NCBI GenBank assembly: GCA_017499595.2
Contig: CM039000.1
Location: 1,240,001-1,304,000 of the forward strand
Length of the DNA: 64,000 bases
DNA from: Psilocybe cubensis
Lineage: Eukaryota
Direction of reading: 5' to 3'
The notes beneath the pieces were generated by a model. It was given only the letters and a program-made list of their open reading frames with translations, did not search any database and was not told where the DNA came from. A program made the translations under genes and the position numbers. Below, piece by piece: positions 1 through 64,000 of this stretch (position 1 is its first letter; the number at the start of each line of letters is the position of its first letter).

Positions 1-704
1 AGTGAGGAGAGAAAGACTCAACGAAACGTACGCAATAACCACGTTATAGCCTTCTGAATCCTCAGGGATGTCCGTTCTCATCCAATCTGCTGTACGAAAG
101 GAGACGTTGTGCGGAAACACATTTTTTCCTCTGTTTGAAGATGGGGGAATAGGCAGTGAACCGAATTCATGTTCGCAAGATGCAGGAAAATAATGACGTA
201 TGGGCTGAGTATCGTTGACCTGTGAAGAACCCTCATCCTGCAACTTCCGTCTTTTTCTTGGTTTGGAGTCACCAGAAGTTAGATCGTCCTCTTCGTTTGA
301 TGTACGTGGGTATGTGGGTGCTTGACACGACCAAACAGCGCGTCTCCGTCGCCACGCATTAGTGATCAAGCTTTCGTCAATGTCAACGCCCACGACCAAG
401 TGTGCACCATACGATTGAGCTAGCCCACTGCCTAAGTTAGTCAAGAAGACGCATATTACACGTTATACGTACCTATTTCACAGGTCACCCATCCCTCATT
501 GCATCCAATGTCCAGTACTCGCGCTCCCTTAAACAATCCTGAGGGAAGTGAAAGCAAGCGCTCATCGTTGCGAAACGGTCGTTTCGAATAATACCTGGAG
601 TTCGAGTGAAACAATGAAAGTCAATCCATCGATAATTGAGGATTCATAAGACTCGATTACCCATGATAATTCCCGTGCGTCGGAACGCTAGAGACAGTAG
701 ACAT
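1..704 (-). CDS. Bin3/MePCE-type RNA methylphosphate capping methyltransferase (5' part; runs off the window)
   Basis: Spliced translation from ATG at 704: MSTVSSVPTHGNYHG/YYSKRPFRNDERLLSLPSGLFKGARVLDIGCNEGWVTCEI/AQSYGAHLVVGVDIDESLITNAWRRRR. GNYxxYY, SAM motif I (VLDIGCNEG) and GVDID are typical of the Bin3 family. Confidence 0.85.
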
Positions 705-907
705 GAAAACGCATATGTAGCCATAATAATGGACGCGTCGGGACAAAACTGGCAAGTAGTCCTGCCGTTCGTTCGGCACGACGCATATTAGGCAAATGAA
801 AGTTTGGCAGCAAATGCATTTAAATGTTCAACTGCAGTTACTGTCCACATATTCAAGTCAGATTCCATGACTGTAGCGCTGGAATAAAAGGATGAAATGT
901 AAAAAAA

Positions 908-980
908 TGGGGGCACCGCGGATCGAACGCGGGACCTTTAGAACTTCAGTCTACTGCTCTCCCAACTGAGCTATGCCCCC
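908..980 (-). tRNA. tRNA-Phe (GAA), intronless
   Basis: Reverse complement GGGGGCATAGCTCAGTTGGGAGAGCAGTAGACTGAAGTTCTAAAGGTCCCGCGTTCGATCCGCGGTGCCCCCA: cloverleaf with anticodon loop CTGAAGT and T-loop TTCGATC, followed by an oligo-T Pol III terminator (A-run at 901-907 on +). Confidence 0.95.
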
Positions 981-1101
981 ATTCATTAACGATGGTATTA
1001 AAGCAATATTTTTTCGCTGGGAAACTTGACGCGTTGGGCGTCTAATTGAAATGACTTAGGACTACAGTAGCGCGGGAAGAATGTATCTTTCTACTTGTTC
1101 T

Positions 1102-2003
1102 CTACGCTACTTTGATTACGACCTTTCCAACGTGCTTCTGCAACTCAAGGTAGGCATACGCGGCAATAGCATCATCAAAATTGAAAACCTTATCAATCAC
1201 AGGCCTTGTGACTTCAGGGTTTGCAAGTATGAGTCAGTTCATGCTGTTGAACCTAACATTCGAAAATACAAATTTTGGATATGTTTTACAACAGAAAATG
1301 TGAAGCTTACTGTTCAACAGAACCGATTGAGATTCCCCGTAAAGTTACTGCGTTCACCAGTAAGGGAAATACTACACTAGCTTCACCACCCTGTATAACC
1401 ATTTTGTTAAATTAGGAGCGTCTGGAAAACACTAACTTGCACTTACAGATGCAATGAACCCGATAACTTGGACGTACCCACTTCCTGTTTTGGCTGATTT
1501 TATTGACCTTTCTAGAGTGCCTTGACCTCCTACCTGGATCAAAAGTTATTACTTGGTAGCTATAACATGCTCGGGCTGACGGAAACAAAATGACGCACTT
1601 CAATTATGTGATCTGCTCCCTCTCCGTTGGTCTTGAACCAAAAAATTTAGACAGTATTTATCTGTTTGTAATGATCACATACAATTTTCATAACTTCTTC
1701 GTCCCAGTTAGGTGTCTTGTTGTAGTTGATGAGGTGCTTTGCTCCATGTTTTGCAGCTATCTTCAATTTGTCGTCAGATGATGAAGTGGCAATGACGGTC
1801 GCTCCAGCGGCAGCAGCAAACTGTAATGCAAAGCTGTGTATATGAGACCCACGACCATCAGTATTTATCTTTATGAATAACAAGGATAGGCAGTAGATTA
1901 AAACTTACATAGAAACACTGCCCGTTCCCAACACCAAAACAAAGTCTCCCGCTTTGATTGGGGTAGGTCCATGAAGAGCGTTGTATGCTATGAGGCCAGC
2001 GCA
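1102..2003 (-). pseudogene. Truncated medium-chain dehydrogenase/reductase (zinc-binding ADH-like) pseudogene
   Basis: Exons CAGLIAYNALHGPTPIKAGDFVLVLGTGSVS, FALQFAAAAGATVIATSSSDDKL...NYNKTPNWDEEV and ...RPVIDKVFNFDDAIAAYAYLELQKHVGKVVIKVA*. In-frame TGA at 1234-1236 (SMN*LI). No N-terminal GroES-like half is visible in the short gap before the divergent gene at 2334. Confidence 0.75.
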
Positions 2004-2333
2004 TTTATTAAATCACTTCAAGTGTTGGACAAAGGTAGAAAATTGGTATACACTCAGGGGTTGAAGTATACTGCCTTCAGGGTAAGTCATTGGCTACCGT
2101 TTTAATGCCGATCGATCACAAAGCTGTCAGAAGACCAAGGGTATCGGCGTAAGATACTTACAGTATTGCCCAGGTTTCGCCTTTTGCATCTCAAAGCCCA
2201 TTGTCCACACCAGTCCGCCCCTTTACACGTCCCACAATAAATCTACAACTGAATTACTTTACCGCCGAGGCTGCCAAGTCCCGCTACTTACTAGCTTTGC
2301 TGGTCGTTGGACAGAAAGCCTGAGGTGTTAAGT

Positions 2334-4070
2334 ATGAGGATTGTTATCATCGGAGGTGGAGCCGCTGGTTGTGCATGTGCCTCTTTGTTGGCAAAAACAT
2401 TCAAAGGCCGCACCAGTGCAGATAGAGGCGCAGCGGAGGTTTTACTGTTTGAAAAGAACGAAGTGCTGGGAGGGCAAGCAACCAGCATTGACATTGACGC
2501 TAAACAGTACGGCGCAAGCTTTCTCAACGACGGGGTTCAGGGAGGTTCTCCAGCATTTAAGCACACGTTCCGACAATTTCGCGCACTCGGACTTGAAGAA
2601 AAAGAAGTGGAGCTCAAGATCTCATTTGGACATGGCCGCGATGGATTCTGGACGAACATGTTTGAGACACCATTGACTCGCACTCTCAAAACAGATATCA
2701 AACGCTTCGGGACACTTTTAACATGGATGAGATTTATCGAACCGATTCTCGGACTACTTCCTATATGGATAATCATGAATCTGTTTCGCTTCTCAAAAGA
2801 TTTTGGCGCCCGTATGGTTTATCCGCTTATGGCACTTTTTCTGGGAACAGGTGAGTCACTCTCACTCACAAGATCATATTTAATATTCCACCTCTCACCG
2901 ATTGCGGGGATACTGAATGCTAACTGCTCGATATCTAATCTAGGTAACCAAACAGAGCATGTTCCATCTGCCGTTTTGTGTCGCCTTTTCACAGACCCGC
3001 TCATGAAGCTATGGGAATATGACCCTAACCGACTTTTAGGCAGCGTACCCAAGATGTATGCATTTCCAGAGCTACGAGAATTTTACAGGAGGTGGATGAG
3101 AGACCTAGAAGAGGACGACGTCCAGATATATGTGAACTCTTCGGTCAGCCGAATACGATATCAGACAAATGGAAGAATTGAAGTCGGTTACATTCACAAT
3201 GACCAACAATCGACCATCACTGTTGACCAACTGGTTTTCGCCTGCGAGCCATCTTCTATTATAGAAATTCTTGGCGACCAAGCTTCCTGGATGCAGCGAA
3301 AGGTAGACCAACAAGATGTTGTGCATTTACAATATATATCAACAATATTTTCTTTTAGATTTTGGGGAATGTTCCTTACTTTCACGACGTCTCAGTAACT
3401 CATACTGATGTCGACTACATGCGTAAGTATTACCATCTTGACAGTGACAGCGTAGAAGACATTGCCCCCGACATGCCAATGTCATCGAAGTTTGACCCCA
3501 TGTACTTTATTCATCCCGTGGACGACCACCCTGGAAAAGTTGAGATGAGCTTTGATTGCACGCGCTATCAACCCCAATTCAACTCTCACACACCCGTGGA
3601 TCGACATATATTCCAGACCATCTTTCTTAATAAAAGTGAACAGGAATTATGGACGAAAGATGAAATAAATAAAGATAAAATTCTTTATGAAAAGGTGAAT
3701 GAGTTATCACCACCTTTAATGTTTTGTTGTTGCTAATTTTTTTAACAAAAATGACAGTGGTGGTGGCAACTGGGTCATCGTTGGTCACACTATGCGAGGA
3801 CCGTTCTGTTCTTAGCTTCCATCAATGGAAGAAGAAACACCTATTATGCGGGGTCCTGGACCCTTGTGAATATGCATGAAATGGCCATTGTCTCAGGTAG
3901 GTTTTGTGTCAGACGTTATACTACAATATCATTAACTGTATGAAACCGTTCAAGGAATTGCATGTGCAATTCGATTAGGTGCAGAATACCCGCAAGATCT
4001 TAATGGAGATCCTTCGGCGTCTAAACTTTTGCGACTCTATATGTTACTTGCACACTGGAGATGGAAGTAA
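2334..4070 (+). CDS. FAD/NAD(P)-dependent oxidoreductase (flavin amine-oxidase-like), multi-exon
   Basis: N-terminal Rossmann motif MRIVIIGGGAAG...LFEKNEVLGG; C-terminal exons YAGSWTLVNMHEMAIVSG/IACAIRLGAEYP; GT-AG introns. Confidence 0.8.
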
Positions 4071-4313
4071 AGGCTACTTGCCGCTATGACATACAGGTGT
4101 AAGCGGTGAATTGAAAGAATATCATTCCGAGAGATATTATTGCGTCTTAGAAAGGAAGTAACAGTTCCCTCATTCGGTAGCACTGGACATGTCATAAATG
4201 CATAAGCGCCTATGTGATTTATTCAAACGAGAATTCTCCAAAAGCACAACGAAAGGTACATCAACTGTTTCAAAGCGTTCTGATCATTGTATTCTTGCCA
4301 TTCTGACTTAAGA

Positions 4314-6506
4314 TTAATATTCTCCGGAGTCGCTAATCAGTGCTGCTGCCTTTTCTCCTCGAGGTTTGACCTCACACCTGAAAGGGATAGGAAATCTTGT
4401 GTAAAAAAAGGAGGGAAACGTAAGTACAACAATCCACATATCCATAGCTTCTTTTCCACTCACGAAACCATCCCATTTGTTACACCTGCTTTGAGGTCCA
4501 CGGGATTTCCATCGCTGCCGAGGATTGGTTTGATGTCAAAGGCGGCTAGGACGGAAGACACAACAATATATAATGCATTGTCGCTCAAATGTCTCCCTGG
4601 GCAGATTCTACGTGTGCTAATAAGCTCGTTCTTTCCCATTTGTATATAATACTGTGACTCACCGGCGACCAAAGCCAAATGCTGCGCACTTCGGGTCAAG
4701 AGCATTGGGGTCGAGTTGGCCATTCTTCAATAAATACCTTTCGGGTATGAATTCAAGAGGGTCCGAGAAGACAATTGGATCATGTAGAATGGACCTCAAT
4801 AAAGATTCAACATACATTACACATAAATTCACATCAGCATTCAAATCTTACCAAGAATTTCCTATCACTATGGTCCCTTGAGGGATAAAGTATCCATCGT
4901 ATTCATCATCTTGCGAACTTGAGTGACCAAGACCTATGTTTTCATGTAGATAAACCATTAAATATTAGGTCACGAGTTCCACGCACCAAGAGGAGTGACC
5001 AGCTGCCACCGCATGGTTTCTTTGACTACGGCCATGACATATGGAAGAGAAAGCTGATCACTGAACTCTGGCAGGCGGTCCCTACCAATCACTCGGTCTA
5101 ATTCCTCTTGAGCCTTTCTTTGAACTTCTGGATACAAAGCCATGGCCATGAAGAAAGATTGAGTTGCTGACACGGTCTGTTGAAGTGACTTAGATTATCA
5201 ACAATACTGGAGGCGCTTTCATAGTTTCACTTGCCGTGTCTGCACCACCTATTGCAACCAAGTTTCCAAAGAATGCATTAATCAAGCTGGTTCAATCCAC
5301 CTGGTATAACTAACATTGAGCTTACCGATATATGCAACAGCTGCCACATTCTGCGCAATTGCTCTCTCATCAGCGTACCCAGGATCAGTTTCTTCGGGCA
5401 GCCGGTCTATCAAGGACGTAGCCATGGAAGGCGTTGCCTTTCCTTCTTTCTATGAAAGGCATTCTGTTCAGCTAAATAATGGCGCAAGTTCAAGTCGAGA
5501 AAAACCTACCATATTTTCTTCGACGCGAATGAAGGGATCTTGTACAACATCAGTATTGATTTTACTCCACTTGGCTGCTTTGCGCTTGAACCCAGCTCCA
5601 GGGAACCAAGATGGAACATATTTCAATATCGGCATTATGTCCACTAAAAAGGCCCCTGGAACACCAGCTTCTGTAAGACCCTCAAGAGCTTCTTCAATCT
5701 TCAGAACATGGGGATCGGTAGACGAGTCTTCAACTCTGGCGCCGTACGCGATATCCATGATCATGGCAGCAAAAGTACTGTATATTAATTAGCGTAGTCA
5801 AGCATTTCAGGAAAATTCAAAGATGTCTGAACGATACTAACTGCCGAATATGGTGCAAAAACTGATTTGGTGAATCCAGCAGATTGCGGAGTAGTGCACG
5901 AGACTCGCGTTGCTGCAATGCCTTATACTTCCAAACAGTATTCCGGTGGAAATGTTCATTGAATGCCCGTCTGTGCCTGCGCCATGTTTGTCCGTACGGC
6001 ATGAGTGCCAGACTGAAGCTCCAGTTCATACTATTCGTCATACTGGTTGTGGTTCTTTGAAAACAAGAATGATCAAGGGCTATCACTTACAGTTCGACGA
6101 GCATAGGCATGTGCGCTCTGCTAGAGTAATTCCATGACCGTCTGTCGAACAGGTCGCTTGTTCTCTTAAGGGAGCCAAGAAGAAGAAATGGTTGTCCTAA
6201 AACCTCGAAATATACCATGTCACCTGGTACAAAATAAAGTCAACTATGGTTTTGGAAGATACGGAAAGAAATACCATAGATTTTAAACCATTGATCGTAT
6301 ACAAGCCACGGATATTCCAGTGGCATATCAAATATGCTCCCAAGTATAGGGAGTCCCTTTGGACCTGGAGGTAGAGGAAGGCGTCTAGGATTGCGTCTAG
6401 TACTGGCTCTTACGCGCAAAAAAGCAACATAAGAGACTGTTCCTGCAATAAAGCCATAGAAAGGATGTTCTACAATGAAGTCACCGACTCGCCTCAGCAC
6501 AAACAT
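4314..6506 (-). CDS. Cytochrome P450, multi-exon
   Basis: N-terminal anchor and PPGPKGLP, I-helix GGADT, ExxR (KETMRW), PERY, heme motif FGFGRR/ICPG. Confidence 0.93.
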
Positions 6507-7528
6507 GATGGAGGTCCAATGAAAAAGAGGATGAACAGGGATGAACTTATGAGTCTTTATTTAATAGAGCCTTCCACTGCAATATTTAAATTGATGGAAT
6601 CGAAGATCTAAAAAATGAGATGAGCTTGATACTGCTTGATAAGCAAATAATGAACGAGAGGCCCGATCCTTTCGATAACTTTCCTGAGTGGTCAAAATAT
6701 TTCCAATGGGCAGCAATCAAGATTATTTCAAGACAATCAAGTAATGGAACATATCCCGTACGTTTTGTGCTAAGAGGCTGATTGTTTAGATAGTCAGTGA
6801 TAGTATATGCAGATTAACGGAAATGCAAACATAACAATGACACTGGCTTGGAAGTTTCGAAAGGCGTCAGCGGGAGATTGTGTGGTTATAAACACCGACC
6901 GCAGAGCTAAGAAAAGTAAGAGCGTGCCTTGAGCGTGTCAGAGCGCACCCTTACTATATAGATATAGACCCTACTTACCCGAAACCAACATGGTGTACTG
7001 TACCCGTTGAGTAGCCGTAGAACATCTTCTGTAGAGTAAGATCCGAATACTAACTTCTATAAAAGCTGGATGAGGGATACCTTTGGGGATGCAGAAACAA
7101 CAAAGGAGAGTAAACGTGGATTGCGACTCGAGACATTTTGTAGCCCGGAAAGACCTGGAAATTTGTCAATGGCAAGTTCGTTCAAGCCGAAACTCCCAGT
7201 GACATTATTGGACTGCTGTGGCAGGAATCATAGTCGCTGGAATTCTATATATCTGTCAGAAAAGTTAGACTGTATTCCTTCCTTACCCTGATTTGCGCGA
7301 GACCATTACGATTTTTTGAAATTGCTAGTTATTATGGGTAAGTTATCAGTGCCAGTGGAGTCTTGAGCCATTGAAGGCACCATATACATCGGTTCCAGAC
7401 ACAAACCAGCAAGAAATTTCTACAAAAATCAACCAAATGTAGGATATTTTGTGAAAACGTGCATATTCTCAACGCAACATTATAGAATTTGAGATGATAA
7501 AGTGACTGCCTTGGTTGAATTGACCGCT

Positions 7529-9352
7529 TCATGATATGAAGGCCCCTTCTCGCACGGGGCGTTTCACACTGTCCTTCGGCGTAGCAATAGGTGCTTTCTG
7601 GACACTTTCCAGCCGCTGAGCAACTTTTTTTTGCATTCTCTCTTCTTCACTCTGTTCATTGACCCTCTCAGCTTCCAATACCAGCGCTTTCAGCTCAGCC
7701 TCCAGCTCATCGTCATCGATTGCATCCTCCATGCCCACAGCAAGATTACCGCCAAAGCGCACCGCCTCATCCGCTTCTCGTGCATCTGCATTGGCATCGG
7801 CCAACGCGTCCAGTGTCTTGTCAATGCTAGATCGTTGAAGCGATGGGTGGGCGAGTATAGCGCGCAATGTTGCCGTCGATGACTCGTAACTCTTCATAAT
7901 CTATAGCGCAAGTGTACATTTGTTTGTGCATAAAAGGGAAAGTTATTTACCACATACCTTGATATCACCTGCAGCGGCCTCCACAGATATGAACGTCGAT
8001 TCGAGGGTGCCCAAAGACCCAAGGCGTTTGTGTAAAAGATCTTCGAGCTGTTTACGAGAACGAAGATAATTTAATGCGACTGCCTTCCGTTTCTGTTGTA
8101 AAGCTTGTGAGGCCTTGCGTGTGCACCTACAAGATGGAGTAGTTAGTACTTCATTTGATTCAGAAAAATGACCTTACTCGTCTATTTTGCTTTGCAAAGA
8201 GTCTATTTGGATAGTGAGTTTCTGGATTGCGTTCTTCAGTTCGATAATACCACGATCAACAGCCGAAATCGATCGCTCCTCTGCAGAGGCGAATTGGTCT
8301 ATAAATTTGATGACCTGCAAACATAAAATGAATAAATGTGTTTTATAAGAGACAGACCATTGACTCACATCATTTTCTTGAACTAAGACGCCTCTGTCTC
8401 TTTCAAGGTATTTGATAAGGACTTTGGCGTCCAATTCACGTAATGAGGTAGTGGTTGCAATGCCCTCAGTGTCAATCGCATCGTTCAAGTAGACAACAGC
8501 GGCAAAAGTGGCTCGGAAGCTGTCCATTGTGTATAATGCATCTCCTGCACTCGCCATTTTTCTTTCCTGAACTTCCAAAACTTTATCAGCGGCCGCCTCC
8601 ACGAGCCTTACCATCACGTAATCGCCCCACCAGCCTGTATCTTTATGCTGCTGTCCACTGCCCGAACCGGTGAGAAAGCCCTCTTCGCCGACTACGCCCA
8701 TTTGCTCAAGAGCCCACCAAAGAGGACGACCGACGACATATTTGGCTATGCGAGTAGGCAGCCACCCAGGATTATATATAGATGTGGTTTGAGTAAGAAA
8801 CTCTGAGAGAGGGACAACGCTACGAGTAGTGCCAAGTTCAGACTTTACTAGGATGCAGGTTACACGATCAATTTCTAGGGGTAATTTGAGAGATAGCAAT
8901 TGACATACGAGTACAGCGCCCAATGACAGTGGTTTTCCGACTTTGGGTATCTTTATTCGATCCATGAGCTCCCGGCCAGCATGTAACACTAGTCTATCAC
9001 TTGTGCATGATGTTGCCGTCATAGATATATTTTCAGAGTCTTCCTCCTTCCTGAGATTTCTTAACGGTGTCTGTTTTTTGAAATTATTTTCATAAACGTC
9101 AACCTGCAACCCGGAGCCGACGACACTTTCAAGTGCCTTGTGCCACCAGTCAACGTTTGCGTTATAAGACGTAGAATTCGATTGTTTCTGCCGGGAAAAG
9201 TCGGAGTACAAAGCTTGCAGCCTCGGGATAGATGTCGTTGAAAAGGGTGGCAAAGAGTTTATTGTGCTGGTGACCGGTGTTACCAGTAAATCAGAAGGGG
9301 GGGAAGTCCTTCTCGGAGTCGAGGGTATGGAATGCGTTGTTGACATCGTCAT
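7529..9352 (-). CDS. CHMP7/Cmp7-like ESCRT-II/III hybrid protein (Snf7 family)
   Basis: N-terminal RLQALYSDFSRQKQSNSTSYNANVDWW...PLSLGAVL winged-helix-type region; C-terminal Snf7-type helices (ALNYLRSRKQLEDL...RLGSLGTLE...IMKSYESSTATLR...DDDELEAELKAL). Confidence 0.85.
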
Positions 9353-9994
9353 AGTACGAGCTAAGATGATGGTTCAGCAAGAACTCCTAGTCACTAATTG
9401 TCTACAAAGAAATTGAGAATGATTGTGGCATGGTTAAGGTTGAAAGGGCAGCCAACACTCATTTTAGACAGGTCGCGTCACAGCCACATGATCATGACAT
9501 GTTCATCATCGTGACTCATTTAACGTCGCGTTGCGGAGTCGCGTCCATGTAACATTTTGTTCGCCGAGTAGAATAGTAGTATAGATACAAAAGAGTATAA
9601 TATGTGCATATTTTAAGTATATGTAAATGCTGAATAATGTGCCAATATTCCACGGCCGTATGGTTGTAAACCCGATAACCTAACAACTCTATTCCGACTG
9701 ACCGATTTTACGAAGTACTTGAAGTAACTCCAGGTCCATATCAATTGGTTTGAGCAGCAAGGTGCGCCATAACTCAGAATGCCGTGTACAAAATTTCCTA
9801 TCAGCTAAATCGATTCGGTCTAAGATCAGAGGAATGAGCCAGAAAGAATGATGTTCGAAGTCCAGCTCAGCTAAAGATACTTTGATCCCATGAAAAACAA
9901 ACGATTGGGACCAGAAATAGAGTGGCGTTATGTACAAATACACGAGGAGCATCACTAGCAAAATTATCAGAAGCTGCGCCGTAACACTTCGATC

Positions 9995-11408
9995 TCATGA
10001 CAGCTCTGCAGCACCTCTGAACCCGAGAGGCTGGGTTCTTTGCGGTTGATAGGTTCCTAGTTGCACCATACTAGGCGATATACTCTCCAATGAACGTCGT
10101 TCAGGGGGGGTAGTATACATAGCCGATGATGCAGTTGGGGACATGGAATATGCAGAGCGATATTCGGAAGTGGCCTGTGAGTAGAAATATATTTATAAGA
10201 GACCATTTGGCAAAAAGATCACGAGGATACTGACGTAGAGGCTTTGACCGCCGTACGGGATTGGGGAAGGCCCATCGGGAGAGTAATAACTGACCCCAGT
10301 CGTCATAGGAGTGACTCCAGTAGCCCCCGAAGTGATTCCAGAAGTCCCAGTTGGATGGGATGTGACATTAGTTCCCGAAACCAGTGCCTTGCGATTAAAC
10401 GAGAAGTCCTTCTGAACGGCATTTCTGCGTTGACGAATGATTTTCCACAAGACAAAGAGAATGATGAGTACAATGACAACAAGACCAGCAACAACGCCGC
10501 CAGCAATGGCGCCTGCGTTGGACTTCTTAGTCGACGGAGCAACTTCGGGAATCTGGGTTGGGGAATCAATGATGGATGTTGGGGAACTTGCAGAAGGAAT
10601 TGAACTCGAAGACAGTTGTGGGATCAGTGAAGTTGGGGCAGGTGTACCCTGACCGACTACAAACAACTCGTTCAACGGAGATATTTGATGAGAAAGTTTG
10701 TCTCGTACCTTGCTGTGCAATAAGCGGGTCGAAATTGTTACCAGTCTATAAGGGAAATAAGTGAAAGTTCTACAAGTTTCGCGAAGGGCACACACTAAAG
10801 TAACATTTATTTTCATCCACTCGGGAACCTGCACTTCTTCTGGTATATCTTTGGGGAAACTGCATGATAGCCAAGGTTAACAGGAGCGAGATGGATAATG
10901 AAACTGGAAACGCACGTCGTAATATTTACCGTCGGACAATTTTGGCTCCATGTAGTCCAGTTCTGGAACGTCCGCCCTTGACACCCTCCACAGGCACTGA
11001 TTGCACTATATGTAACACTGCTGCATTTACAAGCGTCTGCTTGGGAGAAAGTTTGCGGTCCCAAATAATGCGTGCCGTTTGGAATACTATCAACCCTTGT
11101 TGCTGTGGATAAAAAGCAACAGAAGTCAGTTATGCTACAGTATCGCCCAAGAACTTGACTCACGAATACCGCAAAGACTCTCCAAGTACGATGCAACTAA
11201 GCATGGTGTTTGATTGAGATTGTTGATTGACTGAAAGATTTTGAAATTGATAAAACAGAGAAATCAGCACTTTCTGCTACCTCCGCGATGTTAAGCAATT
11301 TACCCAAGCATAATCGGGGACACACGTTGTCACGTTCGACCCTTGGCCTGCGACGCGTAGGGAGACGGTCAAAAGACAGAGGATCAGACAGGACCATCGG
11401 CGCAACAT
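9995..11408 (-). CDS. Cys-rich-ectodomain single-pass membrane protein, paralog A
   Basis: Signal peptide MLRRWSCLILCLLTVSLRVAG; CVPDYAW/..NQTPCLVASYLESLC/..CKCSSVTYSAISACGGCQ..W..WSQNC; Ser/Thr/Pro stalk; TM NAGAIAGGVVAGLVVIVLIILFVLW; C-terminus FRGAAELS*. Confidence 0.75.
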
Positions 11409-12149
11409 GGTGGTAGGAACACACAAATCTTCCAAACGGCTCCTCTGAGGAACCTCCGTGCGCTGCAATCTCCCCGAATATGTATTAGCCTGAGAAAACA
11501 CAGCTTCCTCCAATTGATGAAAACTTGATCAACCCGTTTGGCAAGAAGGAGGTTTCGTGCATATCTGAAAAATATATTCTGCACAGCACCTCAAGGGAAT
11601 GTCATATATGGGTCGCAAAGTAGCGTTGGAAAAGAAAGGCAGGAGCTTTTCAGGTTCATTGAATTGCTTGAGGCTCGTAGAGTTACATCCGACGTGAAGT
11701 TCAAAGGACCAAAATAGAGGGATGAAACAGAAGAAATGGGGCAGCCGAAGGGCCGAATCAATTAATGTCCACATGATCCGGCCACTGTGCTTACCAAGAC
11801 CCAAGCCTGGCTGCCACACATAGTATTACAAACGCAGCGTAAGGGCAAGGATCGACAAGGTATCCATCCAAGATAATTTGCAGAGGAAAAACATAGATTG
11901 TGGAAAGTCCTGATTCCGGATACTTAAGCAGCGTAAAAGGCTACCTAAAGGTGTGAATAATGACATCAAAATTCGGATTTCTCGTAGATAATCGTGAATC
12001 AGTAACAAATCTTTAAAAACCACTAAATAATGTGTACCTAAGTTTCCAGTGAGAAAATAACATACAATGTGGTAGCGACACAAATCGCATCATCAAAACG
12101 GTTGGGTAACCAATCGACAACAAATTGCAACAGTCGTTGTCTGCTTAGA

Positions 12150-13514
12150 TTAAAGCTCAGGTGCACCGGTATATTGTGTGCGGGACGGCGGAGCAATACT
12201 GTTTTGAGCACTGTTGCTGGTGAAATTGGGGGATATGTGTGTCGGATATGGTTGGCTGGTTTGTTCAACAGATGGGATGAATGGTGATGAGGGGTTGTAG
12301 GAATGGCTGAAAGCACCACCCTGTGGTAAATCGGAGGGAAATGTACTGGGGTCGTTAGGATCCTGAGAAAGAGAATTGAGTCATAAGATGTTACAAGGGA
12401 GAAATCAGCATACATAAACTTTGGGCGCTGGTGTGGACGGGTAAGAACTTCCTGTGAGACTCATGGGATTTTGCGACGACAATGGGCCCTGGCTCGCCAT
12501 CACGGGCTCGTGGACAGATGATGGTGGAGACTGACGCTTTTTGCGGCGGAGAAGCAAATAGACTAGGCCTGCGAGTAGAGCTATCCCGACAAGACCTCCA
12601 ACGACACCGCCAGCAATAGCACCGGCATTAGATTTTTTCCCGCTGTTCTCGGTCGGTGGTTGGATATTGGTCGGTGTAGGGCCAGAAGTAGCACTTGTAG
12701 CACTTGTAGACTGGGGGACGCTGGTAGACTCGGGGCCACCTGAACTTTGCATGAGAATGTAAACCGCCTCCTTACGATGGTTACTCACCAGCTGCCTGTG
12801 CAAGGGAAGGGTTAAACGTGTCTGCTGTCTTATGAAGGAAAAAAAATAAGGGTCAACAAAATCAAAATACGACTTGCACCAATAGTCATACCTCTACATC
12901 CAAATATGCGTAGTGTGGAACATTCACGCCAGAGGGGATAGGTTGTGCAAAGCTGTTGTCGATGAGAATCGGTGCTCTAAGTTTTATCGAATTTACTTAC
13001 ACCTGTGAATAAACAACTGTGCAATTCGTTTTGTAGGTCGACCATCTATGTAGAAAGGTTAGGAACAGAGGTAGAATCAAGATATGGTGTTGTAATCACT
13101 GACTTCAGGAAATTGGCATCCTGGCACACCGAACAAGCACTCAAAAGTGAATAGTAGACGGAGCTACACCTGCAAGAATTTGCCTGAGCAGGTGTTGGTC
13201 CAAGGTAGATCAATCCTGGACTCAGCGCCCCCAATTGGAAAGCTAGACAAGATCGATGAGTAAGCCACAACCAGAAGCTCGTACACGCCAACTTACATGT
13301 TCCAATACACACACCACCAAGGGCAGCTGCAACATCGCATGGGCTTTGTCCCAATGAATTGAAACTCTGAAAGAATTTGTCAGTCTGTTCCTACTAGTTC
13401 CAATTGGCGGATTGAACTAACCCAATCAAACCCCGGCAAACATTTGGCCGTACTTTGAGCCTGAGAGTACTGAACCCAAAGCCCAAGGAAACCGACAGCG
13501 AGCAGACTCAGCAT
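12150..13514 (-). CDS. Cys-rich-ectodomain single-pass membrane protein, paralog B
   Basis: Signal peptide MLSLLAVGFLGLWVQYSQA; CLPGFDW/..NSLGQSPCDVAAALGGVC/..CRCSSVYYSLLSACSVCQ; TM NAGAIAGGVVGGLVGIALLAGLVYLLL; tail YDPNDPSTFP...YTGAPEL*. Confidence 0.78.
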
Positions 13515-14120
13515 GGCGAATTAAACTCCTGGTGGTCGTAGGTGTAGTCGAAAGGAGTCCGCACCGCTCGGCAAAAATACTGCTCATTCTGAGAAAACGA
13601 TAGTATTGAGGCGGCGTTCCTGAAACCCCAAAATTGGCAAGTGCAGAAGACTAGACCCCTGAAACGGAAGTTGGAAGCAGCCGCAGCACCGCCGCGCCGT
13701 GATTTGGATAAACAACTTTTGGTTCAAGTCAGGCGGGTTCCGCAATTCAAATATACTGAGTGTCCCATCCCACACGTAAATATTTGTCTTGCCTCCCAAA
13801 AAAGAGGGCTTGACCATTCTGTGAGTCAATTTAGATTGAGAGAGAATATGTGGAAGAAGATCTTAAGAATCGTTCTCCGATTATTGAATTGTCTGTCGCA
13901 AAGTATCTGCAAGTCTCACTTCTGATTGCACTTGGTATAATTTGGATAGTAATTCCGGAGTGCATTTTCTATTGGTACTTGGACAAAGTGTTATTCATAA
14001 ATTACCAACTGCCCAAATAATGGGGAAAGGAGGAGGGATTGAGAATAAAAAGGGATACAGCTTTGAGACGCTAATATCGTCGGTAACAGGTCAAAGGAAT
14101 GTGAGGATGACAGCGAACTA

Positions 14121-15417
14121 TCATTTGTGAGTTATTTGTACAGAGTCGGCAGAGGCAAGAGAAGAGTTGACGTCGTTTGTAGTATGTGCGGCCGGTAGAG
14201 ACGTATTCTGTGGAGAGAGGCTTGAACCGAGTTGCACATACATGGATAGAGAAAACCTTACAGATGGTGCGCCAGACCTGGATTCTGAGCGGTTTTCTCT
14301 CACTTGTGTCATGTAAGGGCCTTGACCAGCGTGCCAAGATGCGTTTTCGGGATCTGTTGGGCTCGATGGGAGGTGTTGGCCATTCCTGGATATACGCCGA
14401 CGGTTCTGAAGATAATAATAGAGACCGCCACACAACAGGATCAAGCCCGCCAAACCACCGACTATACCACCTCCCATCGCATTGTCCCGTTTCACTTTAG
14501 CAGGGTCCGGAGAATTGTCGACAGCAGACGCGGACGGAGAAGTAGATATAGGTGTCGAAGACGTCGTAGACAGTTTGGTAGTTGTCGAAAATGCCTTGGT
14601 GGAAGTTGGTGATGGTATGGCTGTGGACTCCGTGAGGTCTGATAAAGCAATTAATATACGATTGTTTAACACCATTATGTAAAGAACGTACTGGCGTCTT
14701 GCCGGGCAAGTGACTGGTCGAAATTGTCGTTTGCCTTTGTGTGTGTTTTGGTGAGACAGATATCCCCGAGTCTTGGCGAAAACATTTACCTTTACATCAA
14801 GATACGCCCACCCTGGAACAGCAACCCCGGAGGGTATGGGCTTGGGGTATCTGAACTACTGTCAGCACACGGTAAGAAACGGCTTCAAGGGTCGGACTTA
14901 CACGCTAATTGACACGGAGGCACAATTGGCGGACCAGACACTCCAACTGCATGATTTAGACGGGATTTAGACTATCGTTCAATGGCACAATGAATTTACT
15001 TACGATAGGTACGTACGCCCCTGGCAGGCGCCGCAAGCACTCATCAGTGAGTAGGTAACTGTATTGCACTGGCAGGGATTAGCATCTTGCAAGGTTGGTC
15101 CAATGTAATGTGATGCGTCTGGTAGTGCATTGACGGGAAAAGCTACGCAGAAAGTCGTTATTTGAGGGCACAAATTAACAGAGAACAGTTACATACGTCC
15201 ATTGTTGCATACTGCTAGAAGAGACGAGGCTACATCACACGGCGTCTGGTTATGAGAATTCAAGGTCTAAAAAGCCGAAGATGAGTGGATCAGTAGGACT
15301 TCAGGTGATAGTCAAACACACCCAGTTATAGAAGGGAAGACATGAAGCATCGGATTGAGCAGAGCTGCAGTGAAGAAGGGTCAAGAGTATAAAGAGTGAT
15401 AAGAGTCGCCACAGCAT
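14121..15417 (-). CDS. Cys-rich-ectodomain single-pass membrane protein, paralog C
   Basis: Signal peptide MLWRLLSLFILLTLLHCSSA; CLPFYNW/..NSHNQTPCDVASSLLAVC/..CQCNTVTYSLMSACGACQGRTYL; Thr/Ser stalk; TM GGGIVGGLAGLILLCGGLYYYL. Confidence 0.75.
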
Positions 15418-16839
15418 CTTCTAGTGGGGAGGAGGAATGGACCGAGCCTGGAGAAAGGGTTGCCATCTTGATCCATGTAAGGATTATAACAGCGCAAGTG
15501 GACAAGGTATGCTCGAAGTAGCCATAAACTTGAAAGATCTGTCTAAGTTTACGCGTGGCAGTTGGCCCTTAAAATGAAGGATTCGTCCCGTCCGGGTGCC
15601 TTCTTTCGAGGTACACTATCAGCGTACGTTATGGGTTCCTGTCAATGAACGGAGGATGCGTGCGATGAGACATGCGATTCAGAGAAATCTATCTCACGGT
15701 TGCAATATGGTGAGAGGAGGAAGTATGATCGGTCTGTCAATAACTCGCAAGTTATGCGGGCTTGCTGTGTGATAGAAGGCAATTTCCACGTACAACTGCA
15801 GCAGAGTCACAGCATAGTAAGTCCGATGTAAAGTCGAAGAAAGCACGGCATCTTCTTCTGCCTTCGATATACAGCCAGATTAGCCAGGGCCAACACATAC
15901 CACTTGCCAGCGCAACACGTATGATCCCTCTCTGATTACACTTTGGGCCATCAGAAATAACATACACATCCCGATACATCCGTATCTTTTCGGGCCAACC
16001 TGTCTGTCAATTTCAAGTCCGCGTGTCAGTCAAACACAGCCGGGTCTCAGGATATCAAAAAACTCAACTGTCAACAGGATTCAACCTCAGCTTAAGCCCT
16101 GCCGGATTAATTTTCAGAACAAGAAGGCTTACATTATACCCGTACCTTCATGATTAACTCTACCTCATAAAGTTATATTGACACGCCAGTCATATTCTGA
16201 AGGGTGTAAAAGTTCGGTATTACAGGCCAAGCGGCAAGGCTAGAATTTATAGCTATCCTGCAAACGGCGACTGAGTCTTCTGCTTGTCATAAGGTTATCG
16301 ATTCCGAATCCGAAGCATCATAGAGTTCTCTTGTGGCAGTGGATACGAGCATAATCAAAGCAAAAGTCGGACAAGGATGTAGTAAAACACGGAAGACGTT
16401 TGGAATGTGCCCAGTTCAAGCTTCAAGCTTCAAGTTCATTGCTCATGCTTAAGTTTTAAACTCCATTCAATCGGAGATTGAATAATCACTGTCACCTTTT
16501 GCGCTGGCTTGCTATGTACTGTAACTCGCTCTTTCAGTTGCAATCCGGGCCCGGGTTAGACCTCATGGAAAATCATTTAACATTGAAATTCAATGTTCCA
16601 TCATTTTATTTACTACTCTGCCAGCTTATCCTGTAGGCGGTCACTCATCCTTTTCAATGAACTCCTGAAGTTTTGATAGTAGGTGACTGCGTCCAGTTCG
16701 GACTTGAAGTCCTGTTGTGAAGAGCGCGAAGAGCTTCCTTAATAGGTCGGACTGGTATATTGAACACGATGTCTGCCCAACAGTATCCAAGATAAGGTAT
16801 GTAGGTCGTTGGAATTCGAATATCCGATATATCGATATT

Positions 16840-18123
16840 TTAAGCATGCAAATGGAAGTTGGGGTCCCCGTTTGCGTCCGTTTCCAGCTCCACCTCTGAG
16901 TTCAGATAACGGGCTTCATCTGGGTCCCTCAATTTACTCCCTTTATTAGTTTCGGCGGGCACGAAGCTTTGCTTATCGACTAATCCGTGCTTTTCTTCGT
17001 CCCTCTCTTCTTGCTTGGCTCGTTGTGATTTTCGGAAGGCCATGTAACGAAGAATGGCCAGTCCCACGATTACCAGGCCGCTGATTGACCCAGTAATAGC
17101 TCCGATCAAGGTTGCAATGTCAACATTGCTTCCCCTGCCACCCCCTGTGGTACTGGAAGAAGTATCTTGTGAGGTAGGTATCATATTATAAGTAATGTTG
17201 CTGTTGCTGATGTTAGTGCCATTGCTAGAATCGGACTTGGGACTGGGTGGGCTCAGTGTTGGCGTGGAAAGTGTTTGCGAATTCGTTTGTGTTGCGTTAA
17301 GGTTGAATGCTACACAGTGCATAGCACACAAGCCTTTAACCTCAAGTTCCAGGTCATTTAGCAATTTTGCTTACTTGCGTTCCGGAAAGCACCACGGATT
17401 GAGAAATAGTCGATTGTCTGTGACCATGTCAAACATTGTCAGAAGGATATTCTTATTGAAAGAAATCAATTCTGCTGAATGGATTGCGCACCGTTACGTC
17501 CATATATGCCCACAATGGTACGTCTAGACCGGGAGGCAGCGGTAGAGGATAACTGAGAACAGTTGAGTGAGAATTCATGTAAACAATAGCGGATACTCAC
17601 TTGTATAACCAGACGCTGACACTGGCATTGTTGCACACATCTACCCAAGTATGCCAGCTAATATATGTCACTTTGAATTGACTGGCAGTGTGGAAAAAGC
17701 TTTGTGCTTACTATAGATACGACTGTCCTTGGCAAATACCGCAGGCGCTCACAAGCGAGTATGTGATAGTGTTGCACAGGCAGGCATTGACTTGAGTCGC
17801 TTGGGTTGGATCATAATAGGCGTCTCCAGATGCGTTACTTGTCAAGGGCTGAAGGGAACCAGCTAAATATGAATGAGTGTGATGCATATTTGTGTGCCCA
17901 CCACTGTGCGTACCCGCAGGGTCACATTCCTTCAACAATGCAGATGCAACGTCGCATGGCGAGTTCTTCTGGTGGTTGTACGACTGATTTCGGATTAGAT
18001 AAATGCAAGCCAAATCTACGCTGTACGTACCCACTCATAGTTTGGTAGGCAGTCTACCGACGCTCGTACGAGGCTGATTGTTGATAGAGTAAGGGAGAGG
18101 ACGGGCAGGAGTCGAAGGAACAT
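16840..18123 (-). CDS. Cys-rich-ectodomain single-pass membrane protein, paralog D
   Basis: Signal peptide MFLRLLPVLSLTLSTISLVRA; CLPNYEW/SYNHQKNSPCDVASALLKEC/..CLCNTITYSLVSACGICQGQSYL; TM LIGAITGSISGLVIVGLAIL; ends NFHLHA*. Confidence 0.75.
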
Positions 18124-19185
18124 CTAGAAGAGGAGACACCAGCAAAAGCTGATCATCAAGCATGTCCTTCCCATTAAAAGGCTTTAGTATGCCGTAAAGT
18201 AGCCTGCCTTGTGAGCAATTTCCCATCACCATGAGGAAAGCTGTGTTCATCATGTATTTGTATATGTGCAGCACTTTGTCACCACCGCCAATCGATTGAA
18301 TAACAGCGTGTCATCAGTGATCCAGTCGCACACACATCCTGACCTACTACCATGGTCCGCAAGCATGTGTAGCACCAACTCAGCCAGTAACTCGCATCTC
18401 CCATGCAGTATACTTGTTGGAACTGGCTAGTACTGAATTCCCCGACAATTTGTTTCTAAGTCCACCTGATTATGCGTTTAAGATTGACCATTAGTATTGC
18501 ATAGTTATCTGTAACATTTATTGCCTATTTATGCTATCTCAGTATGAAAAGTTGGGTGGCCCTCCTCGCTGTCGAGGCGGTTAGCGATTAGGCGCCTTGC
18601 GCGCTCCCGGCCTTCCAGCAACAACGTCCGTGTAAGATTGTGATGAGGAGAGCTTGTGCATAGTTGTACAGCATAGTATACTTGGTGTTTAGCAGCAACG
18701 ACTTTAAGGAGGTCTTTGGGAATCTTGGAGACGCGTAGCCGCCAGCGTCTATAACGTTGCACAATCAGTTCCATACAGGATAGTATCCCCTGATAATAAT
18801 GATAAACGAAAAAAGGAAAGAAAGGGAAGAAAGAAAGTGTAACTTGCATTAAGGAAAAACTTCTCTTTCGAACTGGCCATTTTCTTGAGTCTGTCGCTGG
18901 GTAAGCGCTCGTTCAACAGCGTTGCTATGTGGAGTGGCGCCGGGTTGCTATAAATAGATTCGGTCGTCGGTGCGGCAGCCGCCATTAGGAGGAATCGGCT
19001 ATTAGTAGTACGGTGGGAGTGACGTTCAAATACAAAATTCAGCGACGATGCATTTTGCAGATGCAGTGATAATGAGTCAATGAGTCAGTACCAGCAGCTT
19101 TGAATGTTATATTTTCTAACATATGCTAAAAAAACTCAAAAAAACTCAAAGAAACATAAATCTGGGTAACAACTTATAGGAAACG

Positions 19186-20433
19186 CTATGTGTGGAAATG
19201 GAAATTAGCTTCTCCTTTGATATCCATTTCAATTTCCGAGTCCCATTCATCTTCCTGCGCTTCTTTCTTGAAGCGTTTTGAACCTTTTGACTGAACAAAT
19301 GTGGGGGTTGGAGATACGAGACCATGGTTCTCTTCATCACGAAGGCTCTCCTTCTCCTTTCGCTTCTTTCGAAATGCTAGATATCGCAAAACCGACAAAG
19401 TTACAATCACCAGGCCAGTTACGGCACCAGTGATAGCGCCTATGAGTGCGCCTATGTCTGTTTTTGACCCTTTATCGGAATCGGAGGATGCTGGCGCCAT
19501 ATTGTAGGTAACATTACTATTGGTAATGCTAGTTCCAACAGTCGAATCTGGGGCCGCTGTGGTTGGTAGTGCATTAGACGGGGTAGAAAATGTCTGTGTT
19601 TGTGTTCCACTTGATTTTCCGCTTGCCGCTACACAGACAGTAAGATCTTAAATCTAGTATGATACTTTGAAAGTCGAAGGCTTACTGGCATTATAAAAAG
19701 CTTCATCAACATGGAAAAAATCGGTTGTCTGCAATGAACTAATTCGTAAGAGTTACTAGAATATCGTATTAATCAAATTCAGACCGTGACATCCATATAC
19801 GCCCAACGAGGTACATCGAGGCCTGGTGGAATGGGTTCAGGATAGCTGTTAACTTGGTCGTTATGAAGCAGAATAGCTGGAAAAAATCTTCAACGTACTT
19901 ATACAACCAGACCCCCGTTCCAGCGCTAGTGCAAGCATCTACCCATTGGTGCCAGCTGAAAGCAAGATTTTAACTCAGCAGCGGCAAGAGTATATCATAG
20001 CGATGAGCTCACAAAAGATAGGTCTGGCCCTGACACAATCCGCAAGCGCTTACGAGAGAATATGTTATAGTATTACACATACAAGGGGTAGCTCTTGCGC
20101 GATAAGGATCATAATACGATTGACCCTGGGGATTATTAGGCAACGGCACTAGTGATCCTGTTTGCAGAAAACATCTGTTGAAAAGGATCCGGCGCATCTT
20201 GAAGGTCTGAATATATACCATCAGCAACACACTCCGATAAAAGGGCGGATGCAACGTCGCAAGGGGACTGATTTTGGGTGTTGTATGACTGATAGCAATT
20301 CAGTTTCGTGAAATAAACGAACAGAAGAGTATATAATGCGCACCCATAGGTATGTGTTCAGACACTGAACACTGGCCTGCGAAAAACCAACTTTTAATAT
20401 GAGAGAGGTGACAATAAGAACCGGGGAAAACAT
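19186..20433 (-). CDS. Cys-rich-ectodomain single-pass membrane protein, paralog E
   Basis: Signal peptide MFSPVLIVTSLILKVGFSQA; CLNTYLW/SYNTQNQSPCDVASALLSEC/..CMCNTITYSLVSACGLCQGQTYL; TM LIGAITGAVTGLVIVTLSVL; ends NFHFHT*. Confidence 0.75.
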
Positions 20434-20920
20434 AATTGAAAGATCAACAAAAACTTCGGCGGAAGACTATATATTGAAAGTTTTTGCTTCACACATGATC
20501 ATTGTCATGTCAGGTATTATGAATTGGAGACGACTTGTTGGTATAGGATTGCATAGCCGGTGACAGTAATAAACCTAGACGCCCATTCTCCGCAGCCAAA
20601 AAGATGGGAACGGATATGCGGAACTTTAATGATGAATGAAACGAGGTGTAAAGTTTAAACCATCCGCATCTGGATATCTCACGAGCGCTGTTGCACTGCC
20701 ATGATACCCAGCCATGCAGATGAGTACGTAACTATTAGTAGGATTGGCTATGAGCCGTTGAATGTGGATCAAAGGACGAACAGCCAACCTCGATTGAGAG
20801 AAGACTTGTTGAAAGGAACACTAATTTTGTTGTATGGCAATTGTCAATAATATTTGTATGCGATTTCATAAGCGTAGACCTAGAAGTGCGCCCCAAGTCG
20901 CAACGGTATTATACGATGAT

Positions 20921-21907
20921 TTACTCCCCAAAAGCATGGCGCATAAATATCCTCTTGTGTAATTTCGAGCCAGCCTCTTCGATAGCTTGAATTTCATCCG
21001 GTGTTAGATCAGGAATATTCACCGAGTCCAGGTATTCTTCAAGACGCGATAACTTGGAGGTAGTGCTGAAAAAAGTGTCAGCTAGTGATCGTTTCAATTA
21101 AAAATAGATGGCTAACGTGATGACTATGACGTCTTTCTGCAGCAACCATTTGCTCAAAATTTGCCCGGCAGTGACAGGTTTACCGCGCGTTGTTTCCAAC
21201 CGCTCACGAATTTGAGCGAGAATTGGACTAAGAGGGCCGTCTGGGACACGAGCTACTGGTGTTTGTCCTCCATATGACTGAATGGCAATACCCTTGGATT
21301 GACAAAATTCCACTGTCGGTTTCGCGGCTTTCCAAACATAGGGGTGAAGTTCGATCTAATTAACAAAAGGTATTATCAGCCAATTCGTCCACGTCTGTCG
21401 ACTAGCTGGACGAACCTGGTTGACTGCGGGCACAATCTTTCCATGGTCAAGTATCGTCTTGATATCCTCCACTTGGAAGTTCGATATTCCTATTGCTTTG
21501 GCCAATCCCAGATTGTAAACTTCCTCCATCCCTTCCCACACCTGCACAAGGTTTCCCTGCTTTGTTGCTGGAGTAGGGTCATGAACAAGGAAAAGATCCA
21601 CGTATTCCATATTAAGTTTGGATAGCGAGGTCTTCAAAGACTGGGTGATTGTCTCTCCAGGAGCGAGCGTAGGTAAGTTTAGTTTCGTTGTAACAAACAA
21701 CTCTGAGCGCGGCTTCCCAGAGTTTGCAATACCTCGACCAAGACTTTCTTCGTTTTGGTACATCTGAGCACCATCGAGGTGACTGACACCATTATCTATG
21801 GCAAGCTTGACAAGGTCGGCTGCATCTTTTGTGTAGAGGGCAGTGCCCGTGCCGAAGCCTATCCAAGGGACGCTTGCACCAGTGTTGAGCTTGAAGACTT
21901 TGGACAT
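20921..21907 (-). CDS. Aldo-keto reductase
   Basis: MSKVFKLNTGASVPWIGFGTGT...HLDGAQMYQNE...ELFVTTKL...YVDLFLVHDP...AKAIGISNF...PAVNQ/IELHPY. Catalytic D, Y, K and H are present. Confidence 0.92.
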
Positions 21908-23464
21908 TATTGGGAGTGGGGTACAGGAGAAAGTTGAGATAAGGAGAGAAAAATCACAAGAGGGGATTTTATATTTATCCAGCAATGTCGTCAAGCTGAG
22001 CGCAGATTTCGAAATTAGAAAGCAAGACAACAGGAGAACTAGTGCGGGTAGAAGAAATCTGGGCAAGGTCATGCCGGGAAGCTGGATGATCGACTGTTGA
22101 TCATGAGTGCGCTTCCAGATATAAAAGTCACCACAAGAATTTTAGTCATGCTGGACATAGTTGATGAATAACCTATTTTCAAGCCCACGTTTCCACGCTG
22201 GTCAACTTCCACGACATCGAACTACCGGCCCTAAACATGGTTTATATGCTCTTCCAACAACTAATCGCACGATCTTCATCTTTTAACAAACACAGGTTAC
22301 CTTATATCCTGACACGTTAGGCCCACCTATTCCAATGGTTGGTCTTTCATGTGGGGCACCTTAGACTAAATGGCTTGCTTTAAAGGCTGATCATCTTGGT
22401 TTCGACCCCAGTGGATGTAGTCAGTCACCGAGTGGACCAACATCATCCGATACCAGGATTTGTATTCATTATAAATAGCTGTCAGCTCGCAATAGTCACT
22501 TGTTGTTCTATCAATAATCGTTCAGCTATGTGTTGGAATTTTGATCATCTTCCTTGTATCTTGTCGAGGCTTTCCTTGCTCAGGTACGCATGGAGGTGCA
22601 ATTCCGCTTCAGATTCGACATTCTTCTGTCCTATGTGATTATAAGCACTCCAAGTAGCCTGTTATGTTAATTTGGCGGGCGGCTTCATTCGGTGTCATAA
22701 AGAGATTCTGTAGGGGAAGTCAGGTCAATATGGGTTGCTCGCGCACGAAAGGTGGAGTACCCTTGAGCGCTGAGCTTGAATATTTTAAACTCAGAAAGCA
22801 CGGCTTCCCACGCCTGGTCCCGATGGTTCGGTGTGTTCCCTGCCAGTGCAGCCGTGATTACCATCCCGACCAACGAACAGCGCCTTTAGTGCAACATACT
22901 TCAAACTCTCTACTTGTCAAAATCACTATCAAAAACCGACTACGCTGTTTCTCTTCTTTGGCTGTGCTGAGAATAAAGCTGCAATGCCAATAACAAATCC
23001 AACTCGATAGCCCGACCTCGGGACGGAACAGGAACATACACCTCCCGTTCGATTCCCATTAATCTGTGATAATACAAACCAAACAGTCTTTCTTTCGACC
23101 TTGCCAGGAGTCAAATATAGGATGCAATAATGGCAACTTGATGCTTACCAACAAACTATGGTTCTACAAGTTGTAACTTGTCTGACATACTGTTGGAAGG
23201 TTATTGATGCTCGGTCATCTGCTCTTGGGAAAAGCTATGCCATTCCAAGTACTTCTGTACTTTTTGACCCAAGAGTCGTTCTAAGTCGATGGTTCGGCAA
23301 GCTAGAAATATACCCCGTAAGTCAAATTCGGGCTGTGCTGGACCCTGACAGCGTTCATATAATTAGAGGCAGTAGGGGTTGGGAACCCACCCTCTACTTG
23401 CAGGATACAAGTTATCCTTTGTCTATAACCTTCCCAACCGCTCAATTTGTTCTTGAAACTGATT

Positions 23465-25603
23465 ATGGCCTCAACATTTGGCGACAATAGCACTGTACTT
23501 GGCGACAGGAAACTCCATGATGAAATAATGATCGCCAAAGGGGAATATTCTCCCGACTCGAAAGCAGAAGCAGTTTCCGGCAAGCCTCACGCAAGCGCCT
23601 TTACAACAGTCGACTATACTGTAGAAGAGCGCCCATTTTTTATACCCATTCGAAAGGATGGTGTCATAGCTGCGTTGGAAAAGCTTGACCAACAACTTCA
23701 AAATGTTGGTTTCTCTGAGACTTTCGTCCATGCCTCTATTCATTACCTCCTATATAACAGGCCGGAAGGACGCGATTGTTCTCAAAAAAGGTTCCTACGG
23801 ACTGGACAGGCAAGGAAGTAGTGCCTGGTCAATTAGGACTCATCAATCATGGGTAATCAATCTCATTAGATTAAACTCGCCACAGACTTACACATTTCTT
23901 GCTTCATAGTGGTTCTCCCAAAGTCCTCACGAAGCCAGGTCGTTATCCCGGATTCCCACTGCGAAATTGGTGGGCGCGTTCATGGTGCGGAACTCAGGGA
24001 TGTGAGTAACGATTTGACGCAATTGATGACATAGCAACGTAACTGACACTTTGTGTTCTGAATCTAGTATCCGACACAGTCATCGAATTTCACGGACTCA
24101 CAGTCGTCCAAGTTTCCCAGAATCAAGCTGCTGTCGTCTCCGACCCGCAAAACCATGTATTCGTGATAAAGAACGGCGGATTTGTCGCGTATGCGATTGA
24201 AGGAACTTACGATGTTCTCTCTATTGTCGATCAGACACATTTACCAACTATCATTAAGGATAAGTTGACAGGCGTTGTCCTTGGATCTACCCATGAAGTC
24301 AAGATGAACAGCAAGGTGTCCGGCGGACAGCAAAAGGAATATGTTGTCGCCACCTTGTAAGCACTATCTTGGTTTTAATCCCAAAAAGGACACACTTAAT
24401 CCTTTCTCGTGTCTATAGTTTGAATATTCCCGCCAGCAACTGTGCTATTCTTCAGCGCGGGGACGATCTTGAGCTTCTAGGGGCTGGTCAATCTGTTATC
24501 ACCAATCCTAGTGTCACTCTACGCGGTTTGTACACATTAGGAGAGAATCAATTGGAAATGCCCACCAAAGACATGTAAGCTGTCCCTCGACCAATTGTTT
24601 TGCAGTATGTTACTCATCCATATATAGATTTACGCGCGACCAAGTACCGGTCAGCTTGACCATTTACCTGAAATGGCAGTTGACAGAGCCACTTAAATTG
24701 ACAACCCATGGATACAATACTCCATACGATGCTCTAAGGGACAAAACCCAGTCGATTTTGACGCAAATCGTAGCACATCTCGATTATTCGTCTATGGTCA
24801 AACAACGATCATTGGGCCCTGACAATATGGACGATGGATCGGACCCATCATCTGCTTTCCTCGACGCATTGCGAACCCGGGCGATGGATGACATGCACGA
24901 AGCAGCGCTGGAATACGGCATTATTCTTAAGGATCTTGGTTAGTACATTTTCAAAGTGGACCTAGAACGCCTTTTCACTCTGTCTATATCCAGCTGTCAT
25001 TGATCGACAGTTCAAGGGTGAAATTGCTGCGACTATGGATAAACTTACCAGTGAGCATTTTAATTCCACAATACGCTTTCAGGTAATTAATGTTTCCCCT
25101 TTAGCACGTGCATTACAAGCACAGGTCGAGGCCGCCGTAAGTTATTTCATTTCTCAAATTGAAAACAAAGTTCTGAGCAAGATCCATAGAACGTAGACAG
25201 GGAAAATAGCAACAAGGTCAAGCAGGAAGAGGGAGCTTTGTCAGTCACGAGGATTAAAGCACAAGCAGCCAACGCGCAAGCTGACGCCGAAGCATACCGA
25301 GTCATTGCGGCTGCCAAAGCTCAAGCACAGAAGGTTCGAATTGAAGCGGAAGCGCAGGCCGAAGCGACGCGTATGGCTGCTGAGGCCGAAGCAGAAGCTA
25401 TCCGCCTCAAGGCTAAAGCTGACGCAGAGGTCATTGATCAGTTTGCCCGAGAAATGGAGTTACGACGTATTGAAGTGGCCAGGGTGCAGGCCTTTGGTTC
25501 GAGGGCCGTATTTGTGCCCAGTGAAAGTGCTGGTTCACAGATGGGTAATGCAATGGCACTAGGGATGGCCGCATCGATGGGTGCGAATGCGATCAAAAAA
25601 TAG
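23465..25603 (+). CDS. SPFH/band-7 (stomatin-like) domain protein with N-terminal extension, multi-exon
   Basis: EMPTKD/IFTRDQVPVSLTIYLKWQLTEP...ALRDKTQSILTQIVAHLDY...EYGIILKDL/AVIDRQF, then an Ala/Glu-rich coiled coil (AEAQAEATRMAAEAEAEAIRLKA). Start codon is tentative. Confidence 0.75.
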
Positions 25604-26060
25604 CGAGTCCATCTGAGTAACTGGTCCTTTGCCTTTTGTTCCCTATCTGCGTCATCTCCGTTTCTGTATTCATCATGTTTACCCCTCTGACTCGTTAGTC
25701 ACTATGACAGTCGAATACCCGCATATACCAATTATTTAACAAAGTTCACGTAGCGTTATTATACCTGTTTCATACATAAAGAGAAGGCTCTTTGTCGCTG
25801 CCGTGCCAGCAAACGTGTTTGAAATAAAGGAGTCAAAAGATGTCAAAGAGGAGTCAAGGGCAGTCAATGAGCACAGATTGCCATAATGGGCGAGTGTGAA
25901 GCGAAGCTGTGTGTTTGTTGATGGTTGTTATTCGAGTCACTCGAGGACTGCGCGTGTCTTGTACAGTTCCATTACAACACTTGACTATAAACCACGACCG
26001 TCTAACCTTATCGTGCCCAACTCTTGAATCAAACCCGGATCACCCCAACCACTCTCCACT

Positions 26061-26706
26061 ATGAGGTCGAAATTCAAGGATGAGCACCCCTTTGGTCAGT
26101 TTCTCTGTTGATGGTTGAAGCTCTCCCCTGACGATACATTACTGCACTTTCTAGAGAAGCGCAAAGCTGAAGCTGAGCGCATCCGGCAGAAGTATCCGGA
26201 TAGGATTCCTGTGGGTGTAACTGCACCATAAGCGACTCTGTACTGAATGTGTCTCTTGTTCTGTGTTCCAATCGATAGGTGATCTGCGAGAAGGCAGATC
26301 GCACGGACATCCCCACAATTGACAAGAAGAAGTATTTGGTGCCTTCTGTGCGTCCTCGTAGCTTTTCTGGCGCTTTCCCTGTGAACGTACACTAATATGT
26401 TTTGCCTTGCTATCCCAGGATCTGACTGTGGGCCAGTTCGTGTATGTCATTCGGAAACGAATCAAGCTCGCGCCAGAGAAGGCGATCTTCATTTTCGTCG
26501 ACGAGGTTCTTCCACCTACGGCGGCTCTTATGAGCGCTATCTATGAGGAGCATAAGTGAGTCATTCACTGCTATCTTCCCTTTTGTTCTATTTCTGACGT
26601 CATTGCTATTCGACTTAGGGACGAGGACAACTTCCTGTATGTGAGCTACTCGGGTGAGAATACCTTCGGACAGCAAGGTTGGGTCGAACTGCCACTGGAC
26701 GCCTAA
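26061..26706 (+). CDS. ATG8: Autophagy ubiquitin-like protein Atg8
   Basis: [116 protein letters not shown] plus a short tail. Confidence 0.98.
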
Positions 26707-27510
26707 GCGGTTGAATACATTCTTTTCTCGTTTGATGGCGTGTTTGGATTCGACGGACCATATACTTAGAGAAGGGGAGGAAAGCATTTGTGCGTTCAGA
26801 TATTTATTATCTTCCTCGACCACCTCCTACCTCGAGGCTACCCCCCTTGTCTCGCTCGTCACATACCCCTCTCCGCGAACCACCCTGCTCCTTGGTTTCT
26901 AATTTTTCGCTCCTGTGTATACTATTTTCACTATCAAATTCAATATATCGCATGAAGTTGTATCATTTAATGTTAATTACTTTCGAACAAAGCCCGGATC
27001 TTCCGATATTCTGCCTTTTAGTATGTACTTCCAGGCACCTGATTTCTTTGGATGTCGGAACACAGACTGACAAACACTTTGGCTGAAAATAGGTCCTGAC
27101 GTTGATTAAATCACCCTTTGTGCATCGTTCATTATAAATGAAGAGCTCTTTCTGTGCCGGATCTCTTCTTTGTCTGGGAACACAGCTTGACTGGGTGTGG
27201 GAAACGTTCCACCAGAGGATTGTTCTTGAATTCTTAACATTCGGTGGCTATTTTGTGTTCTTTGACAATGTATGGTTGGTTTGTGGTGAACTTGAAGTTA
27301 AACGCCGACTATATACCTTTGGCCAGTGCTACAAAAAATTCTCGACGATTCTCCTTCTCTTCAAGCAGTATTCTGGCTCTAATTCTTATTCGCCCATCCT
27401 GGTGTTCTTGAGGACTTTAAGAGGTATCAAAGAAAGTTTTCTGGAAAAGATTTCTATTTACCAATTTCTCAATCGACATTGTTTTCTTTGGTAAAAGGTA
27501 CTGTCACGCT

Positions 27511-28470
27511 TTGGTTACAAGTTCCAGCATCCAGCATCCTATATATAAAGGGGTCCGGCTTAGGGGGTTGTTACTAGATCCATTGCTCCTCGTCCCCACT
27601 TTCATTGCTATTATGTCGATTTCGATGGCATTTTTGTGGAGATCCTTGCGAAATGGACTCGCAGGTAAGATATCCAGCGCATACGAAGGAACTCGTCTGA
27701 TAGTTATTTTAGGCATAACCTGTGTCGTCAATGTCCCTCTTTTTGTGATTTCGTTGGTCGCTCTTGCTCGCGGGAGCGGAGGAAGTAAGTCACCCGGTTT
27801 ATCAGTCGCCAGTCCCTTGTAATGTATCCCTGCATTCAGGCATTCAAGTTGTGGCAATAACATTGAACGGCCTCGCGCTACTTTGTCCACTTCTATTCGT
27901 AATTCATATGATTTACCCATTTGTGATCATACCGGGCAGGCAGCGTTATAATTTCCTATTTGTAGCGTTGGCAAGCGTAGGATTTGGTGCGTATGATCTT
28001 GTGCTTCAAATAATTCGGGTGCTGATCTTGTTTTCGACATTAGTTAATGCAGTTACACTTTCAGCTCGAGCAGGCATCGGTGGTCTTTCTTCAGATTATG
28101 CAAGTGTCGGTGATATAAGTGCCTTGGTATTAGCTCTAGCTTGGTTTGCAGTCATATTCGGTGGGTATCATATGACAGACAGCTCGAAAGCGATGAAAAT
28201 TGACATTTGTGAACAACAATAGCTGTCGCGGGACTCGCAGTGAGCTTGTTTGCTATTCCATATCTCGAGGGATTGCCCAGAACGCCTCACAATATATCTA
28301 CCTCACGTTTATCCCAAGGCGCTCCTACGGTCAGATTCAACGGACCTACAAAGCAGATGTCTGCCAGCCCGATCAACAACAGCAGGCAGCTGTTAGAGGA
28401 AGGAAAGTACCCAAATGGAATGCCCATCACTAATGTCGAGAGATGGCCAGAGATTCCTTTCGGGTTATGA
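27511..28470 (+). CDS. Hypothetical multi-pass membrane protein (exon structure uncertain)
   Basis: Consecutive hydrophobic ORF segments (LLLVPTFIAIMSISMAFLW; LIVILGITCVVNVPLFVISLVAL; FLFVALASVGFGAYDLVL; ALVLALAWFAVIFGG). Confidence 0.4.
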
Positions 28471-28561
28471 ATACGAGAGGCGAAGTTTTTTTTTTTTTTC
28501 ATATAGCCGGACGTTATCAGATATGGTTGTTCAGCCTAAAACATCAGTGGAGAAGTCGGTG

Positions 28562-30070
28562 TTATTGGCCAAGTTGGCTAAGTGTTTGCTCCATGGCGTC
28601 GTAGTCGTAATCGTCGTAGTTTGCCCAAAGCGCGTCGTCATTATCTTGTTCTCTGGAATCTATGTTACTAGGATAATGCATAGTTTCCTTACTGGATGAT
28701 TGTGCTTGAGAGTTTCTAGCAGTGTCATTATTTTTGGTGATATTTGCTTGAAATGTTGCAGAAGGTTCAACTTCAGATTCCAGGACAGTGATGCCTCTCG
28801 ACGTTATGATATAATCCAACGCAACTGGAGAGGCAACATTACTGAAGATAACGGCAAGGCGCCGAAGAGAGATTGACTGTTGTTCTTCCTGATTATTGAA
28901 AGAAGACTGCTGTGAGGGATCTGTGTCTGGAGATGTATTGTGTATGCGGCGACGCTTAGGTAAATCTTGCGCATCAAAATACTTGCGCCTTCCTGTGCGC
29001 GCAAGCATAATTCTGGTATTGATTTGGTTCGCCCAAGTGAGACCAAGACTAGATTCTTTGGTGCGTTCACCAAAGAATTCAGCAGTGTTGAACCATCGAG
29101 ACTGCGTGCTGTAAAGGATACCCGTGTGATCATTAGGATCACTGTTAACGTGGTCGAATTTGTCTATAACTTCGTTTAAAACAACAACGGCTAAGTTGTA
29201 AGTGCTTGCGAGTGTGTGGAGGCTTGTGGATATGATGGTAATATCTTTGGACCGTTCTATAAGTGTGGCCGATGTCGTCTTGTTGTTGGAGTGAAACAAT
29301 TCCCCCAAAGCATCTATGACCAAAAGTTTGACTGGTTTCGCTCCTGGCTTTGAAGCTTGACTTTCCACAAATTTGGGCAAAATATTTTCCAGAATTTGGT
29401 GCAAAGTTGGGACGGTCGGAACCAACATTGTATGCACATCGTCCAAGCCACAGAAGGAGGAAAGAATCGGGTCGTCAGAGTTGACCATGTCATATAGTCT
29501 TCGTGTAGGTAATTTCGCGGATGTCGTCAGATAGCAACATGAAGCCAACAGCCCTCCATGTTTGGGAGGCGCTTGAATAAATAGTGAAAGCTGTAGTGCC
29601 AATTGAGTTTTGCCGGCAGAACTGGGTATGGTCATAAACAACAACACGGAAGACCCATTATCCTCAAACAGTATGCCTACCTCTCTCCTACAATCTCCCA
29701 TAACATTCCAGTCCGGATTCCTCCCCCAAGGGCATTGTCAAGAATGGCATCACCTGTTGAAAACTTTTCGTCTGCATCATCCCATAAGCTCAGGTTTGAG
29801 AGCCGGTCAAATGAATGTAATGGTAATGAACCAAGCACGGCATCAACAATTCTCTTGATTTCGATGGGAGAAGCTTTACAACGCTTTGCAATATCCTGAG
29901 GAGGCGTCACAATAAGGTCATTGATTGTTTGAAAGTTTCCTATGTCGTTATGCAAATGATTGAGTTGTGGGTTGGCTTGTAATATAATAACAATATCGCT
30001 CGCCTTTTCTTAATAGATTGATCTCTGGATCTTTCAAACCATGATTGGTGAAGGGAACGTTTAAGTTCAT
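28562..30070 (-). CDS. RAD57: Rad51 paralog, Rad57/XRCC3-like
   Basis: FSTGDAILDNALGGGIRTGMLWEIVGE/SSAGKTQLALQLSL (Walker A); KLLVIDALGELF (Walker B); LAVVVLNEV; SLGLTWANQINTRIML. First intron appears to be GC-AG. Confidence 0.85.
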
Positions 30071-30402
30071 TGACAGAGAATCATTGGGTATAATGTTGAC
30101 AGTCTAAAATGTGGAAATGTTGAGAGATCTTGTTGAAGTTAATCCTGAAACAAGGAATGGCACTCTAACAGAACTTCCTTGTTTTCCCTGACCAAACAAC
30201 GCACGCATACAGCTGTGAAAAACATACCACGATTTTGTTTGTTCGCAAGGCACGTGTATTGTGAAAATTCTCCGAAGCCAAGGAAGTCCATATTTTAATA
30301 AGATGCATAATAAAATAAATGACAGGTATAGTCATAAAGTTGTCTGGAATGGGTACTAATCCTGATATGCGTAGAATGTATAAGATAATGAAGCGAAAAC
30401 TT

Positions 30403-33400
30403 TCAAATCGACCGCTGACGGCCTTGCGCCGAGTCGGTTGTCCTCCTCAAGAAGCCTCCCACAACGTTAGTAACGGTCTCTGTGATTTGACGTTGTTGGT
30501 TCTGAGTATGTTTGACAAGGAAAAGTCGAACATTGGTGGCATTCCAAATACCAAGAGGTGACATTGCGTGGACGTATATTTCACCCCATATCAGCGAGGT
30601 GACCCATATTAACGACGCATCCGACCACTGGAAATAAAGTAAGTAACTGATGGGTCTCTGACAAACTGCGCTGCCTACCAAGAAGCGACGAGAGGAAATG
30701 GGTGGCTTGGTGGGGAAAATGTGATCCAGATTCACGTTGGATAGGAATTTAAGTACATCAGCAGAAGGCACCGTTCTGTGTCGTTGCATGTCTTCAACCT
30801 TTTGCACGACATCAGAGATAAAAAGCATGACGGTATCCAAAGGAAGTCTAGATTACGGATTTAGTCTTCTTGTTTTATGATCTTTTATTCGCAGGCTTAC
30901 CCTTGTTGCCATGATGTAACCTAAGCATTTGGTGAGCTTAAAGCGACAGAAAGACAATTATGATGCCTTACCCATTCTTGTGTGGGCACAAATCCACTGC
31001 GCCCAATTGGAAGAGGAACCCGATCTAGCGCAGCGATGTTTTCAACAGACATGGAACGCCTTTCCCTCATTTTACCCCTTGCCTTCTCCGATATGGGTGA
31101 TTCCGACGCGTAGGGGTTGTCTGAGGTCGGCGACATGAATGAACGAGTCATAGGTTCGTCTCCTTGAGAGCCCCGAGGACTTGTGACGCTTTCCCGTTCG
31201 CGTTCCTGTGAGTCGCTACGAACACCTTCGTTGTGTAGTAATCTGGCCTTTTCAGCACCGGCATCCGCTATCTCGCCCTCTTCCACTGGAATTTTTCCTT
31301 TCAAACTAGACGATTTATTTGCGAGTTCCTCCTTCGCGAGCTGGGCACGTTTCACTTCGCGAAGTCCCCTGGCAAGAGTAAAAGTTCCTAGATCCTCAAA
31401 TATCTTGCGCGACTGCAGGATTCCATAAGTGATGTTCGAATTTTCTGCGGGGTGATAAAAGATTATTGAACTGAAAACCTCCAACCTGATTTAACTTCAG
31501 TACAGACCATTGTGCTAGAATAGACGGATTTCTTACATGAAGAAGAGTAATCGAGGATGACCTTCGTCTGATAACAGGAACAAAGGGTTGGAAAAAGAAT
31601 TGAACAACTGTAGGAGCCGTGCAGAAGCAGATACACCAATATGTTTGAAATAGGGGGCAGCATTTGACAACGCTATAATGAGTGCCGGATAAAGCGACGT
31701 TAAGCTACCAGAAGTCGTTGCAACGATTGCATAAACGGCCTTAAAAATATCATTAGAAGAAACGCGATGGTAACCGTACTCACTCACATGAATCATGAAG
31801 TCGGCTATTGTATCTACTGGCCCCCATTTTGTCGGAATTTGTGCCTTAATAGGTTTACTGAGCTGAGATCCAAAGGCCGACTCGGCAGATAATGTTTGCA
31901 CGATGTAAGATATGGCACGGCACACTCCATGTTGTTCTGCTAGAAAATCAGCGCCAGACAGCGAAATATTACACGAAAAACACACGAGGTTTATCTTTAA
32001 TTTCGACGCAATAGAACAGTAGATATGCAATTAGGTCAACTGATTTTTCTGATTCCAAAACGAAAGTGCGGAATTTCTGGAGAAAATCGTTTGTTAGATA
32101 GCAACAAAGAAAAGTGCACTGCTCACCTTATTAATTTCGATCAGTTTCCAGAAGAGGACGACTACAAGACGTGTAAACAAGGAACAAAATAAGAGTTAAC
32201 CCATGCATATACTTACTAGCTTCCGTCACGTACGGCAAGGACTTCTTAGCTCCGGGTAACAGATTTTTGACTGTGGCTATTTGCTGCTCCATGATCCCAA
32301 TGATTCCATCAAGAAGATATTCAAAATCTTGCGTACGATGCTGCAAATAAATGTCAATACAAACATCAAGGAAGAAATATTTCTATTACATACCAACTTC
32401 ATGATAAAATATCTAAATGTGTTTGTTTTGGCGGTTGGGGAAGAATTCTGTCCATCTAAGAGTTGATCCCTGGCGGGCCCGCTTTGAAAATCAAGCAATA
32501 CACATAGAACTTGTAAGGACGTTGTAATCAAAGTGGTCCTTGGATCCTCCCCTTTGAAAACGAGGTGATTGTATGGTAGCTTTCCAGCTATGGTCCCAAT
32601 GGTGATGGTGTCTGTCGTGCTTGAATTCATCGCTGTGTTCAACAGAGAACATAATATCGTAAGTACGTCGCGGCGAGGCATCTTTTCGACAATGTGCAAT
32701 GAAGGAAGGGCGGGATGAGTGAAAAGGGAAGCAGCTGGTAAATAGATTTGCCTTGACAGCAATACAAGAAGCAATCGTAGAACTTCTGTCTTGTTGCTGT
32801 CGTACATTGTTGTATTACCCAATGAATTTGCAGAGCCAATACCTTTCTCCCTAACATGGATTTGGACATGGAGTCAATGATAATATCAGAGTCAATGAGG
32901 AAACACCCACCATATAACATAGTTAATCTTGTGATGGTCAACTTGAATAGATTTAGGTAGTGTAAATCCACAACAAAACATAAGATCCGTTATCGCATTG
33001 AGGAGCCTCTCTCCAAGAGAGGGTAGTAGCTTTTTCGGTGCTTTCTTGGTCGGTGTTTGGGGGACTTTCTCTTCTTCTCGGTCGCTTCCATCTTCATCCT
33101 CTATCACAAATTGGGGTTCAGCGGTCCCGACATCGTTAACGGCAGAGTCGACAACTTCTTCCTTCTTCCAAAGAACCTCGATTTCGAACGAATCGGAATC
33201 CCCTTCTGCCTCGAATACAACAGGAAGAACACGTTGCAAGACACGCAAGCAGTTGAGGACTTGATCGGTGGCCGTTTTTTGTTGTGATACACCAGCAGAT
33301 TTGATGAGAGATGAAGCATATGCTGCTACTGAACCATTGGGTGCTGATGGAAATGTATGATCTGATATGGAGTTGAAGAGGCGAGCAGAAACGACCTGAA

Positions 33401-33805
33401 TAAGTGTAGTCACATTCTCAGGTGCGTCGGCGAGAGCGCGGCGTACTGCATATATATATGAATACAAGAGAATAAAGAGGTTACGAATCAACTGACTGTG
33501 ATTCGGAGTTATGAGAGAGAAGACCTCAGATGCGGAGTCGAATAGGATAAAGTACTGGATTAAGAATTGTTAATGCCCACGTAGTATGTAACTGCAGAAT
33601 TTCGCTTACTTGCTCCCAGTATGCATCTGTGGCCGGTATGTTCTGCAATGTGTCAGAGAGGTATCAGATACATACAGAAAACCACACATACCCTAACAGA
33701 CCATAGCTTTACGATTCCATTAGGTTGGCTAGGGAAAGCCAGCTTCGCTTCATCGCCCAGTATTCCGAAAGGGGCGGTAAACTTCTGAGGGATTCTGGCA
33801 AACAT
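30403..33805 (-). CDS. HID1/Ecm30-family Golgi-associated protein, multi-exon
   Basis: YFILFDSASEVFSLITP..VRRAL..APENVTTLI; VLNCLRVLQRVLP; DLMFCCGFTLP..INYVIW/EKGIG; NKTEVLRLLLVLLS; FVPTQEW/VTSWQQG/LPLDTV; IWNATNVRLF. Confidence 0.85.
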
Positions 33806-34409
33806 ACAGCCAGGTATGCTGCAATTACGGAGATATATAATCAAATATGAGCAATGATAATGTTGGCTAACAAGACTGCCTAGTTGGCCTTATGGTGTCG
33901 TGAGCACAAGCACTAAATGCGATGGGCCTTCGTATCCAAAAGCAGCACAGCCACTGTATTCTGAATCCAATATCTGCTTCCAGCGGCCACTGACGGCAGC
34001 CCGGCATTTAGAATGATGGGTATTTCACTGTGCTATACTACAAACAATCATCCTGCTGCAATCTACAGCTCAAGTGGCCGCGCGGCACTGCCTTCCAACT
34101 AAGTACATGATGGCTCAATAATAACAGTCGGTTGTTGTATCTGGGTGAGAAAATGAACATTTCTATGCAACAGAACACTCAGTATGAATAAGAGTTATCC
34201 TGAACAGCATTCCGTCTTCGTAAAGAATCGTAAAATTAGCCCGGTAACGAGTCCATGATGATACGACAATGCACTCTGTATGTACGAATAATCCTGCTGA
34301 GCCTCCTCCTATCTCTTCGACCAGATCAAGTAAATTACATCTATGTGTTGAGAGTCTCAAAGACACTGATATCACATTTCCGTCAAGAAAATGACGATAC
34401 AGAACCGAC

Positions 34410-35312
34410 TTAGACCATCATTGCCCCAATGACCGCTGACAACAGTGCGAAACCGCTCACGGCTACTTTTGAGGCGCTGGATGAATTACCACCGCTGCCC
34501 CCCGGGGAAGTGCCCACGTCGCTAGACGGTGTGGCGGAAGCAACGGCGTGCAGACCTCCAGTGACAACTGCAGTGGCATCGTCCTAAAATTCAAACTTCA
34601 GAAATTATGCAAAGTAAATCATCGAAGGGAACTTACAGTTGGAGCGTTACTTCCGAGTGCTTTGGCTGCTTGCACGAATGCATCGAAAGTATTCCCGGTG
34701 GCGGGTGCGTTGATGCTTCCAACCATACCAGTCCCGCAATGTGTAATCTGCTTGCAGTGGAACCACACCGCTAATTTGGAGATTTATTTAAAGCTTTGAC
34801 ACATTTTAGCCAGTAGGTGCAACTTACGACTAGAGTCCGTTACATTGATGGTGAATGTTGAGGCCGTGACTAATCCAGAATCGAATCCGGCAGCGGCGCT
34901 ACCATTGGCTTGCAAATACGTGCATGGGTTTTGGAAAGAAGACTGGGTAACAGAGTGTGCAAGTGGGCTAAGCAGGATGTTTAATTCCAGCGATCAGAAG
35001 CAGCATAGTCAGATGGCGTACCCTCCTGGGAAGTAGAAGGTGATCTGCGTTCCAGGTGTAGCAGTGATGTTAGATGGATTATAGACTAGGCTTCCATTAG
35101 GGGCCACATCAACCTGTATGAATAGTTAGGAATAACGACCATTGCAATAAATTATAATCACTGACGTTAATCTGGTTTCCGCTACTTGGTGGCGCAGAAG
35201 GCACTGATGCAGCGGCGGACGTTGTTGGGCCTGGATTACTTGGAGGAGCATAACCATACTGCGCAGCAGCAAAGACCGGAAGGGCAAGCAGAACGGCAGA
35301 TTTCGTGAACAT
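34410..35312 (-). CDS. Secreted, probably GPI-anchored cupredoxin-like protein, copy 1
   Basis: Signal peptide MFTKSAVLLALPVFAAA; HSVTQSSFQNPC..GFDSG; FHCKQITHCGTGMVGSIN (H, C, H, M type-1 Cu ligand pattern); hydrophobic C-terminus. Confidence 0.82.
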
Positions 35313-36219
35313 TTCGAAGTCGTGAAAGGTGGGAACCCAAAGGTAGAAAGTTAAGTCGGGAGACGTTTTGGACACAAGCCCCAACTCCTTAATATATCCC
35401 CTACTCAAGGTGCTGCGGATAATATCAAACAGGCTGTGTGAACGGCTGAAGGTAACTCATTTTACACATCTCTCTCCCAAGAAAGTGCATTCATTCTCAC
35501 TGTGTGTAAGAAATGAGGTGTGGTGGTGATACGGCTGTCGCGGTGCATCGTTTTTAGAGCGAGGAATTTGATCGATCGTCGATGTATCTAAAAATAGACG
35601 TACAGATTCATTTATACTACCAAGGTCGATGAGGTTATTTATTTTAGAAATTTGTGCTTAGCCTGATTGGTCAATGAATTTACAATGTTCCCCGTCTACT
35701 TAGATCCATATCACGACTCACAATGATTGATTGCACTGGTGAATGGTGTACAATGGCGCCGTCACCGTGTATTCCATATTATGATGGATACTTGCCCATG
35801 GAAATGCAAAAAGATACAGAAGACCGCACGGATTCGGGTTCATCACTGGCCGACAGACATCTCCATCGGTTACCACGGGTGCTTTAGGTTGTCTTTCCTA
35901 AAGCAATAACAGAACTTAGCCTTACTTAGCCTATAACTGTTGTTCCATAAAAGGCATTTAACTATTCAAGCTCAAGTTTGAGTGACTGCGCTTATCAGAA
36001 GGAATCAAGTAACCAGAACGACATAAAGATCGTCAATTACTTAACTGGTTTAAGCACTCTCTACATTCTGTAGGAACAGTATATTGTATGCTAGATACTG
36101 AATAATCTTCGACAGAAGAGATCCACAACATATGAAAATATGATACTTCTACATGTTATCCAATGTCCGAATAACCCTCTCGTTAGGCGTTAAAAAGTAA
36201 CCTTCATCATGATGTTAAT

Positions 36220-37141
36220 CTACGCAAAGAGCATTACAATTGCCACCGATAATGCGGCAAAGCTGCTAGCCACAAGTGTGGTAGCGCTGCTGGCAGTGCC
36301 GCCGGAAGATCCTCCAGTGTCACTGGATGGTGCGGCAGTGGCGACACCGTGGACACCTCCAGTAGCAACTGCGGATGGGTCATCCTAATGAGAAAAAAAG
36401 TTAGCGCTTAATCGGATCGTCAAAGATGACAGAATCGTTTACAGTTGGCGCGTTTGCTCCTAGACTCATAGCCGCTGACATGAAAGCATCGAAGGTGTTA
36501 CCGGTGCTTGGTGCGTTGATAGTACCAACCATACCAAGGCCACAATGTGTGACCTGTTTACAGTGGAAATATATAGCTATTGGAAAGGCAGGCAAAAGGT
36601 TAATTGATTTGTATGCCTCTTTTGGAGGGTGTAAATTATTTACGCACGTTGATCGTCCGTAATATTTAATGTAAAAGTAGATGCCAATACCAAACCGGAG
36701 TCGAAGCCCGCGGGATCGCTACCGGTCGCCGTAAGATACGTGCAAGGGTTCTCGAATGACGACTGAGTAACTGAGTGCGCAGTTGTCCTGTTGAAGCTAC
36801 TCAGACAACGCAGATAATTGAACCACGTCAAGCAACTCACCCGCCTGGGAAAAAGAATGTAACAGTACTACCAGGGCTAGCACTGACATTGGCGGGATTG
36901 TACACGAAGTTTCCATTGAACGCTACATCAATCTGCAGGGAGATAGTTTTTGATAAACTGTACGTTACTCGGGAACAGGGTTACTGACGTTTATTTGATT
37001 TGCCGTGCTCGGTGGTGCAGATGGCACACTGACGGCAGCGGCGGCGGTTGTTGTCCCGGGTGCAGGGCCAGGTGGGGGTCCGTAAACTTGCCCAACGACG
37101 AGCGCAGGGAGAACAAAGAGGGTTCCAGCTAATGAAAACAT
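36220..37141 (-). CDS. Secreted, probably GPI-anchored cupredoxin-like protein, copy 2
   Basis: Signal peptide MFSLAGTLFVLPALVVG; HSVTQSSFENPC..GFDSG; FHCKQVTHCGLGMVGTIN; same exon layout as copy 1. Confidence 0.82.
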
Positions 37142-38743
37142 TTGTACCAAGGTGAGACTCCAAGGAAGAGGGATGCAAGAGATGCTTTTATTACTAGTCA
37201 AGTAGCCGTCTTATTGTATAGCTGCTGCGGATATTAGATTATGTGGTTAGATTCAAGGAACTCTATTTTTTGACGGGTCCCAGGAAAGTCATTCATTCTC
37301 AAGTGTGGTTTATGATGTGATTGTTTCCTGAGAGACTTTGTCCCCCTGCTTATAGTCAATAGTCAAGAGCGCAAGAAATATGGAAGTTTAAAAATAGACT
37401 CAATGAAGTATAAATAGATTTTTGGACCTGAGCTATTTATCGATTATCCTTTGATCGTTCCTTTTGGAAACTCTCTTTTCTACACTAATCTGAAGATACC
37501 CGAGCACTCCATTTGTACACTGACAAAGAAGAGAAAGAAATAATGCAACTCTCATTGACCCAATGGAATAAGCACAACGACACTGATATGCCACCCACGG
37601 TGGGAGTATAAGTAGACCAGCTCAGCTATTACAAAGCGGCGGCGTGGGTATATTAGAGATGATGAAATACTAAACATTTCTCAGGCGAACAGCGTACGTT
37701 CGCAAGTTGCAAAGTGCATCCCAGATACCTGATCAAATGTGGACGGTCCGAGTCAAATAGGGTACGGTCATGTGGGGCCTCTGCGCGGTTTATGAGCATT
37801 TACCGTATGATGGAATGAGCATTGACTTCCAAAACTGTCATAACTCATCAAAGAGTCCCTACTATCCACCTTTTGGTGCAGAACTCTCACGTTTACTCGG
37901 AGCAAACGCCCAACAAGACGCCAGCGGGACTTCGACCGGAGTGCATGTTCTCATGAGTTAGAAAAACGAGTCGGCAGATACGGCATGTTATCTCCCTGCC
38001 TCATAATTCCCCGAGCACCCCACGTAGAATGTAAATTAATCATCTGTCTTTGCTGGTCTTGAGGTATTTATGTCGTTATGTGAATGTTCTACTTTCCAGT
38101 TTACCGCCATCTATGCCTATTGTAGAAGGGTACAATCAACAACTAGATTATTTAAGAGAGTTCATGCCGAAATAGACATCAGAGATGAACTACTTTGAAC
38201 AACCAAATATTCAGTTTGATTTCTGAACCAAAATTTTCTTTGCGTCTTCCCTACTCAATTTAGCAAGTTAAGGGATAAAAATGCAAGATTACTATTTCAT
38301 TTCCAACAAGATAATTGAGCTCTTTTGTGTTCCCTATTCTAGGTACTATTTATGAACCGCTGAGATAGCGAAAAAATCGAGAAGCCCTGCTCATTCCCGT
38401 CTGACTTGCCCCCTACATTTAAGATAGATCTTGGACAGATGAACGCTGGGAGCCTACATAAGACAAAAATACTTAGAATTACCTTGTAAATTAACTGCGG
38501 CTAGAGCGAACTTTTTTTACTCGTCAATGGGCTTTGCCTTCTACTACCTTCCGCAATTTGGAGATTCGGAGGAAGGATACAGCAACATTGTCTTGGAACT
38601 TCTGTCAACAGGTGCTAAAAATAGATGTTTGGTTTGACGCGGTTTGATAAACACGCCGCATGTGCCCTGCCTACTTGGCGAGATAATGATACCAGGCCGC
38701 TAGCTCGACTTCCATTGTTAGCTCATTGACAACTACCACCACG

Positions 38744-39490
38744 ATGCGCAGAGGCGTAGGGTTAGCTGCATTCGACCACCAAGAACAGGCCGAGCGTTCT
38801 TATGCTGAACTATCATCCGAATTATCCCGAACTCAAGTCGAACACCTTCACTCCCAACTCGACCAATTCCGAACAGCCCTCGCTCACTTTGCATCCACGC
38901 ATCGCGAGTCCATTAGGAGCGATCCATCCTTCCGATATGCCTTTCAGCAGATGTGCTCCTCTATCGGTGTCGACCCGCTTGCTGGTCCGCGGAAAGGTGG
39001 CTGGTGGGCGGAGCTTCTTGGGCTCGGCGATTGGCAGTATGAACTCGGTGTTCAGATTGTGGACGTCTGCGTGAGCACAAGGGAACAAAATGGGGGCCTA
39101 ATAGAAATGTCGGAGCTCGTCCGGCTTGTCAGCAAGCTGCGTGGTGTGAGTGGAGGAGGTATCACGGAGGACGATGTCGTGCGCAGTATCAAGACGCTGC
39201 AACCTCTGGGGGCTGGCTACCAGGTGGTTGAGATCGCAGGCATAAAGATGGTGCGGAGTGTCGTGAAAGCTCTTGACGAGGACCAGACAACCATCCTTGC
39301 AATTGCGCGTGAAACAGGAGGTCGTGTCGTCGAAAGCGATCTCATTCAGCGCAAAGGGTGGACGAGAAATCGTGCTCGAGCTGCCTTAGAGAACATGTTG
39401 CTAAGGGATGGTCTGTGCTGGTTGGATGCTCAAGATAACCAGGCCGGTCGGGCATACTGGGTCCCTTCCGCCATGCACTGGGAAATATGA
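38744..39490 (+). CDS. SNF8: ESCRT-II subunit Snf8/Vps22 (EAP30)
   Basis: Single exon: MRRGVGLAAF...QLDQFRTALAHFASTHRESIRSDPSFRYAFQQMCSSIGVDPLA..KGGWWAELLGLGDWQYELGVQIVDVC..TREQNGGL...GLCWLDAQ. Confidence 0.93.
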   Translation: MRRGVGLAAFDHQEQAERSYAELSSELSRTQVEHLHSQLDQFRTALAHFASTHRESIRSDPSFRYAFQQMCSSIGVDPLAGPRKGGWWAELLGLGDWQYELGVQIVDVCVSTREQNGGLIEMSELVRLVSKLRGVSGGGITEDDVVRSIKTLQPLGAGYQVVEIAGIKMVRSVVKALDEDQTTILAIARETGGRVVESDLIQRKGWTRNRARAALENMLLRDGLCWLDAQDNQAGRAYWVPSAMHWEI

Positions 39491-39610
39491 AGCCTTTTCC
39501 AGATTTTCTCGTGAGTAAATCCATCTTTTGTAAAGATTGATTATACGCAATGTCATATACAATAAATGCTAATGTAGAGTAAAGTCAAAAGAAGACTTCA
39601 GAGAAGTTCC

Positions 39611-41601
39611 TCAGTCGAACTCGTAATCCATAGATGAAGTTGGCGCCGAAGGTTGAGGTTCCGCCGTGATGGGACTTGGTGCGTCCGAAGGTTCTTCTGC
39701 AAAGCAGTTAGCCAGCAAGTTTGACAAAAAAACATCAAAGCGCTCACCCTTTATTTCCGGTTTTCCACCGGCACTCATACCATACATCGAAAAATTGACG
39801 CACTTGACGGCCAACGTTCGGAGGTTCACTAGAACCAGGATACCCGTTTGCGCAAAACTGGGAATCAAAATCACTCGACATCTAGCAGGAGATTTTCCCT
39901 TGCTACCCGTTTGTTGATCTGTAACGAGCTTTGTCCCAAACCTTTTTTGCCCACCCACGATGTATATATCTGGGGTTTCTGTGATCAAGAATGGGTCTTC
40001 GTTAAAGTAAGGATGACACCACAAGGTGTCAGGCGCAGTTGGCGCCATATGCCGCCACCTGAGTGTGGACGCAAGAACAGACAAGCGTGTATTCGGAGGA
40101 GAAGATAGATACTTGAACATATCATTAAGAGGCTGCCCGGAATTGATTAAGACTTTGCGCTTAACGGGAGGCCGAGGTGATTTGGAATTTGTCGGGCCGG
40201 ACTCTGAACAAGACGCGATGGTTAGGTATGTAGGATTCGTTTCACAGGTCATGGTGGGGTATCGTGATGCGTCACCAAACAAGGCTCGAGGAAAGGGTTG
40301 TTGCGGCATGAGGGTTCCAGATGGATCTGATTCGCCCGGAAGAATGTTTATCGGGATGGAAGTTGCAAGATCGTGTAGTGTAGAAGACAATTCAATGATA
40401 GGCCGCGGTGAGAAAGACGCCGAATCATACCCATGTCGTTGCTTGGAGCCGAAAGTCAGCTAAATACGTTCTTTTGATGAGAGAACAAAACTGCGCAGAC
40501 TCACAGCTTTTCTTTCAGCTGCCGACAAGATGGTTTCTCTTTCTCCGGGAATAGGCCCTAGAGATTGCAGAGAGTCTCCAGCTATTATAAGTCGTGATAT
40601 TTGTGAAGCTGATACTTGGTCATCCAAGCAACCGCCTTCCCCGGTTAAGTATTCGACAAGCATCTGTATTTGGGCGTCAGCGGGGGACGGAGACCCAATC
40701 TCAAGACCGGAAACAACGCCAATCCATTCATCAGACAGAGACGTGTCTGTGGAATCTTGTTCTACTTCGAATTTCAAGAAGGCTTCATTAGATAAGTAGA
40801 AATAAGGAGCATACCATCAATATCCATCCTAGTCTCTTCGTCGTCCTGTTGCGTTTGCGGTGCCATTTCTGCATAGCAGATATCAATCACTTCGAACACC
40901 CCACCAGGTGTTTCCATTCCCAAAGCACCGATAATAACACCGGTTACGAGCATAGCGTTTTTAACGCAGTCTCCGACGAGTTTTATTCTGCCTGATTCGT
41001 CTTCAAGCATGACGTTATCATTCGGAGAAAAGAATTTTTCTGGTAGAGGAGGTGGGGGAATGGATTGCTACGTTTGTTTTAATACATCTTGAACTAGACA
41101 GAGAAAGTTCTATCGGGCTTACATCTCTAGCAATGTCAATCATAACGTTCGGTTTTAGTGGCATATCCATGTAAACGGTGCCTATAACATAGCACAGTTT
41201 GCCTTTTTCAATCTCAAGTGCGCGGGGTACCAGCACAGGATTGCCTGTTTGTGTCACACACCAAGCAAGCGGCAGTCAGCTAAATATAAGCGAAAACAGC
41301 ACACAGCACAAGAGAGAACACACCAGCAAGACTACCCCATCTACGCAGTGCCCGTGCCTCAACAACCTCTTTCAATTTCTGCAGTCTTATAAAATAAATG
41401 TTGGAGTATTGATGTCTGTAGGACTTGCGTGAACTATCAATAATGAAGGACGGTGTAGCAGGATCAGGAGTGTGAATGTATGTTGATGTTCTCTGTATTG
41501 ATCCTGAAGCGGGCACGTCACTAATGAACGATCAAGCATCGAATGAGCAGAGAAGTTGTGAGAGGATTGAAATCAATTTATTAGGACTTACATTGAAGCA
41601 T
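39611..41601 (-). CDS. POL31: DNA polymerase delta small (B) subunit
   Basis: YRHQYSNIYFIRL; CYVIGTVYMDMPLKPNV; LEDESGRIKLVG..VTGVIIGALG; RLIIAGDS; ILPGESDPS..MPQQP; WRHMAPTAPDTLWCHPY..DPF..PDIYIVG. Confidence 0.93.
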
Positions 41602-42723
41602 ACAGTGACATTTTGAATTTTCCTGAGTGATGAAAGCTAGTCGCTGTGCTGAGAATGAGGGAATTTGAACTTCAAAACCACGAAGAATTTTTGAATAAGT
41701 GGTCTAAACGGTGCAAACAAACTGATCAATGTAATTATCGTCACGACGCGTCGCGTGAGTTTGGCTTTGTTGACGTGATATCTTGGGTCTCCGATTCAAC
41801 ACCATCTGGTCCGACGACAGTCAAGCTCAAATTTGTTTTAACTCTCATCGTTTAGCGTCCTCGACAGTCATTTCGTCTCCATCAAATTCTAGTTATCTTT
41901 GTGAAAATAAAATAATCATAGGAAAGTTTCTTCAGATCAGTGTTTACTCTGTATTGGCTATGGTTGACTCGCTGAGTCCGCGGCGCGTATGGCAGTCATG
42001 ATGTGTTGTAACCTTGATTTCGCCAGACCCTGAGGGTAAATCATTTTCAATAATCCTGATGACTTTCACCCACCTTGTGATAGGTATTTCTCTTCTTCGA
42101 TTATCGCGCAAATTACAATGATCGCCCACCTTTGTTCCTTTTAGCACAGGTGTATTTCCAAGCCACGAGCTGTCTGCGAGTCATAAATGAGGTGAAAACC
42201 TTTGCCATATGGGCCCTATTTGAACCCTATTAAAGGATCATCACTGTTCATATGATCCACTTTAAGCCACGATGGTCGCAATGATTGATGATTCCTCGCC
42301 TCTTGGCTCCAGAAGATTCTTGGGTCTATAGACTGATGCCCCACCGGTAAGATCTACAGTTACATTTGTTCCTCATATACAGTACCTTACTCACTCTTAT
42401 TACAATAATCCTTAGTATACTCGGCGTATCCCCATTGGCACATTAGGTACGCGTCGACATCCACCGTTCCTCTGAAGATGTTCTCCAACAATCTGCGATA
42501 AATGAGTACCAAGCACGTAATATTCGGAAGCGCACACAACCTCCTCTGTTGTCCGGTTGAAGCGGGAGAAAAGGTATCGCGTTACAACCATTCCCGTTCT
42601 TTTTTTCGTATCATATATCACAGCTGAGATATTTTAAGGCCGTAATGTGTTTGCAATATATATATTAGAAACAAGAAAGCCACGAGTCCCATATGAGTGG
42701 TTGTCCCTCCTAAATCTCATACC

Positions 42724-44835
42724 ATGTTTGAAGGTCTACTTGCGCCGATAGGTCACCATACGAGCTACTGGATGTTGGGAGGGATCATTGTTTGTGGGAT
42801 CATTGACAAAGCAATAAGAGCCAGGAGGAGAAATCCTCGACTTTTGCCTCGTCCTCCTGGTCCCAAAGGTCTTCCGATCTTAGGAAGTGCATTGGAAATG
42901 CCTCGCGAACAACCGTGGCTTGTATACGATCAGTGGTTCAAGGTTTACGGTGCGTTATTTTCTGTATCTTTACAGCTTTTAACTATTGGAATTCAATGTA
43001 CTCATTTTATCTTCAGGAGATATGGTGTATTTCGAAGTTCTCGGGCAACCGTTCCTTGTTCTCGGGTCTCTCAGAAGGACCACCGATCTTTTCGACAGGC
43101 GATCTTCAATCTATTCGGATAGACCACGAATGCCAATGCTGATTGAACTGTGAGTCACTTAGTTGCAAAACCACGACGGCACATTTAATACTGAAAATTT
43201 ATTTCCCGCCTCATCAATCATGTAGTATGGATTGGACATTTAACATGGTACTTATGCCATATGGACCATGGTGGCGTCAACACAGAAAGACTTTTAATGA
43301 ATACTTTCATCAAAACGCAGTTGCAAAGTATATTCCCGTTCAGCAACACGAAGTTCGCGTCTTTCTCTATGAGCTTTTAAGAAAACCACAAGATTTTATG
43401 GAGTCTAGCCGCCAGTCAGTTTGTCCAATAACTCATTTGCTTACTTCTAGGATCTCTGATTTCAAGGCCTTCTTCTCACCAGTATGTTCGCCGCTACTAT
43501 CATGAGAGTGGTTTACGGCATTAGAATCAAAGATTCAACAGATCCATCCGTAGCAGCTGCCGAAAAAGCACTAGAAATTTTAAACACTGCAGGAACCCCT
43601 GGGGCATTCCTCGTGGATGTGCTTCCAATCCTCAAATATGTCCCTTCTTGGCTTCCTGGTGCTGGATTCAAAAAGAAAGCGGCTAAATGGAAGAAGTACA
43701 ATACCCTAATCGTCGAAAGACCATTCCAGCGCGTTGAAGAATTGCTGGTGAGTATCCCTCCAACTAGATCCCATACTTGGCATGCTAATTGATAGCTACG
43801 TAGAGGGAGGGCGAAGCACTACCCTCCATGGCATCTGCACTCTTAGAACGATTACCCGAGCGGAACGATCCGTCTTATGTTGAAGAGAGGAAACTCGGTC
43901 AGAATGCCACCTGTCTTGCATATCTTGGAGGTGCAGATACGGTAAGTCTTCATATGATAGTTTGAAATTGTTCAGCTCAGTGTGGTGCCGTCTAGACACT
44001 TTCTGCAGTTCACTCATTCTTCTTAGCAATGATACTGTATCCCGAGGTACAAAGGAAGGCCCAGGCAGAGCTGGATTTAATCGTCGGCCAGCACCGTTTG
44101 CCAGATTTTAGCGATTATGATTTTCTACCGTACATCAATGCTCTGGCAAAAGAAACGATGCGCTGGCACTTGGTAACGCCCCTTGGTATGATTTCTTCCA
44201 TTTAGGCATGTGTAGAGGCATCAACTCCTGGATAGCTATTCCACACAGATGCACAGAAGACAATGAATACGACGGATTCTTTATTCCCAAAGGAACGATC
44301 GTAATGGGAAATGCCTGGTAAAGCTACGTCTAAATCATGTCTTTTCGCACAGATCTAACTAAAAATTCAAAGGACAATTCTCCACGATCCAGTGGCCTAT
44401 CCAAGTCCCTCGGAGTTCCGGCCAGAAAGATTCTTGAAGGATGGTAAATTAGATCCAACTGTAAGAAGTCCAGATTGCGCTGCCTTTGGATTCGGCCGTC
44501 GGTAAGTAAAGGTATAATAATACCAACCGTGGTTCTGAGCCGTCTCTACTGTCCAGTATTTGTCCTGGAAGGCACATGAGTAATAACTCGCTATACTGTG
44601 TCATCTCTTCCTTCCTAGCCGTGTATAACATTAGCGCACCGTTGGATTCCCTTGGGAACCCAGTAGATGTGCAACCAGAATTCAACGATGGCCTGGTCTC
44701 GTGAGCCTTCCTTGAAATATTTATGATATACCTGCTGACATTATTTTTAGTTTCCCTCTACCATTCAAATGCACAATCAAGCCTAGAAGTCCTCAGGCCG
44801 AGGCGTTGATTCGCAGTGGGATTGAAATGGATTGA
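42724..44835 (+). CDS. Cytochrome P450, paralog of the gene at 4314-6506
   Basis: [78 protein letters not shown]. Confidence 0.93.
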
Positions 44836-45013
44836 TGTCTCTTATTCCGTGTCTTCCCTTTCTTTTCGCTCGCTACAGAACGTCATTGCACCCTGAATAC
44901 ATTTCAAAAATCTCCAGTTTTACATATACAATTTCCGTGATTTACATGCTCATTACTTTACAAGAACACTTCTTTAGCTTAAAAGTGTATCGCATCTTAC
45001 TTGGCGTGGCCGC

Positions 45014-47511
45014 TTAGCAAGGACGAGCATAGGTTCCACTGTAATCGCTACCCTCTCCTTCTTTTAGGTTGCTCTCGGGATGTTCATGCTTCTTTGGCTT
45101 TTGAATGTGACCAAGGGTATTCAAACTGTGCATCGATGACGAGGAGTCTGCCAGTTGCTCTGTGATTTCAACCTAGAGATCAAAGGTTCAGTGCATTGGA
45201 TCGAATTCGTTTTGACCGCAGTACCCACAATGTCATCAATAAGTTTGTCAATTAACTAAAAAAATTTCGGAATTGTAAATTTCCACCACCTCAAAAGTCA
45301 AGAATGACTGTACATACAACTTCGGTAACGTTTTCTCGAACGACCACACGAAGAATTTCGATTTGCTCAAGCGAAGGAGGTAACTCATAGTTTGGAACAA
45401 TCCTAAGCCATGCCTATCAGTAATTCTTGCGAGAGAAGGGAGAAAACAAAACGAACCAGCCCTTGGCTCTCAGAAGGGTCTGAATCCATTTCTGCTGAAT
45501 TTCGGGATGCTTTTCTTTGAAATTGTCAGAGAATCTAAAAGCAACCACTGGCAAGCCTGGTTCGTATGCCTGTAATTCATTTGTGTAACTGAGATCCTAT
45601 GATTAAATGAATGCAGAAAATGAGTACCTCGATGTCAGCGTCGTCAATTCCATGAGGGTCCTTTGCACCAACAGCTCGATGTATGTCACTGAGGACAGTG
45701 TAATATCCGGTCTTCTCCAGAGCGCGGCTTAATTCTCTAGCATTCTTCATATCAGCAAGTCCTACAGATCGGTATCCTTCGAACCCAAGATGGACGAGGT
45801 TGAAATATTGAGCAAGGATCGGGGCAGCTGGTCGCGAGAAATTTAGCGAAAATGAATACTCCACTGAACCGAGATAGTGAAGCTCAAATATAAGGTCTTT
45901 AGGAAGGTGAGCCTTGTCCCGCCAGACGACCCAGCCGACGCCGACATAGCTGAGGCCGAACTTGTGGCCTCTATAGTTTTTATGAGACTCAACTTAGACG
46001 TCATTATTCCAAGTTAGATGCTTACGAAGTGTTGATCGATACTACGCGCGGAAGCTTGAAGTCCCAGACCATCTTGGGCTAAGAAGAAATCAGCACCTCA
46101 ACCCAGGCGAAACAAAAAAAATACTAACATGAACAAAAGGTGCAACAAAGCCTCCAGAAGCACCATCAACTACAATATGTATGAGAGAATGCCCAAAAGG
46201 CCTTTCGTCTTCCATGCTCACCGTGTATGGGTACATAGATCCCTGTCCTCTTTTCGTATTCGTCCAAAAGATCAGACATTTCCTTCACTGGCTCGTAATG
46301 GCCAGTGTATGTACCTGCAAAGCTTGAATATACAGCCAAACCAAACCAAAATCAAGCTACACGTACTCCCTAAAATTATGAAAATACCAATTGTATTTTC
46401 ATCCACAAAATCCATAGCTTTCTTAGGGTCGAGTCGATATTTACTTTCGACAGAAACGGGAACCAGCCTGCACTCGACGTCGAAATAACGAGCAAACTTT
46501 TCGAGAGCGACTTGGGCATTAGCACCCATCACAATGTTGGGACTAAAGACGATTAGCCCATACTGTTATGCACATTAGAACAAGTATTACCCTGGTTCGT
46601 GGATGTTCTTCCCAGCCGCCTTCATCCTGGCTTGCCACATCTTCTTCATAGCAAGTCCGCCGAGTTGAATAGCCTCAGATGAACCGGTTGTGGCTGTCCC
46701 AACAGCTTGCTTCGCCGAAGGAGCGTGCCATAAGTCGGCCAAAATCGACACACCTAATAAGAAACATCAGTGGTAAGGACTGGCTGTCAGATATCGTGCG
46801 CATTACATCGAGTGTGAATAATCTCTATATATCAAAAAAAAAATTCGGGTCAGACTAAAAATGATCACAGCGTATATCTACGTACGGGTAGCTGGATATT
46901 CGTCGCTATCTAATGTTGACGTGAGCAAAAAGAATTAGTGAGATATACGCATAAACGTACCTATCAAATTTTTGGCAATGTTCTCATGGACAAGTTGCTC
47001 GCCCTGAGGAGGCATCCAGGTGTGAACGAATGATGCTAAATTCAGAACTGTGGATCCATCTAAAGGAAATGAGGGTCCGAACTAGTGACCGACACGTTTA
47101 ATAAATCGAATTTACCTAGGGCAAGCTCGTCATGTATGAGCCTGTAGGCTGCGTCTGCACTGATACCCTGAAAATATCAATTTAGCCAAAGGAATTGGAG
47201 GACTTGATGAAGAAAATTCCACCTTGGACGCAATGTTGTACTTGGGAACTGGGTTGGTAACATATCTGTCACCATATGAATAGGTAGCTTCTTGGTGAGC
47301 TGTAGCTGTATGATGAGCCTTTTCCTTTGGACTTTTCTTGTCCTATATGTGATAGGACCAGAGTCAGTAATACAGGAGGGCGAAAAGGCTCAGAGGGTGT
47401 TACTTACCCTAGAATCTCGGATAAGCTTGTCGGTGTTAACGTGCTATGAAAGAAGGATGTCAGATGTTAAGGGGGCTCAGTAGGAAGTGAACGTACTTTG
47501 GAGAGCGCCAT
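45014..47511 (-). CDS. Glutamate decarboxylase (PLP-dependent), many short exons
   Basis: [94 protein letters not shown] (PLP lysine); [10 protein letters not shown]. Confidence 0.93.
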
Positions 47512-48003
47512 GGTGGGCAGAGGAAAGAATGGGACGGTATGACACAATGAGTTACTCCGCTATATATACCTTAAAGGATTCCAAGGCGATGTTGTCCTTC
47601 GAAATTCATAAAATAGAAAAATAGTGATGTCATTGGACAGCGTTGGACCATTGCATTTGGCTTTTTCAAACCCGCAGATATTTTTATAGGAGCTATTTTC
47701 TGCCAATGCTCCAAAAAGTGTGTTGTTCAACATGTGTCGCAAGATGCTCAAAATTTGAGTGGTTCATATAGCGATGTATGGTGAGAACGAAGGCTGTTTA
47801 AATGACAAGCTCTGCAAGATGAACTGTCGCCAATGCTGGATGCAGTTGTGAGACAAGTTTAGACGCGGTCTCACTCGGCGCAGAGCCGCTGTGCACTACT
47901 TTCTGTGCGCGACGTGAATGTCACGGGACTTCCCGCGATTATACTTACGCGCCCAAATGAGGCGACGCTTTTAACCCTTTTAACACTCCTTTCCACTGCT
48001 AGC

Positions 48004-48379
48004 ATGGGCGGTCCAAATCTCGAAATATTCAAGTTTTCACTCTATCTCTTTGTCCCCATAGCTGCCCTTGTGCACTTCGGTGACCCAGATTGGTACAGAG
48101 CCGTTGTCGTTCCTGTGAGTCGGGTTCCCTTTCAGACACGCTGCAATTTGCTCATTAATTGCCATAGTATCGCGACAAGCTCTTTCCCTCACTGGATCGT
48201 ACGAATCAGGTATATTCGTACTCCCCAATTCTTAGTGACTCCCTGTTTATAATTTTCTGTAGCGAATTCCTACAGACCAGTCAGGCGTGCGAGAAGAACT
48301 GGCGAGGATTAAAGCCGAGAGACTGGCTAGACGGGCACAGAGGGAAGCAGAAGAAGCAAAATCCTCAGAGCAAAATTAA
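48004..48379 (+). CDS. PET100: Pet100 cytochrome c oxidase assembly factor
   Basis: MGGPNLEIFKFSLYLFVPIAALVHFGDPDWY...YRDKLFP...RIPTDQSGVREELARIKAERLARR; the LExFKF and P...REEL pattern of Pet100. Confidence 0.8.
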
Positions 48380-48521
48380 AATGATAATGTGGACCTTGAA
48401 TTGCATTTCTATCACGTTTCTAATTTATCACGGCTTACATTGAACGCTAGACATACACGCCTAACCCCAGTCGATTCATCTCTTCTAAAACAGCAGTTTT
48501 TACGCTCTAAACTCTATAAAA

Positions 48522-49895
48522 TCAAAAGCTAAACAGCTCTCCGTCATCATACTTGACATTCCACCGCATTCTAGGATCTTTAGGCACATCCTGCGACAAC
48601 CTCTCGTACTCTGCCGCAGTCTCTAGATCAATCTTGAAGCCCCCGCAAACAATGAATACAACCACTCGGCCACTTGTCTTTGTACATTTTTCGACAGGCA
48701 CTAGCTTTTCGAATAGCTGCTTGTGGTACGCTGGTACAAGGGTAGTGGAACATGCGAGTTCTACCAAGAACTTATGGTCATCTTTACACCAATGGTATTC
48801 AGTACAGAGAACGGGAAAGGAAGACAGATACGTATATACGTACGAGCGAAATCTGCGAGTGTTTGCATACTCAACTCGTCCGGTACGCTCACCGTTTTCA
48901 CGCCACCTTTCCGCTCGAGCGACATGCTGACGATTTTCGGTGCTGGCTCAGATGCCCCCAACGATCCCGATGCTTTGGACGAAAAGCCCGTGAAATGTGC
49001 CAAATGTACCTTATTTTCATCGTTATAAACCAGGTTTACTCCTGGAGGTAATACTTTCTTCTCGCTGTTGAACCTTCCACCGTTAAGTGACATTGACCAA
49101 TAGAAGCAATCAGAACCGATTGTTTCCAACGCGATAAGAGGCACTATCGGAGCAATGATACAATTTTGAGACTCGAATATCCGCATGACGAATACAATCC
49201 ACCCACCATGATCCCAGCCAACAGCTTGACACCCTACTATAATTCCTCCAAGAAGTCCTGCTCCTCCTACACTGCAAAAGATAGCATCGGGTTCTTGTCC
49301 AAGCTGGTTTCTGATCTCGTGAATCATGGAGCTATGTCCCTCCCATACTGTGGGGTCGTTGTATGCCGGCACCATAACACTATAATCGATGAATTTGAAT
49401 GTCTTTGGAATGCGTATAATTTCATGCGACATACGCATGGGGTTCTTTGGCAACAAGTTCTTCTGCTCTTTTCAGAGCTTCCGAGTATTGTCGACCACCA
49501 ACAATGACCTCTGCTCCCTCGCGTTTCAGCAAAGCCAAAGTAGTTGCAGTTACGCCTTCTGGGATGAAAACGCTGCACTTGAGCCCAAGCGATTTCGCGG
49601 CACATGCTGCAGCTAATCCTGCATTGCCTCCCGATGCGATCACAACATGGACATCAGGACCTAGATCCTTTTTTGCTTTCTGGATGAAATGAGAAATCCC
49701 TCTGTATTTGAACGAATGACTGGGATGCAAATTCTGAGATCGGGATATTTTGTCAGTATTTAAGCTGTTGTGACTTGACCAAATCTTGGAAGGAGTTCAT
49801 ACCTCAAGTTTGAGGTACACAGCGGCACCAGTGATCTCTGAAAGATGACTTGAATATATGAGGGGTGTTTCTTTCCACAAGTGATTGACGGTCAT
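48522..49895 (-). CDS. L-serine/threonine dehydratase (fold-type II PLP enzyme)
   Basis: TPLIYS..VYLKLE/NLHPSHSFKYRGI (PLP lysine); ASGGNAGLAAA; CSVGGAGLLGG; LVELACSTTL; VFIVCGG. Confidence 0.88.
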
Positions 49896-51196
49896 ATTGA
49901 GAAATAGCTTTAACTGATATTGTTGATGTTTCCAAAAATTGTGCGGCTGGCAGTCGACCTTTAAAGGGCTTGACTTGTTTCAGGGGGAAGGTATGATTTG
50001 CACAACATCAACAACACATGCTCTTGATCTTCACAATGACTCATCGACATCGCCAATCTTGGTCACAACGCTATTTGAACCTCTATCAACTCTTCCCTTC
50101 AAATTATCTTCAGATCTAGCAATCCAAGGAATTCGGATTGCGAAGACGATCATATGAAGGACGAATAACCATAGCAAAACTCCAAACGATACACAATCCT
50201 ATGGTTACCAATGGCACCAATTTTTGGATCCGAAGTTGTGTATGCACATATCGATTCCAGGAAGAGCCCCCAAGGCGCATTACGAACGAACCAACCGGAA
50301 AATTGCTTAAGATTAAATGACTCGCCTCATCGAAGATAGAAAAATAACTTGTGTCCGTGGAACTGACAGGCAACAGTTACACAGTACTTATGGGCAGCGG
50401 TGAACCCACTCTGTCGAACAAGGATGCGTTGGAGATATCTTTCAGGAACTTCGGCAGTGGCATACAAGGACTCGTAGTCGCAAAACACCGTTGTAAACTC
50501 CATGGACTTTCAGGTCGCAAAATATAAATCTCCTTCTGCGAACTTGGCATACGATCTTATCGTCTAGACGGATATGGATCCCGAGCAAGATACCTTGTCT
50601 ATCTTCGCCGCTTACAATCCGCATAATCATTCGACTTTTTCATTCTCAGTTGCCGACTTCCCTGCAGGCTTCATTGTGGCATCTTTCAATCGACACCAGA
50701 CCGTTATTCAGCCGGGCAACTTGACCGTAACTTTTATCCCACAAACCCCACAAACAGGCCTAGCCAATGCGCAAATCAACGTTCTACTTCCTTCTATGCT
50801 CCGTATTTGTGGTCATGAGCTATTCTCCCTCCTATCCATGGGTTATGCGTTTCTATTGATCCATTAGGTGACTGGCATTCATATTCTCGCAGGACCGCTT
50901 TCAATACTAACTCACTTGGTCACATCAGCCTCTACAGACGCTTAAATTGTGAGTTAGATTGCATCTTTGACGTACTTACCGCCTATGGTCCCTCCGTCTA
51001 TCTCTTCTGTTGGTTAAACTAACGGCCATCATCCCAATAGACTAATCGAACTTCAACAAGTTGGTCCTATGTGCGGTGCTCCCTGGTTGTGGGGACCAGT
51101 ACAGGGGTTTGTTCTGATTGGGATGATATAAAGCCCATTTCAGGGATTTTCTTGCTCTCAACTCACCCGCTGAATTTCTCTAGTCATCACCCAACT

Positions 51197-51625
51197 ATGA
51201 AACTCATCGCTGCCCTTTCGTCGCTATTCTTTATGCCAGCTCTTGTCGCCGCAATCAGCGTCAGCTCGGACGCAGTCTACGATAATGCCGGACAGTCCCT
51301 TGCGTCTGTCGCCTGCTCAGATGGATCCTTTGGAATGTTAACCAGAGGTTTTACCACATTCAACTCGTTGCCCAAATTCCCTCATATTGGTGGTGCACCA
51401 TCCATCAAAGGGTACAATTCACCCGATTGTGGGTCATGCTGGAACCTCACGTACACCAACGCTGCTGGCATTCCAAAAACCATCAGCATCTTGGCCATCG
51501 ATCTCGCTACGCCAGACTTCAACATCGCGCAGTCTGCTTTCAGCGAATTGACTGGGGGAAACGTGGCCAGTGGACGAGTCCCGATTGTAGCCGTTAAAGT
51601 TGCACCTTCAGTTTGTGGATTGTAA
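51197..51625 (+). CDS. Cerato-platanin family secreted protein
   Basis: Signal peptide; YDN...VACSDG..GM...FNSLPKFPHIGG...YNSPDCGSCWNLTY...ILAID...FNIAQSAFSELTGG...CGL with four conserved Cys. Confidence 0.93.
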   Translation: MKLIAALSSLFFMPALVAAISVSSDAVYDNAGQSLASVACSDGSFGMLTRGFTTFNSLPKFPHIGGAPSIKGYNSPDCGSCWNLTYTNAAGIPKTISILAIDLATPDFNIAQSAFSELTGGNVASGRVPIVAVKVAPSVCGL

Positions 51626-52214
51626 GAAGATTATTCATATAAGCCAATGACTTATCACTGATTCCTTGATTTTCTGCAGGTAAACACTCTCTATCATACT
51701 AGTGGCTGCTAGGATATGATTTTTTGAATACTTGACGCTGGGCCACTTTTGAATATCTCGATTCAAATCGAATTTACTTTGCGCTTGAAATAAAGTTTGA
51801 AAATAAACTTCATGTCCTTTATCTAATATTCAAAATAAGGAGGGATCGAAAACAGATCACAGCTGTTAGCCGTTTTATGAGTACATAGTGCCGTGTGGAC
51901 TGGTTGTGGACAATGAAATGCTCCGTGTAGCCCCTAGATTTACGCCTTATTAGGTGCTCTGACGTCCCCTAAATAGCCGCGCTAACCATCAAAGAACAGA
52001 ACTCGGTGTAACCTCCATCTGAACTACTTAGATGGTGTTCCCTAACACACGACAGCAACGACAGCTCCTTTCAAAGAACCTCATCGTATCCATTGTTGGA
52101 AGATATAAGCAAGATAGCCTCATACCTCTGCCAGGCGTACCAATTGAAGTTCGCAAATTTCCCCTGAGTACCCGGATTCTGGTTCTTGAAAACTCAGCAC
52201 GGAAGAGACAAATA

Positions 52215-52244
52215 CAGTTGAACCCCTCTTAACCCATACCTCTC
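52215..52244 (+). repeat. Left terminal inverted repeat (30 bp)
   Basis: Exact reverse complement of 63922-63951. Confidence 0.95.
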
Positions 52245-52855
52245 AAAACCCATAACCCCTGGTAACCCATAGCATCAGCTGTCCACCAACTTGGTTCGCA
52301 GGGAATTGCACACCATAACCCATAAGTTCGCAATAACCCATAACCCATACCCCTTCACTCTCAAAACCCATAGGTTTTACCTACCATATATAGGCTGGGA
52401 CCTTTACTTTTGTGTCAAAATTTAGTACCCCGGTGGCTTATTTGGGTAAAGTACCACTGAAACCTCCTCGTAGCTACAAAAAATGAAAAAATTTCGCCGG
52501 AGGCTCAACACACTGGCTTGGAAACTTCGGCAATCATTCGGCAAAGAATTTTTCAACCCCGCTCTGTTCTTACCAAATACATCAGCAACATGGACAATCC
52601 TACACGGCGGGACCTTCGCCACTGTTTTTTTGGCGTCGATCGGAGTTACAAATAAATACGTTTAGATTTACAAAATAAAACCAAATTTAATACTGAAAAT
52701 TAGCATCCGTCGGCGATGTGTTTAGCCGCGTTAAAAATCACAAAATAACCAGTGCGTCAATGAGTCTCTGTTTTATAGCTTCAAATCCACTTCCTTACCA
52801 CAGTCGTGTTCTGATTCTTTTTTTTTGTGGCAGCTAATTTGACGGCAGCCTAATA

Positions 52856-55800
52856 ATGGTCTTCGGCATTGACCCTGCTGGTTAGTGACATCACTCTCGG
52901 TCCACCTTACTACTCGGCTGAATTAAGAATAGTCGTTCAACGACAAGTTGTACACGGTCAAACACTCTATTATTGCCGGGTCTGTCAAGATACAAAAGGT
53001 CGCCAAAAACACCACCTCAATGAGCACTTCAACACCACAAAACACCAAACAGCTCTGCAGGCATTTCATACCAAAGAGAAATCCTCTGCTTCTTCACAAA
53101 CCTCGTTGCCACCGGTTAACAAGTCCCTTTTGTTAGAGGACGCCTTACGTGCAATTCTTGTGTCTGCATCTCGTCAACCACACCAGCCTTTGTATCCTGC
53201 CAATGACCCTCGCCTTTCTAGGGTCTCGGCTGCACCTTCTTCAACCACTTCGTCGACGGTCTCTCCACTCACCGGGATTGACTGGAATCTATTCAACGAT
53301 GATGAAATTATGTCGGATCCATCTCCCATCGACTTTGCGTCTGCCCAAATATGTCAAGCTACTCTGGATTTTCTAAATTCTAATGACGAGAGTGATGGAT
53401 CTGATGATGGTGGTGGCAGTCCTCCGCTTTCTGAGAGTAGCGATGAGCAAGCCAATTCAGGTGTGTAACATCTAAATAGCGCATATTGTTTGAGTCCTTA
53501 ACTTTTAATCAGACACTGAACAAGTTGATAATGAATCTTTGCCCCGAAAACGTATGCGCGGTATTCACACCGACCCGGCTGAAGCTCGAAAATGGTATCC
53601 GTGGATTGATAAAATTGTGAGTCTTTGCCTGCCATTGGTTAGATTTTCTGCTCAATCAATAAATCAGACTTGTTCTCTTGACGTTTTGATGCACCTTCCA
53701 CGATCACTATTTTCACGTCGTCAGCTGGATTTATTTCTCTGGCTACTGCGTATCAATGGCGTCAACGATGTGCCTAGCATTAAGGCTATGCAAGGCATTA
53801 ACAAGGCATTGCAGAATTTGTGTGGAATTGAGACGAAGGAGTACAAGGGCAAGCTGGGCAATGTATACTTTGTAAATTCTCTGTCTCAAATTCTCGCCCA
53901 GGTATGAATCTATATGTTACAAATGAATACTTTTGATTTCTAACCAATCTGAATAGGAAATGTCTAATCCTCAAGTCCGACCGTTCCTTCACTTCTATCC
54001 TGAAGATACGGGCAAATCGATTAGCGAAACCTATCAAGCTTCGGGTTGGCTGCGTGAAATCAATCCTGAGGATGGTACTCCAATGATACGGCTCAATAAT
54101 AATGATTTTTTCATCTTTGAACCAACTATGCTGATTGATGGACGTTGCTGCATTCCTATTCGATGGTTTCTCCGAGAAGGTGTATTTTATGCCAAAGCCT
54201 GGCTTATGGAAGATACTCCTAGTGGTTGGGTTGTGTCCGAAGATCGCGAAATCGAAATCACGCAAAGCCAATTGCTAAAGAATTTTATTCAGTTGTCAAA
54301 GGATCACTTGTTGTATAACTTGTCACACCCTTCACGAATATTTGGTATGGACTATATTTTATATATTTTATTCAATTTCTTATAAGTAAACAGGTGTGCG
54401 ATCCAATTCGGGGCCTGGGCTGTCAAAATGGACACGTACAGATCCTACTATTGGCAATCGTTGGCGTGTATTAGCAAAGGGACACCGAGTCTATTCTCTG
54501 CCACTATGGATGTACTGTGACGATACGTCGGGAAACCAGTCCAAGAAGTGGAATAAGCACAACAGCTACCTATTTATTCTAGCTGGTCTTCCTCGCGAAA
54601 AGAGTTCACAAGAATACAATATCCATTTTCTGTGCACTTCAAATATTGCGCCACCTCTAGAAATGCTTGATGGTGTGGTTGATCAACTTCAGTAAGTTGT
54701 CACTATCTTATATTTGCTGCACATATTCTAATCATTTTAACTTCAGATTGGCTCAAAAACATGGTATTTGGGTATGGGACTGTATACACAAAGAGGCCGT
54801 TATGATTTTTCCACCTGTATTTGCACTTCTGGGTGACAACCCTATGCATAGCGAGTTTGCTTGTCATATTGGAATGCAAGGGAAATATTTTTGCCGGATT
54901 TGCTGGGCCAAAGGAGTCGACAGTCAAGAATGCCCACACAAAAATCTTCCACATGACAGTTGTGCTCGACCCAACTCTCCTACCCTTTCAATCCATAGTG
55001 ATGTTGATTCTGAAGATACCTTCACACGGCCTTCTCACAAACGGCGGAGGTACAAGGAGTCTATGGAGTCAATGCTTCGAAGGGTTAGTGATTTTATAAA
55101 GGTGCGTAAAAGTTGTTTTATAACAATTTATATTTTAATCACCTTTGATTCTAAGATTGGCAAACCGCGTCGCAAGAAAGAGACTATGGCTACTCTTGAC
55201 TCTTTTTTGGAGCAAGCTAAGATGATTGGCACAAAATCAAAACTTAGAGCTGCAAAAACGGAAACTGGCATCAAGGATGTTTTCCAGGACTTCTTTATTG
55301 AAAAGCTTTTCAAATCTTATAAGGGAAAAGTTTCTACTCAGGCAAAGGAAGAAGCTCTTAAAGCGGCTGTCGATAAGCTTCCTGGAGACATCAAAAGTCC
55401 CGTATGGAAACTTGGTGCGATTGAAATATTTTGCTTTAATTTACTAGCTAAATCTATATTCCAGGCTTGGATCCTCATCAGGACACTCCCGTCGAAATTC
55501 TGCATGTTGTATTGCTGGGTTTCGTTAAATATTTTTGGAGAGACCTAGTTCAAAATCAGGTTACTCCTGCTAAAAAGCAAACTTTGATTATTCGTTTAAA
55601 CAGCCTCAGTGTGGCAGGTCTAGGTGTACCCACATTAAATGGCTCCACACTAGTGAACTATGCCGGGTCACTAACTGGTCGCGATTTCCGAATTATTGCT
55701 CAAGTAGCGCCATTTGTCATCTACGACATGGTTTCTCAGGAGGTTTATGATGCATGGGTGTCCCTATCTACGTTAGTTCCGGTTATTTGGCAGCCAGCAA

Positions 55801-57271
55801 TCTCTAACATTGATGAGTACCTGGTGCGTCTTCATTGTGTCTTTCTTTAAATTGTTTTATTAAATTAAATCATGTTTTAGCCCAGATTAGAGGCCGACAT
55901 CAAATACTTTTTGTTGAAAACGGCAACATGGACCTGCGCGTGGTTTAACAAAACCAAATTTCACATTATTCTTCATCTTCCAGAACATGTCCGTCGGTTT
56001 GGGCCAGCAATATTGTTTGCCACGGAATCGTTTGAGTCATTCAATGCTATTATCCGTGCAAAAAGCATTCACAGTAATCACCAAGCACCTTCACATGATA
56101 TTGCCCGTGGCTTTGCGCAAGGCAATCGGATTCGCCATCTTCTTAGTGGTGGTTTTTTTCTTCCACAAGAGCTTTATCAGTCTTGGAAAAAGGATCCAAC
56201 AAATGTGGCTAATTCAGAGTGGCGCACTGCTGGACCTGGAGGTCTTCACCTTATTGATGCTCCAGACTCAACACCAGCTAGCTATTTGGGACTGCAGAAA
56301 CCTGCTGCCAGTAAGGCTGGTAAGTTATATTTACAAATCTATACTACTAGTGAGCGGTCTAATGCAATGGCCTAGGTTCATGCAAATCTAATGGCACAGA
56401 TCCTCAACCATTTCATCGCACATTATGTGGCCAAAAGCTTCCCAACATTGTGCTCAATACTGCAGCCAGCCAACAACTGTATGTAACCAATTCCCAGGTC
56501 TATCTGAGAAACGAGGATCTATGCACCATAGGACAGTTTGTCATTGCCCAAATTCATCCATCCCAGCCGCCTCTGATAGGGTGTGTTCGAGAGATCTTGC
56601 AGCAGGTTGGCTCTCCAAACCATCTTCAAAACCGGCCCGATGGTATTCTTATTCAAACAGCTTTACACCAACCGCCGTCGCACATATTGCCTGCTGGACA
56701 ACTGCAGCCAGTTTTTATGCCCCGTCTGATTCTTCAGCAGGAGTGGTCCTTCATTCCGTGGAGTTGCCTTCTTTGCACCGTAAATACTCAACATGACTGT
56801 CAACGTCATGGATGCCAGGCAAATGGGCTACAATACATCTATCAAGAGCGAATACAAACTGATCAGACTAAGGCAACGATACTGCATCAAAACTCATTGG
56901 ATGATATGCTCCTCCTCAATATGTGTCAAATGCGCGATGCTGCTCATCTCCAAAGTTTTCGCCTCCACTCTGCCCCGTTAAACGAAGATGCTATAATTCA
57001 AAGAAGTGTGGCTCAAGCCATTGTTCAACGGAAGGCAGGAGAAGCCTCCCAATCAAGTACTTCCAAACCAACCAAAACACCAACAGCCGCCTTGAGACAA
57101 CATGCCCAGAGCCCCTTGGGCACCCCTACTCTAGCAGCCACACCTTCTGGGGGTGTCAGTTTGCCTCAACATGCTTCAGCAGGAACATCTTCTGGAGGTG
57201 TTAGTTCACCTCGACGTAGCAGGCAAGCATCTGTGGTATATCCAGGTCAAATAACATTGGACTTTCGATAG
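52856..57271 (+). CDS. DDE transposase, CACTA/Mirage/Chapaev (CMC)-like, with N-terminal C2H2-type Zn finger; 11 exons, about 1,290 aa
   Basis: Ten GT-AG introns join the ORFs with no stop seen. Motifs: YYCRVCQ..HLNEHFNTTKH; MYCDDTSGNQSKKWNKH (D1); LLGDNPM (D2); FCRIC (CxxC); VEILH; KFHIILH (HxxxH); FATESFESFN (E); C-terminal NTQHDCQRHGC. Confidence 0.82.
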
Positions 57272-57324
57272 AAGTAAAACCATACTGTATTTATTTACTA
57301 GAATTCTACAAGAAGAATAGCAGA

Positions 57325-59662
57325 TCAAACTTGTCCAGAGACCTCAAACGCAGCTTTTGAAATAAGATCTTGTAAGGTGCACAACATGCCCAACCCCCTC
57401 TTCCATCGTGTTGGCCTAAGCTCCATTTGCTCTTGATAAAGCTTGGGGTTTGTACGTTTTAACTCCTTCTCGGTGCGGTAGCCATAATCAACCCATCTAA
57501 ACAGGCCACCTGAAGCATACTGAGTAAAGGAAGCACGCTCCTCTCCGTGTTCAATGCTGGTGTTTGAATGTTCTAGGACGGCGGACGGCATAAGGATGGT
57601 AGATCCTGCAGGGAACTCAATGGCCACTTTCAGGCCCCACACCACAAAGTGACCACCCTTTTTGGCATTGAATTTCCCTAAAGACTGGATGGCGCACCAG
57701 CCATATGGACAGTTTTTGATATCAAAATGCGGGATGGTGCAAACCACAGACCCTAGGTTGAAGGTGGCCGCCGGAAATATGCTGCGGCGAAACAGTCGGA
57801 CTAGCGTGGAGTCATTGGCGAATATCTTATCCATGTACAACTTATAGTGGTTGTACACTTTAGGGCTCCATGTAGCAAATGCACCTGTGGATGTGTTTAA
57901 AAACAGGTTCACAAAACAGGCATAGGGGTCACTTACTGCTGGCAAAACTGGCCATTCGTTGAATGCTTTCCGACTGCAAGAGCTTGGCAGTGATTTTGGG
58001 ATGGCGCTGGACGCGGTTGAGTGGAGAGTGTGTCCCTACACCGTGTGTAACGCCGATGTTGAGTGCGGGATAATGACCACGATTTTCTGAATAGTCTTCG
58101 TGTGTAAACGCTGTGGTGTGTCCGGCCTCCCTCAGTAGATCGAATGCTTCCTCCGTGGCACGTTCGTATGCAGGGTCCTTAGGACGGCCTGCCAGAACCA
58201 TAAAAATACGTCCGTCTTCAGAAACAAACGGGACGGGGGTGCTATAGTGCATTAGCTTTAACTCCATCAAACTGAACAGATCAGAACAGTTGTAACTCAC
58301 CATCCATCCCAAGGTATAATGCGGAACCCAAGGGCCTTGATGGCATCCAAGCTATATAGGTGACTTTTGTGGGGTTTTGTCGGTTTAGCACCATAGGCGC
58401 CTTGCGTGGCAGGCAAAGCGTCAAGCTTGACGTTGAGAGCCTCTGGCTGGCAGCTGGGAAGCATGCTTAAAAGACTGGGTTTTGGTGCGTGTCCGTGCTT
58501 ATTGTATTGTAACGTCCGCTGATACTTGCGGCTGCGATGACTGTTGGAAAGCCCATCGTATGGCCTTTTCAGGCTGGCGGTTTGCACGGATGGGTCTCGC
58601 TGAGGTAACAAAAGCGAAAGCTTGGTCGACGATTGCGAAGGTACAATCGGCGGTGTCGACATATCGTCAACCGATGGTGTCGACGCATCGTGGGCTGACA
58701 GCATCGACTCGCGGGTTGACGGGGTCGACGCGTTGTGGGCTGACGTCGTCGATTCGCGGGTTGACGGGGTCGACGCGTTATGGACTGACAGCATCGACTC
58801 GCGGGTTGACGGGGTCGACGCGTTGTGGGCTGACGTCGTCGATTCGCGGGTTGACGGGGTCGACGCGTTATGGACTGACAGCATCGACTCGCGGGTTGAC
58901 GGGGTCGACGCGTTGTGGGCTGACGTCGTCGATTCGCGGGTTGACGGGGTCGACACGTCGTGGATCGACGTCGTCGATTCGCGGGTTGACGGGGTCGACA
59001 CGTCGTGGATCAACGCCGTCGGCGTCGACGTATTGTTCGTAAACTGCGTCCAGGTATCGTCCGTCGACCGATTCTTCGACGCATCGTGGATCGACGGCGT
59101 CCAGATGTCGTGAACGGATGGCATCGACGTATCGTCGGTCGATGGAATCAAGACATCTATTGACAAGTACGTGAATGGGCAGATGACGAGTAGGCAAACA
59201 TGGTGACTCACCTTGATCCAGATCTAACAAGTCTGTGTCCTCCCTTGCATCTGCTGCCCGCCAGGCAGAGATCAAGTCAAAAGCCAACGGATCCTCCCAT
59301 ACCTCAGGCTGACACTGGGCATACACCCTCCCAGATCGTGTCTGCTTGAACAGATTTCCGATTTAAAACTCGGTATATGCATAGAAAAGTTTCCAAGGAC
59401 GTACCGTATAGCGCGCCCATTGGCAGGCCGACATCTGTGCATGCAAAAACCGACGGTGAGCAGGGTTCTTGCAATCACGACACGCCCCAGCTCCTGCGTT
59501 GGCTGGCAGTTTGACAGACCCGGCCCAGGGGTGATCCCTCGCCTGGCAAGCCTCTAACCAACGCGAGAGCTGGGCCCTGTCGCGTTTCTGATATACGAAC
59601 GTTTGCTTACCGGTGGGACGGGTATTTATACGAACGCGAATGAGGGGAATGTTGAACCTCAT
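57325..59662 (-). CDS. TET/JBP-family 2-oxoglutarate/Fe(II) dioxygenase (fungal transposon-associated type); 5 exons, start codon uncertain
   Basis: ..TRSGRVY..; IIPWDG/CTPVPFVSEDGRIFMVLAGRP; RGHYPALNIGVTHGVG; FPAATFNLG..TIPHFD (HxD); GWCAIQSLGKF..KKGGH; IEFPAGSTILMPSAVLEHSN (distal H); EERASFTQY (2OG-binding R); GGLFRWVDYG. Confidence 0.88.
58655..59015. repeat. Coding minisatellite: 7 x 45-bp units with 90-bp higher-order periodicity
   Basis: Core TCGCGGGTTGACGGGGTCGAC starts at 58709, 58754, 58799, 58844, 58889, 58934 and 58979. Encodes H(N/D)(A/V)STPSTRES(TTSA/MLSV) in the TET/JBP frame. Confidence 0.95.
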
Positions 59663-59911
59663 TAAACAGATCAGGGGTCAGGTGATAGGGGTCAGGTGAC
59701 GTAGGTGGACGCGTCGCACCCGCGACACACTTCAACTGCTTTGACCTCAGAACACCTGGTTATACGTCAGTCCGCTACAAACACAAACACCGCAGAGTAA
59801 TGCAGGTCTCAGGAATACTACCCAGGTGCGTTATATTTCATGCATCCCTTTTGTAAGGCCAAATTGACAATATAGTATTGAAAGTGCTGCAGATTCTATC
59901 TCACAAACCGT

Positions 59912-60815
59912 CTAAACAATAGCGATGGGATTGTCAGACTGCAAAGGCTGAGGAGGAATGTAAACCGGTACGTTAATGCCATGGGACGTCAACGCTGCTT
60001 TCAGCTGTTGGCTCCAATGCCTCTCTTCCACCAGCATAATTGCTGTGTTGTGTTCCTGTCTGACATATGTCCTCAACTGCTCTTCTAGACCCTCCACCAC
60101 CAACGTCAGGTATGCAGAGCGTCGTTTGGAATTCTTCACAGACCTAACCAAGTTTTTCACCGCCTTTTTAGTTGACTGGGCCTCCTGGCGTGCTGCGGCA
60201 AGGTCCAACCATGCCGTTCGAAGCTGATCCTTATAGGCCGCAGCTTCTCTTGTTGCCTCGATGGCTATTTCACGCCGAACAGTAATCTCTGCCTCCAGAT
60301 CGCGTCGGGAACGTGGATAGGCCCTGTTCAAGCCGATTGTGGTTTTGTGGCGAGGAACCTCGGAGGAATGGTCTAATAAAGTGGATGTGAGTGGTCTCAA
60401 CCTTTCACAGCAATACTGTCAACTTATGAAACGCACCATTCTTTTCAGGCATTTTGGATACAACCGGCTGGTCTTCGAGATCGCTTTGGCACGTTGATCC
60501 AGGAGTATCACCTAGTTGAGTTTGGATGGTGTAAGTTCAAGTGCGTTCGTGATAAGATTCTATTTACCAAGGCCGTAAAAACTGTAGTTGGGCAGACCAT
60601 CAGTAACGTCAAGCCCTACGGGTGGGAGGTCAGGGTAGGTTATGCTGAGGTTTAACAAGGTTTGTTTACTGACCTGCATTCAGAGTTGACAGGTACTTTT
60701 TAGGTGCCTCATCGTCTTCATCTTGGTTGTGCTTCCTGAAACTTTTTTTTGGCGATGGAGTCTTAGGCGACAGCAGGCGGGATGGTAGACAATTGTCAAG
60801 AGTGTTGGTAGACAT
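59912..60815 (-). CDS. Transposon passenger gene: coiled-coil protein of unknown function, multi-exon
   Basis: ATG 60815 MSTNTLDNCLPSRLLSPKTPSPKK...; plausible GT-AG introns; last exon has heptad-rich RRDLEAEITVRREIAIEATREAAAYKDQLRTAWLDLAAARQEAQ. Confidence 0.6.
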
Positions 60816-60964
60816 GTTGAGCGGTTCAAGATAACGAAACCACACAAATATCAGACTGATGGTTAAGGGAGTGAGAGAGTGAGACAAAAGGTGAGCAAAC
60901 CTTTGGAATAACTTTGACGCCTCCTTTTTATGTGACGCGTAGGTTTGTTGTTGTCGACGTGACA

Positions 60965-61030
60965 CGACGCGAATTGTTGATTGACCTCGAACGCGACGCG
61001 AATTGTTGATTGACCTCGAACGCGACGCGA
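60965..61030. repeat. 29-bp tandem repeat (2.3 copies) in the divergent intergenic region
   Basis: CGACGCGAATTGTTGATTGACCTCGAACG at 60965-60993 and 60994-61022, plus partial CGACGCGA. Confidence 0.9.
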
Positions 61031-61113
61031 TTCGTTTGTTGTGGCAAACATGGCAAATCAAACTTGGGGTATAAAAGCAAGGTAAGAGACGTTTGCTTGA
61101 TTCTGAATCCACA

Positions 61114-62674
61114 ATGTCTCATTCTTCGATTGACCCAGCTTTTGCATCACAGCCTGTTTCTCGTGACGTGGACCGCCCAACTGGTACACAGCTGTTTATT
61201 GACAACCTGGTTCACCGATTCAACCTCACAAGCGACCACAGTGCAGATCTCACTTTTCTTTATCAGGTAAACTTGTTTTTTACATAACGCCTACATCAAA
61301 CTGCTTCTAACTCGTAAACCCGCAGATCTGTACAGCCGTGCCTGAAGAGCAACCTCCTTACACCGAAGTGATAAGTCGAATCATGATGTTGGCCTGCCAG
61401 TTTGGGGCCGAAGTTCGTCTGCATAAAGCACTGACTGCCACGCAAACACATCTACAAGGACTCGGGCAGCTGAGCAGTTTTTTGGCTGATTATGAGCTGC
61501 AAAAAGATGAGAACTTTGTGTTATCAAACGCACAAAAGGTGAGTCATTGTTTGCCTTTATGAACACGGTGGTCTGAGCCAGCTTTTAGATGGCCATTAAA
61601 TCAACCTGTATCAAAGAGCTTCTAAAGCCCTCTAGACAGTCCTTTAAGACGCTTCACATCGATGTTGAGGTGCGTTCTTTTCACTTTAATTGGCGGTCTA
61701 AAACAAATGCATTTGCAGGCAAAGATGAAAAAAAAGCCCGCAGACAATTACCTTGACAACATCCTGAATCGGCTGGGACGTGAGGCCAAATGGATGGCGC
61801 ATATACGAACCGTTTGTACGATTCAGAGAAACACGCTTCGAAAAGAGGTGTGTGGTTGTCCGGTTTACCATATGCCGTGTACTGATGTGTGAAATTAAAG
61901 ATCATACAAAGCATAACTCCAGGCCCAAAGTTTACTTCTGTGCAAGAATTTGCGGCGGGCCTCATTGTGAAATATCGTCTGCCTACGTCAGAGTCTGGTG
62001 CAAATTCCAACACAGCTTACCTCTCAAAACATGTGTTATTGGTGTGTCTTCAATATTTCTGATTCAAAAAGTTTCACTAACGTGGCAATGTAAAGCGGCG
62101 GTTTTTCTGGGACCATTCATCTACGTTTTCGGCCTTTGAACTTGAGAAGGATGACAACAACTCAGAAGAGGAGAACAATGACCAGGATTTTGGAACACCA
62201 AGCACCGACAACTCTAGCGATTCGGGTCATTCTGCTACCAAAAAACGTAAATTGCAAAAAACAAACATTCCCGCTGGGAAAACTCGCGGTCGGGTGGCTG
62301 ATGGCGAAGACTATTGGTCCAAAGTTGATCAATGGCTCAAGAGGCTTGACGATGAGCTGGGAGATAATACAGCTGAGTTGAAACAGTCCGAGTTTTCTCT
62401 TGTATTCTCAATGAGTTATGCTAAGCTTGTGAATAGATTTATTGCTGAATGTCTGGAGATGGACTCTCTCAGGACCAATAAAGGCTTAGATTTCTCAAGC
62501 CACCCTTCCGAGCGCTCTTTTACCAGCCCTAGCAATGTCACATCCGACCCACAACCCACCACTATACAGTCCTTTCCTTCCAATTCTTCTTCGAGGCTGC
62601 CTGAACCTCATTTAAATTTTGGTAATGCAATTGCTCAATTATTTAGTGGTCCTTCAACAGGTAGACCTTTTTAG
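61114..62674 (+). CDS. Transposon passenger gene: unknown, probably helical protein with acidic/basic tract, multi-exon
   Basis: MSHSSIDPAFASQP..LFIDNLVHRFNL..LYQ/ICT..; ENFVLSNAQK/; HIRTVCTIQRNTLRKE/; acidic EKDDNNSEEENND, NLS-like KKRK, GRVADGEDYWSKVDQWL; GT-AG introns of about 50-60 bp. Confidence 0.6.
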
Positions 62675-63148
62675 CCACTAGACTCCACTACAATATAGTT
62701 ATTAATTATGCGGAAATGTATGTGTAAACGCAACTAAATCTGAAGTTGATGTTGAGAACATGTAGCCCCTAATATTCAGTTTGCTAGTGTTTGGCACCGG
62801 TGATCATTTGATCAACAGCAACGAGTTATCGCTTTCATCTTTTCCTCCATGATCTCGCACAGCGGCACCGTGTTTTCCGCCGTGCATTGTTAAGAGATCC
62901 AGCCCTTTCATGTACTAAAAGCCATGCACTGGAAAGATCCAGATTCCCAATATGTGGGAACGCGTTGAGCGGCATGGTTGGGCATAGTTTTTTTTTGGTG
63001 ACTGACATTTGATTTGTAGATCGCGCACTGGTGCAAGAACCTGCTTATTGCTGAGTATTTTTAGACAGCTATCCATGGCGAAAATTACTTATTTTAACAC
63101 CACAGGTTCAAGAATATGTGCTTTGAAGTTTGACAAGGTCCAAGAACA

Positions 63149-63307
63149 CCATTGCCGGAATCGATAGCCATCGTCGACACCATAGTTTGGCTCTGGAGAA
63201 TGGGTGATAGTTGGATGCGCAACACAACATCGTCAACGCCATAGCCGGAATCGATCGCCATCGTCGACACCATAGTTTGGCTCTGTGGAATGGGTATTTG
63301 TGGATGC
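63149..63307. repeat. Imperfect direct duplication (about 70 bp, 90-bp period) inside the transposon
   Basis: GCCGGAATCGAT(A/C)GCCATCGTCGACACCATAGTTTGGCTCTG..GAATGGGT starts at 63154 and again at 63244. Confidence 0.85.
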
Positions 63308-63921
63308 AATAACCCAGTGAGTACTTTATAGGATAGACGTTAGATTAGTAGTTATTTAGCTTCAGCTTCATGCTCAATATATGGTGTTTTATTATAACCT
63401 AATCTTGTATGAAAGACCAAAAATAAAATTTCACAATGATATTATACTGTGAATACATATGAAAAGCCTACAAAAAAATATGTATTTGCTAGAATGTGGC
63501 TGACACAAACGGTGCTTGGCACTTATGTGGCAGCCACATGAATTTCGGCCTGTTGTGTCACCCACTGATATCGGATGGAGGTGGCAGACACATGTTTATT
63601 TGTGTCTGACATACATCGGCCAAACACATCCAAAAATGTGTCCAGCGGCCGCCTGTGTACTGCCCGTACAATTGAAACACTTTTGGACTCATTAAATAGA
63701 AAACTGTACCTTGAAGAGCCAGAACAATGAAAGATACTGTAGTAACTGATTATTTTAGATCATAGCTAGTAGTACCTTGAATGTATCTAATTAGTATCCG
63801 TCTTATCATCGAGGAATTTTTTGTGTATTTTTAACGATTTTTTCGCGAATTTTCAGGCCTGTATTTAGCATACCTCCTGAAACCCATAACCCCTGATAAC
63901 CCATACCCTGAGCCGTCCACC

Positions 63922-63951
63922 GAGAGGTATGGGTTAAGAGGGGTTCAACTG
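63922..63951 (-). repeat. Right terminal inverted repeat (30 bp)
   Basis: GAGAGGTATGGGTTAAGAGGGGTTCAACTG followed by TA. Confidence 0.95.
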
Positions 63952-64000
63952 TATACCTGGAAATGCATAATATCGAAGGGTGGTGAGGGCACGCGTTCGG

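What the first reader, a model, noticed from the sequence alone, without database searches (positions are those of the whole stretch)
52215..63951. Fully bounded, apparently intact 11.7-kb DNA transposon that carries its own TET/JBP DNA-base dioxygenase plus two unknown genes
Seen: perfect 30-bp TIRs, a TA duplication, and four spliced genes (transposase ->, <- TET/JBP, <- coiled-coil, unknown ->). No stops or frameshifts were seen in the transposase or TET models. Established: basidiomycete TET/JBP genes are expanded and linked to Kyakuja/Dileera/Zisupton (KDZ) and Plavaka transposases, the Coprinopsis enzyme oxidises methylated DNA bases, and these fungi methylate CpG in repeats. Inference: this is a recently active autonomous element that may edit or erase host silencing marks on itself. 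The TET-transposon link itself is known. What may be new is the combination of this transposase type, exact ends, TA TSD and four-gene architecture.
Basis: partly seen in the sequence, partly recalled or inferred. Interest (0 to 1): 0.92.

Follow-up and report, generated by a model that had tools for sequence, protein, structure and literature searches.

The report
Mobile mushroom transposon carrying a TET dioxygenase
This is an intact 11.7-kb cut-and-paste DNA transposon, most likely in Psilocybe cubensis, that carries its own TET-type DNA-base dioxygenase and has moved recently; transposons of this general kind were catalogued in fungi in 2025, so it is a well-documented new example and not a new class.

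Summary
A perfect 30-nt TIR pair bounds an 11,737-bp element (52215-63951) flanked by TA/TA. In two of them, contigs covering 10,810 nt of the interior differ from the window by 1 letter, while the flank differs by about 3%. A 680-bp internal-deletion derivative with the same ends is abundant, and many other TA-flanked insertion sites exist.

All four gene models are open. The 1294-aa transposase has no Pfam KDZ or Plavaka match. It shows a D..D..CxxC..HxxxH..E pattern, and a homologue's model matches RAG1 (Z 15.1). That places it in the CACTA/EnSpm-Mirage-Chapaev-Transib (CMCT) clade, closest in description to "ESTA", the EnSpm-like group with TA duplications.

The 627-aa dioxygenase is identical to Psilocybe cubensis JR316_0003207. 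It keeps HxD...H...R, and its model matches CcTet, NgTET1 and TET2 (Z 22.4, 19.0, 18.2) well above other 2OG oxygenases (Z 11.7 or less). Two further genes are orphans.

Kojima 2025 (PMC12730594) already describes complete TET-carrying transposons in 11 lineages, so this is a new member of a known kind. Anti-silencing by the TET remains untested.

The parts
52213..52214 (.). Left copy of the TA target-site duplication
   Evidence: The empty-site joint 52212->63952 shares 2 letters between its sides. Reads from other copies match from 52213 on (84 reads) or from 52212 on (43 reads).
52215..52244 (+). Left 30-nt terminal inverted repeat, starting 5'-CAG
   Evidence: perfect match to the right TIR; 2 matches in the window against 0.00 expected.
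52221..52372 (+). Left subterminal repeats: 7 copies of AACCCATA and a 16-nt period array at 52221-52271
   Evidence: 12 matches in the window against 1.86 expected, and 10 of the 12 lie in the two element ends. One search shows the 16-nt array.
52600..52600 (.). Left breakpoint of the abundant 680-bp internal-deletion derivative, which joins to 63658
   Evidence: joint 52600->63658 skips 11,057 bases. X11 has 140 reads from 61 starts; X8 contig depth is 372.7 and X9 is 326.8.
52856..57271 (+). Transposase gene: 11 exons, 1294 aa, intact
   Evidence: One search gives the model and 1257/1294 identities to P0001 (Psilocybe cubensis). One search found 64 homologues in Agaricomycetes.
52974..53027 (+). 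N-terminal C2H2 zinc-finger motif (C23, C26, H36, H40)
   Evidence: Motif read from the model and mapped. There is only a weak sub-threshold match to SF3a60_Prp9_C (E 0.0021).
54519..54524 (+). First catalytic aspartates D469/D470 (YCDDTSGN)
   Evidence: Nearly invariant in alignment A1 of 47 sequences; mapped.
54835..54903 (+). Second catalytic D556 (LLGDNP), followed by C575-x2-C578
   Evidence: D is invariant and both C are nearly invariant in A1; mapped.
55962..56027 (+). H878-x3-H882 motif and catalytic E899 (FATESFESFN)
   Evidence: E is invariant and both H are nearly invariant in A1; mapped. This pattern is the CMCT signature described in PMC12730594, section 16.
56376..57271 (+). Last transposase exon: C-terminal beta-rich domain (BAH/Tudor-like in the homologue model) and a disordered tail
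   Evidence: residues 829-985 of the P0002 model match BAH domains at Z 9.3-9.9. DNMT1 BAH1 at E 1.1e-3. One search gives only leads.
57325..59434 (-). TET/JBP-like 2OG-Fe(II) dioxygenase gene: 5 exons, 627 aa, intact
   Evidence: identical to P0065 (JR316_0003207); the model matches CcTet, NgTET1 and TET2.
57535..57729 (-). Catalytic residues H494-x-D496, H547 and R558
   Evidence: Mapped. Invariant or nearly invariant in alignment A2 of 20 sequences.
58679..59008 (-). 45-nt tandem repeat, 7.3 copies, encoding the S/T/P-rich disordered N-terminal region of the TET
   Evidence: pLDDT is below 50 over residues 46-251.
59912..60815 (-). Gene 3: 4 exons, 241 aa, coiled-coil, function unknown
   Evidence: Model. 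Homologues come only from Psilocybe cubensis (3 hits). No Pfam family.
61114..62674 (+). Gene 4: multi-exon, function unknown, 5' end uncertain (candidate starts at 61114, 61386 or 61662)
   Evidence: 5 hits with E up to 0.001 among 1.84 billion representatives, 2 of them near-identical. No Pfam family.
63658..63658 (.). Right breakpoint of the 680-bp deletion derivative
63869..63935 (.). Right subterminal repeats: 3 copies of AACCCATA and a 16-nt period array
63922..63951 (-). Right 30-nt terminal inverted repeat, ending CTG-3'
63952..63953 (.). Right copy of the TA target-site duplication
   Evidence: reads from other copies match up to 63953 (169 reads) or 63954 (22 reads) and then diverge.

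Best explanation
This is an intact, recently mobile cut-and-paste DNA transposon of 11,737 bp. Its host is most likely Psilocybe cubensis, because the TET protein is identical to JR316_0003207.

Shown:
- It has exact 30-nt TIRs with 5'-CAG..CTG-3' termini and duplicates a TA on insertion.
- The insertion is absent, at a clean empty site, from other strains.
- The whole unit exists elsewhere in those strains in near-identical form.
- It has spawned short internal-deletion derivatives that keep the same ends.
- The transposase has the D, D, C(2)C, H(3)H, E pattern, and a homologue has a RAG1/Transib-like predicted fold. This places it in the CMCT clade (CACTA/EnSpm-Mirage-Chapaev-Transib), not in KDZ or Pfam-defined Plavaka.
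- The second gene folds as a TET/JBP dioxygenase and keeps the Fe(II) and 2OG ligands.

Inferred:
- The transposase binds the TIRs and the AACCCATA subterminal repeats, excises the element, and reinserts it at TA with a 2-bp stagger.
- The TET oxidises 5-methylcytosine on the element or nearby, and so counters methylation-based silencing.
- One of the two orphan genes may be an accessory end-binding factor, by analogy with TnpA of En/Spm.
For: Ends and TSD.

Empty site: the joint 52212->63952 is seen in X11 (24 reads from 18 starts), X8 (one 11,520-nt contig) and X9 (one 57,496-nt contig). These runs come from three studies.

Recent spread:
- X8 and X9 contigs cover 52601-58724, 58970-60994 and 61001-63660 with 1, 0 and 0 differences. 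Their flank 50000-52212 differs by 64-65 letters plus 21-24 gaps.
- The four genes share one depth. In X8 the interior is 268-344 against 88.5 in the flank; in X9 it is 82-98 against 41.8. The tool warns that contig depth is not a copy number.
- In X11 raw reads the interior averages about 28.3 (my arithmetic over 23 bins) against 24.8-30.9 in the flank. The end bins reach 128 and 139.

Derivatives: the joint 52600->63658 has 140 reads in X11 and depths of 372.7 and 326.8 in X8 and X9. Two rarer joints carry filler letters.

Other insertion sites: loose ends start exactly outside the TA on both sides and agree poorly with each other (0.40-0.52), which indicates many different flanks.

Transposase: the frame is open, the catalytic pattern is conserved in 47 sequences, and the P0002 model has pLDDT 79.6. 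Against that model RAG1 scores Z 15.1 over 434 residues, BbRAGL 14.3 and HzTransib 9.8. Foldseek gives RAG1 E 2.7e-5.

TET: the frame is open and identical to P0065. The model has pLDDT above 90 across most of residues 320-627. CcTet scores Z 22.4, NgTET1 19.0 and TET2 18.2, against FTO at 11.7. Foldseek gives CcTet E 5.8e-12.

Second family: a diverged transposase/TET pair in the same species has consecutive locus tags, JR316_0004416 and JR316_0004415.

No decay: CpG observed/expected is 0.85 in the element and 0.87 in the rest of the window.
Against: - No expression or splicing evidence exists for any of the four genes.
- No methylation data were examined.
- The TET assignment rests on a predicted fold. 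Pfam Tet_JBP stays below its cut-off (20.3 bits against 34.9; 3 of 20 homologues at best E 3.7e-4). No sequence search reaches any solved TET.
- By simple counting from the HxD histidine, the positions of CcTet Gly331 and Asp337 hold N and C here. I did not check this with a structural alignment.
- The three empty-site runs carry almost the same flank haplotype (64-65 differences), so they may be one lineage and not three independent witnesses.
- The filled junction was not checked in an independent run.
- The transposase fold comes from a homologue 55% identical to P0001 in alignment A3, not from the window's own protein.
- In X11, 20 of 46 reads lack one base at 54405 inside exon 6, so some copies are frameshifted.
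Confidence: 0.8

Rival explanations
1. The element is mobile as described, but the TET does not protect the element from silencing. It could act on another substrate such as 6mA or thymine, act genome-wide, tune the timing of transposition, or be a passenger kept by drift.
For: - CcTet also oxidises 6mA, and oxidised 5mC in Coprinopsis and Laccaria is spread over many kinds of transposon (PMC12730594, sections 23 and 24).
- The residues at the counted positions of CcTet Gly331 and Asp337 differ here (alignment; my counting).
- Sequence identity to solved TETs is only 9-15%.
Against: - The frame is intact and identical between two sources.
- The catalytic residues are conserved in 20 homologues.
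- A second diverged family keeps the same transposase/TET pairing.
- The TET shares the depth of the transposase in X8 and X9.
Confidence: 0.25
2. The transposase is a Plavaka (subgroup A, with 2-bp duplications) or an ordinary fungal EnSpm/CACTA. It is not ESTA-like or a separate CMCT lineage, so the family is already catalogued under another name.
For: - PlavakaA makes 2-bp duplications, and TET-carrying Plavaka and EnSpm occur in Agaricales (PMC12730594, section 18).
- There are weak sub-threshold hits to Transposase_21 (E 0.098) and DUF4218 (E 0.11) in one homologue, P0035.
- The Atlas gives a weak lead to DUF4216 at score 0.78.
- Table S1, the data files of that paper and Repbase could not be seen.
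Against: - None of the 12 distinct homologues scanned hits Pfam Plavaka or KDZ. One search scanned 6 at E up to 0.01; one search scanned 8 at E up to 10.
- The termini are CAG..CTG, not TGT..ACA or CATCA..TGATG.
- The duplication is TA, not the 3 bp of EnSpm.
Confidence: 0.3
3. The copy is structurally intact but no longer active. The polymorphism would then be an old insertion still segregating, and the near-identical copies would be orthologous loci shared by descent.
For: - No RNA evidence was obtained.
- In X11 interior read depth is about equal to flank depth, about one full-length copy's worth.
- A frameshift allele at 54405 appears in 20 of 46 X11 reads.
Against: - There is 1 difference in 10,810 nt of interior, against about 3% divergence in the adjacent flank in the same contigs' runs.
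- Several different deletion derivatives exist, two with filler letters typical of repair after excision.
- Many different flanks adjoin the ends.
Confidence: 0.12
4. The unit is a composite: two short non-autonomous elements happened to flank host genes, including a host TET, and now mobilise them.
For: The 680-bp derivatives are far more abundant than the long form.
Against: - The empty site removes the entire 11,737 bp plus one TA, with no inner ends.
- No further TIR copy lies in the window.
- The interior includes a full transposase of the matching superfamily type.
- The short forms are simple deletions of the long form, with 3 letters of microhomology at the main joint.
Confidence: 0.03

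Closest known systems
[quoted passage not shown]
   Same: TA target-site duplication. The transposase is recognisable only by remote similarity to RAG1. [quoted passage not shown] It carries a TET/JBP gene inside complete ends.
   Different: ESTA was reported from rusts with the PU-type TET. This element is in an agaric and carries a different TET. Common descent with ESTA could not be tested, because no ESTA sequence was available here.
Plavaka (subgroups A and B), including TET-carrying PlavakaB of Agaricus bisporus and Gymnopus confluens
   Same: CMCT-clade transposase in Agaricales, short duplications (2 bp or 2-3 bp), and a TET passenger in some families.
   Different: The termini differ (TGT..ACA or CATCA..TGATG against CAG..CTG). 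Pfam Plavaka matches none of the 12 homologues scanned. The PlavakaB TETs are PE-type with HxE; this one has HxD.
Kyakuja TET-carrying transposons and CcTet of Coprinopsis cinerea (AG type)
   Same: An agaric transposon-borne TET with HxD. CcTet is the best structural match (Z 22.4).
   Different: Kyakuja has a KDZ transposase, 7-bp duplications and no TIRs. The TET here shows no detectable sequence similarity to CcTet (9-12% identity in the structural matches).
RAG1, ProtoRAG and Transib
   Same: The predicted fold of the catalytic region matches (Z 15.1, 14.3 and 9.8), and the zinc-binding C/H motifs lie between the catalytic D and E.
   Different: Transib makes 5-bp duplications. No RAG2-like partner gene is present. 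The extra beta-rich domains are absent from the solved cores.
Plant En/Spm (CACTA). What follows about it is recalled, not tested here.
   Same: Subterminal short repeats near both ends, more than one element-encoded protein, and abundant internal-deletion derivatives.
   Different: En/Spm has 3-bp duplications and CACTA termini. No homology of gene 3 or gene 4 to TnpA was found.

Membership tests
Class II TIR DNA transposon (cut-and-paste) | Terminal inverted repeats and a target-site duplication, with a matching empty site | tested here: met
   30-nt perfect TIRs, TA/TA, and an empty allele in 3 of the 4 runs laid.
CMCT clade (CACTA/EnSpm-Mirage-Chapaev-Transib and relatives) | [quoted passage not shown] | tested here: met
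   D469/470, D556, C575xxC578, H878xxxH882 and E899. I read the motifs off the alignment; they are not aligned to the paper's Figure 4.
CMCT clade | 5'-CA..TG-3' termini and 2-5 bp duplications | tested here: met
   CAG..CTG termini and a 2-bp TA.
CMCT clade | Structural or remote similarity of the core to RAG1/Transib | tested here: met
   RAG1 Z 15.1 over 434 residues and HzTransib Z 9.8. Foldseek RAG1 E 2.7e-5. The model is of homologue P0002, not the window's protein.
ESTA | TA dinucleotide duplication | tested here: met
   the empty site, and TA retained at other copies' flanks.
ESTA | Phylogenetic grouping with the named ESTA families | not testable with these tools
   No ESTA sequences are held. 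The supplements of PMC12730594 are closed and Repbase is not available.
Plavaka | Match to the Plavaka transposase model (Pfam) | tested here: not met
   0 of 12 distinct homologues match. One search scanned 6 at E up to 0.01; one search scanned 8 at E up to 10.
Plavaka | Termini TGT..ACA (A) or CATCA..TGATG (B) | tested here: not met
   The termini are CAGTTG..CAACTG.
KDZ (Kyakuja-Dileera-Zisupton) | KDZ transposase domain with CxC clusters, and 7-8 bp duplications | tested here: not met
   No KDZ, CxC1 or CxC2 hit in the transposase or its homologues. The duplication is 2 bp.
EnSpm/CACTA proper | 3-bp duplication, CAC..GTG termini, and the Transposase_21 and DUF4218 domains | tested here: not met
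   The duplication is 2 bp and the termini are CAG..CTG. Only sub-threshold hits were found, in 1 of 12 homologues (E 0.098 and 0.11).
TET/JBP dioxygenases | 2-His-1-carboxylate triad (HxD...H) and the 2OG-binding Arg | tested here: met
   H494, D496, H547 and R558 are invariant or nearly invariant in 20 sequences.
TET/JBP dioxygenases | TET-specific fold, closer to solved TETs than to other 2OG oxygenases | tested here: met
   CcTet Z 22.4, NgTET1 19.0, TET2 18.2 and CMD1 12.8, against FTO 11.7 and prolyl hydroxylases 10.6. Foldseek E 5.8e-12.
TET/JBP dioxygenases | Pfam Tet_JBP at or above the gathering score | tested here: not met
   20.3 bits against a cut-off of 34.9. P0065 itself has no hit. 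3 of 20 homologues hit, at best E 3.7e-4.
AG-type TET (Kojima 2025) | Close sequence relationship to CcTet, with the Asp337 equivalent conserved | tested here: not met
   No sequence match to any PDB TET at E up to 10. The counted position holds C, which I did not verify structurally.
PE-type TET (Kojima 2025) | HxE in place of HxD | tested here: not met
   HxD is present in at least 90% of the 20 homologues.
TET/JBP dioxygenases | Oxidation of 5mC or another DNA base | not testable with these tools
   This needs an enzyme assay.

The most novel reading that the evidence does not exclude
This family is a separate agaric branch of the RAG1-like CMCT transposons. It pairs a fourth, so far unnamed TET type (HxD, but unrelated in sequence to CcTet) with a transposase that carries its own BAH/Tudor-like chromatin-reader domains. 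The element would then both read and erase silencing marks, and it is still jumping in a cultivable mushroom.
Probability: 0.2. Interest if true: 0.8.

Novelty: new member of a known kind. Interest (0 to 1): 0.55.

Why it matters
According to Kojima 2025, the function of transposon-borne TET enzymes has not been tested experimentally. This element offers a practical test case:
- a full-length copy with all frames open;
- a natural filled/empty polymorphism;
- near-identical copies at other loci;
- a set of 680-bp derivatives that share the ends but lack the TET;
- a fungus that can be grown in the laboratory.

Comparing 5mC and oxidised 5mC on full-length copies, derivatives and unrelated transposons, with and without the TET, would test directly whether a transposon can erase its own silencing marks. 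The element also extends the RAG1-like, TA-duplicating group of transposons from rusts to agarics, if the phylogeny confirms the link.

Tried and rejected
Expression. No RNA holder was listed. The one run guessed to be RNA (X13) had depth 0 in the element's interior bins (52335-63542) and touched the element only at its two TIRs. It showed only the spliced flanking gene and those two TIR-bearing pieces. This says nothing for or against expression.

Whole genome. None is held. Genome-wide copy lists, TSD logos and synteny could not be made.

Sequence routes to the transposase family:
- Pfam on the window's exons and on 12 homologues gave no KDZ, Plavaka or significant CACTA match.
- A 47-sequence profile against PDB sequences gave only low-complexity hits.

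Sequence routes to the TET. phmmer and a 20-sequence profile against PDB found no TET.

Genes 3 and 4:
- No Pfam family was found.
- Gene 3 has 3 homologues, all Psilocybe cubensis, and only proteins of 92-294 aa were searched.
- Gene 4 has 5 hits, 3 of them weak.
- The Atlas lead DUF6532 for gene 4 (score 0.92, 130 shared features) was not borne out by Pfam.
- The Atlas leads DUF6830 and DUF4216 for the transposase C-terminus are weak.

Other checks:
- CpG depletion as a mark of methylation-driven decay: none found, 0.85 against 0.87.
- Earlier findings of this scan: nothing.
- Literature: no paper holds Psilocybe, transposase and TET together. None of the 15 papers listed by a search on 'BAH domain', transposase, RAG1 and Transib contains the term 'BAH domain'. 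No description of this element turned up in a Psilocybe cubensis transposon search (listing only).
- An exhaustive splice search script timed out. The TET model was then built by hand.

Full report

Yes. The window holds a 33-nt perfect inverted repeat at 52212-52244 and 63922-63954 (sequence read). The 30-nt core, CAGTTGAACCCCTCTTAACCCATACCTCTC, occurs exactly twice in 64 kb even with 3 mismatches allowed. None is expected in 100 shuffles.

The three extra paired bases (ATA/TAT) left two readings open from sequence alone: a TA duplication with CAG..CTG termini, or an AT duplication with ACAG..CTGT termini. Both ends also carry short subterminal repeats. AACCCATA occurs 12 times in the window against 1.86 expected. 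Seven copies lie in 52231-52372 and three in 63881-63935. Each end has a 16-nt periodic array.

**2. Empty site, copies and derivatives**

No whole genome is held for this window. I therefore looked for public runs that hold the DNA and laid four of them on 50000-64000.

*Empty site.* Three runs from three studies show a joint from 52212 to 63952. It skips 11,739 bases, with 2 letters fitting either side.
- X11 (raw reads): 24 reads from 18 starts.
- X8: one contig of 11,520 nt.
- X9: one contig of 57,496 nt.

This fixes the duplication as TA and the element as 52215-63951, or 11,737 bp.

*Near-identical copies elsewhere.* In X8 and X9 the flank 50000-52212 differs from the window by 64-65 letters and 21-24 gaps. 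Contigs covering 52601-58724, 58970-60994 and 61001-63660 differ by 1, 0 and 0 letters. The element is therefore essentially identical in genomes whose neighbouring DNA is about 3% diverged and which lack this insertion.

*Depth.* Interior depth is uniform across all four genes.
- X8: 268-344 in the interior against 88.5 in the flank.
- X9: 82-98 against 41.8. The tool warns that contig depth is not a copy number.
- X11 raw reads: the interior averages about 28.3 (my arithmetic over 23 bins) against 24.8-30.9 in the flank, so about one full-length copy elsewhere.
- The X11 end bins reach 128 and 139.

*Deletion derivatives.* The excess at the ends is explained by the joint 52600->63658. It skips 11,057 bases with 3 letters of microhomology. 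It is seen in 140 X11 reads and at depths 372.7 and 326.8 in X8 and X9. This is a 680-bp internal-deletion derivative. Two rarer deletion joints carry 5 filler letters each.

*Other insertion sites.* Loose ends begin just outside the TA on both sides: 84 and 43 reads on the left, 169 and 22 on the right. Their consensus agreement is low (0.40-0.52 for the large groups). So there are many other insertion sites, and most keep a TA.

*Caveats.* The three empty-site runs share nearly the same flank haplotype and may not be independent. I did not verify the filled junction in an independent run.

**3. The genes**

Homology to annotated proteins and splice consensus give four open models.

*Transposase (+).* Eleven exons span 52856-57271. 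The ten GT..AG introns are 49-57 nt. The product is 1294 aa with no internal stop, and 1257 of 1294 residues match a Psilocybe cubensis UniRef protein, P0001. Where the two differ structurally (residues 417-430), the window's reading follows the family consensus Y..P.PS.I. X11 shows a 1-base deletion there in 20 of 46 reads, so some copies are frameshifted and this one is not.

*TET (-).* Five exons span 59434-57325 and give 627 aa. The product is identical to P0065, JR316_0003207 of Psilocybe cubensis. That identity names the likely host.

*Gene 3 (-).* Four exons span 60815-59912 and give a 241-aa coiled-coil protein ending in a stop. One public model (P0066) fuses it to the TET. However, the TET's own N-terminus (M..C.[WY]AR[YF]T.TRSGR) is conserved in a 58%-identical paralogue, so I read two separate genes.

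*Gene 4 (+).* It ends at 62674. Public models start it at different exons.

Genes 3 and 4 have no Pfam family and almost no relatives outside this species.

**4. What kind of transposase?**

Pfam's KDZ and Plavaka models match none of the window's exons. They also match none of 12 distinct homologues (at E up to 0.01; at E up to 10). One homologue gives sub-threshold hits to the plant CACTA families Transposase_21 and DUF4218 (E about 0.1).

An alignment of 47 homologues from many Agaricomycetes has invariant or nearly invariant residues in this order: YCDDTSGN, LLGDNP, CxxC, HxxxH, and the E of FATE.FESFN. In the window's protein these are D469/470, D556, C575/C578, H878/H882 and E899. This is the pattern that Kojima 2025 gives for the CMCT clade (PMC12730594, section 16).

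An AlphaFold model of homologue P0002 has mean pLDDT 79.6 and pTM 0.80. Over residues 58-807 it matches:
- RAG1: Z 15.1, 434 residues aligned, rmsd 4.7;
- amphioxus RAG1-like: Z 14.3;
- HzTransib: Z 9.8.

The top 30 Foldseek hits are all RAG1 chains, best E 2.7e-5.

The same model has a C-terminal beta-rich domain at residues 829-985. It matches BAH domains of EBS, TNRC18, ORC1, MET1 and DNMT1 at Z 9.3-9.9. A weaker BAH-like match covers residues 142-291 (Z 7.1-8.1). Z values of this size are near the tool's stated background for unrelated folds, so I treat this as a lead.

**5. Is the second gene a TET?**

Sequence alone says only "2OG-Fe(II) oxygenase".
- Tet_JBP scores 20.3 bits against a cut-off of 34.9.
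- Among 20 homologues, 7 hit 2OG-FeII_Oxy_3 and 3 hit Tet_JBP, all weakly.
- No search reaches a solved TET by sequence.

The fold is decisive. With pLDDT above 90 across most of residues 320-627, the model matches:
- CcTet: Z 22.4, 279 residues aligned, rmsd 3.7;
- NgTET1: Z 19.0;
- human TET2: Z 18.2;
- CMD1: Z 12.8.

The best non-TET oxygenase, FTO, scores Z 11.7. Foldseek gives CcTet E 5.8e-12. H494-x-D496, H547 and R558 are conserved.

In Kojima's scheme the enzyme fits neither type found in agarics. It is not the AG type, which is close to CcTet in sequence. It is not the PE type, whose hallmark is HxE.

A homologue 41% identical is annotated in one protein together with KDZ and CxC2 domains in Arthromyces. 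This TET type therefore also travels with KDZ elements.

**6. Mechanism**

*Shown:* a TIR-bounded unit that inserts at TA with a 2-bp duplication, moves as a whole, and leaves deletion derivatives.

*Inferred from the family:*
- The transposase binds the TIR and subterminal repeats and performs DDE cut-and-paste. In the solved relatives RAG1 and Transib this goes through a hairpin on the flanking DNA (recalled from general knowledge of RAG1/Transib, not tested or read here).
- The TET oxidises 5mC and so counters methylation silencing. This is the hypothesis of Kojima 2025 (section 24), and the paper states it has not been tested experimentally.
- Gene 3 or gene 4 may be an accessory end-binding factor, as in En/Spm. 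This is my analogy.

The element shows no CpG depletion: 0.85 against 0.87 in the rest of the window. It sits in gene-dense DNA among housekeeping genes.

**7. Comparison and novelty**

Kojima 2025 reconstructs complete TET-carrying transposons with termini and duplications in 11 lineages. I read the outline, sections 15, 16, 18, 23, 24 (part 1) and 34, and passages found by term search. The lineages include ESTA (TA duplication, RAG1-like, in rusts), and Plavaka and EnSpm in Agaricus. The paper also notes third genes in some families.

The word Psilocybe does not occur in its main text. I could not see Table S1 or the data files, which may bear on whether this family is listed. Repbase and Dfam are not available here.

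The general phenomenon and the specific idea are therefore already known. What this window adds:
- a family in a new host;
- a TA-duplicating CMCT element in an agaric;
- a TET that does not meet the stated hallmarks of the AG or PE types;
- direct population evidence of recent movement.

**8. Verdict**

I rate it a new member of a known kind, with interest 0.55.

Noticed in passing
window 56376-57271 (homologue P0002 model residues 829-985 and 142-291): The transposase family has beta-rich domains that match BAH/Tudor histone-mark readers. Matches include EBS, TNRC18, ORC1, MET1 and DNMT1 BAH1 at Z 9.3-9.9, and DNMT1 BAH1 by Foldseek at E 1.1e-3. A chromatin reader on a TET-carrying transposon would be notable, but the scores are close to the aligner's background.
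   Followed up: partly
window 58679-59008: A 45-nt tandem repeat of 7.3 copies encodes 15-aa S/T/P-rich repeats in the disordered N-terminal half of the TET. The repeat number differs between the public models P0065 and P0066. The X8 and X9 contigs break here (58724-58970).
   Followed up: partly
window 60962-61030: A 29-nt tandem repeat (2.4 copies, 97% matches) lies in the short region between the divergently transcribed genes 3 and 4. The X8 and X9 contigs also break at 60994-61001.
   Followed up: no
window 54405: A one-base deletion appears in 20 of 46 X11 reads, inside transposase exon 6. It coincides with the place where the public model P0001 departs from the family consensus. Some copies are therefore probably frameshifted.
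   Followed up: partly
window 50000-52212: The flank differs by 64-65 substitutions and 21-24 gaps (about 3-4%) between the window and the X8 and X9 haplotypes. That is high within-species divergence next to the insertion.
   Followed up: partly
window 50246-51794: A + strand spliced gene lies about 420 bp upstream of the insertion and is covered at high depth (up to 2021) in the run guessed to be RNA (X13). The joint 51621->51680 has GT..AG ends; a second joint, 50512->50571, has GG..CG ends.
   Followed up: no
window 63924-63953 and 52211-52242 (run X13): A 2,630-nt contig of the putative RNA run starts with the 30-nt TIR and runs into unrelated sequence. A 36-nt piece on the left TIR has depth 5000. 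TIR-bearing copies elsewhere may be transcribed as parts of other transcripts.
   Followed up: no
window 50000-64000 (run X11): Of the 187 places where X11 reads differ from the window, 118 are C>T (67) or G>A (51). This transition excess was not broken down by CpG context or by flank versus element.
   Followed up: no
proteins P0005 and P0067 (not in the window): Psilocybe cubensis has a second, diverged pair with consecutive locus tags on a contig of the same length. The transposase is 45% identical over the query exon and the TET 58%. The transposase/TET pairing therefore predates the split of the two families.
   Followed up: partly
protein P0083 (Arthromyces matolae, not in the window): One annotated protein of 1496 aa combines a homologue of this TET (41% identity) with the KDZ and CxC2 transposase domains. 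The same TET type therefore also accompanies KDZ elements in another agaric.
   Followed up: partly
window 1-52000: The rest of the window is ordinary gene-dense DNA. It includes an FAD oxidoreductase, an aldo/keto reductase, a Rad51-like protein, Vps36/EAP30, DNA polymerase epsilon subunit B and a PLP enzyme. It holds no further copy of the TIR.
   Followed up: partly

Follow-up and report, generated by a model that had tools for sequence, protein, structure and literature searches.

Results

Genes at the locus

The window, a 64,000-nucleotide stretch of Psilocybe cubensis DNA, contains an intact transposase gene, an intact dioxygenase gene predicted to have the TET/JBP fold and two further spliced genes, ORF3 and ORF4 (Table 1). 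The transposase coding sequence is interrupted by 10 GT-AG introns of 49-57 nt, and in our splice model the exons join into a single 1,294-aa frame with no internal stops. The model aligns end to end at 97% with the database-annotated P. cubensis protein P0039 and has the same starting residues, which supports the gene structure.

Table 1. Features of the nested insertion, in window coordinates.
Feature	Position	Strand	Basis or detail
Host-MITE TA duplication, left	52213..52214	.	Empty-site joint in 2 of 4 runs; TA at 19/19 MITE ends
Left part of 680-bp host MITE	52215..52602	+	TIR 52215-52244; stand-alone copies match 1-389, then jump right
Target TA of the probable ESTA-type insertion (last two bases of left MITE part)	52601-52602		
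DNA transposon, very probably ESTA-type, 11,055 bp	52603..63657	+	TA/CACGGCGG...GCCTGTG/TA; no long TIR
Transposase gene	52856..57271	+	11 exons, 1,294 aa, intact; D469/D470 at 54519-54524, D556 at 54835, E899 at 56025
Predicted TET/JBP-fold dioxygenase gene	57325..59434	-	5 exons, 627 aa, intact; tail to tail with transposase
45/90-bp tandem repeats, TET exon 3 (Ser/Thr-rich linker)	58673..59021	.	Number varies between copies
ORF3, spliced gene of unknown identity	59912..60815	-	Exons partly modelled; tblastn of P0002 residues 1-221
ORF4	61114..62674	+	7 exons, about 415 aa; open splice models
Transposon right end	63649..63657	-	Minus-strand sequence CACAGGCGG; CACGGCGG at the left end
TA duplication from the probable ESTA-type insertion	63658..63659	.	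Single TA in uninterrupted MITEs; element-free joint in 3 of 4 runs
Right part of host MITE	63660..63951	+	30-bp TIR 63922-63951
Host-MITE TA duplication, right	63952..63953	.	MITE copies and empty-site contigs

The first-pass annotation had read the motif order D...D-CxxC-LH-HxxxH-E, an N-terminal C2H2 finger and a C-terminal HDCxxxxC motif, and the spliced protein has all of them in that order. The N-terminal finger is C23-x2-C26...H40-x5-H46, the first Asp (D469/D470) lies within DDTSGNQSKKWNKH, and the second Asp, D556 (GDNP), is followed by C575-x2-C578, EILH744, H878-x3-H882 and E899, with H1136-D-C-x4-C1143 (HDCQRHGC) near the C-terminus. Homologues are numerous in Agaricomycetes (353 matches in one search; 812 representatives at E<=1e-30 in another), and the host range extends beyond this class as far as Atractiella, Phenoliferia and Melampsora (one rust among the 20 representatives checked). 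At 30% identity (E 6e-114), the Melampsora homologue retains DDTSGNVSKKWNKH, corresponding to the motif DDTSGNxSKKWNKH. Among the 120 matches listed, 84 homologues were at least 900 aa long; DDxSGN is present in 77 of these 84, DNP in 79, CRxC in 71, TExFE in 83, HxCxxxxC in 69 and FHxxxH, which the query exon itself contained, in all 84.

ORF3 has a weak homologue (E 3e-4) in a sister element of the genome. That element has the same layout; its transposase exon is 72% identical and its TET exon 61%. Weak homologues of ORF4 lie beside both related transposase families of the genome, including the one that lacks TET, and therefore ORF4 may be a core partner gene.

Limits of the element and its host MITE

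The genes are enclosed by an inverted repeat of 30 bp, perfect and bordered by TA (self-comparison, E 2e-9), which lies outside the 52856-57271 span of the transposase gene. The first-pass annotation had assigned these TA/CAGT...ACTG/TA ends to the transposase and, on that basis, had called the termini atypical for a CMC-type enzyme. While the repeat is real, it does not form the termini of the transposase-bearing element. The transposase exon and the adjoining TET exon each have 11 near-identical copies in the genome, and of these only the window copy sits between CAGT repeats; the other ten align from window position 52603 to 63657 and then stop. Nine of the ten read TA/CACGGCGG...GCCTGTG/TA from end to end with unrelated flanks, and the tenth, which carries a ~7.7 kb insert, has the same CAC...GTG ends. 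No MITE similarity was found in the flanks fetched for these ten copies. A pattern search located 11 ends on the left and, as exact matches, 11 on the right, all with TA, as well as two further right-end look-alikes, with 0 hits in reversed controls. A second family in the genome (63-64% identical over the exon searched) begins TA/CACGG in 3/3 copies. No subterminal repeat array was found in the ends of the inner element. The true ends thus begin with CAC, as is usual for the CMC group, and the proposed TA target duplication held in all 11 copies once flanks were collected.

The CAGT repeat itself occurs 19 times genome-wide, as nine pairs and one single end, and TA adjoins all 19. Eight of the nine pairs enclose only 103-1,675 bp; the ninth encloses the transposase copy. 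Five short CAGT elements, 664-681 bp in length, correspond to segments 1-389 and 11,444-11,737 of the long stretch; so does a sixth, in which a brief segment is replaced. In the uninterrupted MITEs the left and right parts meet at one TA, precisely where the inner element sits in the window. An 11.7-kb element with CAGT ends was dropped because the copy counts of repeat and transposase disagreed. From its CAGT ends, the host MITE is putatively of the Tc1/mariner/pogo type: it is non-coding, has a 30-bp TIR starting CAGT and a strict TA duplication, but differs in that no autonomous partner was located in the assembly. None of at least 7 DDE_1 and at least 30 DDE_3 matches in the genome falls inside a TIR pair, there is no MITE similarity in the 7 DDE_1 loci examined, and a Pfam scan of 8 exon-frames gave no Tc1/mariner/pogo transposase match (DDE_1 or DDE_3) in the window protein.

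Other public data delimit the same insertion. We compared contigs of four other public runs, three of which come from one study. Contigs from runs X1-X3 carry the inner element, starting at 52601 and ending at 63659/63660. The joint 52600->63658, a MITE without the element, is present in contigs of three of the four runs, and the joint 52212->63952, a site with neither MITE nor element, in two (X1 and X2). Together with the CAC...GTG ends of all 11 copies, these element-free MITE and empty-site contigs place the transposase gene in an 11,055-bp element inserted into a 680-bp MITE. The CAGT repeats belong to this separate MITE, which is the nested insertion that the first-pass annotation had itself offered as an alternative.

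State and history of the copies

The window copy and copy C10, both of them intact, are 2 nt apart. Eight others, each 11,202 bp long and seven of them mutually identical, differ from these two at 108-109 sites and form a single decayed lineage. In this group the transposase has lost 1 bp near the start of exon 6 and carries R576Q, E741K and D818N, codon 6 of the TET model is a stop, and ORF4 has also lost 1 bp. Since the database annotation skips the exon-6 frameshift by using another splice site, loss of the transposase protein is likely but not proven. The eleventh copy, the one with the large insert, has a start-codon change and an internal stop.

CpG in the window copy and TpG/CpA in the eight-copy group account for 68 of the 108 differences, compared with 8 of the 108 in the reverse direction. 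Such an excess is expected from deamination of methylated CpG, from which we infer that the element family is methylated. Intact copies like that in the window seem to have multiplied the decayed lineage in trans.

Catalytic core and relationship to ESTA

We made a structural model of the catalytic core from P0039, the near-identical database protein (pLDDT 75, pTM 0.74). In Foldseek, RAG1-type structures took all the top ranks listed (best E 8.5e-6). A wide structure search with the same model gave RAG1 at Z 13.9 (rmsd 4.6, 355 aligned) and ProtoRAG at Z 12.8, with other transposases lower (P element Z 9.2, Transib Z 8.6). As modelled, the transposase core folds like RAG1. A Pfam scan of 8 transposase exon-frames matched no family above cut-off, and 22 of 23 full-length homologues likewise had no match above cut-off, the single exception being P0090 (Plavaka, residues 125-445). 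By blastp the transposase weakly matches a Transposase_21 protein (E 7e-4). A language-model (Atlas) search placed Plavaka clusters first (0.95), showing kinship yet blurring the boundary.

In the portion of Kojima 2025 (PMC12730594) available to us, ESTA are described as EnSpm-like, with TA duplications and with transposases that HHpred likens to RAG1; they are placed in the CMCT clade, whose members have C(2)C and H(3-4)H in common and whose hallmarks are 5'-CA..TG-3' ends plus 2-5 bp target-site duplications (TSDs). All 82 ESTA 5' ends among those listed there (88 places) begin with CAC, three of them with CACGGCGG. The 82 listed entries come from rusts in 81 cases and from Agaricus bisporus in one, and ESTA families are recorded for the genus Melampsora. 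In the same portion of that paper, Plavaka ends are given as TGT or CATCA, and fungal TET-bearing EnSpm are said to produce 3-bp TSDs.

The present element has C575-x2-C578 and H878-x3-H882 between the second Asp and E899, CAC...GTG termini with a 2-bp TSD that is TA in 11/11 copies, and RAG1 as nearest structure to its core model. It thus shares with ESTA, as described in the available part of PMC12730594, the TA duplication, the ends, both motifs, the RAG1 likeness and a TET cargo, and its length lies in the range of the full-size entries listed (6.6-14.3 kb). It differs in that its host is an agaric, whereas the four TET-bearing ESTA rows of the part of Table S1 consulted are all from Puccinia, and in that the present copy is nested in a MITE. 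Plavaka (PF18759), represented in the nearest labelled Atlas clusters, belongs to the same clade and has the same motif order, but the window protein has no PF18759 match and the ends read CACGG/CACAG and not TGT or CATCA. EnSpm/CACTA (PF02992) is likewise of the same clade and motif order, but there is no PF02992 match and the TSD is TA in 11/11 copies instead of 3 bp. EnSpm-22_AB opens with the same nine bases as the element, CACGGCGGG, and so the end alone cannot separate ESTA from EnSpm. As for KDZ elements (Kyakuja/Dileera/Zisupton), neither PF18758 nor CxC domains were found and the TSD is 2 bp, not 7-8 bp.

The Pfam scans, the RAG1-like core model and blastp therefore bear out the earlier view that the transposase is related to CMC, Transib and RAG1 and distinct from KDZ and Plavaka; against Plavaka, KDZ and Transposase_21 the window protein gave no Pfam match above cut-off. 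The further suggestion of a distinct CMC-related lineage with atypical termini holds for the CMC relationship but not for the termini, since the ends are the usual CAC; the lineage fits the described ESTA. The transposase very probably belongs to ESTA, a reading drawn from the published description and the listed 5' ends.

The TET/JBP cargo

The dioxygenase gene model is identical to database protein P0001. Its putative active-site set is H494-x-D496...H547...R558 (H494-F-D496), and conservation of the four residues is 90% or higher across 35 homologues. The Pfam Tet_JBP match (E 3e-4) is below cut-off, and phmmer and profile searches with the window TET found no solved TET at E<=10. By structure, the model resembles CcTET (PDB 7vpn; Z 22.5, rmsd 3.6, 273 aligned, 10% identity), NgTET1 (5cg8; Z 19.2) and TET2 (Z 18.2), well above other 2OG oxygenases. 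The cargo protein is thus modelled with a TET fold, an HxD...H triad and the 2OG-binding Arg; it shares the fold and the HxD...H...R set with CcTET and NgTET1, but only 10-13% identity.

The available part of PMC12730594 tabulates three types of fungal transposon TET/JBP, AG, PU and PE, and assigns the four Puccinia ESTA rows of Table S1 to PU. The window TET has HxD and is thus unlike PE, which has HxE. GLFRW, GWCA or IEFP occurs in 34 of its 35 homologues, and none of the three was found in the TET domains of the part of Table S1 available (the lone GWCA match is DNA). We rejected an assignment to the CcTET-like AG type on account of the missing match at E<=10, the 10% structural identity and the different reading of the AG rows listed. 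Insertion of the TET gene as part of a nested Kyakuja was also rejected: there is no KDZ match in 15 frames, and the gene is present in 11/11 copies and in the sister family.

The window genome has 16 other TET hits, and 8 of the 13 loci examined adjoin a CxC2-KDZ transposase. A tree built from 43 catalytic exons joins the window TET to the sister-element TET and two other genome loci (99/98) and sets it apart from the KDZ-linked TETs. This grouping and the layout shared with the sister element indicate that the association of transposase and TET is older than the recent burst. We discarded a general ESTA-TET link: among 80 metagenome TET loci, 41 of them shorter than 5 kb, none has an ESTA-type transposase. 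Probes drawn from the same metagenome loci matched 17 of the 80 (KDZ 7, Plavaka 6, Helitron 2, EnSpm 1, IS3EU-like integrase 1), adjacency not being proof of carriage. The window TET type is not confined to ESTA. By Atlas features, phage Tet_JBP clusters are nearest to the window TET (0.96), and one unnamed PHROG is matched by 14 of 35 homologues; tblastn against phage genomes returned only repeat-driven noise, and a phage origin is only a lead.

Discussion

In this study we have delimited what is very probably an autonomous CMCT/ESTA cut-and-paste transposon nested in a non-coding 680-bp MITE. A single 11.7-kb element, in which a CMC-like transposase uses Tc1/pogo-type CAGT ends, has in its favour that a perfect TA-flanked 30-bp TIR does surround the gene in the window and that the short elements with the same ends resemble deletion derivatives at first. 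However, ten of the 11 copies have no CAGT repeats and end in CAC...GTG/TA, the short elements join at a single TA exactly where the inner element lies, and in other runs the inner element has identical limits and the composite is missing from the site. The copy comparison has already refuted this view, and its chance of being right is vanishingly small. That MITE and inner element now move as one composite, driven by an unknown Tc1/pogo transposase, is very improbable: the MITE retains both ends and their TA undamaged, and the absence of both elements from the site in X1 and X2 agrees equally with one arrival or two, but only one composite exists among nine TIR pairs, and the TIR-pair search found no transposase between these TIRs.

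On classification, one might instead propose that the element stands next to Kojima's ESTA as a sister lineage of its own within CMCT, likewise with CAC ends and TA duplications. Our likening of the element to ESTA is by description, and the family is large in Agaricomycetes, yet a mushroom accounts for one of the 82 entries in the listed part of PMC12730594. The TSD, the first bases and the RAG1 likeness nevertheless all match ESTA, and the signature motif is present in the rust homologue, making a separate lineage improbable. Our literature search found no account of ESTA besides PMC12730594 and none of the present element. Assignment to ESTA remains our reading, and the claim to novelty is modest: an element of a known kind with a cargo combination absent from the available part of that paper's table.

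The likeness to RAG1, ProtoRAG and Transib (PDB 4wwx, 6b40, 6pqn) consists of the catalytic-core fold and the order of the zinc ligands; identity of the transposase to RAG1 is just 10-14%, and no RAG2-like gene was identified. The target duplication of these known systems is 5 bp, in contrast to the 2-bp TA of the present element. The RSS heptamer begins CACAG, as does the right end of the present element. By analogy with RAG1 and Transib, the DDE enzyme (D469 or D470, D556, E899) would bind the short ends beginning with CAC, C575/C578/H878/H882 would form a structural zinc site, and the transposase would excise the element and insert it at TA with a 2-bp stagger, the outer MITE being a bystander that offered the TA target. 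The intact transposase also seems to mobilise decayed copies in trans. Its passenger dioxygenase, to judge from fold, metal ligands and the available part of PMC12730594, probably oxidises 5-methylcytosine and would thereby weaken silencing, an anti-silencing function that the same source gives as not experimentally validated.

We tentatively suggest, at somewhat less than even chances, that mushrooms carry a fourth, uncatalogued transposon-borne TET/JBP type, apart from AG, PU and PE, whose nearest Pfam-labelled look-alikes are from phages and which has moved between ESTA, CxC2-KDZ, Plavaka, Helitron and EnSpm elements; the present family would then be the first TET-bearing ESTA to be delimited in a host other than a rust. 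Iyer et al. 2014 may reportedly already include this TET type. Under the same tentative reading, intact TET-bearing copies and a commoner, TET-broken and CpG-decayed subfamily in one genome could form a natural pair for asking whether the cargo counters methylation.

The apparent combination of a CMC enzyme with Tc1-type ends was an effect of nesting, and ends read from one window therefore need copy comparison. The locus provides an exactly delimited, intact and polymorphic element, very probably ESTA-type, in a cultivable mushroom, and brings to attention a transposase family for which Pfam has no model despite its abundance in Basidiomycota. Its TET-type passenger appears to fall outside the three fungal-transposon types in the available part of the 2025 table (PMC12730594), and its transposase offers a candidate system in which a RAG1-like enzyme would use a TA target.

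Decayed and interrupted copies of the element

In the P. cubensis genome (G000), broken copies of the ESTA-type element outnumber intact ones, with eight 11,202-bp copies against two intact copies. Transposase, TET and ORF4 are all broken in each of the eight, seven of which are identical, and CpG loss is evident in this group as an excess of 68:8. The interrupted copy on C5 is split by a retrotransposon-like insert of ~7.7 kb that starts with TG, and a further TET homologue lies ~6.5 kb past its right end.

Features of the window and related loci in G000
Feature	Location	Loci	Remark
11,202-bp element copies	C2 (3), C5:402.9k, C6 (2), C7 (2)		n=8
Interrupted element copy	C5:3315547-3334321	L066, L067, L093	
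Sister element	C4:964000-980000	L076, L077, L092	single copy
Related family	C4:2274000-2294000; C3:3210000	L078-L080; L082	
Cerato-platanin family gene	window 51198-51625		Pfam E 1e-34

Related elements and shared ends

The sister element on C4 has the same gene order as the window element (transposase, TET, ORF3, ORF4), and an additional ~8 kb separates its ORF3 from its ORF4. The related family on C4 and C3 starts with TA followed by CACGGCCGG and includes a tandem pair, the copies of which are 9,635 bp apart and meet at a GTG-TA-CAC junction; no TET match was found at these loci. Two look-alikes of the element's right end, at C4:3899272 and C9:2768655, have ~55 bp (87%) in common with it and identical outer flanks, and neither a left end nor a transposase was found in the surrounding DNA examined. 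Two 74-bp direct repeats, 90 bp apart, lie in the right non-coding end of the element (window 63145-63307).

MITE copies elsewhere in the genome contain inserts too: the C8 copy (L086, 193712-195386) has one of ~1 kb whose ends are of the CAC...GTG type, and the C11 copy (L015) has a palindromic segment of ~100 bp. The cerato-platanin family gene lies ~590 bp before the window's MITE; at its stop codon, a contig from sequencing run X4 omits a 58-nt GT..AG intron. Elsewhere in the window, diverged (67-78%) inverted and direct similarities link 6085-6412 with 42815-43155 and 34633-35227 with 36439-37053, and these pairs are probably paralogous genes.

The TET/JBP type carried by the element

By motif, the TET/JBP encoded at window 57325-59434 matches none of the AG, PU and PE types tabulated for fungal transposons. 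A predicted database protein labelled Panaeolus cyanescens (P0003) has two TET domains of this type and may be a fused gene model. The type is widespread in mushrooms (L178-L197 in G000; metagenome loci L098-L177), where its genes neighbour KDZ, Plavaka, Helitron, EnSpm-type and IS3EU-like genes.
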